Shown piece after piece: positions 1-32,000 of a stretch of DNA of 32,000 nucleotides; positions within the stretch are counted from its first letter, which is position 1; the number at the start of each line of letters is the position of its first letter. A program made the translations under genes and the position numbers. This DNA comes from Candidatus Methylomirabilis oxygeniifera. GTDB lineage: Bacteria > Methylomirabilota > Methylomirabilia > Methylomirabilales > Methylomirabilaceae. The notes under the pieces are model-generated. The model ran no database searches, was not told the DNA's origin, and saw only the letters and a list, made by a program, of their open reading frames with translations. The stretch is from NCBI GenBank assembly GCA_000091165.1, contig FP565575.1, positions 2,490,001-2,522,000 on the forward strand, written 5' to 3'.

Positions 1-295
1 CGTATCCCTGTCCCTGCCGATCTACGACACGCAGTCGATAGGGAAAGAGGCCGTTCCGCGTCGGAACGACGACCTCGAAGAGACCGTCCGGGTGTACCAA
101 CTCCATGGGCCGGTCCTTGATCTCGCCATCGGCATGGACGACCATTGCCTCCCGGACATCCGGGAGGAAGGCGCGCACGACGACGCATGGCTCTGCGGCG
201 ATGGGTACCTCATGCGGGCCCAGTACGGCGAACGGATCGCCGTGCTCACCCCGGACAATCGCCTCGATCACCTCAGCAGCAAGACTGGAAAGCAT
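1..295 (-). CDS. glgB: 1,4-alpha-glucan branching enzyme, N-terminal fragment (gene continues beyond the left edge)
   Basis: Absent from the ORF track because it runs off the window. Hand translation of the minus strand from the ATG at 295 gives MLSSLAAEVIEAIVRGEHGDPFAVLGPHEVPIAAEPCVVVRAFLPDV... This matches the conserved GlgB N-terminus pattern (I.ALI.G.H.DPF.VLG.H ... VRA.LPDA). AGGAGA lies 8 nt upstream of the ATG. Confidence 0.75.
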   Translation of the reverse strand, partial: MLSSLAAEVIEAIVRGEHGDPFAVLGPHEVPIAAEPCVVVRAFLPDVREAMVVHADGEIKDRPMELVHPDGLFEVVVPTRNGLFPYRLRVVDRQGQGY

Positions 296-482
296 TTATG
301 TAATCTCCTGTATCTTGGGCAACGCTGCCCAAAGATAACACCATCCCTCCTTCATTTCAATCGCGGTTGCGTGGTGGCATGATCTAGAGGAATCCAAGGA
401 TGGCGGAAAGGCAGAAAGGAAAGCAATCGGCGCTCCTTGCGAGCGCACCTTCTGCTTTAGCCAAAAGAGTTCACGGGTGGCC

Positions 483-525
483 AAGAAAAAAGAAAAGGCG
501 ACTCGCGTAGGTGAAGCCGCCTTTT
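483..525 (-). terminator. Rho-independent terminator candidate downstream of the 546..872 gene
   Basis: On the minus strand, AAAAGGCG (525..518) pairs with CGCCTTTT (500..493) around a 17-nt loop. The stem is followed by CTTTTTTCTT. Confidence 0.55.
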
Positions 526-545
526 CCTGGCTGTTTCGCGTCGGC

Positions 546-872
546 TCAGCCGCCGGCCGGAAGCCTCGTGATGGACTCAGCGAAGGCCTTCCAGTCGCCA
601 GCCTCATGATAATTAACAGGTGAGAAATCACTAAGGAAACTGTGTGTCGCGACTTCCACCATGTCACCCGGCTTAAGATTAGCCAGCGCCATTGTAGCCC
701 GGTCGATGGCCGTGAAGGTCACCGGAAACCCCGAAACATTTATTGTCAGTTCCTGCCAGGAGGGGTTTACCGCGATCACCTCACCGGTGATCATATGTAG
801 CGCCGACGCCGTGCCGGCAAAGGACACCACTGCTAGAAAAGCGATAAAAGCCACCAACACTTTTCTCGACAT
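546..872 (-). CDS. small secreted hypothetical protein (108 aa)
   Basis: Lies within ORF 546..911. The internal ATG at 872 is preceded by GAAGGAGGTG. The product starts MSRKVLVAFIAFLAVVSFAGTASA, a typical Sec signal peptide. No family recognised. Confidence 0.6.
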   Translation of the reverse strand: MSRKVLVAFIAFLAVVSFAGTASALHMITGEVIAVNPSWQELTINVSGFPVTFTAIDRATMALANLKPGDMVEVATHSFLSDFSPVNYHEAGDWKAFAESITRLPAGG

Positions 873-960
873 GACCGATTCACCTCCTTCTGTATTTACC
901 GTAGGTCGCAAACCAGGTCACGTCAAGGGCTGTACAAAAAATGAGTCGGGTGGAGGGCAT

Positions 961-972
961 TGTACCGGTACA
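961..972. promoter_or_regulatory. perfect 12-bp palindrome TGTACCGGTACA in the divergent promoter region (possible operator)
   Basis: Read directly from the sequence. A further TGTACA lies at 931..936. The site is about 70 nt upstream of the ATG of the helicase 5' remnant. Confidence 0.3.
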
Positions 973-1040
973 TTGTGATGCCCAATGTATTGATGTTACG
1001 TCCTTCTTCCTGTATGTTCTTCCTGGGGAGTTAACAGCAA

Positions 1041-1402
1041 ATGGTACAGCCACTCACCATGACGGTTTCAGATACAGGGACGACCGATCTGGATGGCTTG
1101 AACGTGGCCCAGCAGGCGGCGGTCACGCACGGCGATGGCCCGTTGCTGATCATTGCGGGCGCCGGGACGGGGAAGACCACGGTGATCGCGCGCACCGGAT
1201 CGCCCACCCGATCAACAGCAGGCGAGTCCGGCCGGAGCAGGTGCTGGCGCTGACCTTTACCGAGAAGGCGGCGGCGGAGATGGAGCGGCGTGTCGACCTG
1301 CTGGTTCCGTACGGCTTCACCGATACCTGGATCTCCACCTTTCACGCCTTTGGAGACCGCGTGCTTCGGGAGCACGCCCTGGTGCTGGGGCTGAGTCCGG
1401 AC
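1041..1402 (+). pseudogene. truncated, frameshifted 5' fragment of the UvrD-type helicase-nuclease gene
   Basis: ORF 1041..1253 encodes ...GLNVAQQAAVTHGDGPLLIIAGAGTGKTTVIA, including Walker A. The homologous reading (RIAHPINSRRVRPEQVLALTFTEKAAAEMERRVDLLVPYGFTDTWISTFHAFGDRVLREHALVLGLSPD) then continues in the frame of ORF 941..1459. The shift comes from a 2-nt indel near 1190 relative to 6494..6500. Homology to 6347..9322 stops abruptly at 1402. Confidence 0.85.
1095..1402 (+). repeat. direct repeat, copy 1 (308 nt) of helicase 5' coding sequence
   Basis: Hand alignment with 6401..6706 shows 13 substitutions plus one 2-nt indel, including a perfectly identical stretch of more than 100 nt. The right boundary is sharp (1402 vs 6706). 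The left boundary fades into diverged N-terminal codons. Confidence 0.9.
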
Positions 1403-1437
1403 CGAGGCTGCGATGTTCGTCGGTTGCCCCGCCGGAG

Positions 1438-2043
1438 TCATCCCACAGCCTCCAGATAGGGGCGGATCAGTGTCACGCGGTCCACCGGAGCGAAGCGCCA
1501 GACGGCCTCCAGGCGTTTAGGGTACATCCTCCGGTAGTCGCGCAGCGCCTCGATGGCGACGTCGATGCCGATCTTGTTGCGGAACTTGAAACAGTCCGCG
1601 ACGGTCTTGGCCGCGCTGAACACCCGTACCGTCACGCCGGAGATGCGGTGCTCCTCCACCCCTTCCAGCAACGCGGGGCCTGACAGGTAGAACAGCCGCA
1701 GGGGAGGCTGCTCCAGTCGCGGCCTCCACGCTTTGCGGTCGATCGCCATCCAGATCTCGAACGGGTTCTGCGTGGTAAGCCCGTGAAAGCGCAGTGCCAA
1801 CAGTAGGCAGAGGACGCCCACAGGCACGCGGCGCGCGACCTCTACGAGATGCTGTCGCTCCGTTACGGGGGCACCCGGGAGCCGGTAGAGACCGCGCCCC
1901 ACCCGCTCGAGCAGTCCCCTATCCAGCAACCGGCGTAGTTGTATTCTCGAGACGCCAACGCGCTCAATGTCCCGGGAGCGCGCGATCCCAACTCGCTGCA
2001 TCAGCTCTTGAATCTGATCCGGTAGGATGATTCTTGTAGTCAC
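1438..2043 (-). CDS. abiEi: AbiEi-family (type IV TA antitoxin / wHTH regulator) protein, apparently without its AbiEii partner
   Basis: 201 aa with a GTG start. The N-terminus ELMQRVGIARSRDIERVGVSRIQLRRLLDRGLLERVGRGLYRLPG followed by VPVGVLCLLLALRFHGLTTQNP is the pattern I associate with AbiEi N- and C-terminal domains (COG5340). Confidence 0.7.
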   Translation of the reverse strand: MTTRIILPDQIQELMQRVGIARSRDIERVGVSRIQLRRLLDRGLLERVGRGLYRLPGAPVTERQHLVEVARRVPVGVLCLLLALRFHGLTTQNPFEIWMAIDRKAWRPRLEQPPLRLFYLSGPALLEGVEEHRISGVTVRVFSAAKTVADCFKFRNKIGIDVAIEALRDYRRMYPKRLEAVWRFAPVDRVTLIRPYLEAVG

Positions 2044-2495
2044 AATACCTCGGCCTCCGTTACTAGATGCCGAGTATATGTGACACGTCTGAAGTGGGCC
2101 GTCAAGGCCCCTTCTCCCTCATGACTACCACGCTCGCTGGCGTGCCTACGCGAGGCCAGTGAAGCCGGAATGATTCCGTGGAGGCGCTGCGTGAAGCTGC
2201 TGAGGAGTCAGGGCGTGACTAATCGTTGCGCTGCACTCCTGAAGACGAACGACTATGTGACCTGACGGTGAGGGGTTACTTCAGCGCGTCGCGCTTAGCC
2301 GCGAACTCGTAGTATCGGTGTCGCTGGTACTTGATAAGTACCGCACTCCCCGCCATTGACGAAAGCATTGCTCCCGAGGGAAGGCTGCCGAACGGATTGG
2401 GGCTTCAGCTGCAACGAATACGGCGGACCACAAACGCTAATGCGGAATCGCCCGCCGCCAGACCATCACGAATCGATCGACCGAGCTGTTCGTTA

Positions 2496-3881
2496 TCAGC
2501 TGCAAGCGCTTGTTGCGCAGCTCGTCGATCTAGCGCGCAACCTTGAGAGGTTTGAGCCATCCTTGTCGACGATCTTGCCAGCCGAGACCGATTTTGCATA
2601 GATATCAACTGCTGCCGCCAAGTCGTCGTTCCCGATGATACGCTTCTCCACCGCGCTTTGAAGCATTGCTGCAACCTTGTCTCCTAGCAGTCGCGATTGG
2701 ACGTTCGACACTCGCTCAATCAGGAAGAAGGACTGACCGAGGGAAGGTTCGGTAACAAGCTCATCCAAAAAGAGACGCATTGCCCGAGGAACACCGTAGA
2801 CTCCCCGCTCGAACCGCACAGATCCAAGGTATAGCTCCAGCTGACGGTCTTTCGTGATCACCCGATCGAGCCAAAGTGCCAACAGGATTTCTATCGCCTT
2901 CCGTCGTACGAGCTTCTGATGCTCTTGTATGAATAGCGTACGGGCTAGCTGTTGAGTGATCGTCGACCCTCCGGATCGCCGCCGCGCGCCGCCCAAGCCT
3001 AGGAGTGCCCTTGCGGAACCTCGTAGGCTGAGACCGCGGTGTGAAAAGAACGTCTGGTCTTCGATAAAGACGAGAACCTTCTTGAGGTTGGTAAGATCGA
3101 TCTTCAGCCTTTGGATCTCATAGCTCGCAAGCGTCGCTCTGTAGATCACTTGCTCAAAATTCCCAACGAGCTGGAGCCGGACGCACCGCGCGAGCGAACG
3201 CGCGAAGAGAAGGCTCAAACGCTCATGGGTGTCCAGCAGCGCCTTGCGATAGACGATCGCAAGGAAGATCGCCCAGCCTGCAGCGCCGAGGAATACTAAT
3301 GCTGTTGGAGGGGCGTAAAAGATCCAGTTCCGGGCGAGCAACTGCTTCGACAGTTCAGTCGATACGAAGAGAACCACTGCCGCGGAGAAGCCGGCGATCA
3401 TGAACAGCGGATACGCGACGTAGGTGTTCCATCCGGGGAAGAGGCGTACTGCAAACGGCTCATCCGCTCCCTCAATCCTCCAATTTGGCAGCACGAGCTG
3501 CAGTCGCCCGTAGCTGAGACCGAGCATTCTGCGAAGGACGATCACCTTCCGCGCAGAGAAGACGACTGCCTTCTGTCGGTCGGCGAAATACCGCAGCGTG
3601 ACGATGGAGAAACCAGCGGCGAGAGCGAGAAGGACCGCTAGAGTCAACTCGGGGGCGAGGATAGGCTCAAAGGCGACCGTCAACGGGCCAAGGGAGCCAA
3701 CTATGAGAGATCCAAGCCCAGCGGCGGCAACTATCGAGATGTTGGAGGCGTTGAGGAACACACGCTCCTCGGCTTCGAGGGTCTTCGCAGCCGCCCTGTA
3801 CTCCTCGATTGCGATATCCCGGTGGTCAAAGTGATACGTCGGGAAGTGCTGCTGCCAGCCTTGCTGTTCGTCGTCTATCAT
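2496..3881 (-). CDS. multi-pass membrane protein with C-terminal GT51 peptidoglycan glycosyltransferase (transglycosylase) domain
   Basis: ORF 2496..4028. I prefer the ATG at 3881 (MIDDEQQGW...) because the longer form overlaps the upstream gene, but no clear RBS is present, so the start is uncertain. There are four hydrophobic helices: ISIVAAAGLGSLIVGSLGPLTVAF, LTLAVLLALAAGFSIVTLRYF, YVAYPLFMIAGFSAAVVLFV and ALVFLGAAGWAIFLAIVY. GT51 motifs follow: FIEDQTFFSHRG (EDxxFxxHxG), GGSTITQQLAR, RRKAIE...LELYLG. Confidence 0.75.
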   Translation of the reverse strand: MIDDEQQGWQQHFPTYHFDHRDIAIEEYRAAAKTLEAEERVFLNASNISIVAAAGLGSLIVGSLGPLTVAFEPILAPELTLAVLLALAAGFSIVTLRYFADRQKAVVFSARKVIVLRRMLGLSYGRLQLVLPNWRIEGADEPFAVRLFPGWNTYVAYPLFMIAGFSAAVVLFVSTELSKQLLARNWIFYAPPTALVFLGAAGWAIFLAIVYRKALLDTHERLSLLFARSLARCVRLQLVGNFEQVIYRATLASYEIQRLKIDLTNLKKVLVFIEDQTFFSHRGLSLRGSARALLGLGGARRRSGGSTITQQLARTLFIQEHQKLVRRKAIEILLALWLDRVITKDRQLELYLGSVRFERGVYGVPRAMRLFLDELVTEPSLGQSFFLIERVSNVQSRLLGDKVAAMLQSAVEKRIIGNDDLAAAVDIYAKSVSAGKIVDKDGSNLSRLRARSTSCATSACS

Positions 3882-3927
3882 GTGCGATTTACTGACGGAG
3901 GTTTGTATGCGCGAGCTGCCCAACGCT

Positions 3928-3952
3928 GCGCGTAACCCGCGGGTTAACGCGC
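3928..3952 (-). other. GC-rich intercistronic hairpin between the AbiV-like and GT51 genes
   Basis: GCGCGTAACCCGCGGGTTAACGCGC is a near-perfect palindrome with one bulged base. No U-tract follows on the coding strand. Confidence 0.4.
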
Positions 3953-3955
3953 TTG

Positions 3956-4714
3956 TTAGGCATTCGGCGATTCCGGTCCGATGTTTCGCTGTTCCGAGTC
4001 CTCGAGCTCCTTCCAGATCGGGGCCCACTGTTCCGCCGTGATGAACCCCTTGTCGACCAGTTCCGCGTGCAGCCCGTTCATCGCATCTCGAAACGAGCCC
4101 CCTTTCTCCCGGGCGGCCGCAGCGTGTCTTGCCCAGACCTCCAACTCCTCGAGTGGGTAGTCGCGGAGGTAGTTGATGACGACCGCCGCCTCCCTGAGCA
4201 GAGTCTCGCTACGGTCGCGACAGTCTAGGTTACCGGGCAGGTGCACTGCCACCCCCTCGGGGATCGCGAAGCAATCGCTGTACAAGCCCAACTGCTTCGC
4301 AGCGTCAAGGTCTTCGGGAGATGGACCGTTCGCTTTGACTGCTACGCGCGTTTCCGCATCGAGATTCAGAAGAAGAACGCTTGCCCGCATCTCGATGGCG
4401 AAGTTGAAGAGCTCCGTCTTGGCGCTGTGGCGTCGATATGCACGCCACAGCGCGTCACACGACTGGCGCGGTGCGGCGATGCCGATGAGGATCGACATCA
4501 CGATGTGTGGTTTGCCTGCCTCTTCTAGCGCCAGGACGCATAGAGCAGTGGAGTGGTGAAAGCGTCCTTGCTCATGGAGCATCTTCGCGCTCGCCAGGAG
4601 GTCCAGCGCGTTGAGGCGAGCCGCCTGTATTGCCGCTGCTGCGTCGTGTGGCGTGAGGGGACCCGAGTAGGGTTGAAGACCAACCCTACTCAGTGATGAG
4701 GGCGGCTTGGCCAT
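3956..4714 (-). CDS. AbiV-like HEPN-domain abortive-infection family protein
   Basis: 252 aa, with ATG at 4714 preceded by GGAGA at a 6-nt spacer. LNALDLLASAKMLHEQGRFHHSTALCVLALEEAGK resembles the AbiV-family N-terminal helix pair (A.EE.GK). WRAYRRHSAK contains an R-x4-H HEPN motif. This is family assignment from memory, not a database search. Confidence 0.6.
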   Translation of the reverse strand: MAKPPSSLSRVGLQPYSGPLTPHDAAAAIQAARLNALDLLASAKMLHEQGRFHHSTALCVLALEEAGKPHIVMSILIGIAAPRQSCDALWRAYRRHSAKTELFNFAIEMRASVLLLNLDAETRVAVKANGPSPEDLDAAKQLGLYSDCFAIPEGVAVHLPGNLDCRDRSETLLREAAVVINYLRDYPLEELEVWARHAAAAREKGGSFRDAMNGLHAELVDKGFITAEQWAPIWKELEDSEQRNIGPESPNA

Positions 4715-4742
4715 GCCGTGTCTCCGAATGCCTAACTATTGA

Positions 4743-5480
4743 TTAGGCGGACTCCTCTCGTTTGCGCTCACGTGCCCACTCCTGCCAATACCGCGCGTTG
4801 GAAAGGAAGTCACTATCGATGAGCAATCGCCTCCGGACGTCAAACACCCGGAACGTGCGCTCGTAGTCATACGTAACTCCCCAGTAGCCCAGGTAGTCTG
4901 CCGTGGTAACGCCCCGAATCGTTTCATCGACGTCGAGCAGAACACGGAAGCGGCATAGTCGTTGTTCCGGGTCTTGAAAGACCGGTACCTGGATGGAGTA
5001 CGGGTACTCACCCCGCCCGTTGCGGAGGAGTGGGTAGCACTGGCCGAGCGTCTGGAAAATCTGGCCCAGCGACTCATAGATGGAGTCGCTGCAGATCTTG
5101 GTAATGACGACCTCCGCATCGGCAAACGTGAGGTGCAGTTCGCTGATATCGACGTTGCGCTCCGGATTCTGAGACCGCAGCTTCTTGTAGGCGGCCAGAA
5201 ACGGACGAAGGACAAACGACCGAGCCCCGGACTTGAGCAAATCAAATGCAACGCCGTCAGCGACCAGTTTCAGGACGTCATGAATAGAGATGTTGGATAG
5301 CGCGTGAACTGCAAACTCATAAAGACCACCTCCGAGGTCGCCGGGTCTGCTGCGGACCCGCGCCACGTAGTGGGCATCGAGCTCTGACTGGAATTCCCGA
5401 ATGCCGTCCAGCTCGAGAAGGCGGTCAGGACCCTCCTGGATTGCCCAGTACTCGACTTGGAGCGAAAGGGGGTACTCCAT
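4743..5480 (-). CDS. hypothetical protein (245 aa), first gene of the AbiV-like operon
   Basis: Lies within ORF 4743..5633. The ATG at 5480 (MEYPLSLQVEYW...) is preceded by GGAGTGACG. No recognisable motif, no TM segment and no signal peptide. Confidence 0.55.
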   Translation of the reverse strand: MEYPLSLQVEYWAIQEGPDRLLELDGIREFQSELDAHYVARVRSRPGDLGGGLYEFAVHALSNISIHDVLKLVADGVAFDLLKSGARSFVLRPFLAAYKKLRSQNPERNVDISELHLTFADAEVVITKICSDSIYESLGQIFQTLGQCYPLLRNGRGEYPYSIQVPVFQDPEQRLCRFRVLLDVDETIRGVTTADYLGYWGVTYDYERTFRVFDVRRRLLIDSDFLSNARYWQEWARERKREESA

Positions 5481-5666
5481 CGTCACTCCGATCCGCCTAA
5501 CTATAAGTGAGCCGCCCCTGAAACCGACAAAGGCTGGCGGCCTATTTCCTGAATCGACTCGACTCCCAAACGACGAATTGGCGTGTAATCTCCCACACTT
5601 AGCCAAACCGGTCAAGCGTATTCTGGCCGACAAATGTTGCCGGCTTCGGAAGCCTATCCCGGTCGG

Positions 5667-5939
5667 CTATCCGATTTTTGACGTCAGTTCTCCCTCAACA
5701 TACCGATGGATGATGCCGGAAATGAGGGTTTGATAGGGGATGCCTAATTCCATGGCTTTCTTTTGAATGCCCTTGTAGTCATGGTCGTAGAGGCGAATGG
5801 TAATCCGTCTGTCCTTGACCAAGGTCTTTCTGGCGGTCGCCTTTATAGCTTCAAGCTCCTTCTTGGACGGAGCGGATAGCTTCATCTGCCCTTTCTCGTA
5901 GGCATCGACAATGGTTTTTTCCTCTTTGCTGTATTTCAT
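5667..5939 (-). CDS. brnA: BrnA-family antitoxin (RHH/CopG-like C-terminus)
   Basis: 90 aa. RITIRLYDHDYKGIQKKAMELGIPYQTLISGIIHRYVEGEL matches the BrnA pattern (..IPYQTLI..). It lies 6 nt downstream of the BrnT-like gene, the toxin-first order typical of BrnTA. Confidence 0.7.
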   Translation of the reverse strand: MKYSKEEKTIVDAYEKGQMKLSAPSKKELEAIKATARKTLVKDRRITIRLYDHDYKGIQKKAMELGIPYQTLISGIIHRYVEGELTSKIG

Positions 5940-5945
5940 GTGTTG

Positions 5946-6224
5946 TTAACCCTCCTGCTCCTTTTTGTATGCTTGGGTTGCCTTTCGACTCGGAATAATG
6001 GTCTTCAAGAAGATGTCATCCTTTTCTACAACGTGAGGAACAAGATAAATGTAGTCTTCCACAACCACAAAGTATATTCGCTGTCCGGGATAGTTCTCTT
6101 GATCGGGGTGATCGGTAAGTTTCCAGACGTCACCACGAGCCAGATGAAAGAGTATCTTTTCGAAAGAGATCCCTCTTTCCTCCTTTAACCACTCGTTCTT
6201 CTCGGAGTCCCATTCATATTTCAT
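5946..6224 (-). CDS. brnT: BrnT-family (DUF497) toxin
   Basis: 92 aa. MKYEWDSEKNEWLKEERGISFEKI fits the BrnT N-terminal signature (F/YEWD..K...N..K.G.sFeE). GC content is low relative to the rest of the window. Confidence 0.7.
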   Translation of the reverse strand: MKYEWDSEKNEWLKEERGISFEKILFHLARGDVWKLTDHPDQENYPGQRIYFVVVEDYIYLVPHVVEKDDIFLKTIIPSRKATQAYKKEQEG

Positions 6225-6232
6225 GTTTTATA

Positions 6233-6253
6233 TGTACATCTTTTGTCTGTACA
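6233..6253. promoter_or_regulatory. TGTACA-N9-TGTACA paired palindromes directly upstream of brnT (candidate BrnA operator)
   Basis: TGTACAtcttttgtcTGTACA begins 9 nt upstream of the brnT ATG (6224, minus strand). TTGACT lies immediately upstream on the minus strand, and a perfect TATAAT (complement of 6302..6307) lies further upstream. Confidence 0.4.
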
Positions 6254-6346
6254 AGTCAACGTGATAGCATTGCCGTTTATACCGGAGGGAATCGTCATGC
6301 TATTATAGCGTGGCGTGGTTGAGCGACTACAAAGGATTGGCGAGGA

Positions 6347-9322
6347 ATGGTGGAAGAGCCTCAAGTGATCTCAGAAAGAAATCCTGCGATGGGTGTGGAA
6401 GGCTTGAACGCGGCCCAGCAGGCGGCGGTCACGCACGGCGATGGCCCGTTGCTCATCATTGCGGGCGCCGGGACGGGGAAGACCACCGTAATCGCTCACC
6501 GAATCGCCCACCTGATCAACAGCAGGCGGGCCCGGCCGGAACAGGTGCTGGCGCTGACCTTTACCGAGAAGGCGGCGGCGGAGATGGAGCGGCGTGTCGA
6601 CCTGCTGGTTCCGTACGGCTTCACCGATACCTGGATCTCCACCTTCCACGCCTTTGGAGACCGTGTGCTTCGGGAGCACGCCCTAGTGCTGGGGCTGAGT
6701 CCGGACTTCCGCCTGCTGACGGTGCCGGAGCAGGTCATCTTCTTTCAGGAGCATCTGTTCGAGCTTCCATTAGACTATTTCCGGCCGCTCGGTAGTCCGC
6801 TGCGGCATGTGCAGGCGCTGCTTCAACTGTTCAGTCGAGCCAAGGACGAGGATGTCGGCCCTGAGCAGTACGCGAGTTACGCGGAGGAGCTGGTCGGTCG
6901 AGCGACGGCCGCTCCGGACGACAAGACGCTGGCGGAGCAGGCGACGCGGGAGATGGAGATCGCCAGGGTCTACCGGCAGTACCAGGAGCTGATGGCGCGA
7001 GAAGGGAAGCTGGACTTCGGTGATCTGATGGTGCGGACACTGGACTTACTTCGGGAACACCCGCTGGTGCTCCAACGGTTGCAGGAGCGGTTCCGGTATA
7101 TCCTGGTCGATGAGTTCCAGGATACCAACTACGCCCAGTTTCAGATTGTGAAGCTGCTCACGGCCTCCCATCGGAATGTGACGGTGGTGGGGGATGACGA
7201 CCAGTCGATCTTCAAATTTCGAGGGGCCTCGATCAGCAACATCCTCAGCTTCCGCCGTGAGTTTCCTGACGCCGAGACGATCGTCCTTGCAGAGAACTAT
7301 CGCTCGACCTCAAGCGTCCTCGATGCCGCGTACCGTCTGATCCAGCACAACAACCCTGATCGACTGGAGTATCAGGAAGGTGTCGACAAGCGCCTGAAGC
7401 CTTGCAATGGTGACGGCCCGGCCGTTGAGAGCGTAGTCTTCCAGACCTATCAGGAAGAGGCCGACTGGGTGGTCGAAAAGATCGAGGAACTGATCGAGGC
7501 CAAGGCGTGCGCGCTTGGCGACATCGCCATTCTGGTCCGGCGAAACAGCGATGCCGACCCATTGCTCCGAGCACTGAACATGAAGGGAATCCCCTGGAGC
7601 TTCAGCGGGGCGAAGGGTCTGTACGACAGGGATGAGATACGTCTGGTGATCTCGTTCCTCCGCCTACTGGCTGATCCATACGACTCCCTGAGTCTCTTTC
7701 ATCTGGCTGGCTCCGATATCTACGGGTTGCCGGCTGCCGATTTGACCCTCTGCAACGCCCATGCGCGCCGGAAGCATCGCAGTCTCTATGAGGTGTTGCT
7801 CGATCTGACGAGGCGACCAGGCGCTGTGCCCGAGCTGTCCGGGGTCTCGACTGAAGGGATCGCTGCTGCCACGGCCCTCCTGAGTGATTTGCATCGCTAT
7901 CTGGACAAAGCGGCTCGGGAGGTGACGGGACGTATCCTGTACGAGTTCTTGATGGAACAGCCGGGCTACGGCAAGCGACTGCTGCATTCGAACTCCTCGC
8001 GCGATCATCAACGGATCAGCAACCTCGCCGCATTCTTCGGCCTGGTTCAGCGGTTCGGCGAGGTGGCGCCCCAGGACCGCGTGGCCGGCTTTGTTCCGTA
8101 TCTGACGATGCTGATCGAGGCGGGCGAGAACCCGCCCGTTGCGGAGGGTGAGGCGGCAGAGGAAGGGGTGGCCGTGCTCACGCTGCACAAGGCCAAGGGC
8201 CTCGAGTTCGAGGCGGTGTTTCTCGTAGGCCTGGTCGAGAAACGGTTTCCCTCGATCGATCGGCGGGAGGCAATCCCGCTTCCCGATGAGCTGATCAAGG
8301 AGACGCTACCGTCCGGCGACTTTCATCAGCAGGAGGAGCGACGTCTGTTCTACGTTGGCATGACCCGGGCCAAGCGGCACCTGTTCCTCACGCGGGCGAA
8401 AGATTACGGGACAAAGCGGGAGTGGAAGCGTAGCCGGTTCCTGGCGGAGGCGCTGGCCCTGCCGAGAGAGGAGGAAGAGCAGCCCTGGCGAGGGACGGCA
8501 GAGGCGGTCATAGGTCGATACGCGCCGCCGCCCCAGGTCGCCATCGATCTTGCGATCCGGGCTGACACCCCGCTCAGCCTCTCGCACTATCAGATCGATG
8601 ACTATCTGACCTGCCCGTTGAAATACAAATATGTCCATATCCTGCGGGTGCCTGTGCTCAGAGAGCATACGATCATCTACGGCGCCGCGCTGCATCGGGC
8701 CGTTCAGGCGTATAATACCCAACGGCTTACCGGGCAAACAATGTCGCTTGACGATCTGATCAAATCGTTTGAAGCCCACTGGGTCAATGAAGGGTTCATC
8801 TCCCGGGAACACGAGGAGCGGCGAATGCAGGAAGGTCGGGATGCCCTGACCCGCTTCCATGCCGGTGCCGCGAAGGGACCGCTGCCGACGTCGGTCGAGA
8901 AACGATTCCGGTTCCAGCTCGGTGACGATCTCGTCACCGGTATTATGGATCGGGTAGATGAGCGTGAGGGTGAGACCGTAATTATCGACTATAAGTCGTC
9001 GTCGGTCCGGGACCAAAAAGCGGCAGACAAAGAGGCCCGGGAGAGCCAGCAACTTGCGCTGTATGCGCTGGCCTACCGGGAATCGATCGGCCGGTTGCCG
9101 GATCGGGTGGAGTTGCATTTCCTGACCCCCGGCGGCGTCATCGTCGGGCAGGCGGTGAAAAAGGAAAAAGATCTCGATCAGGCGGTCGAACGGGTTCGGG
9201 CGGCTGCAACCGGGATTCGGGCAGGTCTCTTTCAGGCGACCCCCAGTCAGTGGGTCTGCAGCTTCTGCGCCTTCAGGACCATCTGTCCTGCCACCGTGTG
9301 GATCGGGGAGCACCAGGGATGA
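6347..9322 (+). CDS. UvrD/PcrA-family SF1 helicase fused to a C-terminal PD-(D/E)XK (Cas4/AddB-like, Cys-cluster) nuclease
   Basis: 991 aa. Helicase motifs: AGAGTGKTT, LTFTEKAAAEM, VDEFQDTN, VVGDDDQSIFKFRGA, NYRS, TLHKAKGLEFEAVFLVG, ERRLFYVGMTRAK. Nuclease motifs: YLTCPLKY, IMDRVDE...VIIDYKSS, QLALYALAY, and CSFCAFRTIC at the C-terminus. The start is uncertain (ATG 6347 has GAGGA too close; 6389 is an alternative). Confidence 0.9.
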   Translation: MVEEPQVISERNPAMGVEGLNAAQQAAVTHGDGPLLIIAGAGTGKTTVIAHRIAHLINSRRARPEQVLALTFTEKAAAEMERRVDLLVPYGFTDTWISTFHAFGDRVLREHALVLGLSPDFRLLTVPEQVIFFQEHLFELPLDYFRPLGSPLRHVQALLQLFSRAKDEDVGPEQYASYAEELVGRATAAPDDKTLAEQATREMEIARVYRQYQELMAREGKLDFGDLMVRTLDLLREHPLVLQRLQERFRYILVDEFQDTNYAQFQIVKLLTASHRNVTVVGDDDQSIFKFRGASISNILSFRREFPDAETIVLAENYRSTSSVLDAAYRLIQHNNPDRLEYQEGVDKRLKPCNGDGPAVESVVFQTYQEEADWVVEKIEELIEAKACALGDIAILVRRNSDADPLLRALNMKGIPWSFSGAKGLYDRDEIRLVISFLRLLADPYDSLSLFHLAGSDIYGLPAADLTLCNAHARRKHRSLYEVLLDLTRRPGAVPELSGVSTEGIAAATALLSDLHRYLDKAAREVTGRILYEFLMEQPGYGKRLLHSNSSRDHQRISNLAAFFGLVQRFGEVAPQDRVAGFVPYLTMLIEAGENPPVAEGEAAEEGVAVLTLHKAKGLEFEAVFLVGLVEKRFPSIDRREAIPLPDELIKETLPSGDFHQQEERRLFYVGMTRAKRHLFLTRAKDYGTKREWKRSRFLAEALALPREEEEQPWRGTAEAVIGRYAPPPQVAIDLAIRADTPLSLSHYQIDDYLTCPLKYKYVHILRVPVLREHTIIYGAALHRAVQAYNTQRLTGQTMSLDDLIKSFEAHWVNEGFISREHEERRMQEGRDALTRFHAGAAKGPLPTSVEKRFRFQLGDDLVTGIMDRVDEREGETVIIDYKSSSVRDQKAADKEARESQQLALYALAYRESIGRLPDRVELHFLTPGGVIVGQAVKKEKDLDQAVERVRAAATGIRAGLFQATPSQWVCSFCAFRTICPATVWIGEHQG
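6401..6706 (+). repeat. direct repeat, copy 2 (306 nt), part of the intact helicase gene
   Basis: See copy 1 (1095..1402). Confidence 0.9.
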
Positions 9323-9915
9323 AGATCGGTATCGACCTCGATGATGTCCTGGCCGATTCGCTCCCGCATTTTACGCAGGCGTTTAATAGGCATTTTGACC
9401 TTGATATTGAACTGCCTGATGCCGCGTGGCGGATCGCCGACCGGTTTCCCCAGATTTCTAGGCGAGAGGCCGACGACTTCTTCACAGAACTGATCGAGAG
9501 CGGTTTTTTCTCATCCAGATCGCTTATCCCCCACGCTAAAGAAGCGGTGGAAACATTGGTTGACGGCGGCCATGATCTGTATATCATCACCGGTCGGACC
9601 CCGCGAGATGAGCGAATTACGATGGACTGGCTGGCGCGCGTCGGCGTACGGTCTTACTTTGAGGCGGTTGTGCACAGGACGTGCGACCCGGTGGAGCGCC
9701 ACAAGGCGGATGTCGCATCAGGATTAGCGCTCAGTCTCTTCATTGAGGATGAGTTGACGGTAGCCCTGACGGTCGCGGAGACCGCTATCCCGGTCCTGTT
9801 GTTCGATCGCCCATGGAATCAGAGTCCGCTTCCCGGCAACGTGCGCCGGGTCGAGTCATGGCATGAGGCGCTGACGCAAATTGCCGAACTGAACGGCGGC
9901 AATGGACACCAATAG
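9319..9915 (+). CDS. HAD-superfamily 5'(3')-deoxyribonucleotidase-like hydrolase
   Basis: The ATG at 9319 overlaps the helicase TGA (ATGA). MKIGIDLDDVLAD carries the HAD motif I DxDx(V/T), followed by IITGR and FIEDE motifs. Confidence 0.65.
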   Translation: MKIGIDLDDVLADSLPHFTQAFNRHFDLDIELPDAAWRIADRFPQISRREADDFFTELIESGFFSSRSLIPHAKEAVETLVDGGHDLYIITGRTPRDERITMDWLARVGVRSYFEAVVHRTCDPVERHKADVASGLALSLFIEDELTVALTVAETAIPVLLFDRPWNQSPLPGNVRRVESWHEALTQIAELNGGNGHQ

Positions 9916-10005
9916 TCTCGCCCTCCGCTTGCCTCTCATGCTCCAGTATGCTAGCGTACAACTGTTCTGCGGAAAATCTCTCCCTTCACGCGAATAGAGG
10001 ATGAC

Positions 10006-10860
10006 ATGAGCGGCGACACAGACGAACCGGCGAGGACGATCGGCCCGATCCTGCAGGAAGCCAGAACGGCAAAGGGTCTCACGATCGAAGCGGCTGCGGC
10101 AGGCAGTAAGGTTCCCCTGTCCTTCGTCCGGTTGTTGGAGCAGGAGCAGTTTCATCTGGTTCCCGATTCATTGTACCTCACCAGATTTCTGACGGAATAT
10201 GCCGTCTTTCTCAGCCTTGATCCCAAGCAGCTCTTAGCACATTTAAAGGAGCAGGTGGATTCCGCCAGACTGAGGGAGGCGCCACATCCGACGTCAACAA
10301 TAGGCTCTCGGACTGATCTTCGTCGTCTGCTGATCTATCTACTGCCTGCGGTGGCCGTCATTCCCCTGATCTTTATCGGGCTCTCCCTTTTCTCCGGCCC
10401 GTCGCCAACAGTGTCGCCGGTTCAGCAATCGGAGGCGCCGGCGCCTCAGGGGGCGTTCACACCGACTCCGGAGGCCGTAACTGTCATTCCGCCAGACCCT
10501 CAAGCTGTCTCCTCCGCTCCAGAGCAGCCACAAGAGTCGACCCCGGCCCGCCAAGCCGTTACTCTCCAGGCGCAGGAGCCTCAGGTCACCCCTTCCCGAT
10601 ACAGGCTGCGGGCTGAGGCGAAGGAGACAACCTGGATTGGGGTTGCAGCAGACGGGGCACCTCGGAAACAGGCCCTGTTACGTCCGGGCGAGACGGCGTC
10701 GTGGTCGGCAAATAATGGATTTGTTGTGACCATCGGCAATGTCGGAGGGGTGGCCCTTATGCTGAATGGTCGGCCGGTTCCGCTGAAGGGGGCGCGGGGC
10801 CAGGTCATCCAGAATCTTGCCATACCTGAGAACGGCGAGCCGCCTCCCGCAAGGCAGTAA
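10006..10860 (+). CDS. rodZ: RodZ-like cytoskeleton/shape protein (HTH + TM + DUF4115-like C-terminus)
   Basis: N-terminal XRE-type HTH (LQEARTAKGLTIEAAAAGSKVPLSFVRLLE), one TM helix (LLIYLLPAVAVIPLIFIGLSLF), a Pro-rich linker, and a C-terminal region TTWIGVAADG...VTIGNVGGVALMLNGRPV. GAGGA lies 4 nt upstream of the ATG. Confidence 0.65.
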   Translation: MSGDTDEPARTIGPILQEARTAKGLTIEAAAAGSKVPLSFVRLLEQEQFHLVPDSLYLTRFLTEYAVFLSLDPKQLLAHLKEQVDSARLREAPHPTSTIGSRTDLRRLLIYLLPAVAVIPLIFIGLSLFSGPSPTVSPVQQSEAPAPQGAFTPTPEAVTVIPPDPQAVSSAPEQPQESTPARQAVTLQAQEPQVTPSRYRLRAEAKETTWIGVAADGAPRKQALLRPGETASWSANNGFVVTIGNVGGVALMLNGRPVPLKGARGQVIQNLAIPENGEPPPARQ

Positions 10861-10861
10861 G

Positions 10862-11821
10862 ATGGGGATCGGAATGAATCCGGGTATCGCTCACGATCAT
10901 GGGGATTTCGTGAGTCGGCGTTTGCAGATCGGGATCGTCCTGAACCTTCTATTTGCCTTGGCGGAATTGGTAGCAGGCCTGACTGCCGGCAGCCTCGCGC
11001 TCATAGGCGATGCGTGGCATAACTTCAGCGACGTCATCGGGCTAGCCATTTCATGGATCGCGCTTCGGCAGATGGAGCGCCCTGCCAACGAACGCAAGAC
11101 ATTCGGCTATCACCGGGCTAGTATCCTCGCCGCCCTCGCCAACGGGATTGCGCTGATCGGTATCACCCTGTGGCTGTTCTATGCGGCTATCAATCGGCTG
11201 GGGTCCCAGGTTGTACCGGAGGCGCCCATCATGATGGCGGTGGCAGGGATCGGGTTTCTGATCAATGTTGGGGTTGCCCTGTCGCTTCGGCGCGGAACCC
11301 GGGATCTCAACATCCGCAGCGCTTTTCTGCACCTGCTGAGCGATGGGTTCGTGTCGCTTGGCGTCGTGGCGGCCGGAGTCGTCATCCTGCTTACCGGTTG
11401 GGGTCCGATCGATTCACTCCTGAGCGTCGTCATTGGACTGTTGGTCCTGGTTGGCTGCTGGGACATCGTGGCGGAGACCGTCAATGTGTTGATGGAGGGC
11501 GTTCCGCGTGGGGTCCAGATGGATCGCCTCTTACGGGCGGTACGCAGCTTCCCGGAGGTCCAGAATGTGCACGACCTGCATGTCTGGAGCCTCAGCTCTC
11601 ATGTCTATGCTATGAGCTGTCACCTCCAGGTAACTGATCTCCAGACCAGTCAGGGAACTCGGCTGCTCGATCGGATCAGTCACATGCTGAAGGAACGCTT
11701 CGGCATCGCTCATACAACGTTCCAGCTTGAGGCTGAGGCCTGCACGCTTGAGCAGGCCTGTAACCTCAATTCCTCAGACAATCGCAGTCAGCCGTCAGCG
11801 CTCAGCGGTCAGCCTCGGTAA
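10862..11821 (+). CDS. cation diffusion facilitator (CzcD/ZitB-type) divalent metal exporter
   Basis: HNFSDVIGLAISW (TM2 HxxxD), FGYHRASILAAL and HLLSDGFVSLGVV (TM5 HxxxD), plus a C-terminal cytoplasmic domain VHDLHVWSL. Start ambiguous (10862 or 10874). Confidence 0.85.
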   Translation: MGIGMNPGIAHDHGDFVSRRLQIGIVLNLLFALAELVAGLTAGSLALIGDAWHNFSDVIGLAISWIALRQMERPANERKTFGYHRASILAALANGIALIGITLWLFYAAINRLGSQVVPEAPIMMAVAGIGFLINVGVALSLRRGTRDLNIRSAFLHLLSDGFVSLGVVAAGVVILLTGWGPIDSLLSVVIGLLVLVGCWDIVAETVNVLMEGVPRGVQMDRLLRAVRSFPEVQNVHDLHVWSLSSHVYAMSCHLQVTDLQTSQGTRLLDRISHMLKERFGIAHTTFQLEAEACTLEQACNLNSSDNRSQPSALSGQPR

Positions 11822-12070
11822 GGCAGATTCACCCGCTTTTTCCTTTCCTCTCTCCAGCCAACCGTTCTTTTCTCGCGCCGTGGGCGTATTCAGCGACTCG
11901 GTAGCCTCGATCCAGTTTTCGATCTGCTCCTCAATCCAGCAAGCAACGTTTGGATGCGACATAATACCTTAATCGTTCAGGGTGTGATCGAGTTCGGTAA
12001 GCAATTTCCCGTAGGAGCCAGTCCCTTTTCACTCAGTGACCGTAAACAATGCCAGGATCTTTTTCATCTC

Positions 12071-12583
12071 TCATTCCACCTTTCGAAGATCGTCCCGATA
12101 GGCGTTGGGAACTTTCATGTACAGCGCACCGAGAACGGAGACGATCAGCGCTGCCATGGTGGTCTGGAGGAGAAGGAAGGCGCCGATCTTGAGATAGGCG
12201 AAGGAGGGGTGCGCAAACCGGATCAACCAGCCCGCGGCCTCGTTGGAAATCGCGGACACGAAGGTCAGGTGTATCAGCCAGATCTTGGTCAGAGGCCTGA
12301 AGGGCACGAACAGCACGAGGTGGCTCAGCGTCAGGATGAAGACGCCCATCGCCAGGAGATGGAAATGACTGATTTCGAGCAAGACCTTATAACTGCGAGG
12401 CGGCATGAACTGCGCCTCGGACCCCCCGTAGTGAGCGACGACGGACTCGTAATTAAGCCCCATCTGATTAAAGAAGAACAATGCGTTGGTGAGCCACAGG
12501 CCCGCGCTGTAAAAGAGAAACCACAGAATGATGGCGCGAAGCAGCCGGTTCTGGGTCCACTCTCCGGTGACGACGAAACGCAT
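12071..12583 (-). CDS. His-rich 4-TM membrane protein, unknown family
   Basis: 170 aa with four hydrophobic segments and conserved-looking His residues (SHFHLLAMG, LSHLVLF, IHLTF). Its start overlaps the stop of the upstream FMN-bind gene (TAATG). Confidence 0.6.
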   Translation of the reverse strand: MRFVVTGEWTQNRLLRAIILWFLFYSAGLWLTNALFFFNQMGLNYESVVAHYGGSEAQFMPPRSYKVLLEISHFHLLAMGVFILTLSHLVLFVPFRPLTKIWLIHLTFVSAISNEAAGWLIRFAHPSFAYLKIGAFLLLQTTMAALIVSVLGALYMKVPNAYRDDLRKVE

Positions 12584-13128
12584 TACCGTTCTCCTTTTGC
12601 GATCAGCACCTGATAAAGCGCCAGCACCTTGCGTACCGACGTGGTCATCGCCCGAGCGGTCAACGTCGCCCCGGTGATTCCCGCAATCTTGCCTCCCACC
12701 CGGAGATCCGGGGTGAGCCTTACCTGATCGAACTGCTTGAGCCAGCGCTCATTCGGAAGGTAATCCAGAGGCTCATAAAAGGCCAGGATGAGTGTGGAGG
12801 ACACCCGTCCGTCCGGAGTGAATACGACCATGACAGCCTCAGGTAGGGTCCGTACCGTGTGCGCGTCGATCATCGCATAGCCGAGCAGCTTCTGGCCTCG
12901 TTTTCCTATGTATATCGTCACTAGTTTGGAATCCAACGGCGTTCGCGCGAGGGTCTCGACCTGCTTTTTCTGGTCGTCTGTCAGAAAAAATACTTGGCTC
13001 TCGATGACGTCGGCTTCCGGAAACGCCGCTCGGATAGCCTCATCCTTCGCGTAAAATACCTTGGCGGTCAGGTCGGCCGGCGCTGTGAAGGCCAGCACGA
13101 TGAGTATCAGGATGATCACGACACGCAT
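12583..13128 (-). CDS. secreted FMN-binding (FMN_bind) domain protein with flavinylation motif
   Basis: The ATG at 13128 gives MRVVIILILIVLAFTAPADL (signal peptide). GKIAGITGATLTARAM matches the (S/T)GAT(L)T motif that is covalently flavinylated in NqrC/RnfG/NosR-type FMN_bind domains. Confidence 0.7.
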   Translation of the reverse strand: MRVVIILILIVLAFTAPADLTAKVFYAKDEAIRAAFPEADVIESQVFFLTDDQKKQVETLARTPLDSKLVTIYIGKRGQKLLGYAMIDAHTVRTLPEAVMVVFTPDGRVSSTLILAFYEPLDYLPNERWLKQFDQVRLTPDLRVGGKIAGITGATLTARAMTTSVRKVLALYQVLIAKGER

Positions 13129-13233
13129 TCGCCTTGTCCTTGAGGTAAGGGGTGACGGGGGCCTGCAAGGCGGGCTACCATGCCGCCTCGTGGCCCCCGC
13201 GAATACCCATTGTATCAACCTCTTTGACGCCGA

Positions 13234-14685
13234 CTAAAAGTTGAAACCGAGACCTACATTGATCTCGTCTGCAACCTTTCCCTCCGCAGCCCAGAGGTTG
13301 CGATAATCGAACTTGAGTACCACGTTCGGGACAGGCTTGAAGTTGAAGCCGGCATTAATGACCTGAATGTCTTTTGTCTCATCAGAGGTGAAGCCGGACG
13401 GGACATCAGCCTGGGTGTCGATCCGCTCATACCGAATAAAGGGAGCCAGATACATCTCGGTCTCGGGGAAGATGAGCGGCAGGATGTCATAGCCGGCCTC
13501 CACATACCCGCCCATGATCCGGCTGCTGATGGGTTGCTTCAAGTCGATGCTCAAGGTGCGGGCATCGCTGATGTTCCCCTGAGCGTACAGCGTACGGAGC
13601 CGTAGCCCTCGATACTCATACTCGGCATGAGCTTCGAAAAGCGTGAGGTTCGGATTGACCTTTTTCTTTTTTGAAGCCGTCGGATCTGCGCTCGTCTCAA
13701 ACAGTTGGTCTTGTCCGGTCTCGCCCCAGAAGAACGATCCCCCGACCTGGAGGCCAGGGATAGGGCTGTAATCGAGGCGACCGGTCCAGGCCACGTCTTC
13801 CATCAGGGCTCGGTTCCCATTTTGCCGGGCTCCTCGGATGTCGGTGCTGGTAAAGCCTTTGGCGTTCAGACTGTTTGTGACATAGGTCCGGTAGGTCAGA
13901 CCGGGGAGGATGGTGCCGTGAAGCCCTACCCCCAGCTCCCGCCAGGTGGACGGGATGATCCGCCGCTCCACCTCCGGACGCAGGTTTCCGAAATAGTAGG
14001 GAGGCTCGTGGATCTCGTTGAGGTATCCCATCGGCATCAGGAGCAGCCCCGCTCTGATGTTCGCCCAATCGGTCAGGAGGAAGTCCAGGTTGGCAAATTC
14101 CACACTGACTGAGCCGCCGCTGGAGGACTTGGTTGACGAAGTCGTGCCGTGCTCAAATTCGATCTCCGAGTTCATAATGATCCGGTCGGTGAACTTATAC
14201 CCGATATAGGTGACGAAGCGGTACATGTCGGCGGTATCTTTCTTTTTGGCGTTCTCCGGCACGTCGTTGTCGGCGATGTAGAAAGTACCGCTGGCCTCGC
14301 CGTAGCCGCCGATCGACAGCCCCCTGGGAAGCTGATAGACCTTCGATGCCGAAGGACCCAGACCGTAACGGCTCTTGAGTTCCACCGTTTCGGGCAGCAA
14401 GTACCTCCTCTTAATTGCCTCGAGTTCCTCGGCGAGAATGCTGGTCTTTCGCTCCTGTTCTTCTCCTCGCTTCACCTCTTTGGTCGCGCGTTCCTTCTCG
14501 GCCATCTCGATTTCCCTCATCCTTCGGTCCTGCTCCTGCTTGTCCTGCTTAAGCTGTTCGATTTGCGTCTGCAGCTCCTTCAGTTGCCTTTCCAGAACTT
14601 CTAATGGTGGTGGCGCTGCGACCGCCATGATGGGCCAGGCGATCCCGATCATCAATGCGGCCGTGAGACATCGCAACCGCTTCAT
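13234..14685 (-). CDS. outer-membrane beta-barrel porin with N-terminal coiled-coil segment
   Basis: Signal peptide MKRLRCLTAALMIGIAWPIMAVA, a charged heptad-like region (LKELQTQIEQLKQDKQEQDRRMREIEMAEKER...), alternating beta-strand pattern, and a C-terminal ...VGLGFNF ending in Phe. Strong RBS AAGGAGGAG. Confidence 0.7.
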   Translation of the reverse strand: MKRLRCLTAALMIGIAWPIMAVAAPPPLEVLERQLKELQTQIEQLKQDKQEQDRRMREIEMAEKERATKEVKRGEEQERKTSILAEELEAIKRRYLLPETVELKSRYGLGPSASKVYQLPRGLSIGGYGEASGTFYIADNDVPENAKKKDTADMYRFVTYIGYKFTDRIIMNSEIEFEHGTTSSTKSSSGGSVSVEFANLDFLLTDWANIRAGLLLMPMGYLNEIHEPPYYFGNLRPEVERRIIPSTWRELGVGLHGTILPGLTYRTYVTNSLNAKGFTSTDIRGARQNGNRALMEDVAWTGRLDYSPIPGLQVGGSFFWGETGQDQLFETSADPTASKKKKVNPNLTLFEAHAEYEYRGLRLRTLYAQGNISDARTLSIDLKQPISSRIMGGYVEAGYDILPLIFPETEMYLAPFIRYERIDTQADVPSGFTSDETKDIQVINAGFNFKPVPNVVLKFDYRNLWAAEGKVADEINVGLGFNF

Positions 14686-14788
14686 CCTCTCCTCCTTTTG
14701 ACTGTGTCGTCACATGTGTGGGTCGGCAGATCCTCGTTCAGGCAAGACGGCGCACGTGTCATCGACATCTCCTTTCTATGCGAGCAGG

Positions 14789-15895
14789 TTACCCTTCAAG
14801 TTCAGCAAAGCGATCCAGAAGTTCCACCCGACCGCGAAGCCCCGGCGTGATCTGCACCGAGACCTTCTCCGGATGGCGAGCGAGCGGGTTGACCACGATT
14901 CCTTCGACCCCGCGCACGCGCTGGATAAAATCCATCGCGCCTGTCCCGTGGACCATGGCAGCAGTAGCCAGAGCGTCGGCGCGTATCGCGCTCCGGGCGA
15001 TGACGGTGGCGCTCAGTGCGGTATCCGCCGGCGTTCCGGCTCTCGGGTGCAGCAGATGTCCATACTGCCGCCCGTCAACGGTGACGTAGCGAAAGTAATT
15101 GCCGGATGTTGCCACCGCCGCATCCTCAACCAGCACCGAGAGCAACAGCCTCGAAGAAGCAAGGGGATGCCGCAGGCCGATCTTCCAGATATCGCCGTCC
15201 CGGTTGCGGCCGACAACTCGCAGGTCGCCCCCCGCGTCGATCAACCCGCCGTGTACGCCGTCATGCCTCAATGTCTCTGCGGCGACATCGACGGCATACC
15301 CCTTCGCGATCCCTCCCAGATCGATACCCATCCCGGCGCGCTGCAGCCGAACGCTGCGATTGTCAGGGTCAAGCGACAGCCCATCATGGCCCACCAGGCC
15401 GAGTGTCGCCTCGATCGCCTGCGATGACGGAAGCCGGCCTTCCTTCGTCGTGCCGTGCCAAAGCTGTACCAACGGGTGGATGGTGACATCAAAGGCCCCG
15501 CCACTTGTCAGCCCTATACGCTCAGCCTCTGTCAGGACAGTGAAGGTCTCCTGCCCGACTGCGACCGCGCGTGTGGCGGCCACGCGGTTCACCAAGCCGA
15601 TCTCACTGTCGTATCGAAAGACGGTCATCAGGCGATCTACGTTCTCCATCCGCTGAAGGCCTGCCTCGATCGCGCTTCTGGCGATCGAAGGGTCGGGGTG
15701 ATTCGCCTCGATCTCCACGACCGTGCCCATAAGCACACGACCGAGGGTCAGCGTGCGCATCTTCGAGTTGCCCCGTGCCGTTCCGGGCGAGAGCAACCCA
15801 AAGAGCATTCCCCCGGCGCCTCCCGCGATCGCCGCAAGGAACCGTCTGCGGCTGAGGCCACACTCATCAAGGATCGTCAGATCGCGTCGGCTCAC
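14789..15895 (-). CDS. apbE: FAD:protein FMN transferase ApbE (Tat-exported)
   Basis: GGIAKGYAVD motif and a twin-arginine signal GLSRRRFLAAIAGGAG. I place the start at GTG 15895 (AGGAGG with a 7-nt spacer) rather than the TTG at 15904. Confidence 0.85.
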   Translation of the reverse strand: MSRRDLTILDECGLSRRRFLAAIAGGAGGMLFGLLSPGTARGNSKMRTLTLGRVLMGTVVEIEANHPDPSIARSAIEAGLQRMENVDRLMTVFRYDSEIGLVNRVAATRAVAVGQETFTVLTEAERIGLTSGGAFDVTIHPLVQLWHGTTKEGRLPSSQAIEATLGLVGHDGLSLDPDNRSVRLQRAGMGIDLGGIAKGYAVDVAAETLRHDGVHGGLIDAGGDLRVVGRNRDGDIWKIGLRHPLASSRLLLSVLVEDAAVATSGNYFRYVTVDGRQYGHLLHPRAGTPADTALSATVIARSAIRADALATAAMVHGTGAMDFIQRVRGVEGIVVNPLARHPEKVSVQITPGLRGRVELLDRFAELEG

Positions 15896-15912
15896 GTGTG
15901 ACAACCTCCTCG

Positions 15913-17076
15913 CTATTCAGTAACCGTAAACAGCGCCATCATGCCCGCAGTGATGTGGTCGTTGACGTGGCAGTGATACAGCCAGGTGCCAGGATTGTCC
16001 GGCACCATGTCCATCGTCTTCATGCTTCCAGCCAGCAGCTCCACCATGTCCATGCGCATTCCCATCAGCAGCGCAGTCTGACCGTGCCAGTGCGGCGTAT
16101 GCAGGTCAACCTCGGTCCCGATGCTAAGCAGGTACCAGCGCACGCGTTCGCCCTGCTTCATGGTCAATCCAGGCAGGTTGCCATAGACGTAGCCGTTGAC
16201 CGCATGCATGAGGTTACTTTCCCGAAAATCCTCATCCTCCAGTCGCTTCTTTAGCACCCGGCGCGGCTTGCTAGTGAATCGTTCAACGTTCTGCTCTAAA
16301 TAATGGCTGACGTTTTCATCAAAAACAGTGAAGAGCGTGACGAACTCCCGGTCTACGTCCTTGGGAGAACCATCCGGGTTCGCGGCCCCTTTCCGCGTGA
16401 CAATAAGCGGCCCGACCAGGCCGGTATTCGTGTCTTTCGGCTCGTCGGGGTGGGAGTGATACATCCAGAGGACGGTACTGCCATCCATGGGACCGGGACC
16501 GGATCGCTCCCGAACCTCCCAGGTATAGGTATGGGTTCCGCCGGGGGGAACGGCATCATCAGCCACATCAGAACCGGACGTGCCGTCATTATATGGGGCA
16601 CCCTCCGAGTCCTTCCTGTAGAACACGCCGTGCGGGTGCATACTGGCGGGGAAGCCGGTCATGTTCTTAAACGTAACCTGAATGACATCCCCGACTTCTC
16701 CCCGGATAGCGGGACCCAGGATGCCTAAATGTTGCCATTTCGGATCGATAGGCTTGAGCGTCGTAAAGGTGCCATCCGTAAACTCGCGGTAGGCGGCTTT
16801 CTGGTACACTTTACCGATCCGCTCTTTGCCGCTTTGCACGAACACATTTTCGGTCTCGCCGAACGCGGCACCGCTGATCTGGTTGATGCCGGTCGGGGCG
16901 TAGTCCCAGTCCAGATCGATGGCGCCGATAAAGTACGTGCGGGTCTGCTGAGCTAAGGCGGATGTACACCCCATCAGCATCGTGAGGACGGGAACGACCA
17001 GCAGCAGAAGAAGACTCCATTCCCGGTTCCGGTCTGATCGGCGTACAACAAAAGATCGTCGTAAGTCGTGCATCAT
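15913..17076 (-). CDS. two-domain multicopper oxidase, ceruloplasmin-like copper motifs
   Basis: Copper ligand motifs SMHPHGVFY, WMYHSH, HTPHWHG and YHCHVNDHITAGMMALF (compare the ceruloplasmin HCHVTDHIHAGM pattern). Start ATG 17076/17073 is preceded by AGGAGG. N-terminal signal/anchor WSLLLLLVVPVLTMLMGCTSALA. Confidence 0.85.
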   Translation of the reverse strand: MMHDLRRSFVVRRSDRNREWSLLLLLVVPVLTMLMGCTSALAQQTRTYFIGAIDLDWDYAPTGINQISGAAFGETENVFVQSGKERIGKVYQKAAYREFTDGTFTTLKPIDPKWQHLGILGPAIRGEVGDVIQVTFKNMTGFPASMHPHGVFYRKDSEGAPYNDGTSGSDVADDAVPPGGTHTYTWEVRERSGPGPMDGSTVLWMYHSHPDEPKDTNTGLVGPLIVTRKGAANPDGSPKDVDREFVTLFTVFDENVSHYLEQNVERFTSKPRRVLKKRLEDEDFRESNLMHAVNGYVYGNLPGLTMKQGERVRWYLLSIGTEVDLHTPHWHGQTALLMGMRMDMVELLAGSMKTMDMVPDNPGTWLYHCHVNDHITAGMMALFTVTE

Positions 17077-17309
17077 GTTCCTCCTGATCTTATGAGCGGT
17101 TGAGGCGGTGAAGCTGCGGCGCGCCACGACTCCCGCCAGCGTGTTCATGATCTCTTCGTGCTGTACAACAGTTCATTGGAGAACGTCTTTACGTAGAAGG
17201 AACGACACTAGACTTCCTCCGGAGAGGTTGTTAAAATAACAACGCCGGGAAGGCCAGAAGCGCAAAAGGCCCATCGGGTCACTTGACGCAATGGCCCTCC
17301 GAGGCAGTG

Positions 17310-17367
17310 GGCGGCTCCACCGCGCCGGCCGGCAAGCAGGGAGCGGTGGGGTCGCCTTTTCTTTCTT
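17310..17367 (+). terminator. plus-strand intrinsic terminator-like hairpin with no annotated plus-strand gene upstream
   Basis: GGCGGCTCCACCGC (17310..17323) pairs with GCGGTGGGGTCGCC (17343..17356) as 14 bp, including two G.U pairs that exist only in the plus-strand RNA. TTTTCTTTCTT follows directly. On the minus strand the wobbles become mismatches and no U-tract follows. Confidence 0.45.
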
Positions 17368-17400
17368 AGCGTTCAGTCTTCAGCGATCAGTCGTCTCAAT

Positions 17401-18615
17401 TCACTGTGCGACTCCATTGATATCAAAACAGACCACGTGCGTTGGGTTGGCCTTGACGACGACCAGAGTCCCCGGCTCAATAATCCTCGTTGAATCCTGA
17501 CTGCTATGGATCTTCTGACCGGACGGCAGTCGCACGCAGTAGAGGTTGTCGGCGCCACGGAACTGTCTGGTCAGGACGATCGCCTTACCCGCCTGATCGG
17601 GGATCAGGTCAATATCGTCGGGTCGGATCATCACCTCCACCGCCTGTCCTCCCGAGAGTCCTCGCTGATTCGGCAATATACCCAACTCCGTAGTGATTCT
17701 CTCACCTTGGATGAGGCCGGGGATGAAATCGGCAGAGCCGACGAACCGGGCGACAAAACGGCTGGCCGGAGTGTGGTAGATCGCCTCAGGATGGTCAAGC
17801 TGCTCCAGGTGACCGTGGTTTAATACCCCGACCTGATCGGCGATGACAAACGCCTCCTCCTGATCATGCGTCACGAAGATCGCCGTCGTCCCAGCCTGGC
17901 GGAGAATCGAACGGACATCTTCCCGCATCTGCGCCCGCATGTCGGCGTCCAGGTTGCTGAACGGCTCATCCAACAACACGACCTGCGGGCTCGGGGCCAA
18001 CGCGCGGGCCAGTGCAACCCGTTGCTGTTGCCCACCGGAAAGCTCGTGGGGATATCGCCCCTCAAGCTTCGAGAGCCCAACGAGGTCGAGCGCCTCCGCA
18101 ATCCGGTCGCGTTGCTGTTCCCCACTCCACTGGCGCAGGCCGAACGCAACGTTCTCGAGGACCGTGAGGTGCGGGAAGAGTGCATAGCTTTGGAACACCA
18201 TTCCTACACCCCGCTGCTCCGGCGGCAGAAAGACAGTGTCGTGGGCGACCATTCGGCCGCCGATCTCGATCCGGCCGCTATCTGGAGCCTCGAACCCGGC
18301 GATCAGGCGGAGGGTTGTTGTCTTTCCACAACCGCTCGGCCCGAGCAAAGCCAGAATCTCTCCTTTCTCGACAGCAAAAGAGACCTCCTCGACCGCCATG
18401 ACCGATCCGCCTCCATAGCGTTTACTGACCTGCTCGATCCGGATCACCGTAGGGCGCGGCGATGAGATCTGTGCAGCCTTGACCCTCTTGGAATGGCTGA
18501 TCTGTTCCAACTGAATGACCTTCGTTCCTGCCACCGTCATGCCTCCTGCCCTCATATTTACTTCGTCAGTCATCACACGCATCCGCTCAATCGAGCTGTG
18601 ACAAGGTGGCATCAC
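17401..18615 (-). CDS. ABC transporter ATP-binding protein (FbpC/PotA-like, with C-terminal TOBE-like regulatory domain)
   Basis: Walker A GPSGCGKTT, signature LSGGQQQRVALARAL, Walker B VVLLDEPFSNLD, H-loop IFVTHDQ. The maximal ORF is given. The real start is probably one of the internal ATGs (18582, 18573, 18555, 18540). Confidence 0.85.
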   Translation of the reverse strand: MMPPCHSSIERMRVMTDEVNMRAGGMTVAGTKVIQLEQISHSKRVKAAQISSPRPTVIRIEQVSKRYGGGSVMAVEEVSFAVEKGEILALLGPSGCGKTTTLRLIAGFEAPDSGRIEIGGRMVAHDTVFLPPEQRGVGMVFQSYALFPHLTVLENVAFGLRQWSGEQQRDRIAEALDLVGLSKLEGRYPHELSGGQQQRVALARALAPSPQVVLLDEPFSNLDADMRAQMREDVRSILRQAGTTAIFVTHDQEEAFVIADQVGVLNHGHLEQLDHPEAIYHTPASRFVARFVGSADFIPGLIQGERITTELGILPNQRGLSGGQAVEVMIRPDDIDLIPDQAGKAIVLTRQFRGADNLYCVRLPSGQKIHSSQDSTRIIEPGTLVVVKANPTHVVCFDINGVAQ

Positions 18616-20224
18616 GTCTGGTGATCAGGAAGAGGGGAACCGCGGTGATGGCGATAAGAATCAGCGAGGTTGCCGCGGCACCGGCGTAATCGACCTCAAT
18701 AGAGGCGATCCATATCCTGACCGGCAAGGTATCGAAACCGGCCGGACGTAGGAGGAGCGTGGCCGCCAACTCCTTCATCGACGAGATGAATACGAGCATC
18801 CATCCCGCTGCAATCCCTGGTCGAATAAGCGGGAAGGTCACCTCCCGAAGTGCCTGCCAATCGGATCGGCCGAGGCTGCGGGCTGCCTCCTCCAGACTCG
18901 AATCGACCTGCACCAGCGCGGCGGTATTACCCTGAACCGCCTGCGGCAGAAACCGCAAGAGGTAGCCGAGAATCACCATAGCGGCGGTCCCGTAGACCCA
19001 GGGCAGGTAGGCATTGTACAGGAGGATCAGACTTAACCCAAGGACTGTACCGGGGATTGCATATCCGAGCTGGGTGGCGGACGTAAGCAGTAGTCCGGCC
19101 GGTCCCGGCCGGCGCAGGGCAAGGTAGGCGACAAAGAGCCCAAGCCCTGATGCAACAGTCGCCGCCACGGTCGCCGTCCAGAGGCTGTTCCACAGAAAAC
19201 GGTGGCCGGCAATGAGCGCATATAGGAGGCTCATCGGCGAGCCGGTTTGGTAGAACAGCAGCGTAACCGGCAGAAATACCGAGGCACCAAGGACGATGTA
19301 GGTGCAGCAGAGGGCCGGGAGCTTCCATCGCCCAAGCGGGTAGATGGTGGGTGGCCTGACACCGCTTCGCCTCTGGACAAAGCTGCGGCGGCCCAGACTT
19401 CCCCGTTGGGCCATTAAGACTATGGCCGTGATGAGGATCAGCATCGTAGAAAGGACGGCGGCGTTTCGCTGGTCGAAACGGGTATTGAGCTGATGAAAGA
19501 TCTCGGTCGTAAAGGTGTTCACTCGCAGCAATGAGACGGCGCCAAAATCTGAAAGCGCGTATAGGAAGACCAGCAAGGCGCCGGCCAGAAGGCTGGGGCG
19601 CAGCAGGGGGAGCGTCACCCGCCGGAAGGCGTCGATCGGCCCAAGACCTACAGCCCTGGCCGCCTCTTCAAGAGCCGGGTCGGAGCCCTTCAAGGCGCTA
19701 CCAGCCATGAGCAAGATGTAGGGATAGGTGAACAGGCCAAGCACGAAGACGCCGCCCCACAGGCCGTAGATATTGACGATCGGTCCGCTGCCGCCTACGG
19801 CCTGATACGCCGTGTTGGCCCAGCCGACCGGGCCGAGCAGCGTAATGTACGTGAAGGCGCCAATATATGGGGGAATCGCCAGCGGCAGTACGGCCACCGC
19901 CAGGAGGATACGCCGCCCTGGAAGGTCCGTGCGGGTGAGGATCCAGGCCGGCGGTAGCCCGAGGATCATGGCCCACAACGTGGCGAGAGCGGCAAGCAGC
20001 ATGGTTCGTCCGATCAGCAAAAGGATGGAGCTGTCGGCCAGAATCGAAAAGGCTTTTATCCCCCCGGCAAAGACTGAGATCAAGAGAGCGGCGAGGGGGG
20101 AGGCCGTCAGCAGGATGATCAGTACTGTACCGGCAACGGCTGCAGGCCCGGGACCCATTGCCCGGGACCCCCATAGCGTCCTTAGCCCCCCCAGTTCTGC
20201 GCGTTGTGCGTCGCTACCTACCAT
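18587..20224 (-). CDS. fused two-domain ABC permease (FbpB-like, iron(III)-type)
   Basis: 545 aa with about 12 hydrophobic helices and two EAA-type loops (LEEAARAVGLGPIDAFRRVTLPLLRP and LEEAARSLGRSDWQALREVTFPLIRP). Confidence 0.85.
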   Translation of the reverse strand: MVGSDAQRAELGGLRTLWGSRAMGPGPAAVAGTVLIILLTASPLAALLISVFAGGIKAFSILADSSILLLIGRTMLLAALATLWAMILGLPPAWILTRTDLPGRRILLAVAVLPLAIPPYIGAFTYITLLGPVGWANTAYQAVGGSGPIVNIYGLWGGVFVLGLFTYPYILLMAGSALKGSDPALEEAARAVGLGPIDAFRRVTLPLLRPSLLAGALLVFLYALSDFGAVSLLRVNTFTTEIFHQLNTRFDQRNAAVLSTMLILITAIVLMAQRGSLGRRSFVQRRSGVRPPTIYPLGRWKLPALCCTYIVLGASVFLPVTLLFYQTGSPMSLLYALIAGHRFLWNSLWTATVAATVASGLGLFVAYLALRRPGPAGLLLTSATQLGYAIPGTVLGLSLILLYNAYLPWVYGTAAMVILGYLLRFLPQAVQGNTAALVQVDSSLEEAARSLGRSDWQALREVTFPLIRPGIAAGWMLVFISSMKELAATLLLRPAGFDTLPVRIWIASIEVDYAGAAATSLILIAITAVPLFLITRRDATLSQLD

Positions 20225-20266
20225 GTGCTTCGTGCTCTGCCGTACCTTTCGGTGCTCGATCGGCTT

Positions 20267-21292
20267 TTACAGACCGGGGAAGAGGGTGATCGTCCGATCC
20301 TCCAGGTCCGCCAGGCGCTCTTGTTTAATCTGCAATGTCTTGAATCCCGAGAGAGGTCTGACCAGGCCGGGATCTATTCCGGGCAGGAGCGGGATCTCGA
20401 AGGCGTGTTTCACCAGGAGCTCCTGTGCCGGCTTACTGAGGAGGAAATCCACAAAACGTTTGGCCTGGTTAAGGTTTTTTGAACCCTTGACGATGGCCAC
20501 AGCGTTCGGATTGACGAGAACGCCCATCCCTCGCGGCCCCTGATCCGGATAAATGACCCCAACCGGCAGGTTGGCCTCAAGCGCCAAATGATAGTTGGGC
20601 GAGTTGGTCAATCCCACAGCAAACTCCCCGCTCCCTACGCCACGCCAGACATCGGAGTTGTCCGGCAACACCTTCAGGCCGTTCTCCATAAGCTTATCGA
20701 TGTAGGTCTTGGCCTTCGCCTCGCTCATCACCTGGACCAGGGCGCTCAGCCAGGAAAGAGTTGTCCGCTCGCGCGTCCCGGCTATGGCGATCTTCCCCTT
20801 CCACTTCGCGTCGGTCAGGTCCAATACGGAGTTCGGAATGTCGCCGCCCTTGACCAGATCCGTATTGTAAATGATGACCCTGGCGCGGCCGGAGATGCCG
20901 GTCCACAGCCCGCGGGAACTCTTGTGCTCGGCCGGTATCGCACGAGCACCGGGAGAGACGTACGGCTCCAGGAGCCCTTCTCGCACAAGAATCTCGCAGA
21001 TGCCCGCCTCGGTGGCGATAAGGATATCGGCTCTCGGCCGCTGCCGCTCCTGGAGGATCTCGTTCGCAAGGCCGGATGTCTTCCCGACCTTCAACGCTAC
21101 CTTGATGCCGGTCTCGCGCTCAAAGAGATCTACGACCGGCTTGATGGCGCTCTCCTTGCGGCCGGAGTAGATGACCAACTCGGAGGCTGATGCGGACGCG
21201 TCTACACACACAAATAACAAGGTGGCAAGCACAAACGCCCAACAGGACAGGACTCGCAGGTACCCATACATCAGCCTTCTGAAAGTTATCAT
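20267..21292 (-). CDS. periplasmic substrate-binding protein, Fe(III)/FbpA-AfuA-like family
   Basis: Signal peptide followed by LVIYSGRKESAIKPVVDLFERETGIKVALKVG...ADILIATEAG, the pattern typical of family-1 iron(III) SBPs. It sits upstream of the matching permease and ATPase. Confidence 0.8.
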   Translation of the reverse strand: MITFRRLMYGYLRVLSCWAFVLATLLFVCVDASASASELVIYSGRKESAIKPVVDLFERETGIKVALKVGKTSGLANEILQERQRPRADILIATEAGICEILVREGLLEPYVSPGARAIPAEHKSSRGLWTGISGRARVIIYNTDLVKGGDIPNSVLDLTDAKWKGKIAIAGTRERTTLSWLSALVQVMSEAKAKTYIDKLMENGLKVLPDNSDVWRGVGSGEFAVGLTNSPNYHLALEANLPVGVIYPDQGPRGMGVLVNPNAVAIVKGSKNLNQAKRFVDFLLSKPAQELLVKHAFEIPLLPGIDPGLVRPLSGFKTLQIKQERLADLEDRTITLFPGL

Positions 21293-21353
21293 TACACCTC
21301 AACTCCCTCACAAAGCGTTTGAAAATATAAGCGGCCTTCTCGCGTAGAATCGC

Positions 21354-22022
21354 TCACTGGAATCGGGCCATCGCGATGGCTTCCAGACTCTCTTCCTTGT
21401 GCATCCGCTCATCATGCCCGATTTGGCGAAACATGTCCGCCATGCTCTCAAAGGAGGCGTAGTCCTCCTCAAAGAGGCTTTTGAAAGGCTCAAGTTCGAG
21501 TTGGGGATTTTCCGCGACGAATTCCATATATTCGTGCTCCGCATGGTCCTCAAATTGAGCGTTCAACAGATACCCCCACGACGGCTTGACGACGTACAGA
21601 AACCAGCAGGTATGGTAATAGAGAAAGGCGATCACCTGAGGCAAGACGCGATAGAGGAAAAAACTTTCCTTGATTCCGCGGGCGTGGGTAAGTTCCTCCA
21701 GGATAAGCAGGTGCCACATCTCGTTGTCTTGCGCCTCGCGAGCTTCCTTGACCCGGTCGAAGACCCGGCGGGAAAACTCACGATCTGCATACATGTGAGT
21801 AATGGCAACGTAGGCGACGTTCTCCCAGGACTGATACGGGACGCGGGCGATAAGTTCCAGCACCTTGAATTTGCTGAGTGTCTTTCGGCGACCGTACACA
21901 AGGTCCATCGTCATGAAGAGCAGACGGGCCAAGATGCCGTATCTTGTCCTCGGAGAGCCGAGTGTGACTTGCTGCGCGTGGTAGCGTTGTTCGACGGTAA
22001 GTTTCTGCAGTTTCGAACCCAT
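21354..22022 (-). CDS. alternative oxidase (AOX/PTOX)-like di-iron carboxylate protein
   Basis: The ATG at 22022 is preceded by GGAGG (7-nt spacer). Four iron-ligand motifs occur in AOX order: LELIARVPYQSW, EAQDNEMWHLLILEE (E..NE..H), FEDHAEHEY (ExxH), IGHDERMHKEES (DExxH). Confidence 0.7.
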   Translation of the reverse strand: MGSKLQKLTVEQRYHAQQVTLGSPRTRYGILARLLFMTMDLVYGRRKTLSKFKVLELIARVPYQSWENVAYVAITHMYADREFSRRVFDRVKEAREAQDNEMWHLLILEELTHARGIKESFFLYRVLPQVIAFLYYHTCWFLYVVKPSWGYLLNAQFEDHAEHEYMEFVAENPQLELEPFKSLFEEDYASFESMADMFRQIGHDERMHKEESLEAIAMARFQ

Positions 22023-22141
22023 GTGACAACCTCCACCAGACAGATCCTGAACTGTACCCATCCAAGAACCGGGTGTGCGGTGCGTGGGGGCAGCGGTCAT
22101 TCCACCTCTCGGTTGCGGATCTGCGGGCACAGCATGACAAA

Positions 22142-22163
22142 GACATTCATTTTCAATTATATC
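22142..22163. promoter_or_regulatory. AT-rich operator related to the fur-proximal Fur box, overlapping a perfect -10 TATAAT (minus strand, 22161..22156)
   Basis: GACATTCATTTTCAATTATATC aligns with the reverse complement of the 22669..22687 box (GACAATCGTTTTCATTATC). It lies between the fur stop and the AOX-like start. Confidence 0.5.
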
Positions 22164-22190
22164 GGACACTAGTACGGCTCTTCGTGGGCC

Positions 22191-22661
22191 TTAGCCGGCC
22201 CCTATCGCATGAACTCCGGGTCCTCTGCCGGCGCCGGCACTGCAGTCCCGGCAGAGGCCGTACAGCTCCAATTTGTGGTACTGAATGTGGAACCCGAGCC
22301 TGCGAACGACCTGTTCCTGGAGCGCCTCGATCTCAACGCTCGCAAACTCGGTAATCTTGCCGCACTCGGTGCAGATGATGTGATCGTGGTGGCGCTCGCT
22401 GGAGGCATGTTCGAACAGGGCGCGTCCGTCTCCGAATTGCCGCTCATGGGCAAGCCCGGCATCCTTCAGGAGTTTCAGCGTCCGATAGACGGTAACGAGA
22501 CCGATCCGCTGGTGCCGACTCCCCACCCGGCGGTAGAGGCCTTCGGCGCTGACGTGGGTCGTGGTGGCGAAGAAAGCCCGCGCGATCAACTCGCGCTGGC
22601 GAGTCGCCTTCAGCCCGGCTCGATGGAGGTATTGTTGAAACTGGAACAGTTTATCCTGCAT
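22191..22661 (-). CDS. fur: Fur-family metalloregulator
   Basis: LKATRQRELIARAF, VTVYRTLKLLKDAGL (wHTH), HHDHIICTECG and CRDC metal-site motifs. Confidence 0.9.
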   Translation of the reverse strand: MQDKLFQFQQYLHRAGLKATRQRELIARAFFATTTHVSAEGLYRRVGSRHQRIGLVTVYRTLKLLKDAGLAHERQFGDGRALFEHASSERHHDHIICTECGKITEFASVEIEALQEQVVRRLGFHIQYHKLELYGLCRDCSAGAGRGPGVHAIGAG

Positions 22662-22668
22662 AGTCGAA

Positions 22669-22687
22669 GATAATGAAAACGATTGTC
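22669..22687. promoter_or_regulatory. Fur box upstream of fur (autoregulation)
   Basis: GATAATGAAAACGATTGTC matches 15 of 19 positions of the classical GATAATGATAATCATTATC consensus. It lies 8 nt upstream of the fur ATG. Confidence 0.6.
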
Positions 22688-22706
22688 AGTATCGGTAAAC
22701 GAACAC

Positions 22707-22735
22707 AGATTACCCACCGGTCGAGACTCTGTCAA
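22707..22735 (-). promoter_or_regulatory. sigma70-like promoter for fur
   Basis: On the minus strand: TTGACA (22735..22730), a 17-nt spacer, then TAATCT (22712..22707). A T7 tract precedes it. Confidence 0.4.
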
Positions 22736-22794
22736 GAAAAAAATGAACTTGCTGGAAGTATACGGCAGCAGGTGGGGGGAATGTGCGGACGGCG

Positions 22795-23574
22795 TTACGC
22801 TTTAGCGACGTATTCAACCCGTTGCGCCGCGCGGCTGAATCCGATGCGCAAGTAGACACGCTCTGCCTCTGCTGTGGCAACCTCGAGCGTGACGAGTGCG
22901 GCACCTTCTTGTCTGGCAATCCGTGCTGCGTGCGCTGTAAGCAGCCCCGCGAGGCCGCGCCCGCGAAACTCGGGAGCGGTTGCCATTCCGGTAATATGTC
23001 CTACGCCGACGGTTGTATGAAGATGTACCGAGGCGGCAAGTTGTCCCGCGACCCAGAGGCCGATTTGGCGCATGCCTGCCGCATGCATGCGCGCAACCAG
23101 CCGGGCACGCAATGTTGGCTCCTGCCACGCCGAGTCGCCAGGGCCGAAGCTGACGCCCAGAATGCGCTCTGCGTCCCGCATATCCTCAGGCCCCGTCTCG
23201 CCAAGGCGCACGTCTGCCGGTATCGGCAGGTCGACCGCCTCGCGTTGAAACATCACGTGCTTGCTGGACTCGAGCGCGCAACCTGCCGCCTGCAATGCTT
23301 CGGCCAGCCCCTTAGGCGCCATCTCAAGCGTAAAATTAAAGTACGGGCCATGGCCCCGCGCACGGTAGTGTACCATGACCTCCTCGATGCGCTCGCGCCC
23401 TGGCATTGCGCTCCACGGTACGACGTCGGCATAGTTGTAGGCGGATACGGGAATCTCGTCATTTATGAACAGGACGAACGGGCGCATAATGGCTGCCAGG
23501 CAACCCATCGCGTGGTTACGCTCGACAAGGTAGGTTTCGTAAGACTCCAGGGCATTGCAAAGTGGTGCGTCCAA
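22795..23574 (-). CDS. GNAT-family N-acetyltransferase
   Basis: Acetyl-CoA motif A GMATAPEFRGRGLAGLLTAHAARIA and C-terminal AERVYLRIGF. The maximal ORF starts with TTG, and internal ATGs (23508, 23487) are possible starts. Confidence 0.75.
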   Translation of the reverse strand: MDAPLCNALESYETYLVERNHAMGCLAAIMRPFVLFINDEIPVSAYNYADVVPWSAMPGRERIEEVMVHYRARGHGPYFNFTLEMAPKGLAEALQAAGCALESSKHVMFQREAVDLPIPADVRLGETGPEDMRDAERILGVSFGPGDSAWQEPTLRARLVARMHAAGMRQIGLWVAGQLAASVHLHTTVGVGHITGMATAPEFRGRGLAGLLTAHAARIARQEGAALVTLEVATAEAERVYLRIGFSRAAQRVEYVAKA

Positions 23575-23681
23575 GAAACACCTTATCGGATATGCCTGTC
23601 AACCGCGCAGATGGACTGAAAAAGGTCTTGAATGACTCGAATCGCGCCTTGCGTGATGATTGATATACTTCAGCCTTCAGC

Positions 23682-24494
23682 CTAAACGCCTTGTTGTTGC
23701 CAGTGTTCCTCAAGGAACGACAGGGTAAGGCGGTTAAACTCCTCGGCGTGGGTGAGGATCACTGCGTGTCCGCCGTCACGGATCACAGCCAGTTTGGCGC
23801 CAGGGATCTGCTCGTAAAGAGTCCTGGCAAAGCGCATCGGGGTCAGGAGATCGTCATCGCCGGCCACGATCAGAGTCGGCGCAGTTATCCGGCTCAAGCG
23901 ATCTTCAGTGAAGTGGCTAAGCGCGGCCTCAACCTGGCGAATATAGACGTCGGCCGGGACGAAGTACGGGTCCTCCAGAAATCGGGCAATGGCCAAGTCC
24001 ACGAATCCCGGGATGAGATAGTCCTGGTACGTGAATACCCATGGACTGGTGGCCCGCGCATACTCCTCGCGGCTGAAACGACCCCGCATCAGCGCGAACG
24101 AGCTCAATACGTCGGCCCCGCGTCGGTCGGATGAGGTGTAGGTCGAGACGAGGACCAGTCGCTGGACCCTGGCGGGATGGGCGATTGCCAACTCCTGGGC
24201 AACCGCCCCGCCCATGGACAGGCCGACGATGTGGGCCTTATCAATGGCGAGTGCGTCCATCAGGCGAACGGCATCATCGGCCATGGTCTTAATCGTATAG
24301 GAATTCGGCGAGCGATTGCTTTGACCGGCGTCGCGGTTATCGAACGCCAGGCACCGGAAGTGCCGGGTGAACAGCGGCATCTGCAGCCCCCAGATCCGAT
24401 GGTCAATGCCGAGCCCGTGGATCCAGACGACCGGCTCGCCGCAGCCATCTTCCTCGTAGAACAGCTCGATCTGGCCGACTCGGACCTTTGGCAT
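23682..24494 (-). CDS. alpha/beta-fold hydrolase
   Basis: VVWIHGLG (HG oxyanion), nucleophile elbow VGLSMGGAV, and a C-terminal GGHAV His motif. I prefer ATG 24494 over the TTG at 24530. Confidence 0.8.
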   Translation of the reverse strand: MPKVRVGQIELFYEEDGCGEPVVWIHGLGIDHRIWGLQMPLFTRHFRCLAFDNRDAGQSNRSPNSYTIKTMADDAVRLMDALAIDKAHIVGLSMGGAVAQELAIAHPARVQRLVLVSTYTSSDRRGADVLSSFALMRGRFSREEYARATSPWVFTYQDYLIPGFVDLAIARFLEDPYFVPADVYIRQVEAALSHFTEDRLSRITAPTLIVAGDDDLLTPMRFARTLYEQIPGAKLAVIRDGGHAVILTHAEEFNRLTLSFLEEHWQQQGV

Positions 24495-24564
24495 AGAGGC
24501 GATTGTAAGCGCGCAGGTGAAAGCTGTCAATCAATCCACGCGTGCGCACGCGCATCGCGACTGC

Positions 24565-24593
24565 TTGACACCCCTTCTCCTCTCGGCTAAGGT
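24565..24593 (+). promoter_or_regulatory. sigma70-like promoter for the YyaL-AKR fusion gene
   Basis: TTGACA (24565..24570), a 17-nt spacer, then TAAGGT (24588..24593). Confidence 0.35.
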
Positions 24594-24611
24594 CAAATGA
24601 GAGGGAATGCA

Positions 24612-27600
24612 ATGAATACGGAATTCCATAAAATGGATCAAGAGGCGCTGCCGCGGCACACTAATAGGCTGATCCACGAGACCAGCCCCTACCTCCTGCA
24701 GCATGCCCATAACCCGGTGGACTGGTACCCCTGGGGAGAGGAGGCGCTCCGCCGGGCCAGGGAGGAGAACCGTCCGATCCTGCTCAGCATCGGCTACTCC
24801 GCCTGTCACTGGTGCCATGTGATGGCGCATGAGTCGTTCGAGAGCGAGCAGATCGCCGAGCTGATGAACCGGTATTTCGTGTGCATCAAGGTCGATAGGG
24901 AGGAGCGACCCGACCTCGATGCGATCTACATGGCGGCCACGCTGGCCCTGAATCATGGGCAGGGCGGGTGGCCGATGACCGTGTTTCTGACCCCTGACCT
25001 GCAGCCGTTCTTCGCGGGGACCTACTTCCCACCCAGGGATGGGTTGGGCCGCCCGGGATTCCCGACGATCCTAAATCGGGTTGCGCAGGTCTGGCGCGAG
25101 CAGCCCGACGCCCTCCGCACCCAATCGGACAAAATTACTGAAGGCTTGCGCGAGAGTTCTCGCCCCTCCTTGCCTATGCCGGTGGGACGGGCTGAGATCG
25201 CTGCCGCCGTTGCCCACTTCGCGGCAACCTTCGATCCGACCTTTGGCGGGTTCGGCGCCGCCCCCAAGTTCCCCGCAGCAACAGCATTGTCGCTCCTGCT
25301 GCGCCACCACCAACACACCGGGGATGCCCACGCCCTGCAGATGGTGCGGACGACGCTCGACGCCATGGCACGGGGCGGGATCTACGACCAGATCGGCGGC
25401 GGCTTTGCCAGGTACTCGACCGACGAGCGCTGGTTGATCCCCCACTTCGAGAAGATGCTCTACGACAATGCGCTGCTGGCCAGAACCTATCTGGAGGCCT
25501 TCCAGGTGGCCGGCGACCCGTCCTATCGGCAAATCGCGACCGAACTCCTCGACTATATTCTACGCGAGATGACCGCGCTGGAGGGAGGGTTTTACTCGGC
25601 CACCGATGCCGACTCGGAAGGAGTCGAGGGGAAGTTTTATGTCTGGACGCCGGCCGAGATCGAGGCGATTCTGGGGCAGGAGGAGGCACGCCGGTTCTGC
25701 GCCTATTACGACATCACGCCCACCGGCAACTGGGAGGGCAGGTCGATCCCCAATATCCGCCGCACGGCCGCGCAGGTGGCAGCAAAGCTTGGGGTCAGTG
25801 TCGAGGAGCTTGCCGCCTCTATCGATCGGACGCAGCCCAAGGTCTATGAGGCTCGTCGAAAGCGGGTGCCACCCGGACTGGATGACAAGATTCTCACCGC
25901 CTGGAACGGTCTGATGGTCAGCGCGATGGCCGAGGGATACCGTGTCCTCGGCGAACGGCGTCACCTTGACGCCGCCGTTCGCGCGGCCGACTTCTTGCTC
26001 TCTACGCTCCTCCGACCTGACGGTCGGCTGCTCCGGACCTACCGGAGCGGCGTCGCGCATCTGAACGCCTACCTTGAGGATTATGCCTGCCTCTGCGAAG
26101 GGCTGATCGATCTGTACGAGGCGGGCGGCGAAACCCGCTATCTCCGTGAGGCCGTCCGACTAGCCGAGCGTATGCCGGGCGATTTCGCCGATGAAGAGAG
26201 CGGCGCCTTCCACACCACCTCGCGCGATCACGAAACGCTGATCCTGCGCTATCGAGAGGGAACGGATGGCGCCACCCCCAGCGGTAACGCCGTCGCGGCC
26301 TCGGCGCTGACTCGCCTCTCATTTCACCTGAACCGGGAGGAGTGGCGAAGGGCGGCCGAGCAGGCGATCAGCGCGTATGGGCAGCAGATCGCCCGCTATC
26401 CGCACGCCTTCGCCAAGAGCCTCGCCGTCGTGGACCTCCTCCTGGAGGGGCCGGTGGAGCTCTGCCTGATCGGCAACCCGGCAGAGGCGGGGTGTGAGGC
26501 GCTACGCCGGGAGGTTGGGCGTCACTTCATCCCGAACCGGATCATTGCGCATCACGATCCGACCAAAGGCAATCCGCCCGAGCTCCCTCTGCTGAGGGGG
26601 AAGGGGTTAGTCGATGGTCGCGCGGCGCTGTATCTCTGCCGGAACTTTACCTGTCAGGCTCCCATCACTGATCCCGCGCAGGTAGCCGAACTCCTTGGCG
26701 CTGCCGCGCGGCGTGGAGCAGGCGGCAGACGGTCAGCCGTCGGGAGCTTCCTGCAGGGCAGCGCAACGGAGGCCGGCACCGCAGCCTACGCACAACGCTT
26801 CACCCCATCAGGCTACGGGCCGCTCGGAGCAACCGGCCTGAGCGCCAGCAAGCTGGGCTTCGGGGGCTACCGGATCGACGATGAGACGCCCGAGCACACC
26901 GAAGCCCTCGAGCAGGCACTGCGCCATGGCTGCAACCTGATCGACACCTCCACCAACTACACAGATGGCGGCAGCGAGCGGTGCGTCGGCGCCGTCCTGG
27001 GTAAGCTCGCGCGTACCGGAACGCTTAGGCGCGAGGAGGTCATTGTCGTCTCGAAGATCGGCTACGTCCAGGGACAGAACCTGGAGCTGGCCCAGAAGCG
27101 AGAGGCGGAGGACAGGCCGTTTCCAGAGATGGTCAAATATATGGAGGGCTGCTGGCACTGCATACATCCGGAGTTTCTGCGCGATCAGCTTGAACGGTCG
27201 CTCACCCGGCTGCAGATCGAGACCCTCGATGTCTGCCTGCTGCACAATCCTGAGTACTTCCTCTCAGACGCCAGGGCGCGCAGGCGCGGCGACCTGGAGT
27301 CTGCTCGTAACGAGTTCTACCGGCGGCTGCAAGAGGCCTTTCGCTTCTTCGAAAGTCAAGTGGCAGCCGGTACGATCCGATGGTATGGCGTCTCTTCAAA
27401 CACCGTCGTGGCGCCTGCGGCTGATCCGGAGGCGACGTCGCTGACCCGAATGCTGGCCGCCGCGCGAGAGGCTGGTGGGCCGGCCCACCACTTCCGGATC
27501 CTTCAGCTCCCGATGAATCTGTTCGAGGCGGGCGCGCTTCTCACGCAGAACACCGGACCGGACAATCGGCAGACAGCGCTGGAGGCCGCATCCGGCGCGG

Positions 27601-27923
27601 CAATCGGTGCCCTGGTCAACCGGCCGCTCAATGCCATCGTCGGCGACAGGATGGTCCGGCTGGCGGCGAGTTCCAGCCGGCGCGTTCATGACGCGATCTC
27701 GGCGGCTATCGATCCGCTACTCTCTGAGGCGCGACGAGGCGAGAGCCTGTCCCGCAAGGCGCTCTGGGCCCTGGCCAGCACCCCGGGCGTCAGTTGCGTC
27801 CTGAACGGCATGCGCACCCGCGACTATGTTCATGACTCGCTCGGTATCCTGCCCTGGCCTCCGCTCGCTGACGTCATCCCGATCTATCAGGCTGCGCAGG
27901 ACCTCACGCTTCACGAGGTCTAG
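24612..27923 (+). CDS. fusion protein: thioredoxin-like DUF255/YyaL (six-hairpin glycosidase-like) module + C-terminal aldo/keto reductase
   Basis: The ATG at 24612 is preceded by GAGGGA (5-nt spacer). N-terminal part: [29 protein letters not shown] and [17 protein letters not shown] (DUF255 hallmark). C-terminal part from about residue 720: [29 protein letters not shown] (the AKR D/Y/K/H tetrad context). Single uninterrupted ORF. Confidence 0.85.
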
Positions 27924-27997
27924 AGTGCGGCGAGCGCTTGACTTGAGCCGGGTAAGCGGGTAGCCTGTGAAGCTTGAGTGGCAAAGGGGACTTCACG

Positions 27998-28801
27998 ATG
28001 GTGCCTGAGATGCTGACAAAACGGGAACATGCGCTGCCGGGGTATATCCCGCCCCACAAACGGGACAAGCGACGCGCCGACAGTTATTTGAAGACGCTTG
28101 AAACGCGCGCGAAGGAGAAGGTCGCGCTCGAAGCCCAACTGGAGGCGAATCGACTGAAGCGGGCGGAGTTCTGGAAGCAGAACGGCTATGGGTGGCTACT
28201 GCGACTTGATCGTTACGCAACATGGAAAGAGAAACATGCGGCCTATCAGGCGCTCGCGGAAGAGCGGGTGCAGCTCATTGAGAAGCTTCGGCAGAAGACC
28301 CTGGACCTTCACCGTAGCCCTGAGGACAAGGACGGCGACGGTCTGGTCGATACCGATCAATACCCGGATAAGATCGGCCAGAAGAAGGCCAAGCCGGCCT
28401 GGATTGCGTTGGTCGATCCCGGCAACTGCTCCGGGTGCAGTGGCCACGATGTCAAGCCGGGGGAGTGGGTAACGCCGTGTCAATCGGTCTGCCCGGTGGA
28501 TTGCATCTCGCACCTGACGCCCGACCAGGTGAAGTTGCACAGATACGACCGAGGCGTCCATGACAATGTACCGCCCGTTCAGATCCGGTTCGATGAATGT
28601 ATCGGGTGCGACAAATGTTCGCAGGCCTGCTCGCGAGATGCGTGGAACGCCATCACCATGGTGAGGACTGAGAAGCTTGAAGAGTGTTTCGAGATCAAGC
28701 TCACCAATAAATATCCAGGCCGCGCCTCGAACGATATTCATTTCTCTAAACTTGACCAGCTCACCGATGAAGAGTTCGTCGGCCTGTATACAACAGTATG
28801 A
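27998..28801 (+). CDS. 2x[4Fe-4S] ferredoxin-domain protein with long charged/coiled-coil N-terminal region
   Basis: The ATG at 27998 is preceded by AAGGGGA (7-nt spacer). Cys motifs are CSGCSG-x13-CQSVCP (atypical, with an insertion) and CIGCDKCSQAC (canonical CxxCxxCxxxC). Confidence 0.7.
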   Translation: MVPEMLTKREHALPGYIPPHKRDKRRADSYLKTLETRAKEKVALEAQLEANRLKRAEFWKQNGYGWLLRLDRYATWKEKHAAYQALAEERVQLIEKLRQKTLDLHRSPEDKDGDGLVDTDQYPDKIGQKKAKPAWIALVDPGNCSGCSGHDVKPGEWVTPCQSVCPVDCISHLTPDQVKLHRYDRGVHDNVPPVQIRFDECIGCDKCSQACSRDAWNAITMVRTEKLEECFEIKLTNKYPGRASNDIHFSKLDQLTDEEFVGLYTTV

Positions 28802-29067
28802 CCGCTGCAAACCGACAGCAGATCGCCGAGATGATCCGGGCCTATGGCCGGGCCACGCCGGTGCTGGAGGAGGAGCGACTGCGATGGCTTACCCAGCTCA
28901 CACCCCAAGAGGCTCGGGCGATCTATGAATCGCTCTATGAGGCGTGGGAGCGGGGGGGGCAGCGCGGGGGGGGCGACTGGGCAACACTGGACCGATGGCG
29001 CCTCGAGACGAAGCTCGCCGTGCGTGAGGCGTTTGCGCGCCTGGCCGCTTCGAGGAGCAAACAGTGA
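28798..29067 (+). CDS. 89-aa hypothetical protein (candidate antitoxin/adaptor), translationally coupled on both sides
   Basis: ATGA overlap with the ferredoxin-like gene and GTGA overlap with the nucleotidyltransferase gene. Predicted helical, no family recognised. Contains two G8 tracts. Confidence 0.5.
   Translation: MTAANRQQIAEMIRAYGRATPVLEEERLRWLTQLTPQEARAIYESLYEAWERGGQRGGGDWATLDRWRLETKLAVREAFARLAASRSKQ
28952..28973 (+). repeat. two G8 homopolymer tracts separated by 6 nt (CAGCGC)
   Basis: Read directly: cGGGGGGGGcagcgcGGGGGGGGc, encoding ERGGQRGGGD. Confidence 0.9.
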
Positions 29068-29639
29068 TCCCACCCCTCGAAGCCGCATGGGAGGTCCATA
29101 GGTTTCTGACCAAGCTTGGTTTCCCCTACGCACTGATCGGGGGGCTCGCGGTGCAGTATTGGGGTGAGCCACGACTGACCGTCGATGCGGATGTCACGGT
29201 ATCCGCTCCACTGAACGATCCCGAAACATTTGTGCGTACCCTCATCGAACACTTCCCTTCGCGTATCGATGACCCGATCGCCTTTGCTCGGCGATCCCGA
29301 ATGGTCCTCATCAGGACTTCTAACAACTGCCCGGTGGACGTCTCGCTGGCCCTGCCGGGCTACGAAGACGAGGTCATGCGGCGCGTGGTGAGCTATGAGC
29401 TTGAGCCGGACAAAGCCATCAGATTGTGCTCGGCAGAGGACCTTATTGTCCACAAGGCGGTTGCAAGCCGCCCCCAGGACCTCCGCGATATTGAGGGCGT
29501 GATTGCACGGCGACATAGCGCGCTGGATGTCGCTTACATTCGCCGGTGGCTGACCGAGTTCGCCGACATCCTGGCGGACCCGGAACTGCTGCAACGGTTC
29601 GAACGGCCCTGGCAGCGGCTCCAAACCTTTAATACCTGA
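29064..29639 (+). CDS. minimal nucleotidyltransferase-fold protein (AbiEii/DUF6036-like)
   Basis: GTG start with GAGGAG 6 nt upstream. [24 protein letters not shown] fits the pol-beta NTase signature G(G/S)-x9-13-DxD. Confidence 0.6.
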
Positions 29640-29916
29640 TCCCGAAGCCCTGTTCGCCCTGGGGCTCCCCCCAGACAACCTCAACATTGCTCACCCGCGC
29701 GACGGGCGGCCCGTTCCGACACCAGGCAATCATCGCTTCCACGGCAAGCTGCTCGCCCTCGAACGCTGCCTCGACTCGACCATCCGGCGTATTTCGTACC
29801 CACCCGATAAGACCGGCGGCGGTCGCCTCATCGACCGTGTAGGCACGGAAACAGACACCCTGGACCCGTCCAGAGATCAAGACATGCGCCCTGACGTGCT
29901 TGTGCTCTGTCATCAT
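29629..29916 (-). CDS. acyP: acylphosphatase
   Basis: [11 protein letters not shown] and [12 protein letters not shown] motifs; 95 aa. Confidence 0.85.
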
Positions 29917-29923
29917 TCCACCC

Positions 29924-30985
29924 CTAGTCGGAGACCAGCACGCCTTGCGATAGGCGCCGGTAGTAACGGTCCAAAGCCCCGTCGGAACCGATCAACACCA
30001 AGGAGCGCGCCATAATACCGTAGACGGCCCCACGCGAGACCTTAATCACCACGCTCGGGTCCAGCAGATTGGGCGATCGTGCGAGCAGCGCCAGCGTCTT
30101 GAGACCGATAAACAGTGGTAAGACGCAGGCCAGGCGCATCCGGACTTCACGCCGTGGAATCGCCAGGGTATAGGCCCAGCCCTCCTGGTAATGCTCGAGG
30201 GCAAGCGCCAGCAGGGAGTACAGCAACGGCTTGACCTTCGCGATGGCTGACGGGTTGAGCAGGTCGGCAGGTTGCAGACCCAGGGCGTTCAACTCCTGCC
30301 TGGGGAGGTAACAACGGCCGATGCGCAGGTCCTTCGAAAGGTCGCGCAGGACGTTGGTCATCTGAAGCCCCTTCCCGAACCGAACCCCGCGTCGCCTCAT
30401 CACCTCGCGATCCCATCCGGCGAGAGAGGGGCGATGTGCCAGGTGGATATCAGTCCAAAACTCCCCCACGCACCCGGCCACATAGTAGGTGTACCGATCA
30501 AGATCGGCTCGCGTCTCCAGAGAAACGAGGCGCTCCCCATCCTCTCCGGGAAAGGCGGCGAGATCCATGACCATCCCGTCCGTCAGGGTCAGAACCACAT
30601 CGCGGACCATTGTCTGATCGGACGGTGTGAGGGAAAGGAGGATGGCTAACCCCTCCTCAAGGCGGGTGAGCAGCTCTCGCTCGGCCGCATCCCGCTGCCG
30701 TTCCACCAGCACGTTTGTGATTGCCGAGAGTCGTTCGGGCCGTCCTTCCCGGATCACATCGCGAAAGAGTTCAAGGTGCTTCAGGCGGTCGGCGCGGCCG
30801 ATGAGCGCGGTATCGGCAATCGTGTCTGCCGCTCGTGCGAGCAGATACGCAAGGCCGATCGGCCGCCGAAGATCGGCGGGAACTGCTCGAAGGGTCAGAT
30901 AGAATGAGCGGCTGACGCGTTTGAGGAGCGGGCCGAGCAGGTCTTGATTGTGCATCACGGCGGGCGGTTCGGCCAGGCTCACCAC
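29924..30985 (-). CDS. squalene/phytoene synthase family protein (HpnC/HpnD-like)
   Basis: [53 protein letters not shown]. Start is either GTG 30985 or ATG 30955. Confidence 0.8.
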
Positions 30986-30994
30986 GGGCGGGGG

Positions 30995-31303
30995 TTAATC
31001 CAGGTCGATGTCGCGGGTGGGCTTGGTCGCAGGTTCATCCTTCGCCTTCTTGAGCAACTCTTTGAACTTCCGCTCCAGGAGCTTCCCTTTTTCCTTCTCC
31101 GCTTCCATCGATTCCTTAAAGCGCGCCTCCCGCCGACCCGCCTCGCCCTTCAGTTCTTCAACCGCGGCCTTCAGGTCAGTGGGGAGCGTCTCCTTGGTCG
31201 GCATCTCATGGTGCAGGACGGCGCCAAGCTCACGGTCTACGGTGAGCCTCGCCTGGCAGCATGGGCAGATCACCTCGATGGCACACTTCGCCTCGTCGCT
31301 CAT
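30995..31303 (-). CDS. small zinc-ribbon (CPCC) protein with Lys/Glu-rich helical tail
   Basis: VICPCCQARLTV, followed by a charged region. GGGAG lies 7 nt upstream of the ATG. Confidence 0.5.
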   Translation of the reverse strand: MSDEAKCAIEVICPCCQARLTVDRELGAVLHHEMPTKETLPTDLKAAVEELKGEAGRREARFKESMEAEKEKGKLLERKFKELLKKAKDEPATKPTRDIDLD

Positions 31304-31412
31304 ACTTCACTCCCGAGGGGGCGTAACCACATGAAACACTAGCACACTGCACATACCTTTGCAAAATCGGTCAGCAGGTGTGGCGGGGGGGTGGCTTCAG
31401 GCTCAAAGAGGG

Positions 31413-31754
31413 CTACTCGGCCTTGCGGCTGCGGTACAAGCGAACGTGGACCTTCTCGATGGTGGCCAGACCCTCGGTGATGTCGTCGTCGATCAGGTCA
31501 AGAAATGCCTCGAGCTTCTCGCGGCTGTCGACAATCTCCACGACGACCGGCAGATCGAGCGAGAGCCGTTCGATCTTGAACGTATGGAGTCGGCTATGGG
31601 CGCCGTATCCCATCAGCCCCCGAAGTACCGTCGCCCCGGCCAGCCCTTGTTCACGCGCCTTCAGGATGACCCACTCGTACAGCGGCTTCCCGGAATGGCG
31701 GTCGCTTTCGCCGACGAAGATCCGGAGCAGGTGGCCTTCCTGTGGGAGTGTCAT
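31413..31754 (-). CDS. DUF190 (PII-like) protein commonly linked to crcB
   Basis: The ATG at 31754 is preceded by GGAGGTG. LLRIFVGESDRHSGKPLYEWVILKAREQGLAGATVLRGLMGYG is the DUF190 pattern. It sits immediately downstream of crcB. Confidence 0.7.
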   Translation of the reverse strand: MTLPQEGHLLRIFVGESDRHSGKPLYEWVILKAREQGLAGATVLRGLMGYGAHSRLHTFKIERLSLDLPVVVEIVDSREKLEAFLDLIDDDITEGLATIEKVHVRLYRSRKAE

Positions 31755-31758
31755 TGCT

Positions 31759-32000
31759 TCACCTCCAGATGGCGTGCGCCGTCGCCCTGCCGACCCAGAC
31801 CGCCCCAATCGCCAACACCGCGTGGGTCAGCAGATTCATGGCGGCGAACGTCCACTCGCCGTCGCGAAGCAGGTTGACGGTTTCGTTGCCGAAGGTCGAA
31901 AAGGTCGTAAACCCGCCCAGCACACCGATCACAATCAAGGCGCGCGTTTCCGGTGACAGGAAGGCGCGCGCTTCTGCCAGCTCGGACAGGCCTCCGATCA
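31759..32000 (-). CDS. crcB: fluoride channel CrcB/FluC, C-terminal part (gene continues beyond the right edge)
   Basis: Hand translation of the minus strand gives ...ALIVIGVLGGFTTFSTFGNETVNLLRDGEW...AIWR*, containing the GGFTTFSTF hallmark. Confidence 0.85.
   Translation of the reverse strand, partial: IGGLSELAEARAFLSPETRALIVIGVLGGFTTFSTFGNETVNLLRDGEWTFAAMNLLTHAVLAIGAVWVGRATAHAIWR

Follow-up and report, generated by a model that had tools for sequence, protein, structure and literature searches.

The region upstream of the helicase-nuclease gene of the methane-oxidising bacterium Candidatus Methylomirabilis oxyfera is probably a recombination scar in a strain-variable hotspot, where two alleles were joined by one homologous and one illegitimate exchange, and not a mobile element. 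In the window (the whole 32,000-nt stretch analysed), a direct repeat made from the 5′ end of this gene occupies 1095–1402 and 6401–6706. Site-by-site comparison of the two copies gave 13 substitutions and one 2-nt insertion (GC at 1187–1188, left copy), with identical runs of 104 nt (1238–1341, the longest) and 41 nt. This reproduced exactly the ~306-bp repeat with >100 nt of perfect identity described in the first-pass annotation. A repeat search returned two blocks offset by the indel, 1189–1402 versus 6493–6706 (214 nt, 96%) and 1081–1189 versus 6387–6495 (109 nt, 92%), and MAFFT and BLAST aligned 313 nt with 14 mismatches and one gap. Similarity ended abruptly at 1402/6706. This is a real repeat, well outside what chance would give. 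The 104-nt run exceeded its expected length (simulation, P = 0.04) and the same rare alleles occurred within it in both copies, which suggests gene conversion.

The left copy has its own ATG (1041), a diverged N-terminus (MVQPLTMTVSDTGTTDLDGLN), a frameshift and a sharp cut at 1402, and the right copy (N-terminus MVEEPQVISERNPAMGVEGLN) is the start of the intact 991-aa gene, as first annotated. A 70-aa ORF in the left copy (1041–1253) was matched by Pfam UvrD-helicase, and the left N-terminus was similar to those of P0008, P0011 and L011. Compared with 15 relatives, the left copy carried three unique substitutions besides the frameshifting insertion, and the insertion recurred in two independent contigs, L092 and L095. 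These changes support the earlier view of a displaced 5′ fragment left to decay. Upstream of it, window 11–370 matched L005, L007 and L011 beside GlgB, 490–941 matched the 109-aa ORF region of L002 (79%), and 1001–1032 and 1027–1402 matched L005/L011, where they flank both sides of a VapBC cassette. The 991-aa product, an exact match to an M. oxyfera protein, is a UvrD/PcrA plus PD-(D/E)XK DNA-repair helicase, and the synteny of its gene with NT5C, RodZ and a cation-efflux gene holds across all NC10 relatives. The features of the locus are listed in Table 1.

Table 1 Features upstream of and within the helicase-nuclease gene (window coordinates).
Feature	Position	Strand	Details
'Type A' allele of the GlgB–helicase intergenic hotspot	296..1040	.	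GlgB-proximal sequence 296–370; small ORF 546–911 (minus); helicase upstream region with RBS ~1001–1040
Displaced helicase 5′ pseudogene fragment	1041..1402	+	Type-A N-terminus plus codons 19–120; holds left repeat 1095–1402
2-nt GC insertion, frameshifts left copy	1187..1188	+	Absent from right copy and from 15/15 relatives
Illegitimate junction with microhomology	1397..1402	.	CCGGAC on plus strand, GTCCGG on minus strand
AbiEii toxin gene remnant	1397..1441	-	First 15 codons, MTPAGQPTNIAASVR; ATG overlaps AbiEi stop by 4 nt
Orphan AbiEi antitoxin/regulator	1438..2043	-	Full length, 201 aa; Pfam AbiEi_4 E = 3e-14
Membrane protein, GT51 transglycosylase domain, no transpeptidase	2496..4028	-	Pfam Transgly E = 6e-29, residues 314–442
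AbiV-family HEPN abortive-infection protein	3956..4714	-	Pfam HEPN_AbiV E = 2e-17
245-aa protein, function unassigned	4743..5480	-	No Pfam, NCBIfam or PADLOC match
Conserved piece of 'type B' intergenic region	5492..5667	.	89% identical to L009 1485–1647 and L012 1046–1221
BrnA-like (5667–5939) and BrnT-like (5946–6224) toxin-antitoxin cassette	5667..6224	-	Low GC, 44–49%
Type-B helicase upstream/promoter region	6246..6346	+	93–95% identical to L009 and L012
Intact helicase-nuclease, 991 aa, CBE69969.1 / UniRef100_D5MLR2	6347..9322	+	Pfam UvrD-helicase, UvrD_C, PDDEXK_1
Right direct repeat 6401–6706, type-B N-terminus 6347–6400	within 6347..9322	+	

At the left edge, helicase nt 362 meets codon 15 of an AbiEii toxin gene in antisense orientation, and CCGGAC is common to the helicase codons ..S-P-D and to AbiEii codons V14-R15. 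We describe the microhomology as up to 6 nt, with the ancestral AbiEii codons inferred from the conserved AASVR motif; the full 6 nt presumes GTC CGG in the lost AbiEii, and L096 and L186 encode this Val-Arg as GTG CGG. The intact AbiEii beside an 86%-identical AbiEi (L096) begins MNPAPERKNPAASVRARLLN and that of a Methylomagnum plasmid (L186) begins MSERNLAASVRARLLN; both show the 4-nt AbiEii/AbiEi overlap (ATGA) seen in the window. The neighbouring AbiEi was matched by PADLOC across the full model length (E = 5e-76), and its homologues are 199–202 aa long. On this sequence anatomy, the left boundary is an illegitimate joint and not an att site.

The right side has no junction: it is helicase-upstream sequence native to other NC10 strains (L009, L012, L122). 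Window 5492–5667 and 6246–6399 were 89–95% identical to the native glgB–helicase spacer of L009 and L012. The counterpart of the former piece in L009 sits 138 nt from the GlgB start, and the final 60 nt of the promoter region are identical to L009. Identity between the right copy and L009 was ~95–100% upstream and in the N-terminus and fell to ~86% in the gene body, which puts a breakpoint where the conserved helicase region begins. Alleles common to type-B strains were enriched in 6401–7400 versus the remainder of the helicase gene (Fisher P = 1.6e-5).

The genes between the repeats are found separately elsewhere. NCBIfam AbiV_defense scored 92.5 bits on the AbiV-family protein (cutoff 27), and a 67% homologue stands by itself elsewhere. 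A conserved module of AbiV with the transglycosylase-domain and 245-aa proteins was considered and rejected, given this solitary homologue and the inconsistent linkage. NCBIfam PBP1 matches to the transglycosylase-domain protein were only partial, and public annotation starts it at 3881. The 245-aa protein had 212 representatives, and its AF2 model (pLDDT 93.3) gave no recombinase-like PDB match (best Foldseek E = 0.03, TM 0.23). In the toxin-antitoxin (TA) cassette, Pfam BrnT_toxin (E = 5e-6) and CopG_antitoxin (E = 0.008) matched below curated cutoffs, with NCBIfam BrnA at E = 0.002. L122 has this cassette too, at 89% identity and again upstream of the helicase; it is missing in L009 and survives only as a remnant in L012. 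AbiEi was the only cargo gene with plasmid similarity, and no phage similarity of the cargo was found. Scans of the locus with Rfam and for tRNAs, promoters and terminators gave nothing informative, and no IS, tRNA or Rfam family was found in the island. The first-pass annotation had listed no integrase or recombinase, and this was borne out by Pfam, NCBIfam and PADLOC over all island ORFs and small intergenic ORFs as well as by the structure match; no transposase was found by Pfam or NCBIfam. Inverted repeats at the island boundaries were limited to chance-level 20-nt matches at 80%. An IS or transposon insertion was rejected, since there was no transposase and no real inverted repeat and the duplication (306–362 nt) is diverged.

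Comparison with relatives placed this arrangement in a variable site. The order glgB ... helicase-NT5C-RodZ was conserved in the window, L005, L007, L009 and L011 with different cassettes, and the distance from the glgB start to the helicase ATG ranged from 418 nt (L009) through 1181 (L011), 3302 (L005) and 4007 (L007) to 6051 in the window; the left flank is not glgB in some relatives (L002, L010 and L107 differ). Among relatives the cargo comprised VapBC, HicA with AAA_14/DUF4143, MazEF, ParE or HicB-like genes, so that the hotspot loci together hold AbiEi, AbiV, BrnTA-like, VapBC (PIN), PemK/MazE, HicA, HicB-like, ParE and AAA_14/DUF4143, with no transposase or integrase found in the NC10 loci. 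The cargo is a mosaic of cassettes at a hotspot that varies between strains. The promoter region and first 18 codons of the helicase co-varied with the upstream cassette among strains, with at least five N-terminal alleles among strains whose helicases are ≥90% identical. The type-B N-terminus occurred in the right copy, L009, L012 and L122, and the type-A N-terminus in the left copy, L005 and L011. This co-variation agrees with the earlier proposal that the working gene carries a replacement promoter and 5′ end.

In NC10, the space upstream of the helicase-nuclease gene, in many strains the glgB–helicase spacer, holds interchangeable TA/defence cassettes, and each allele takes in the helicase promoter and first 18 codons. 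We infer the following order of events. Exchange would use the conserved helicase sequence from codon 19 on as its homologous arm. Two such alleles would have come to lie in tandem in the M. oxyfera lineage: type A (glgB, small ORF, promoter A, N-terminus A) and type B (...AbiEii-AbiEi, transglycosylase-domain protein, AbiV, 245-aa protein, BrnA-BrnT, promoter B, N-terminus B). One join would be homologous, within the helicase 5′ region, and the other illegitimate, at ≤6 nt of microhomology between helicase nt 357–362 and AbiEii codons 14–15. Homology-facilitated illegitimate recombination (HFIR) of linear DNA may have produced this; equally possible is single-crossover integration of a fragment circularised at the microhomology, which would give the same product. 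The outcome would be one intact helicase kept, the AbiEii toxin destroyed with its antitoxin spared, and the type-A 5′ end left as a pseudogene and later frameshifted. We found no donor allele in which AbiEii-AbiEi-...-helicase is intact, so the pre-event state is a reconstruction. Polarising the 13 differences against 15 relatives gave a mixed allele pattern with no clean crossover, and maps of native-like versus type-B-like alleles in the repeat were likewise mixed, pointing to neither a resident copy nor a crossover site. Left-flank identity to L007, L005 and L011, set against that of the helicase, gives a hint, though no proof, that the two have different histories.

An intragenomic origin would explain the repeat differently. 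A segmental or tandem duplication would have given two full helicases, the upstream one then being cut by a microhomology deletion into AbiEii and the cassettes later exchanged. Neither copy has a closer relative than the other (identity 94.4% and 96.7% in the two halves, versus ≤94.4% to other strains), they share rare bases at 1294, 1306 and 1315, and the junction resembles a typical deletion joint between convergent genes. However, this route needs more steps (duplication, deletion and allele replacement of one promoter and N-terminus), no relative among ~170 related loci has two full helicase copies, and 6 of the 13 differences are at positions where other strains also carry one or the other of the two alleles, as one would expect of a two-strain origin; we consider it unlikely. 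The probability that two co-existing strain alleles were merged into one contig during metagenome assembly is close to negligible. In favour of an artefact, all knowledge of the organism comes from enrichment cultures and MAGs. Contigs built from short reads break within the repeat (L093 ends at 1312 and 6441), those of the two nearest relatives (97–98% identity; P0002/L004 and P0003) begin inside it, and the Logan contig L095 is a left/right chimera. But merging strains could not generate the new 1402/1403 joint, which was spanned at 99.8–100% identity by Logan contigs from SRR023516, SRR2467140 and ERR13927251, the frameshift also recurring in independent contigs of these three other read sets. 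Moreover, the ENA entry Methylomirabilis_oxyfera_contig_6 (975,900 bp) was 100% identical over window 1–10000, and AbiV and the helicase sit on one 2,752,854-bp contig. The first-pass annotation had named an artefactual duplication as one finding that would overturn it, and the contigs crossing the left junction in three other read sets speak against one.

That annotation had also read the locus as a discrete inserted element with the repeats as its ends. On such a reading, a site-specific integrative island would have the helicase 5′ end as its target and the ~306-bp repeats as attL/attR, it would supply a replacement 5′ end, and the integrase would lie elsewhere or be lost. Direct repeats do bracket accessory cargo beside a functional gene with a replaced promoter and N-terminus, and one distant genome (L081) also has a duplicated helicase 5′ end, 109 nt long, around an IS200-like transposase gene; it was the only other such duplication found by tblastn and blastn over ~170 related loci drawn from genome and metagenome scans. 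Yet the left boundary cuts AbiEii at codon 15 with microhomology, which would leave the element with no defined end, and the right side is native intergenic sequence common to strains without the island. No integrase is present, and no discrete attL/attR ends bounded the same cargo elsewhere. The suggested search for this cargo beside helicase 5′ fragments came back empty among ~170 related loci, and its genes occur separately elsewhere. The integrative-island reading is largely refuted by the junction anatomy, and we regard it as very unlikely. Still less probable is a programmed two-state switch, in which the island could be lost and regained through the repeats and the silent left allele, the helicase N-terminus changing with it. 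The lengths of the two identical runs, the excess length of the longer one and its shared rare alleles are in keeping with such a switch, and L095 has the exact sequence expected of a circle or tandem junction with a crossover in the 41-nt run, but a chimera of the k = 31 graph would also explain it. Because of the frameshift in the left copy, crossovers in 1189–1402 would inactivate the helicase. Hybrid proteins predicted for the excised state were absent from an exact-sequence collection of 15 billion proteins, and no other lineage among ~170 related loci retains such a silent copy. The precise excision first proposed is thus possible in principle, but most crossovers would leave a dead helicase, since about 70% of the repeat (roughly two thirds) lies downstream of the frameshift.

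A broader and quite doubtful reading would make the conserved motif-I DNA at the 5′ end of this widespread helicase gene a general, integrase-free docking site for modules of promoter, N-terminal leader and cargo, with the silent 5′ allele and the repeats as a reversible switch. If so, such modules could recombine into any genome with the helicase, the defence island could be shed or regained, and this process would also have left its mark in the independent duplication of L081 and in L095, the contig that resembles a circle. Returning to the recombination scar, defence/TA hotspots between core genes are common, and cargo entry without mobile-element genes is mostly inferred; this locus would be a readable by-product of such exchange, in which one side is homologous and the other a microhomology, the toxin is lost but its antitoxin survives, and a 5′ gene end has been displaced. 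It also shows that the exchanged unit can extend into the neighbouring core gene and include its promoter and first codons. In the reference annotation of Ca. M. oxyfera, the 172-aa 'UvrD-helicase' ORF and the 136-aa ORF after AbiEi are pseudogene or fusion artefacts. No literature on the locus was found. It is a useful case study and a tidy scar, not a new mechanism or a new kind of element.

Several known systems resemble parts of this locus. AbiE, a type IV toxin-antitoxin and abortive infection system, requires AbiEi together with the AbiEii nucleotidyltransferase. The AbiEi of the window is full length and 86% identical to that of intact AbiEi-AbiEii operons, whereas AbiEii is cut to 15 codons, so AbiE is not functional here as a TA or Abi pair. 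Integrative elements that duplicate att sites in protein-coding or tRNA targets likewise leave a partial gene duplicate flanking accessory DNA while the incoming sequence restores a functional copy. Unlike these, the locus has no integrase and no defined element ends, its repeat is 306 nt at 95% identity in place of a short identical core, and its left end is a random break within AbiEii.

Further parallels are the core-gene-flanked defence hotspots of P. aeruginosa (cDHS), which lack MGE scars and for which movement by flanking homology has been proposed (PMC10250203), and the defence-island hotspots of E. coli (PMC10121019). As in these, we found the same conserved flanks around differing, strain-specific defence/TA-rich cargo, a broad size range, and neither an integrase nor other mobile-element genes; how cargo enters without such genes is listed as an open question (PMC10250203). 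Here, in contrast, the variable unit reaches into the core gene (promoter and first 18 codons), one exchange appears to have left a scar (duplicated 5′ end and truncated toxin gene), the NC10 host is uncultured, and the glgB flank is not kept in all relatives. The proposed joining event may also be compared with HFIR, which combines 3–10 bp of microhomology with a one-sided homologous anchor (PMC6382021, summarising de Vries & Wackernagel 2002, Prudhomme et al. 2002 and Meier & Wackernagel 2003). The right side is seamless, with its breakpoint at the conserved helicase start, and the left joint is a short GC-rich microhomology, GTCCGG (≤6 nt, its length depending on the ancestral AbiEii codons); one homologous anchor and one illegitimate joint would fit HFIR, and integration of a circle would leave the same product. 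HFIR was defined by experiment in naturally transformable species, whereas here it is deduced from a natural product only, and the recipient join lies inside the anchor gene, which accounts for a 362-nt duplication and not a deletion.

The direct repeat bracketing the island (window positions 1095-1402 and 6401-6706) was returned by the repeat search as two blocks, one of 214 nt (96% identity) and one of 109 nt (92% identity), shifted against one another by a 2-nt indel, and similarity between the aligned copies was lost abruptly past 1402/6706. Site-by-site comparison revealed 13 substitutions, a GC insertion at 1187-1188 on the left-copy side and a longest identical run of 104 nt (1238-1341). 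The left copy has its own ATG at 1041 and a differing 18-codon N-terminus; the right copy starts a 991-aa protein that is intact and contains UvrD-helicase, UvrD_C and PDDEXK_1 domains (CBE69969.1/UniRef100_D5MLR2 of Candidatus Methylomirabilis oxyfera). The factual statements of the first-pass annotation on the repeat, its substitutions and indel, the left ATG, the frameshift, the sharp end at 1402 and the length of the right-hand gene were all correct. Public gene calls place two ORFs here, and both are spurious. The 172-aa 'UvrD-helicase' (941-1459, plus strand) is the pseudogene as it reads past its frameshift, and the 136-aa ORF after AbiEi (1031-1441, minus strand) combines the AbiEii remnant with helicase sequence in antisense.

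An assembly artefact, which the first-pass annotation had raised against the duplication, is very unlikely because independent contigs span the junction and contig ends match the expectation for a true repeat. An ENA contig (Methylomirabilis_oxyfera_contig_6, 975,900 bp) was 100% identical to window 1-10000, and a 2,752,854-bp contig carries both AbiV and the helicase. The 1402/1403 junction was spanned by Logan contigs from SRR023516, SRR2467140 and ERR13927251 at 99.8-100% identity, the 2-nt insertion was also present in the ERR13927251 contig, and short-read contigs stopped within the identical stretches.

The two copies are mutual nearest relatives (94.4% and 96.7% identity in the two halves vs no more than 94.4% with other strains), and six of their differences fall at sites polymorphic among other strains. 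The left copy's three unique substitutions and its frameshift reflect decay, and a few rare alleles occur in the right copy. The 104-nt identical run exceeded its expected length (P = 0.04), and the rare alleles common to both copies within it suggest a patch of gene conversion.

The origin of the left edge is apparent from the AbiE genes. In intact operons the AbiEii ATG and the AbiEi stop share a 4-nt overlap, and the corresponding ATG lies at 1441 in the window. The 15 codons following it (MTPAGQPTNIAASVR) match the AbiEii N-termini of two loci with the intact gene, MNPAPERKNPAASVRARLLN (L096) and MSERNLAASVRARLLN (L186, a Methylomagnum plasmid), past which the minus strand reads antisense helicase sequence. 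The AbiEii and helicase sources overlap in GTCCGG (plus strand CCGGAC, 1397-1402; junction 31-mer at 1393-1423, GAGTCCGGACCGAGGCTGCGATGTTCGTCGG), which makes the left edge an illegitimate joint with microhomology of up to 6 nt. This edge is not an attachment site. The joint cut a pair of convergent genes, ending the helicase at nt 362 and AbiEii at codon 15, and lost the toxin while keeping the antitoxin, the viable outcome.

Genes between the repeats, all on the minus strand, and genes found upstream of the helicase in related NC10 loci.
Feature	Locus	Position	Strand	Basis
AbiEi, full-length	Window	1438-2043	-	Profile scans
Membrane protein with GT51 transglycosylase domain	Window	2496-4028	-	Profile scans
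AbiV HEPN protein	Window	3956-4714	-	Profile scans
245-aa protein of unknown function	Window	4743-5480	-	No family match
BrnA/BrnT-like pair, low GC	Window	5667-6224	-	Profile scans and GC
VapBC	L005, L011	Upstream of helicase		
HicA plus AAA_14/DUF4143	L007	Upstream of helicase		
PemK/MazE	L002	Upstream of helicase		
ParE	L107	Upstream of helicase		
HicB-like	L012	Upstream of helicase		

Scans of the cargo found no integrase, transposase, tRNA or Rfam family in the island, in agreement with the first-pass annotation, which had listed no integrase or recombinase. The 245-aa protein appears to belong to an uncharacterised family found in a defence context, with 212 representatives among the 1.8 billion proteins of the library searched. 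Its AlphaFold model (pLDDT 93.3, pTM 0.89) gave no meaningful match in the PDB (best E = 0.03, TM 0.23, MIF/tautomerase-like) and hence showed no recombinase-like fold. In the transglycosylase protein, a long N-terminal half with multiple TM segments accompanies the GT51 peptidoglycan transglycosylase domain, and there is no transpeptidase; the protein lies between AbiEi and AbiV and had no match in PADLOC. Further along the window and unrelated to the island, a 1108-aa ORF (24597-27923, plus strand) shows an unusual fusion of an N-terminal DUF255/thioredoxin-like domain, glycoside-hydrolase-like repeats and a C-terminal aldo/keto reductase domain.

On the right side there is no junction. Window segments 5492-5667 and 6246-6399 matched the glgB-helicase spacer of two related loci (L009 and L012) at 89-95% identity, and the last 60 nt upstream of the helicase ATG were identical in the window and L009, where glgB and the helicase are only 418 nt apart, a distance made up of those two pieces with neither BrnTA nor other cargo. 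In a third locus, L122, BrnA-BrnT adjoins the helicase at 89% identity to the window. The BrnTA cassette has a history of gain or loss separate from that of the other cargo, given that L012 retains a BrnT remnant (QRIYFVTVEDYI; 1208-1420, minus strand) at the place of the window's intact pair and that the pair is wholly absent from L009 (1347-1764).

Helicase codons 1-18 are hypervariable, with at least five N-terminal alleles among helicases at least 90% identical overall, and their grouping follows the cassette. The type B N-terminus (MVEEPQVIS...) occurs in the right copy, L009, L012 and L122, and type A (MAQPPTMT...) in the left copy, L005 and L011. Collinearity between the left copy and the type-A allele extends to the copy's own RBS region, and the VapBC cassette of L005 and L011 is precisely missing from the left copy. 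From this collinearity and absence, the window comprises a complete type-A allele (glgB to helicase nt 362) followed by a type-B allele minus its glgB-proximal part. The VapBC cassette (~740 nt; within L005 9213-10000 and L011 9150-9946) lies ~15-25 nt upstream of the helicase ATG, and its flanking sequences are contiguous in the left copy (1001-1040); its presence or absence is a clean cassette indel right at the RBS region. The wider neighbourhood is likewise TA-rich, since a HigB-like toxin and an HTH_3 antitoxin (L006, which extends left of the window, 2705-3004 and 2329-2712) lie ~6-7 kb left of position 1, a few genes further left, beyond GH57 and MscS genes. A type-B helicase fragment (P0265, SRR5574337_105000) carries a 49-aa internal deletion joining ...HLINSRRAR to AALVLGLSPD..., almost wholly inside the repeated region, which could be a read-assembly artefact or a further rearrangement of the same segment.

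The first-pass annotation had read the island as an element inserted into the helicase gene. The displaced, decaying left 5' end supports this reading, but the illegitimate joint at the left edge and the seamless right side do not. The simplest account would require a single homologous exchange within the conserved 5' part of the helicase gene plus one illegitimate joint. This may have occurred by homology-facilitated illegitimate recombination (HFIR) of linear DNA, with a homologous anchor on one side and microhomology on the other, as known for one-sided anchors with 3-10 bp microhomology (PMC6382021), or a fragment may have been circularised at the microhomology and then integrated by a single crossover. 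Both routes give the observed product and fit it equally well. Maps of native-like vs type-B-like alleles in the copies were mixed, and the initial ~1 kb of the functional helicase gene was enriched in type-B-like alleles (p = 1.6e-5).

Recombination between the repeats could delete the island. Crossovers upstream of 1187 alone would restore an intact helicase gene, the main opportunity being a 41-nt identical run (1107-1147). A 1083-nt Logan contig from ERR13927251 (L095) joins window 6331-6412 to 1148-1402, so that the right-copy upstream region and N-terminus are followed by the frameshifted left-copy body and then by AbiEi. This is the exact R5'-L3' sequence expected of a circle or tandem product with the crossover in the 41-nt run, and the contig is equally well explained as such a junction or as a k=31 graph chimera. 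The predicted excision hybrid proteins were absent from the protein collection. Among ~170 related loci, a second helicase 5' copy was found only in L081, a distant low-GC MAG (CAZBNI010000082.1, 2364-3230). Here, an IS200-like Y1 transposase ORF (2545-3120) is bracketed by a 109-nt direct repeat (83% identity) that spans the orthologous helicase's promoter and ~29 initial codons, and the upstream copy stops within the Walker A codons. L081 is a second, independent case of insertion at the start of this helicase accompanied by 5' duplication.

Taken together, the locus represents a new and well-resolved case of processes already known and not a new class of element. It is one of the core-gene-flanked defence/TA hotspots (PMC10250203), with the addition of an illegitimate-recombination scar.

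Follow-up and report, generated by a model that had tools for sequence, protein, structure and literature searches.

Neighborhood comparisons suggest that three adjacent genes in a 5-kb island of Candidatus Methylomirabilis oxyfera are probably a mosaic of independently mobile genes collected in a defense island, not one three-component system. Within the window (the whole stretch of DNA analyzed, 32,000 nt), the island would hold an AbiV gene, an Audmula-like gene with a canonical GT51 domain, and an orphan gene. The initial annotation had proposed a single sensor/RNase/envelope-effector system, but we saw the triad only in M. oxyfera assemblies, and it was absent from every other locus examined (about 60 for the 4TM-GT51 gene, 12 for gene 1, and 5 distinct loci for close AbiV relatives). 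Because the three genes are rarely found together elsewhere, they look like independent anti-virus genes lying side by side.

The three genes share a strand and are closely spaced. Open reading frames and exact spacing agree with the first description, with gaps of 28 nt between genes 1 and 2 and 74 nt between genes 2 and 3 (Table 1). The starts of genes 1 and 3 are backed by homologue alignments, and public M. oxyfera assemblies carry the same gene calls (245, 252, and 461 aa). The genes may be co-transcribed in the M. oxyfera genome, which fits the short gaps, the common strand, and the lack of consensus promoters. A stable GC-rich hairpin in the second gap separates AbiV from the GT51 gene (MFE −30.5 kcal/mol, z = −2.27; 5/200 shuffles fold equally well) and may act in termination or as an mRNA element, although it lacks a trailing T-run and was not among the calls of a terminator scan.

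The defense-island setting described first is supported. A real direct repeat bounds the island, as first noted, and the island's insertion site is the 5′ end of a gene encoding a helicase-nuclease. The two repeat copies are 92–96% identical and represent a duplicated portion of the 5′ end of the UvrD/PD-(D/E)XK helicase gene. The left copy begins immediately after the AbiEi gene; in one M. oxyfera assembly this copy is annotated as a 172-aa UvrD-helicase fragment. Among the flanking genes named in the initial annotation, AbiEi is strongly supported, with no AbiEii toxin gene downstream of it, whereas the BrnT and BrnA assignments both fall under curated thresholds. The BrnT/BrnA-like region (5667..6224) has the lowest GC content of the window (0.50).

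Table 1. Features of the island and its borders (window coordinates)
Feature	Position	Strand	Description or basis
Left direct repeat	1081..1402	+	Frameshifted 5′ fragment of helicase gene
AbiEi	1438..2043	−	Orphan antitoxin/regulator gene; PADLOC 4.9e-76; Pfam AbiEi_4 3.1e-14
Gene 3	2496..3881	−	461 aa; 4-TM N-domain fused to GT51 domain
GT51 domain (aa 263-461)	2496..3095	−	PF00912, Foldseek, phmmer, invariant residues
GT51 Glu331	2889-2891	−	Conserved residue
GT51 motif GGSTITQQ	2949-2972	−	Conserved motif
GT51 catalytic Glu274	3060-3062	−	Conserved residue
Gene 3 N-domain (aa 1-262)	3096..3881	−	Invariant motifs, hydropathy, charge counts
TM4 (aa 193-211)	3249-3305	−	Hydrophobic segment (hydropathy)
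TM3 (aa 155-173)	3363-3419	−	Hydrophobic segment (hydropathy)
TM2 (aa 78-96)	3594-3650	−	Hydrophobic segment (hydropathy)
TM1 (aa 48-66)	3684-3740	−	Hydrophobic segment (hydropathy)
GC-rich hairpin	3917..3962	−	Overlaps AbiV stop codon, within 74-nt gap before GT51 gene
Gene 2	3956..4714	−	252 aa; AbiV-family HEPN, putative RNase toxin
Candidate HEPN catalytic motif RAYRRH (R91-x4-H96)	4427..4444	−	Translation of gene 2
Gene 1	4743..5480	−	245 aa; start fixed by 34-sequence alignment
BrnA-like	5667-5939	−	NF047399 1.6e-3, below curated threshold
BrnT-like	5946-6224	−	BrnT_toxin 4.7e-6, 27 bits vs cut-off 34.5
Right direct repeat	6387..6706	+	Within intact 991-aa UvrD/PD-(D/E)XK helicase-nuclease gene, 6347-9322

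Gene 3 joins a membrane domain to a canonical GT51 domain, in keeping with its original description as four TM helices plus a transglycosylase. Four hydrophobic segments precede a match to PF00912 Transgly (6.3e-29, model positions 25–153 of 178), and the motifs EDQTFFSHRG, GGSTITQQ, and RRKAIE are all present. Invariant across 35 homologues are E274, D275, G304-S306-T307, Q310-Q311, R326-R327-K328, E331, and GGST..QQ, and this conservation of catalytic residues suggests a working peptidoglycan glycosyltransferase. The motifs align by phmmer with those of the Aquifex PBP1a GT domain (3nb6/2oqo, approximately 2e-15), and the predicted C-terminal domain superposes on the GT51 structures 2oqo, 3nb6, and 3vmq (Foldseek TM-score (target) 0.69–0.73). 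The N-domain (aa 1–262) consists of an acidic N-tail, four TM segments, a conserved K/R-rich loop of 55 aa, and a linker after TM4. By the positive-inside rule, a simple prediction from hydropathy and charge counts, the protein would be N-in/C-in with its GT51 domain in the cytoplasm.

A single-gene antiphage system of comparable design has been described. Audmula, the 392-aa product of the Lactococcus lactis plasmid gene pUCCL630_365, combines four TM helices with a transglycosylase-like domain (Grafakou et al. 2024 NAR, PMC11381338). Published in 2024, it is a precedent for a membrane transglycosylase-like domain in defense; the initial annotation had named no described system coupling a membrane GT51 domain to an AbiV-like HEPN protein and a third protein. 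A 2025 study addressed how Audmula works (Mosterd et al. 2025 PNAS, PMC12184496), and its phenotype includes delayed lysis and a thicker wall, with phage escaping via endolysin mutations (PMC11381338, PMC12184496). By analogy, gene 3 could encode a membrane-anchored glycan polymerase that uses lipid II as substrate and alters or thickens the sacculus, so that phage endolysins would become less effective and both lysis and progeny release would be delayed. Regulation of the enzyme would probably fall to the conserved N-tail and K/R-rich loop.

Homologues of gene 3 are numerous and occur in variable loci instead of conserved cell-wall loci. The family has >500 homologues in Proteobacteria, Desulfuromonadota, and NC10, its N-domains form 136 clusters at 50% identity, PF00912 is found in 10/10 divergent members tested, and full-length members are mostly about 410–490 aa; judged from these sequences, the gene is an obligate two-domain fusion and a self-contained unit. 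No copies were found in 2.9 million viral contigs. Our survey of neighborhoods covered about 60 loci (56 metagenome loci from an N-domain profile and further look-up loci), many on short contigs where more distant partners could be missed. None of these carries AbiV by tblastn at 1e-4, a threshold that very distant members might escape since AbiV is divergent, and a gene-1 homologue is present only in L027/L044. Neighbors change at almost every locus and are unrelated among the approximately 40 loci with upstream and 35 with downstream genes, and adjacent ORFs fall into unrelated singleton clusters. They include housekeeping genes (HtpG, PanC, ABC ATPase, FtsX, and GNAT), mobile-element genes (transposase and integrases), and defense-type genes (NACHT, AAA_15, SLFN_AlbA_2+DUF5929, putAbiC, HNH, and PD-(D/E)XK). 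PADLOC assigned mad2/3/8, PDC-S04, AriA, PtuA, PDC-S13, SoFic, and MTase_I among 141 neighbor ORFs from 26 loci, and the known defense types beside 4TM-GT51 genes comprise PARIS, Septu, MADS, Schlafen-type, and NACHT.

We consider it unlikely that the 4TM-GT51 protein serves cell-wall synthesis as an accessory enzyme unconnected with phage defense, such as a monofunctional transglycosylase kept in reserve for stress conditions or envelope remodeling. In favor of such a role, the conserved catalytic residues point to a working enzyme, several loci have housekeeping neighbors alone, and PADLOC has no model for the family. However, the distribution is patchy and apparently horizontal, with 50–70% identity across Geomonas, Shewanella, Nitrosomonas, and NC10; the gene's contexts are hypervariable, with integrases, transposases, and defense genes repeatedly adjoining it; and neither MtgA nor class A PBPs have the elaborate conserved N-domain. 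A defense function has a precedent in Audmula.

Gene 1 belongs to an orphan family. The predicted protein is soluble and alpha/beta (AF2 model pLDDT 87, pTM 0.86), it matches an M. oxyfera hypothetical protein at 100%, and it has 152 homologues. Searches against Pfam, NCBIfam, PADLOC, and PHROGs gave no significant match, and Foldseek found none for the AF2 model in PDB and BFVD (E ≤ 0.001), so the absence of a recognizable motif, as first reported, extends to both family and fold searches. AbiV is absent from 12/12 gene-1 loci and the GT51 gene from 10/12, with neither partner present at nine genome loci and at L020-22. One of these, L020, is Tn7-like cargo with GmrSD and ThsB-TIR/caspase genes. 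We picture gene 1 as an orphan defense-island protein that may now and then travel beside a GT51 gene.

The exception is a single element from one other, divergent lineage, represented by L027/L044, in which gene 1 (46% identical to that of the window) lies directly upstream of a GT51 gene with a gap of about 150 nt and no AbiV between. Adjacency of two rare families is unlikely to be pure chance, and this GT51 copy (64–65% identity) is among the closest relatives of gene 3. It might be argued that gene 1 and the 4TM-GT51 gene form an ancestral unit, in which gene 1 regulates the glycosyltransferase or acts as its sensor, and that AbiV was inserted between them later in the Methylomirabilis lineage. 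We consider this improbable: the three closest GT51 relatives (70, 66, and 63%) have no gene 1 beside them, most gene-1 loci lack a GT51 gene, about 40 other GT51 loci carry unrelated upstream genes, and in L044 the GT51 gene is present as a pseudogene, truncated and frameshifted.

The predicted topology raises a second possibility for how gene 3 might act, to which we assign a similarly low probability. The 4TM-GT51 protein could be a peptidoglycan glycosyltransferase with a cytoplasm-facing catalytic domain that is triggered by infection and drains the undecaprenyl-phosphate pool, gene 1 being an occasional accessory sensor. With the N terminus inside and four TM segments, every conserved soluble part would lie on the K/R-rich side, where the N-tail and loop could keep the enzyme inactive until an infection is detected. 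Lipid II would then be polymerized or sequestered at the inner leaflet, the carrier pool would be drained, and wall synthesis would stop. If true, the protein would represent an undescribed kind of abortive-infection effector, with a mechanism distinct from that of Audmula.

Conservation of the triad within M. oxyfera lends little weight to a lineage-specific three-component defense system, in which gene 1 would be the sensor, AbiV the RNase effector, and the 4TM-GT51 protein the envelope effector. The tight spacing and common direction of the genes, their defense-island surroundings, the recurrence of gene 1 beside a GT51 gene in L027/L044, and an arrangement kept in 4/4 M. oxyfera assemblies or contigs found are all compatible with such a system. 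The four records count as one observation, however, as all are from the same species. We regard this system as quite doubtful because the triad was seen only in that species among the loci examined, every component has many homologues living without the other two, and relatives of two components experimentally suffice alone or with an RNA.

Gene 2 is an AbiV-family HEPN gene, as the initial annotation supposed, and not a member of a non-HEPN housekeeping family. It exceeds the curated cut-offs of PF18728 HEPN_AbiV (1.6e-17, 64.5 bits vs 27.1) and TIGR04498 AbiV_defense (2.9e-26, 92.5 bits vs 27), and the PADLOC AbiV model matches it weakly (1.1e-3). Both LALEEAGK and the R-x4-H motif (aa 91–96) are present in the translation, although R91 itself varies within the clade (16 homologues), where R94 and H96 are invariant. 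The lactococcal motif is 91-RNHKSKH-97, and Zhu et al. found that the HEPN motif is not strictly conserved across the AbiV family (bioRxiv 10.1101/2024.05.05.592566). AbiV of Lactococcus cremoris MG1363 is a type III toxin–antitoxin pair of the HEPN RNase abiV1 and the antitoxin RNA abiV2 (Haaber 2008-2010; bioRxiv 10.1101/2024.05.05.592566), its sole partner being this RNA element directly upstream of abiV1. If gene 2 acts likewise, it would be an AbiV-type HEPN RNase that cleaves rRNA and aborts infection after loss of an inhibitor. At the five distinct loci of close relatives, AbiV stands alone or among other neighbors, which are unrelated for relatives at 74, 72, 67, and 50% identity, and the upstream regions of five relatives show no extended conservation, just a short GTTAGGC-like motif. 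Lactococcal AbiV requires its upstream element, the 3′ end of gene 1 occupies that position 28 nt from AbiV, and the close relatives show no conserved upstream noncoding RNA, but it is very improbable that gene 1 replaces abiV2 as a protein antitoxin or regulator with the GT51 gene as unrelated cargo, since no gene-1 homologue adjoins any AbiV relative examined and no AbiV adjoins any gene-1 homologue.

A mosaic of independently mobile genes remains our preferred reading, and its components differ to varying degrees from known systems. The R-x4-H of gene 2 starts at residue 91, the same position as the R-x5-H of AbiV from L. cremoris. In contrast to the lactococcal protein, gene 2 is longer (252 vs 201 aa), does not conserve R91 in its clade, and follows a protein-coding gene after 28 nt, with neither space nor conserved sequence found upstream for an RNA like abiV2.

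Gene 3 shares EDxxFxxHxG, GGSTITQQ, RKxxE, and fold matches with the GT domains of MtgA and class A PBPs. Both groups of enzymes, however, carry a single TM helix at the N terminus and lie in conserved housekeeping contexts, whereas the gene 3 family has four TM segments, a conserved 274-aa N-domain, and variable islands. We rejected gene 3 as an MtgA or class A PBP equivalog, as it is far under the curated cut-offs of all NCBIfam MtgA/PBP models (TIGR02070, 75.9 bits vs 182.65; TIGR02074, 98.5 vs 508.75). Two loci resemble STAND/NACHT or AAA-ATPase defense operons with variable effectors: their GT51 gene comes after an NTPase, of the NACHT type in L010 and the AAA_16 type in L027/L044, and after a protein of about 250 aa; however, the NTPases and 250-aa proteins are unrelated between L010 and L027/L044, and most GT51 loci lack any NTPase.

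Audmula is the closest match in design, the likeness being one of architecture as compared by published description. Gene 3 encodes 461 aa with a canonical PF00912 domain and a family of >500 homologues, whereas Audmula was reported with a superfamily-level InterPro match only and just 91 HMMER homologues, a number suggesting that it is not a canonical PF00912 protein. Large conserved soluble segments also distinguish the N-domain of the gene 3 family, and its GT51 domain is predicted to be cytoplasmic, a poor fit to Audmula-like wall thickening, which implies an outward-facing enzyme. No lactococcal record is among the PLSDB tblastn matches listed. Nonetheless, each is a single polypeptide in which about four TM segments at the N terminus precede a helical domain resembling PBP/MtgA GT51 transglycosylases. 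The structures to which the Audmula authors related their protein (3VMR by superposition and 2JCH by HHpred) are both among the matches of gene 3 (3VMR by Foldseek and phmmer, 2JCH by phmmer), and both proteins are encoded by accessory, horizontally mobile, single-gene units without a fixed partner.

The 5.3-kb island is probably a mosaic of defense genes, in which three independent modules lie side by side. The defense-island reading and the individual gene annotations are supported (see table below), including the co-directional arrangement with gaps of 28 nt (gene 1/gene 2) and 74 nt (gene 2/gene 3), which ORF calls and gap measurement confirm. The window belongs to the NC10 bacterium Candidatus Methylomirabilis oxyfera (oxygeniifera), and the locus was recovered in four M. 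oxyfera assemblies or contigs, where the genes are called at 245, 252, and 461 aa. Alternative longer ORFs of 296 and 510 aa are present, and homolog alignments establish the shorter starts. Genes 1 and 2 have 100% identical M. oxyfera entries in databases. A homolog search with gene 3 gave a best match of 70% and did not return its own 461-aa protein at 100% identity despite the calls in M. oxyfera assemblies; the filtering of candidates or the database is probably responsible.

Features of the island and its flanks (positions in the window)
Feature	Position	Strand	Description
5′ helicase fragment	1041-1459		frameshifted
Direct repeats	1081-1402 and 6387-6706		92-96% identical; duplicate part of the helicase-gene 5′ region
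AbiEi	1438-2043		PADLOC 4.9e-76, strong; without AbiEii partner
Gene 3	2496-3881	minus	461 aa, 4TM + GT51
Gene 2	3956-4714	minus	252 aa, AbiV-family HEPN
Gene 1	4743-5480	minus	245 aa
BrnT/BrnA-like pair			scores under curated thresholds
UvrD/PD-(D/E)XK helicase gene	6347-9322		991 aa, intact

The initial annotation had proposed that the three genes form one undescribed defense system, and their distribution does not support this. GT51 loci were retrieved with a profile limited to residues 1-262 of the gene 3 protein, to exclude ordinary PBPs; 56 metagenome loci, named genomes, and the closest relatives were then surveyed by tblastn with the three window proteins. No AbiV was found near the GT51 gene in the 56 metagenome loci or the looked-up loci, and a gene 1 homolog occurs in just one other GT51 element, sampled twice (L027 and L044), where it immediately precedes the GT51 gene and AbiV is absent between the two. 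The closest GT51 relatives (70, 66, and 63% identity) are accompanied by neither gene 1 nor AbiV (3/3). Nine genome loci of gene 1 and a Tn7-like cargo island all lack both AbiV and the GT51 gene, and AbiV relatives (74, 72, 67, and 50% identity) are surrounded by housekeeping genes, followed by a GT2-like gene, or part of an island rich in transposons. Taken from each gene in turn, these surveys show that the triad is specific to M. oxyfera. Under the mosaic reading, there is no new three-component system to claim. The second, independent adjacency of gene 1 to a GT51 gene keeps alive a facultative link between these two.

Clustering of adjacent co-directional ORFs of GT51 genes revealed an unrelated upstream and downstream gene at almost every locus. 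Pfam assignments of these neighbors include housekeeping proteins (HtpG, PanC, ABC ATPase, FtsX, GNAT), mobile-element proteins (transposases, integrases), and defense-type proteins (NACHT, AAA_15, SLFN_AlbA_2+DUF5929, putAbiC, HNH, PD-(D/E)XK). Among 141 neighbor ORFs from 26 distinct loci, PADLOC identified MADS components, PDC-S04, AriA (PARIS), PtuA (Septu), PDC-S13, SoFic, and a type I methyltransferase.

In Geomonas limicola (L010:5029-11467) the order is NACHT NTPase, an unrelated 251-aa protein, GT51 gene, AlpA, and tyrosine integrase; the last two place this GT51 gene inside an integrative element. The 251-aa protein was considered as a remote gene 1 homolog and rejected (hhalign probability 0.2). 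No relationship was found between the STAND-like NTPases at L027 and L010, or between the 717-aa proteins at L006 and L027. The GT51 copy at L044:7055-8400 is a pseudogene, frameshifted near codon 33 and ending at the GGST motif, and is followed by a possibly RhuM-like ORF.

The operon had also been described as lying inside a repeat-bounded island, between an AbiEi-like gene and a BrnT/BrnA pair. The repeats and a strong AbiEi match hold, while the BrnT/BrnA-like pair scores under curated thresholds and AbiEi lacks AbiEii. The island lies between the frameshifted 5′ helicase fragment and the intact gene. The two helicase copies have ~320 bp in common at 92-96% identity and differ in the first ~20 codons and upstream DNA, and it looks as though a replacement 5′ end arrived as part of an incoming element. 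No integrase was found inside the island. The left repeat starts about 20 nt past the AbiEi stop codon, which suggests that the AbiEii toxin gene was lost through recombination at the repeat. The BrnT/BrnA-like pair lies in the window's lowest-GC stretch (5500-6500; 0.50 vs about 0.60), which fits a separate, perhaps more recent, acquisition. UvrD-family helicase genes recurrently adjoin these genes (L006:5-3050; L011:5246-9380; window 4743-9322): in a Burkholderiales MAG a gene 1 homolog comes right after a UvrD/PDDEXK helicase, and in Shewanella baltica the GT51 gene and uvrD/rep are divergently oriented. An insertion hotspot or coincidence may account for this adjacency.

Expression signals were also sought. 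Within the island, consensus promoters and terminators are no more frequent than shuffled sequence would give, and none stands out. A stable hairpin (3917-3962; -30.5 kcal/mol, z = -2.3) lies between AbiV and the GT51 gene. Across loci no conserved 5′ leader or promoter was found to travel with the GT51 gene; several carry unrelated GC-rich palindromes. Genes 1-3 may be co-transcribed in the M. oxyfera genome.

Gene 1 is a defense-island resident. The initial annotation recognized no motif in this protein, and indeed none of four family databases (Pfam, NCBIfam, PADLOC, PHROGs) contains a match. Its predicted structure is confident (pLDDT 87, pTM 0.86); Foldseek searches of this model against solved (PDB) and predicted viral (BFVD) structures returned nothing at E<=0.001, only weak MIF/tautomerase-like beta-alpha-beta matches. 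We found 152 homologs, and only two relatives, both distant (27%), in viral contigs. One homolog (64% identity) appears to be cargo of a Tn7-like (TniQ) element (L020:955-10771), with two uncharacterized proteins of 223 and 208 aa directly upstream and, as neighbors, two GmrSD genes and a ThsB-TIR + caspase (Peptidase_C14) pair. As a well-folded orphan family recurring in defense islands, gene 1 is a candidate for screening.

The identification of gene 2 as an AbiV-like HEPN protein is borne out by matches to PF18728 (1.6e-17) and TIGR04498 (2.9e-26) and by the motifs LALEEAGK and RAYRRH. Gene 2 would act by translational shut-off through RNase activity. Lactococcal AbiV is a HEPN RNase that cleaves rRNA and has an inhibitor RNA encoded directly upstream (bioRxiv 10.1101/2024.05.05.592566); here the end of gene 1 occupies that position. 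The regions upstream of AbiV relatives yielded no conserved RNA, just a ~7-nt motif, GTTAG(G/A)C, which precedes the start codon by 15-25 nt in three of them (window 4715-4742; L081, L083).

Hydropathy, Pfam, alignment, and predicted structure all agree with the description of gene 3 as four transmembrane helices plus GT51. The protein has four hydrophobic segments (aa 48-66, 78-96, 155-173, 193-211), matches PF00912 at 6.3e-29 and the Aquifex PBP1a GT domain at about 2e-15 (phmmer; EDxxF, GGSTITQQ, and RKxxE motifs align), and its AlphaFold model can be overlaid on the solved structures 2oqo, 3nb6, and 3vmq (target TM-scores 0.6-0.73). The family comprises >500 clusters at 90% identity and ranges over Gram-negative phyla and NC10; its loci vary and are often rich in defense genes. 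Homologs 50-70% identical occur in Geomonas, Shewanella, Nitrosomonas, Hydrogenovibrio, Porticoccus, and many MAGs, nearly all of 452-480 aa. A scan of 2.9 million viral contigs detected no member of the family. The N-domain alone retrieved 136 clusters at 50% identity (phmmer, 1.84 billion representatives), whose full-length members are mostly 410-490 aa, and PF00912 was present in 10/10 divergent members scanned; by these sequence criteria N-domain and GT51 domain are an obligate fusion. Conserved N-domain motifs (WxQHxPxYxF, EERxFLNA, RKVIVLRRMLG, LPNWRxEGAxEP, FPGWxTY, LLDxHE), together with invariant E274, D275, E331, and GGST..QQ, argue for an active, regulated enzyme, and members with conserved catalytic residues can be used for biochemistry.

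The predicted topology is unusual. Averaged over 35 family members, the N-tail has 5.7 K+R residues, the conserved 55-aa loop 8.4, and the post-TM4 segment 8.6, with only 0.4 and 0.9 in the two short loops. With four transmembrane helices, the simple positive-inside rule therefore predicts that all conserved soluble parts, GT51 domain included, are cytoplasmic. To our knowledge, an inward-facing catalytic domain would be unprecedented and contrary to every known GT51 enzyme; if true, it would suggest that the enzyme acts on inner-leaflet lipid II in a different, toxic way.

The initial annotation knew of no described system that couples an AbiV-like HEPN protein to a membrane GT51 domain and a third protein. 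A protein of the gene 3 kind does have a precedent, one that acts alone: Audmula, a single-gene antiphage system described in 2024 from a Lactococcus lactis plasmid, in which a domain like PBP transglycosylase comes after four transmembrane helices at the N-terminus (PMC11381338). Literature searches on AbiV with transglycosylase, PF00912 in defense islands, and GT51 antiphage activity returned nothing beyond the Audmula papers. tblastn of PLSDB plasmids with the full gene 3 protein, its N-domain, and its GT domain recovered no Audmula sequence, and cluster names of short family members did not lead to it; an Enterococcus plasmid match was an 855-aa class A PBP of the ordinary type. At 392 aa, with an InterPro match at superfamily level only and only 91 HMMER homologs reported (PMC11381338/PMC12184496), Audmula as described in print appears to be a divergent relative at best. 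In follow-up work Audmula delayed lysis and was not abortive; cell walls were thicker (27.2 vs 22.6 nm), ceduoviruses escaped by mutations in the catalytic domain of their endolysins, and Audmula-expressing cells were degraded ~three times more slowly by purified wild-type endolysin (PMC12184496). By analogy, gene 3 would be a membrane-anchored glycan polymerase that uses lipid II, alters the wall, and hinders endolysin-mediated release; the predicted cytoplasmic GT51 domain is at odds with the thickened wall reported for Audmula. The two share a multi-TM block + transglycosylase design, with canonical GT51 in the gene 3 family, which is by architecture a widespread canonical-GT51 variant of the Audmula design. 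Should the mosaic reading hold, the breadth of the family suggests that cell-wall glycan polymerization is possibly a widespread antiphage strategy; the Audmula architecture, so far one lactococcal plasmid gene, has a much larger counterpart in the gene 3 family.

Follow-up and report, generated by a model that had tools for sequence, protein, structure and literature searches.

GT51 polymerases usually work at the outer face of the membrane and are antibiotic targets, and the question raised by the present locus is why a domain of this kind should follow an even number of transmembrane helices and be encoded amid abortive-infection and toxin-antitoxin genes. The locus is part of a 32,000-nucleotide stretch of Candidatus Methylomirabilis oxygeniifera DNA (FP565575.1, positions 2,490,001 to 2,522,000), hereafter called the window, to which all coordinates refer. 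The gene (2496..3881, minus strand) appears in the list of open reading frames as running from an ATG at 3881 to 2496, with the stop codon at 2496-2498, and encodes a polytopic GT51 protein of 461 amino acids. An in-frame GTG is present 5' of this ATG at 4028, the use of which would run into the end of the AbiV gene. Since all homologues begin uniformly at an MIxxD... N-terminus in the family alignment, we take the ATG at 3881 as the real start. Full-length homologues share 50-70% identity with the 461-aa protein. RNA elements, tRNAs, promoters and terminators were sought around the gene, none of which turned out to be informative.

The C-terminal part of the protein is assigned as a GT51 peptidoglycan glycosyltransferase domain (aa 263-442; 2556..3095, minus strand) by Pfam, NCBIfam, a PDB profile and Foldseek. 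The Pfam Transgly model (PF00912) covers aa 265-393 at an E-value of 6.2e-29 and 101.1 bits (cut-off 27), and in the family profile aa 267-442 align to the entire GT domain of S. aureus MtgA (5zzk/3vmq, E 1e-24). Comparison of the AF2 model (pLDDT 85, pTM 0.81) with the PDB by means of Foldseek retrieves GT51 structures only, among them 3nb6, 2oqo and 3d3h with TMt values of 0.74-0.76 and an rmsd of about 3 Å; with 3vmt included, the lysozyme-like head and jaw fold is recovered at TMt 0.61-0.76 and a probability of 1.0. The catalytic E274 (nt 3060-3062) lies in the context FIEDQTFFSHRG, corresponding to motif 1 (EDxxFxxHxG), motif 2 (GGSTITQQ) reads SGGSTITQQLAR, and motif 3 (RKxxE) is present as RRKAIE, harbouring the catalytic E331 (nt 2889-2891). 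Both glutamate contexts, whose retention had been noted before, are invariant in 77 diverse representatives and 117 members of the Bacteroidota clade, the residues E274, D275, G304, S306, Q311, R314, R327, K328 and E331 being 100% conserved in these two sets. The lipid II-binding motifs and the pyrophosphate-binding residues are invariant across the family. A family-specific, likewise invariant FFLIER (E389/R390) stands in place of the canonical LAGLPxxP. As stated previously, no transpeptidase follows; the protein terminates 19 residues past the GT domain, at aa 461. Judged from these sequence features, the assignment to the GT51 family and the prediction of an active enzyme can be made with high confidence.

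That this domain lies behind four hydrophobic helices is borne out by hydropathy, Hessa-scale dG and the AF2 model, together with the position of the Pfam match. The helices comprise aa 46-68, 77-98, 153-176 and 190-211 (Kyte-Doolittle) with summed Hessa-scale dG values of 3.7, 0.8, 0.9 and -0.6, respectively, while AF2 places long helices at 21-62, 77-119, 154-183 and 192-214. A fifth hydrophobic segment was not found, all other 19-residue windows having a dG of at least 8 and the next best containing three Arg. At the threshold used for the window protein, four segments are present in 101 of 118 relatives. The N-terminal segment (aa 1-45; 3747..3881, minus strand), predicted to be cytoplasmic from its mean K+R content, carries the motif WxQHFPTYxFxxRD...EEY...K..E..ER.F, which is nearly invariant in the family alignments; aa 1-16 have an AF2 pLDDT below 50 although they are invariant. 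Hydropathy and AF2 then indicate a first helical hairpin (3588..3746, minus strand) made up of TM1 (aa 46-68), TM2 (aa 77-98) and, between them, the short, K/R-free loop 1 (aa 69-76). The basic and presumably cytoplasmic loop 2 (aa 99-152; 3426..3587, minus strand), with 9 K/R in the window protein, is conserved more strongly than any other non-catalytic stretch (ADRQK..F.ARKVIVLRRMLG...LVLPNWRIEGADEP...FPGW, with invariant columns), and AF2 confidence is low at aa 126-138 within it. A second hairpin, recognised by hydropathy (3249..3425, minus strand), consists of TM3 (aa 153-176), loop 3 (aa 177-189) and TM4 (aa 190-211); loop 3 is variable and, in some relatives, the site at which extra TM helices with a K/R-rich middle loop are inserted. 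The earlier description of 270 residues with four helices is right as to the number of helices, but these end at about residue 211 and the rest is filled by a 50-residue juxtamembrane linker (aa 212-262; 3096..3248, minus strand). This linker is conserved and family-specific in the alignment (YRKALLDTHER...NFEYVIYRA.LA.YE..RL), has no Pfam match and co-occurs only with the GT51 subtype of this family. Comparison of the N-terminal module with Pfam revealed no related family even at E <= 5; in PHROGs only the generic GT51 region is matched, and PADLOC-DB 2.0 yields 0 families for the 461-aa protein.

The topology was predicted by the positive-inside rule only. Across 118 sequences, mean K+R amounts to 6.0 in the N-terminus, 0.36 in loop 1, 8.25 in loop 2, 0.99 in loop 3 and 2.6 in the first 15 residues past TM4, so that about 17 such residues fall on the predicted cytoplasmic face and about 1.4 on the opposite one; the same asymmetry is seen in the Bacteroidota clade. 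This charge distribution leads to a predicted N-in/C-in arrangement and thus to a cytoplasmic GT51 domain. The even helix number reported before is found again, with four helices here and six in some variants. In the six-TM variant P0223 the two added helices form a pair with a K/R-rich middle loop, by which C-in would be preserved. We consider the cytoplasmic orientation of the GT51 domain probable.

The survey of this architecture across genomes, likewise suggested by the earlier note, reveals a real and conserved arrangement and not a one-off; it is conserved in a large, patchily distributed family. More than 900 clusters at 90% identity belong to it, more than 500 of which share 50-70% identity with the window protein, with 421 more forming the Bacteroidota clade. 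A pattern-limited scan of 185,579 species genomes gave at least 33 loci, from gamma-, alpha-, delta- and epsilon-proteobacteria, Nitrospirae, Binatia, SAR324 and a Chlamydiales MAG. A search with the N-terminal module in 1.84 billion representatives returned 136 clusters, and GT51 is present in all 77 of those reaching at least 400 aa; the module is fused exclusively to this GT51 subtype. No family member was found in INPHARED phages, IMG/VR or PLSDB. A Leptospira plasmid match was rejected as a family member, as it proved to be an ordinary 758-aa protein. A literature search for GT51 in defence systems found nothing published on this family.

In the window, the GT51 gene is located between AbiV and AbiEi genes in a 5.3-kb island which also contains BrnT/A. 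Its upstream neighbour (3956..4714, minus strand) encodes an AbiV-family HEPN abortive-infection protein (TIGR04498, E 3e-26; PF18728, E 1.6e-17) and its downstream neighbour (1438..2043, minus strand) an AbiEi antitoxin-type regulator (PADLOC AbiEi, E 5e-76; Pfam AbiEi_4), after which no AbiEii gene is present. Of the remaining island genes, all on the minus strand, one (4743-5480) encodes a hypothetical protein of 245 aa that is conserved, and the other two specify a BrnA-like antitoxin (5667-5939) and a BrnT-like toxin (5946-6224). The island is bracketed by a direct repeat of about 320 bp, the copies of which are 92-96% identical. According to the repeat search, an alignment and Pfam, the left copy (1081..1402, plus strand) is a frameshifted 5' fragment of a UvrD/PD-(D/E)XK helicase gene, and the right copy (6387-6706) lies inside the intact helicase gene (6347-9322).

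AbiV was sought in 37 related loci and is absent from them; it is island context and not a conserved partner. Tblastn of AbiV, the 245-aa protein, AbiEi and BrnT/A against related loci found none of them, nothing is generally conserved among small flanking ORFs (at least 25 aa) in 50 loci, and in an all-against-all clustering no neighbour family occurs in more than 5 of 103 non-redundant loci. Since neither partner genes nor small flanking ORFs are conserved, we rejected both a toxin-immunity pair and a system of several genes. In a qualitative tally made without background comparison, integrases, R-M, TIR, HamA, Mrr, Dnd and NACHT recur nearby. The neighbour families include tyrosine integrases, Eco57I-type R-M, UvrD/PD-(D/E)XK, RT, PLD, NACHT and Dnd, as well as ThsB-TIR, HamA, Mrr, HNH, AAA_21 and ABC-3C; several loci have housekeeping neighbours only, and the neighbourhood varies even among close relatives. 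The island context described in the earlier note thus holds, the gene standing among toxin and Abi genes in the window and, at other loci, close to genes of defence or mobile elements. IntI-like tyrosine integrases adjoin the GT51 gene in 5 loci. No attC was found downstream of the window ORF, and a single 44-nt attC-like hairpin upstream; in a crude consensus-plus-fold scan attC-like sites are present downstream in 1 of 86 loci and upstream in 3 of 88, and an integron gene cassette was rejected as a general explanation because such sites occur in few loci. Homologues in cell-wall gene clusters and an odd number of helices had been named as observations that would speak against the original interpretation. 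The helix number is even, and the Pfam families listed for 229 (111 + 118) adjacent genes include no cell-wall family, mur, fts and pbp being absent, on which ground a cell-wall gene cluster context was rejected.

Set beside the family by published description, the closest known system is Audmula, the Lactococcus lactis plasmid gene pUCCL630_365 (Grafakou et al. 2024 NAR, PMC11381338; Mosterd et al. 2025 PNAS, PMC12184496). It is a single gene, described in the text of the former paper as encoding four TM helices followed by a transglycosylase-like domain (PMC11381338). Acting once the phage DNA has been injected and affecting the cell-wall and lysis stage, Audmula protects Lactococcus against ceduoviruses, which escape via endolysin mutations (PMC11381338; PMC12184496) in the muramidase domain (PMC12184496). 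Expression of Audmula is tolerated, the wall is thicker (27.2 vs 22.6 nm), the cells are lysed more slowly by purified c2 endolysin supplied externally, and lysis is delayed with a non-Abi phenotype (PMC12184496). As far as the descriptions can be likened, both proteins are products of a single gene with an N-terminal four-TM block, a C-terminal helical domain and no transpeptidase, and the window protein shows the architecture by which Audmula is characterised (a single gene encoding about four TM helices and a transglycosylase-like domain). The C-terminal domain of Audmula superposes on S. aureus MtgA (3VMR), just as the GT51 domain of the window family matches MtgA, and both occur on mobile or variable DNA amid defence genes. 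In contrast, a Pfam GT51 match is absent in Audmula and strong in the window family. A phmmer search with the N-terminal module revealed no protein of about 392 aa and PLSDB contains no match to this module; Lactococcus or Enterococcus names do not appear among the 120 best matches listed per family search.

MtgA/SaMGT (3VMT, 3HZS, 6FTB; Foldseek probability 1.0) shares the catalytic fold, motifs 1-3 and both catalytic glutamates with the window family and is likewise monofunctional. Whereas MtgA is a conserved housekeeping gene whose product has one N-terminal anchor (N-in/C-out), the window family has four helices, some 150 conserved residues outside them, a predicted C-in topology and a sporadic, island-borne distribution; in addition, the Asn of motif 4 is replaced (YLxSVRFE) and FFLIER is substituted for the LAGLPxxP helix. 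The MtgA equivalog TIGR02070 scores 75.9 bits (cut-off 182.65), and a single anchor is not present. Class A PBPs (PBP1a/1b/1c) also possess the GT51 domain, but the window protein lacks their transpeptidase, UB2H/OB regulatory domains and single-span anchor, and it reaches 59-99 bits, over the GT region only, with the class A PBP NCBIfam models (TIGR02074 and equivalogs; cut-offs 494-1275). In concept, zeta/PezT UNAG kinases, colicin M, TelC and the Min-Wnt lipocone effectors likewise engage the lipid II pathway in conflict, although they have unrelated folds without GT51 and cleave or phosphorylate precursors, which would be polymerised in the present case. Immune effectors which attack lipid II prior to flipping have been proposed in the lipocone paper (PMC12419801).

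Our preferred explanation is that of a stand-alone, horizontally mobile, Audmula-type defence-island protein acting on lipid II, to which, as a whole chain, we assign a probability of roughly 0.4. A defence role of the family is a part of it towards which we lean. The absence of partner genes together with very diverse hosts points to a universal substrate and thus to lipid II, which is synthesised by MurG at the inner leaflet. Since the charge distribution suggests a cytoplasmic location for the N-terminus, for loop 2 and for the C-terminal domain, the enzyme would be located at this leaflet and might polymerise or trap lipid II before it is flipped by MurJ. Lipid II and undecaprenyl phosphate would be diverted and wall synthesis perturbed, the sacculus not being extended, and a late, lysis-dependent phage stage might be impaired as for Audmula, or the infected cell arrested. 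Regulation or auto-inhibition of the enzyme may be due to the conserved segments predicted to be cytoplasmic (aa 1-45, 99-152 and 212-262). While we infer a lipid II-consuming effector role for the family, as the earlier note had envisaged, this specific mode of action, an immune or conflict effector polymerising or trapping lipid II prior to MurJ and diverting the undecaprenyl carrier, is possible yet doubtful. For the Audmula phenotypes, a polymerase facing outward is a simpler explanation than a diversion of precursors, and a constitutive inner-leaflet polymerase should be toxic, yet the family has no accompanying immunity or antitoxin gene. The thicker wall, delayed lysis and non-Abi character of Audmula agree better with an enzyme that modifies the wall than with one that kills the cell as a suicide effector. 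The claim that the protein is not a housekeeping biosynthetic enzyme is supported by Audmula as a validated antiphage gene of like architecture (PMC11381338, PMC12184496), while the idea of an exclusion factor finds no support, Audmula acting after DNA injection.

The same defence role would be exerted by a periplasmic GT51 domain, either through an N-out/C-out topology or through an unrecognised fifth span. An extra unregulated glycan polymerase would then thicken or remodel the peptidoglycan and make lysis by phage endolysin late or poor, as has been suggested for Audmula. The thicker wall, the slower lysis by external endolysin, the muramidase-domain escapes and the non-Abi behaviour all agree with it (PMC12184496), as do the five TM helices given in the Audmula figure legend as opposed to four in the text (PMC11381338), the outer-face action of all known GT51 enzymes (PMC6053601) and a TM4-to-GT51 geometry loosely resembling that of full-length MtgA (3vmt_B, 233 columns). 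We nevertheless hold it to be rather unlikely. About 17 K/R would have to be translocated, as opposed to about 1.4 in the cytoplasmic loops, in the proteobacterial and the Bacteroidota clades alike; the fifth hydrophobic segment is absent, the next best 19-residue windows being as unfavourable as stated above; and the extra helices of P0223 are paired around a basic middle loop. Moreover, a monofunctional polymerase without transpeptidase gives uncross-linked strands, which makes it less plausible that the thin sacculus of a diderm would be thickened.

An accessory envelope enzyme without any link to defence, that is, a back-up or stress glycan polymerase of variable chromosomal regions with incidental neighbours, appears unlikely. 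The annotations "biosynthetic peptidoglycan transglycosylase" and "PBP1A", the housekeeping-only neighbours at several loci, the missing PADLOC match and the absence from the phage and plasmid collections searched would suit such an enzyme. It is at odds, however, with the patchy occurrence in at least 33 of 185,579 species genomes (pattern-limited scan) and neighbourhoods that differ between close relatives, with mur, fts, mrd and pbp never being adjacent according to the Pfam families listed for the neighbours, with the recurrent adjacency to integrases, R-M and Abi/TIR/Hachiman-type genes, and with the proven antiphage function of Audmula, which is like in architecture. Highly improbable, finally, is a GT51 domain serving as a non-catalytic sensor of lipid II or undecaprenyl-PP that signals through the four-helix module. 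The highly conserved cytoplasmic loops do resemble an interaction surface, and the uncertainty of AF2 at segments 1-16 and 126-138, both invariant, hints at a partner or ligand. Yet both catalytic glutamates, D275 and all donor-site residues are invariant in 194 diverse sequences, whereas a pure binding domain normally tolerates loss of the catalytic base, and there is neither an output domain nor a conserved partner. The lipid II-sensing role considered in the earlier note is thus disfavoured because the catalytic residues are all invariant.

If the proposed defence-island protein with a cytoplasmic GT51 domain is real, a large conserved family with GT51 machinery facing the cytoplasm would represent a new manipulation of the lipid II cycle and a natural tool to ask whether lipid II polymerises before flipping and how the cell handles the products. 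Should Audmula share the N-in/C-in topology, its wall phenotype would be an indirect result of a perturbed lipid II cycle and would not stem from additional polymerase activity at the outer face. Whatever the topology, the Audmula-type architecture is extended beyond one lactococcal gene and a few Lactococcus/Enterococcus homologues to protein clusters that number in the hundreds and come from Proteobacteria, Bacteroidota, Nitrospirota and other diderm phyla, which suggests a wide occurrence of phage defence directed at the cell wall and the lysis stage. Those members of the family in which the catalytic motifs are canonical should be the more amenable to biochemistry. The two labels which family members bear in current annotation, quoted above, are mis-annotations.

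The minus-strand open reading frame ending at position 2496 has two possible starts, GTG at 4028 and ATG at 3881. Because an N-terminus of the form MIxxD... is shared by more than 100 full-length homologues and the GTG version would run into the upstream gene, ATG 3881 is the correct start, and the product of 461 aa that follows from the coordinates of the earlier note (2496-3881) is right. Kyte-Doolittle hydropathy and the summed Hessa scale delimit four hydrophobic segments, TM1 to TM4 (aa 46-68, 77-98, 153-176 and 190-211), whose summed Hessa values amount to 3.7, 0.8, 0.9 and -0.6, compared to at least 8 elsewhere in the protein. These segments coincide with four long helices of the AlphaFold2 model (118 sequences; pLDDT 85.1, pTM 0.81). 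Pfam Transgly matches aa 265-393 (E 6.2e-29; 101 bits vs a cut-off of 27), and via aa 267-442 the family profile aligns to the whole catalytic domain of S. aureus MtgA (E 1e-24). Only GT51 structures of the PDB match the model (TM 0.74-0.76 to the Aquifex PBP1a GT domain), and none matches its N-terminal half. We regard the GT51 assignment as secure. Motifs 1 (FIEDQTFFSHRG), 2 (SGGSTITQQLAR) and 3 (RRKAIE) are intact, and the chain ends 19 residues past the GT domain, hence without a transpeptidase. Thus, the architecture described in the earlier note, i.e. four helices followed by GT51 with both catalytic Glu contexts retained and no transpeptidase, is borne out.

Relatives of this protein fall into more than 500 clusters (450-480 aa, 50-70% identity), with members in Geomonas, Nitrosomonas, Porticoccus, Hydrogenovibrio and Shewanella as well as in many metagenomes. 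Bacteroidota, among them Roseivirga, Flavobacterium, Mesonia and Porphyromonas loveana, contain a second clade, whose proteins measure 426-434 aa. With the N-terminal 262 residues as sole query against 1.84 billion representative proteins, 136 clusters were retrieved, and a GT51 domain of the same type is present in 77/77 of those with at least 400 aa. Membrane module and enzyme therefore form an obligate pair, and the module, as judged from these sequences, is not a promiscuous sensor common to other effectors. E274, D275, G304, S306, Q311, R314, R327, K328 and E331 are conserved to 100% in the 77 representatives, whose identity extends down to about 30%, as well as in 117 sequences of the Bacteroidota clade. 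This pattern indicates a probably active enzyme under purifying selection and argues against a decayed or purely ligand-binding domain. In contrast to MtgA and canonical GT51 enzymes, the family carries its own invariant FFLIER in place of LAGLPxxP and has lost the motif-4 Asn. In the Bacteroidota clade (e.g. the proteins P0168, P0157, P0402 and P0477), whose members are about 30 residues shorter, motif 2 reads SGGSTIxMQLARTLF with Met for the first Gln of the canonical QQ, while the remaining catalytic residues are all invariant.

Conservation peaks in the non-helical parts of the family alignment, namely the N-terminal segment (WxQHFPTYxFxxRD...EER.F), loop 2 between TM2 and TM3 (ADRQK...RKVIVLRRMLG...LPNWRIEGADEP...FPGW) and the linker between TM4 and the GT51 domain (YRKALLDTHER...NFEYVIYRA.LA.YE..RL). 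The sole parts of the AlphaFold2 model with a pLDDT below 50, aa 1-16 (nt 3834-3881; W9, Q11, H12, P14 and Y16) and aa 126-138 (nt 3468-3506; LPNWRIEGADEP), are yet among the most invariant, a combination which in such models is typical of segments whose folding depends on contact with a partner, ligand, membrane surface or second protomer. Met119 within loop 2 (nt 3525-3527) is likewise invariant and is the first residue of at least six proteins in the databases that belong to different clusters (P0153, P0166, P0180, P0204, P0209 and P0212; about 307-362 aa), which comprise TM3, TM4 and GT51. They could be gene-calling artefacts of truncated or frameshifted contigs or reflect an internal start giving rise to a two-helix isoform.

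According to the positive-inside rule established by von Heijne, Lys and Arg accumulate on the cytoplasmic side of the membrane. Applied to the family alignment, this rule reveals a mean K+R of 6.0 for the N-terminus and 8.25 for loop 2 vs 0.36 for loop 1 (TM1-TM2) and 0.99 for loop 3 (TM3-TM4); the first 15 residues past TM4 contribute 2.6 and the entire 51-residue linker 8.6. The same asymmetry is present in the window protein alone (16 vs 2) and, independently, in the Bacteroidota clade, and loop 2 places four K/R within 15 residues of TM2. Since TM3 and TM4 are unambiguous, the GT51 domain resides on the loop-2 side whatever the marginal TM1 does. On the grounds of this statistical rule, we predict with a probability of roughly 0.75 a GT51 domain on the cytoplasmic face. 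The local geometry is no obstacle, as in canonical enzymes and in this family alike a TM helix leads with its C-terminal end into the domain, which sits on the leaflet where this helix emerges. Four family proteins, P0223 (496 aa) as well as P0197, P0211 and P0222 (587-596 aa), harbour additional hydrophobic helices inserted between TM3 and TM4, the only position where such an insertion is tolerated. In our reading of the P0223 sequence, two helices are added and the middle loop is rich in K/R, which would be what a protein with both termini inside needs to keep its C-terminus there.

In the window, the GT51 gene belongs to a same-strand run (all minus) formed by BrnT (5946-6224), BrnA (5667-5939), a conserved 245-aa hypothetical protein (4743-5480), an AbiV-family HEPN protein (3956-4714), the GT51 gene itself and AbiEi (1438-2043). 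This 5.3-kb block is an inserted island with housekeeping genes on either side, flanked by a direct repeat of about 320 bp (1081-1402 and 6387-6706; 92-96% identity, 2-nt indel). The repeat corresponds to the 5' end of a UvrD/PD-(D/E)XK helicase gene (6347-9322), its left copy being a frameshifted fragment, and it looks as if the island had integrated into the 5' end of this gene and supplied a replacement 5' end, but no integrase is present. The repeat identity is perfect toward the 3' end and decays toward the start codon.

None of the island partners was found beside the GT51 gene in other loci. No neighbour family occurs in more than five of 103 non-redundant loci, which were drawn from reference genomes and metagenomes, and no conserved small ORF flanking the gene was found. 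The conserved cell-wall gene clusters which the earlier note had considered for homologues did not emerge, as cell-wall synthesis families are missing from the Pfam families listed for 229 adjacent genes. Neighbours that recur or stand out comprise tyrosine integrases, Eco57I/MmeI-type R-M enzymes, UvrD-nuclease helicases, reverse transcriptase, PLD nuclease, NACHT, resolvase, Prim-Pol, Dnd genes, ThsB-like TIR, HamA, Mrr, HNH, AAA_21 ATPases, an ABC-3C component and IS200/Y2 transposases; some loci have housekeeping neighbours only. The gene is present in at least 33 of 185,579 species representatives (a lower bound from a pattern-limited scan) and absent from the phage, viral-contig and plasmid collections searched. 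Such a pattern characterises an accessory gene which is self-contained and moves through variable and defence regions, the association with defence genes being qualitative. The earlier note's view of a non-trivial topology and a probably non-biosynthetic function is supported in part, and the K+R asymmetry sharpens it to a predicted cytoplasmic GT51 domain.

PADLOC contains no model matching the window protein, and several literature queries found nothing on its family; a full-text match then pointed to Audmula, a protein of 392 aa encoded on a Lactococcus lactis plasmid, with four N-terminal TM helices (five in a figure legend) and a C-terminal domain superposing on MtgA (PMC11381338). One gene is enough for protection against ceduoviruses, which takes effect after DNA injection (PMC11381338). 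Audmula-expressing cells have walls of 27.2 nm vs 22.6 nm and their lysis by purified c2 endolysin is about threefold slower, escape phages carry point mutations in the endolysin muramidase domain, and a non-abortive, wall-modifying mechanism was proposed (PMC12184496). Neither its membrane topology nor a link to Gram-negative relatives was found in the literature searched. Judged by its published description, Audmula is of the same kind in architecture and genomic lifestyle; it reportedly bears a superfamily-level signature only, in contrast to the strong Pfam GT51 match of the window family, and the two are distant relatives at best. The family is hence not categorically new, as a validated analogue exists; what had gone unrecognised is a large family of diderms, whose catalytic motifs are canonical and whose orientation is predicted to be inverted.

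As no partner genes were found and the hosts span several phyla, the substrate must be universal; given a GT51 domain whose donor and acceptor sites are intact, we infer it to be lipid II. A cytoplasmic GT51 domain would meet lipid II where MurG produces it. Polymerisation there would yield undecaprenyl-PP-linked oligomers which the flippase is not expected to handle, draining lipid II and tying up scarce carrier lipid. Dead-end undecaprenyl-linked intermediates distort and lyse cells. Disturbed in this way, the infected cell could be arrested, or its lysis by the phage could be weakened or come at the wrong time. The unrelated lipocone domains have been proposed as immune effectors hitting lipid II prior to flipping (PMC12419801). 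More speculatively, the conserved cytoplasmic segments might mediate auto-inhibition or trigger sensing, two of them being invariant yet poorly modelled (aa 1-16 and 126-138).

The main objection to a polymerase acting in the cytoplasm is that an extra polymerase of conventional, outward-facing orientation would most simply account for the Audmula phenotypes; moreover, Audmula expression is tolerated, which would likewise favour that orientation. For both reasons it keeps substantial weight as a possible, if unlikely, arrangement. Under either orientation the window protein would remain a defence candidate resembling Audmula. A housekeeping role agrees with the database names of these proteins but conflicts with their distribution and neighbourhoods, rendering it improbable, and a GT51 domain serving as a non-catalytic sensor fits so poorly with the invariant catalytic residues that we give it very little credence.

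Several further features of these loci deserve mention. Besides the window, at least four independent loci (L003, L013, L018 and L082) encode a helicase of the UvrD family no more than a few kb from the GT51 gene, several of these helicases having a PD-(D/E)XK nuclease domain. We would expect this less often by chance, an expectation rather than a statistic, and it could reflect either a hotspot of insertion common to these loci or helicases of a defence type (GajB-like). Tyrosine recombinases with a Phage_int_SAM_4 N-domain (XerC/D- or IntI-like) are close to the gene in L012, L055, L061, L074 and L103, with a fragment in L042; in L061 the recombinase is divergent from it and only about 180 nt away. 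In the window, no AbiEii toxin gene follows AbiEi; the helicase fragment begins at its expected place, which suggests a deletion at the left island edge that may have taken a recombinase with it. A 44-nt imperfect hairpin (3918-3961, minus strand; dG -24 kcal/mol) between the stop of AbiV and the start of the GT51 gene, with attC-like cores (GCCTAAC ... GTTGGGC) and an unpaired T, shorter than a typical attC, is the sole attC-like site of the island; fuller ones (GCCTAAC...GTTAGGC/T) adjoin the GT51 genes of L060 and L098. The gene upstream of AbiV (4743-5480) encodes 245 aa rather than the 296 aa of the longest ORF and belongs to a conserved hypothetical family of 110 clusters with no Pfam match; a relative in L051 lies between genes of the GmrSD, TIR and caspase-like types, which makes the gene a defence candidate in its own right. 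Unrelated to the GT51 gene, a 1108-aa ORF (24597-27923, plus strand) unusually fuses an N-terminal thioredoxin-like DUF255 (Thioredox_DsbH) to an aldo/keto reductase domain.
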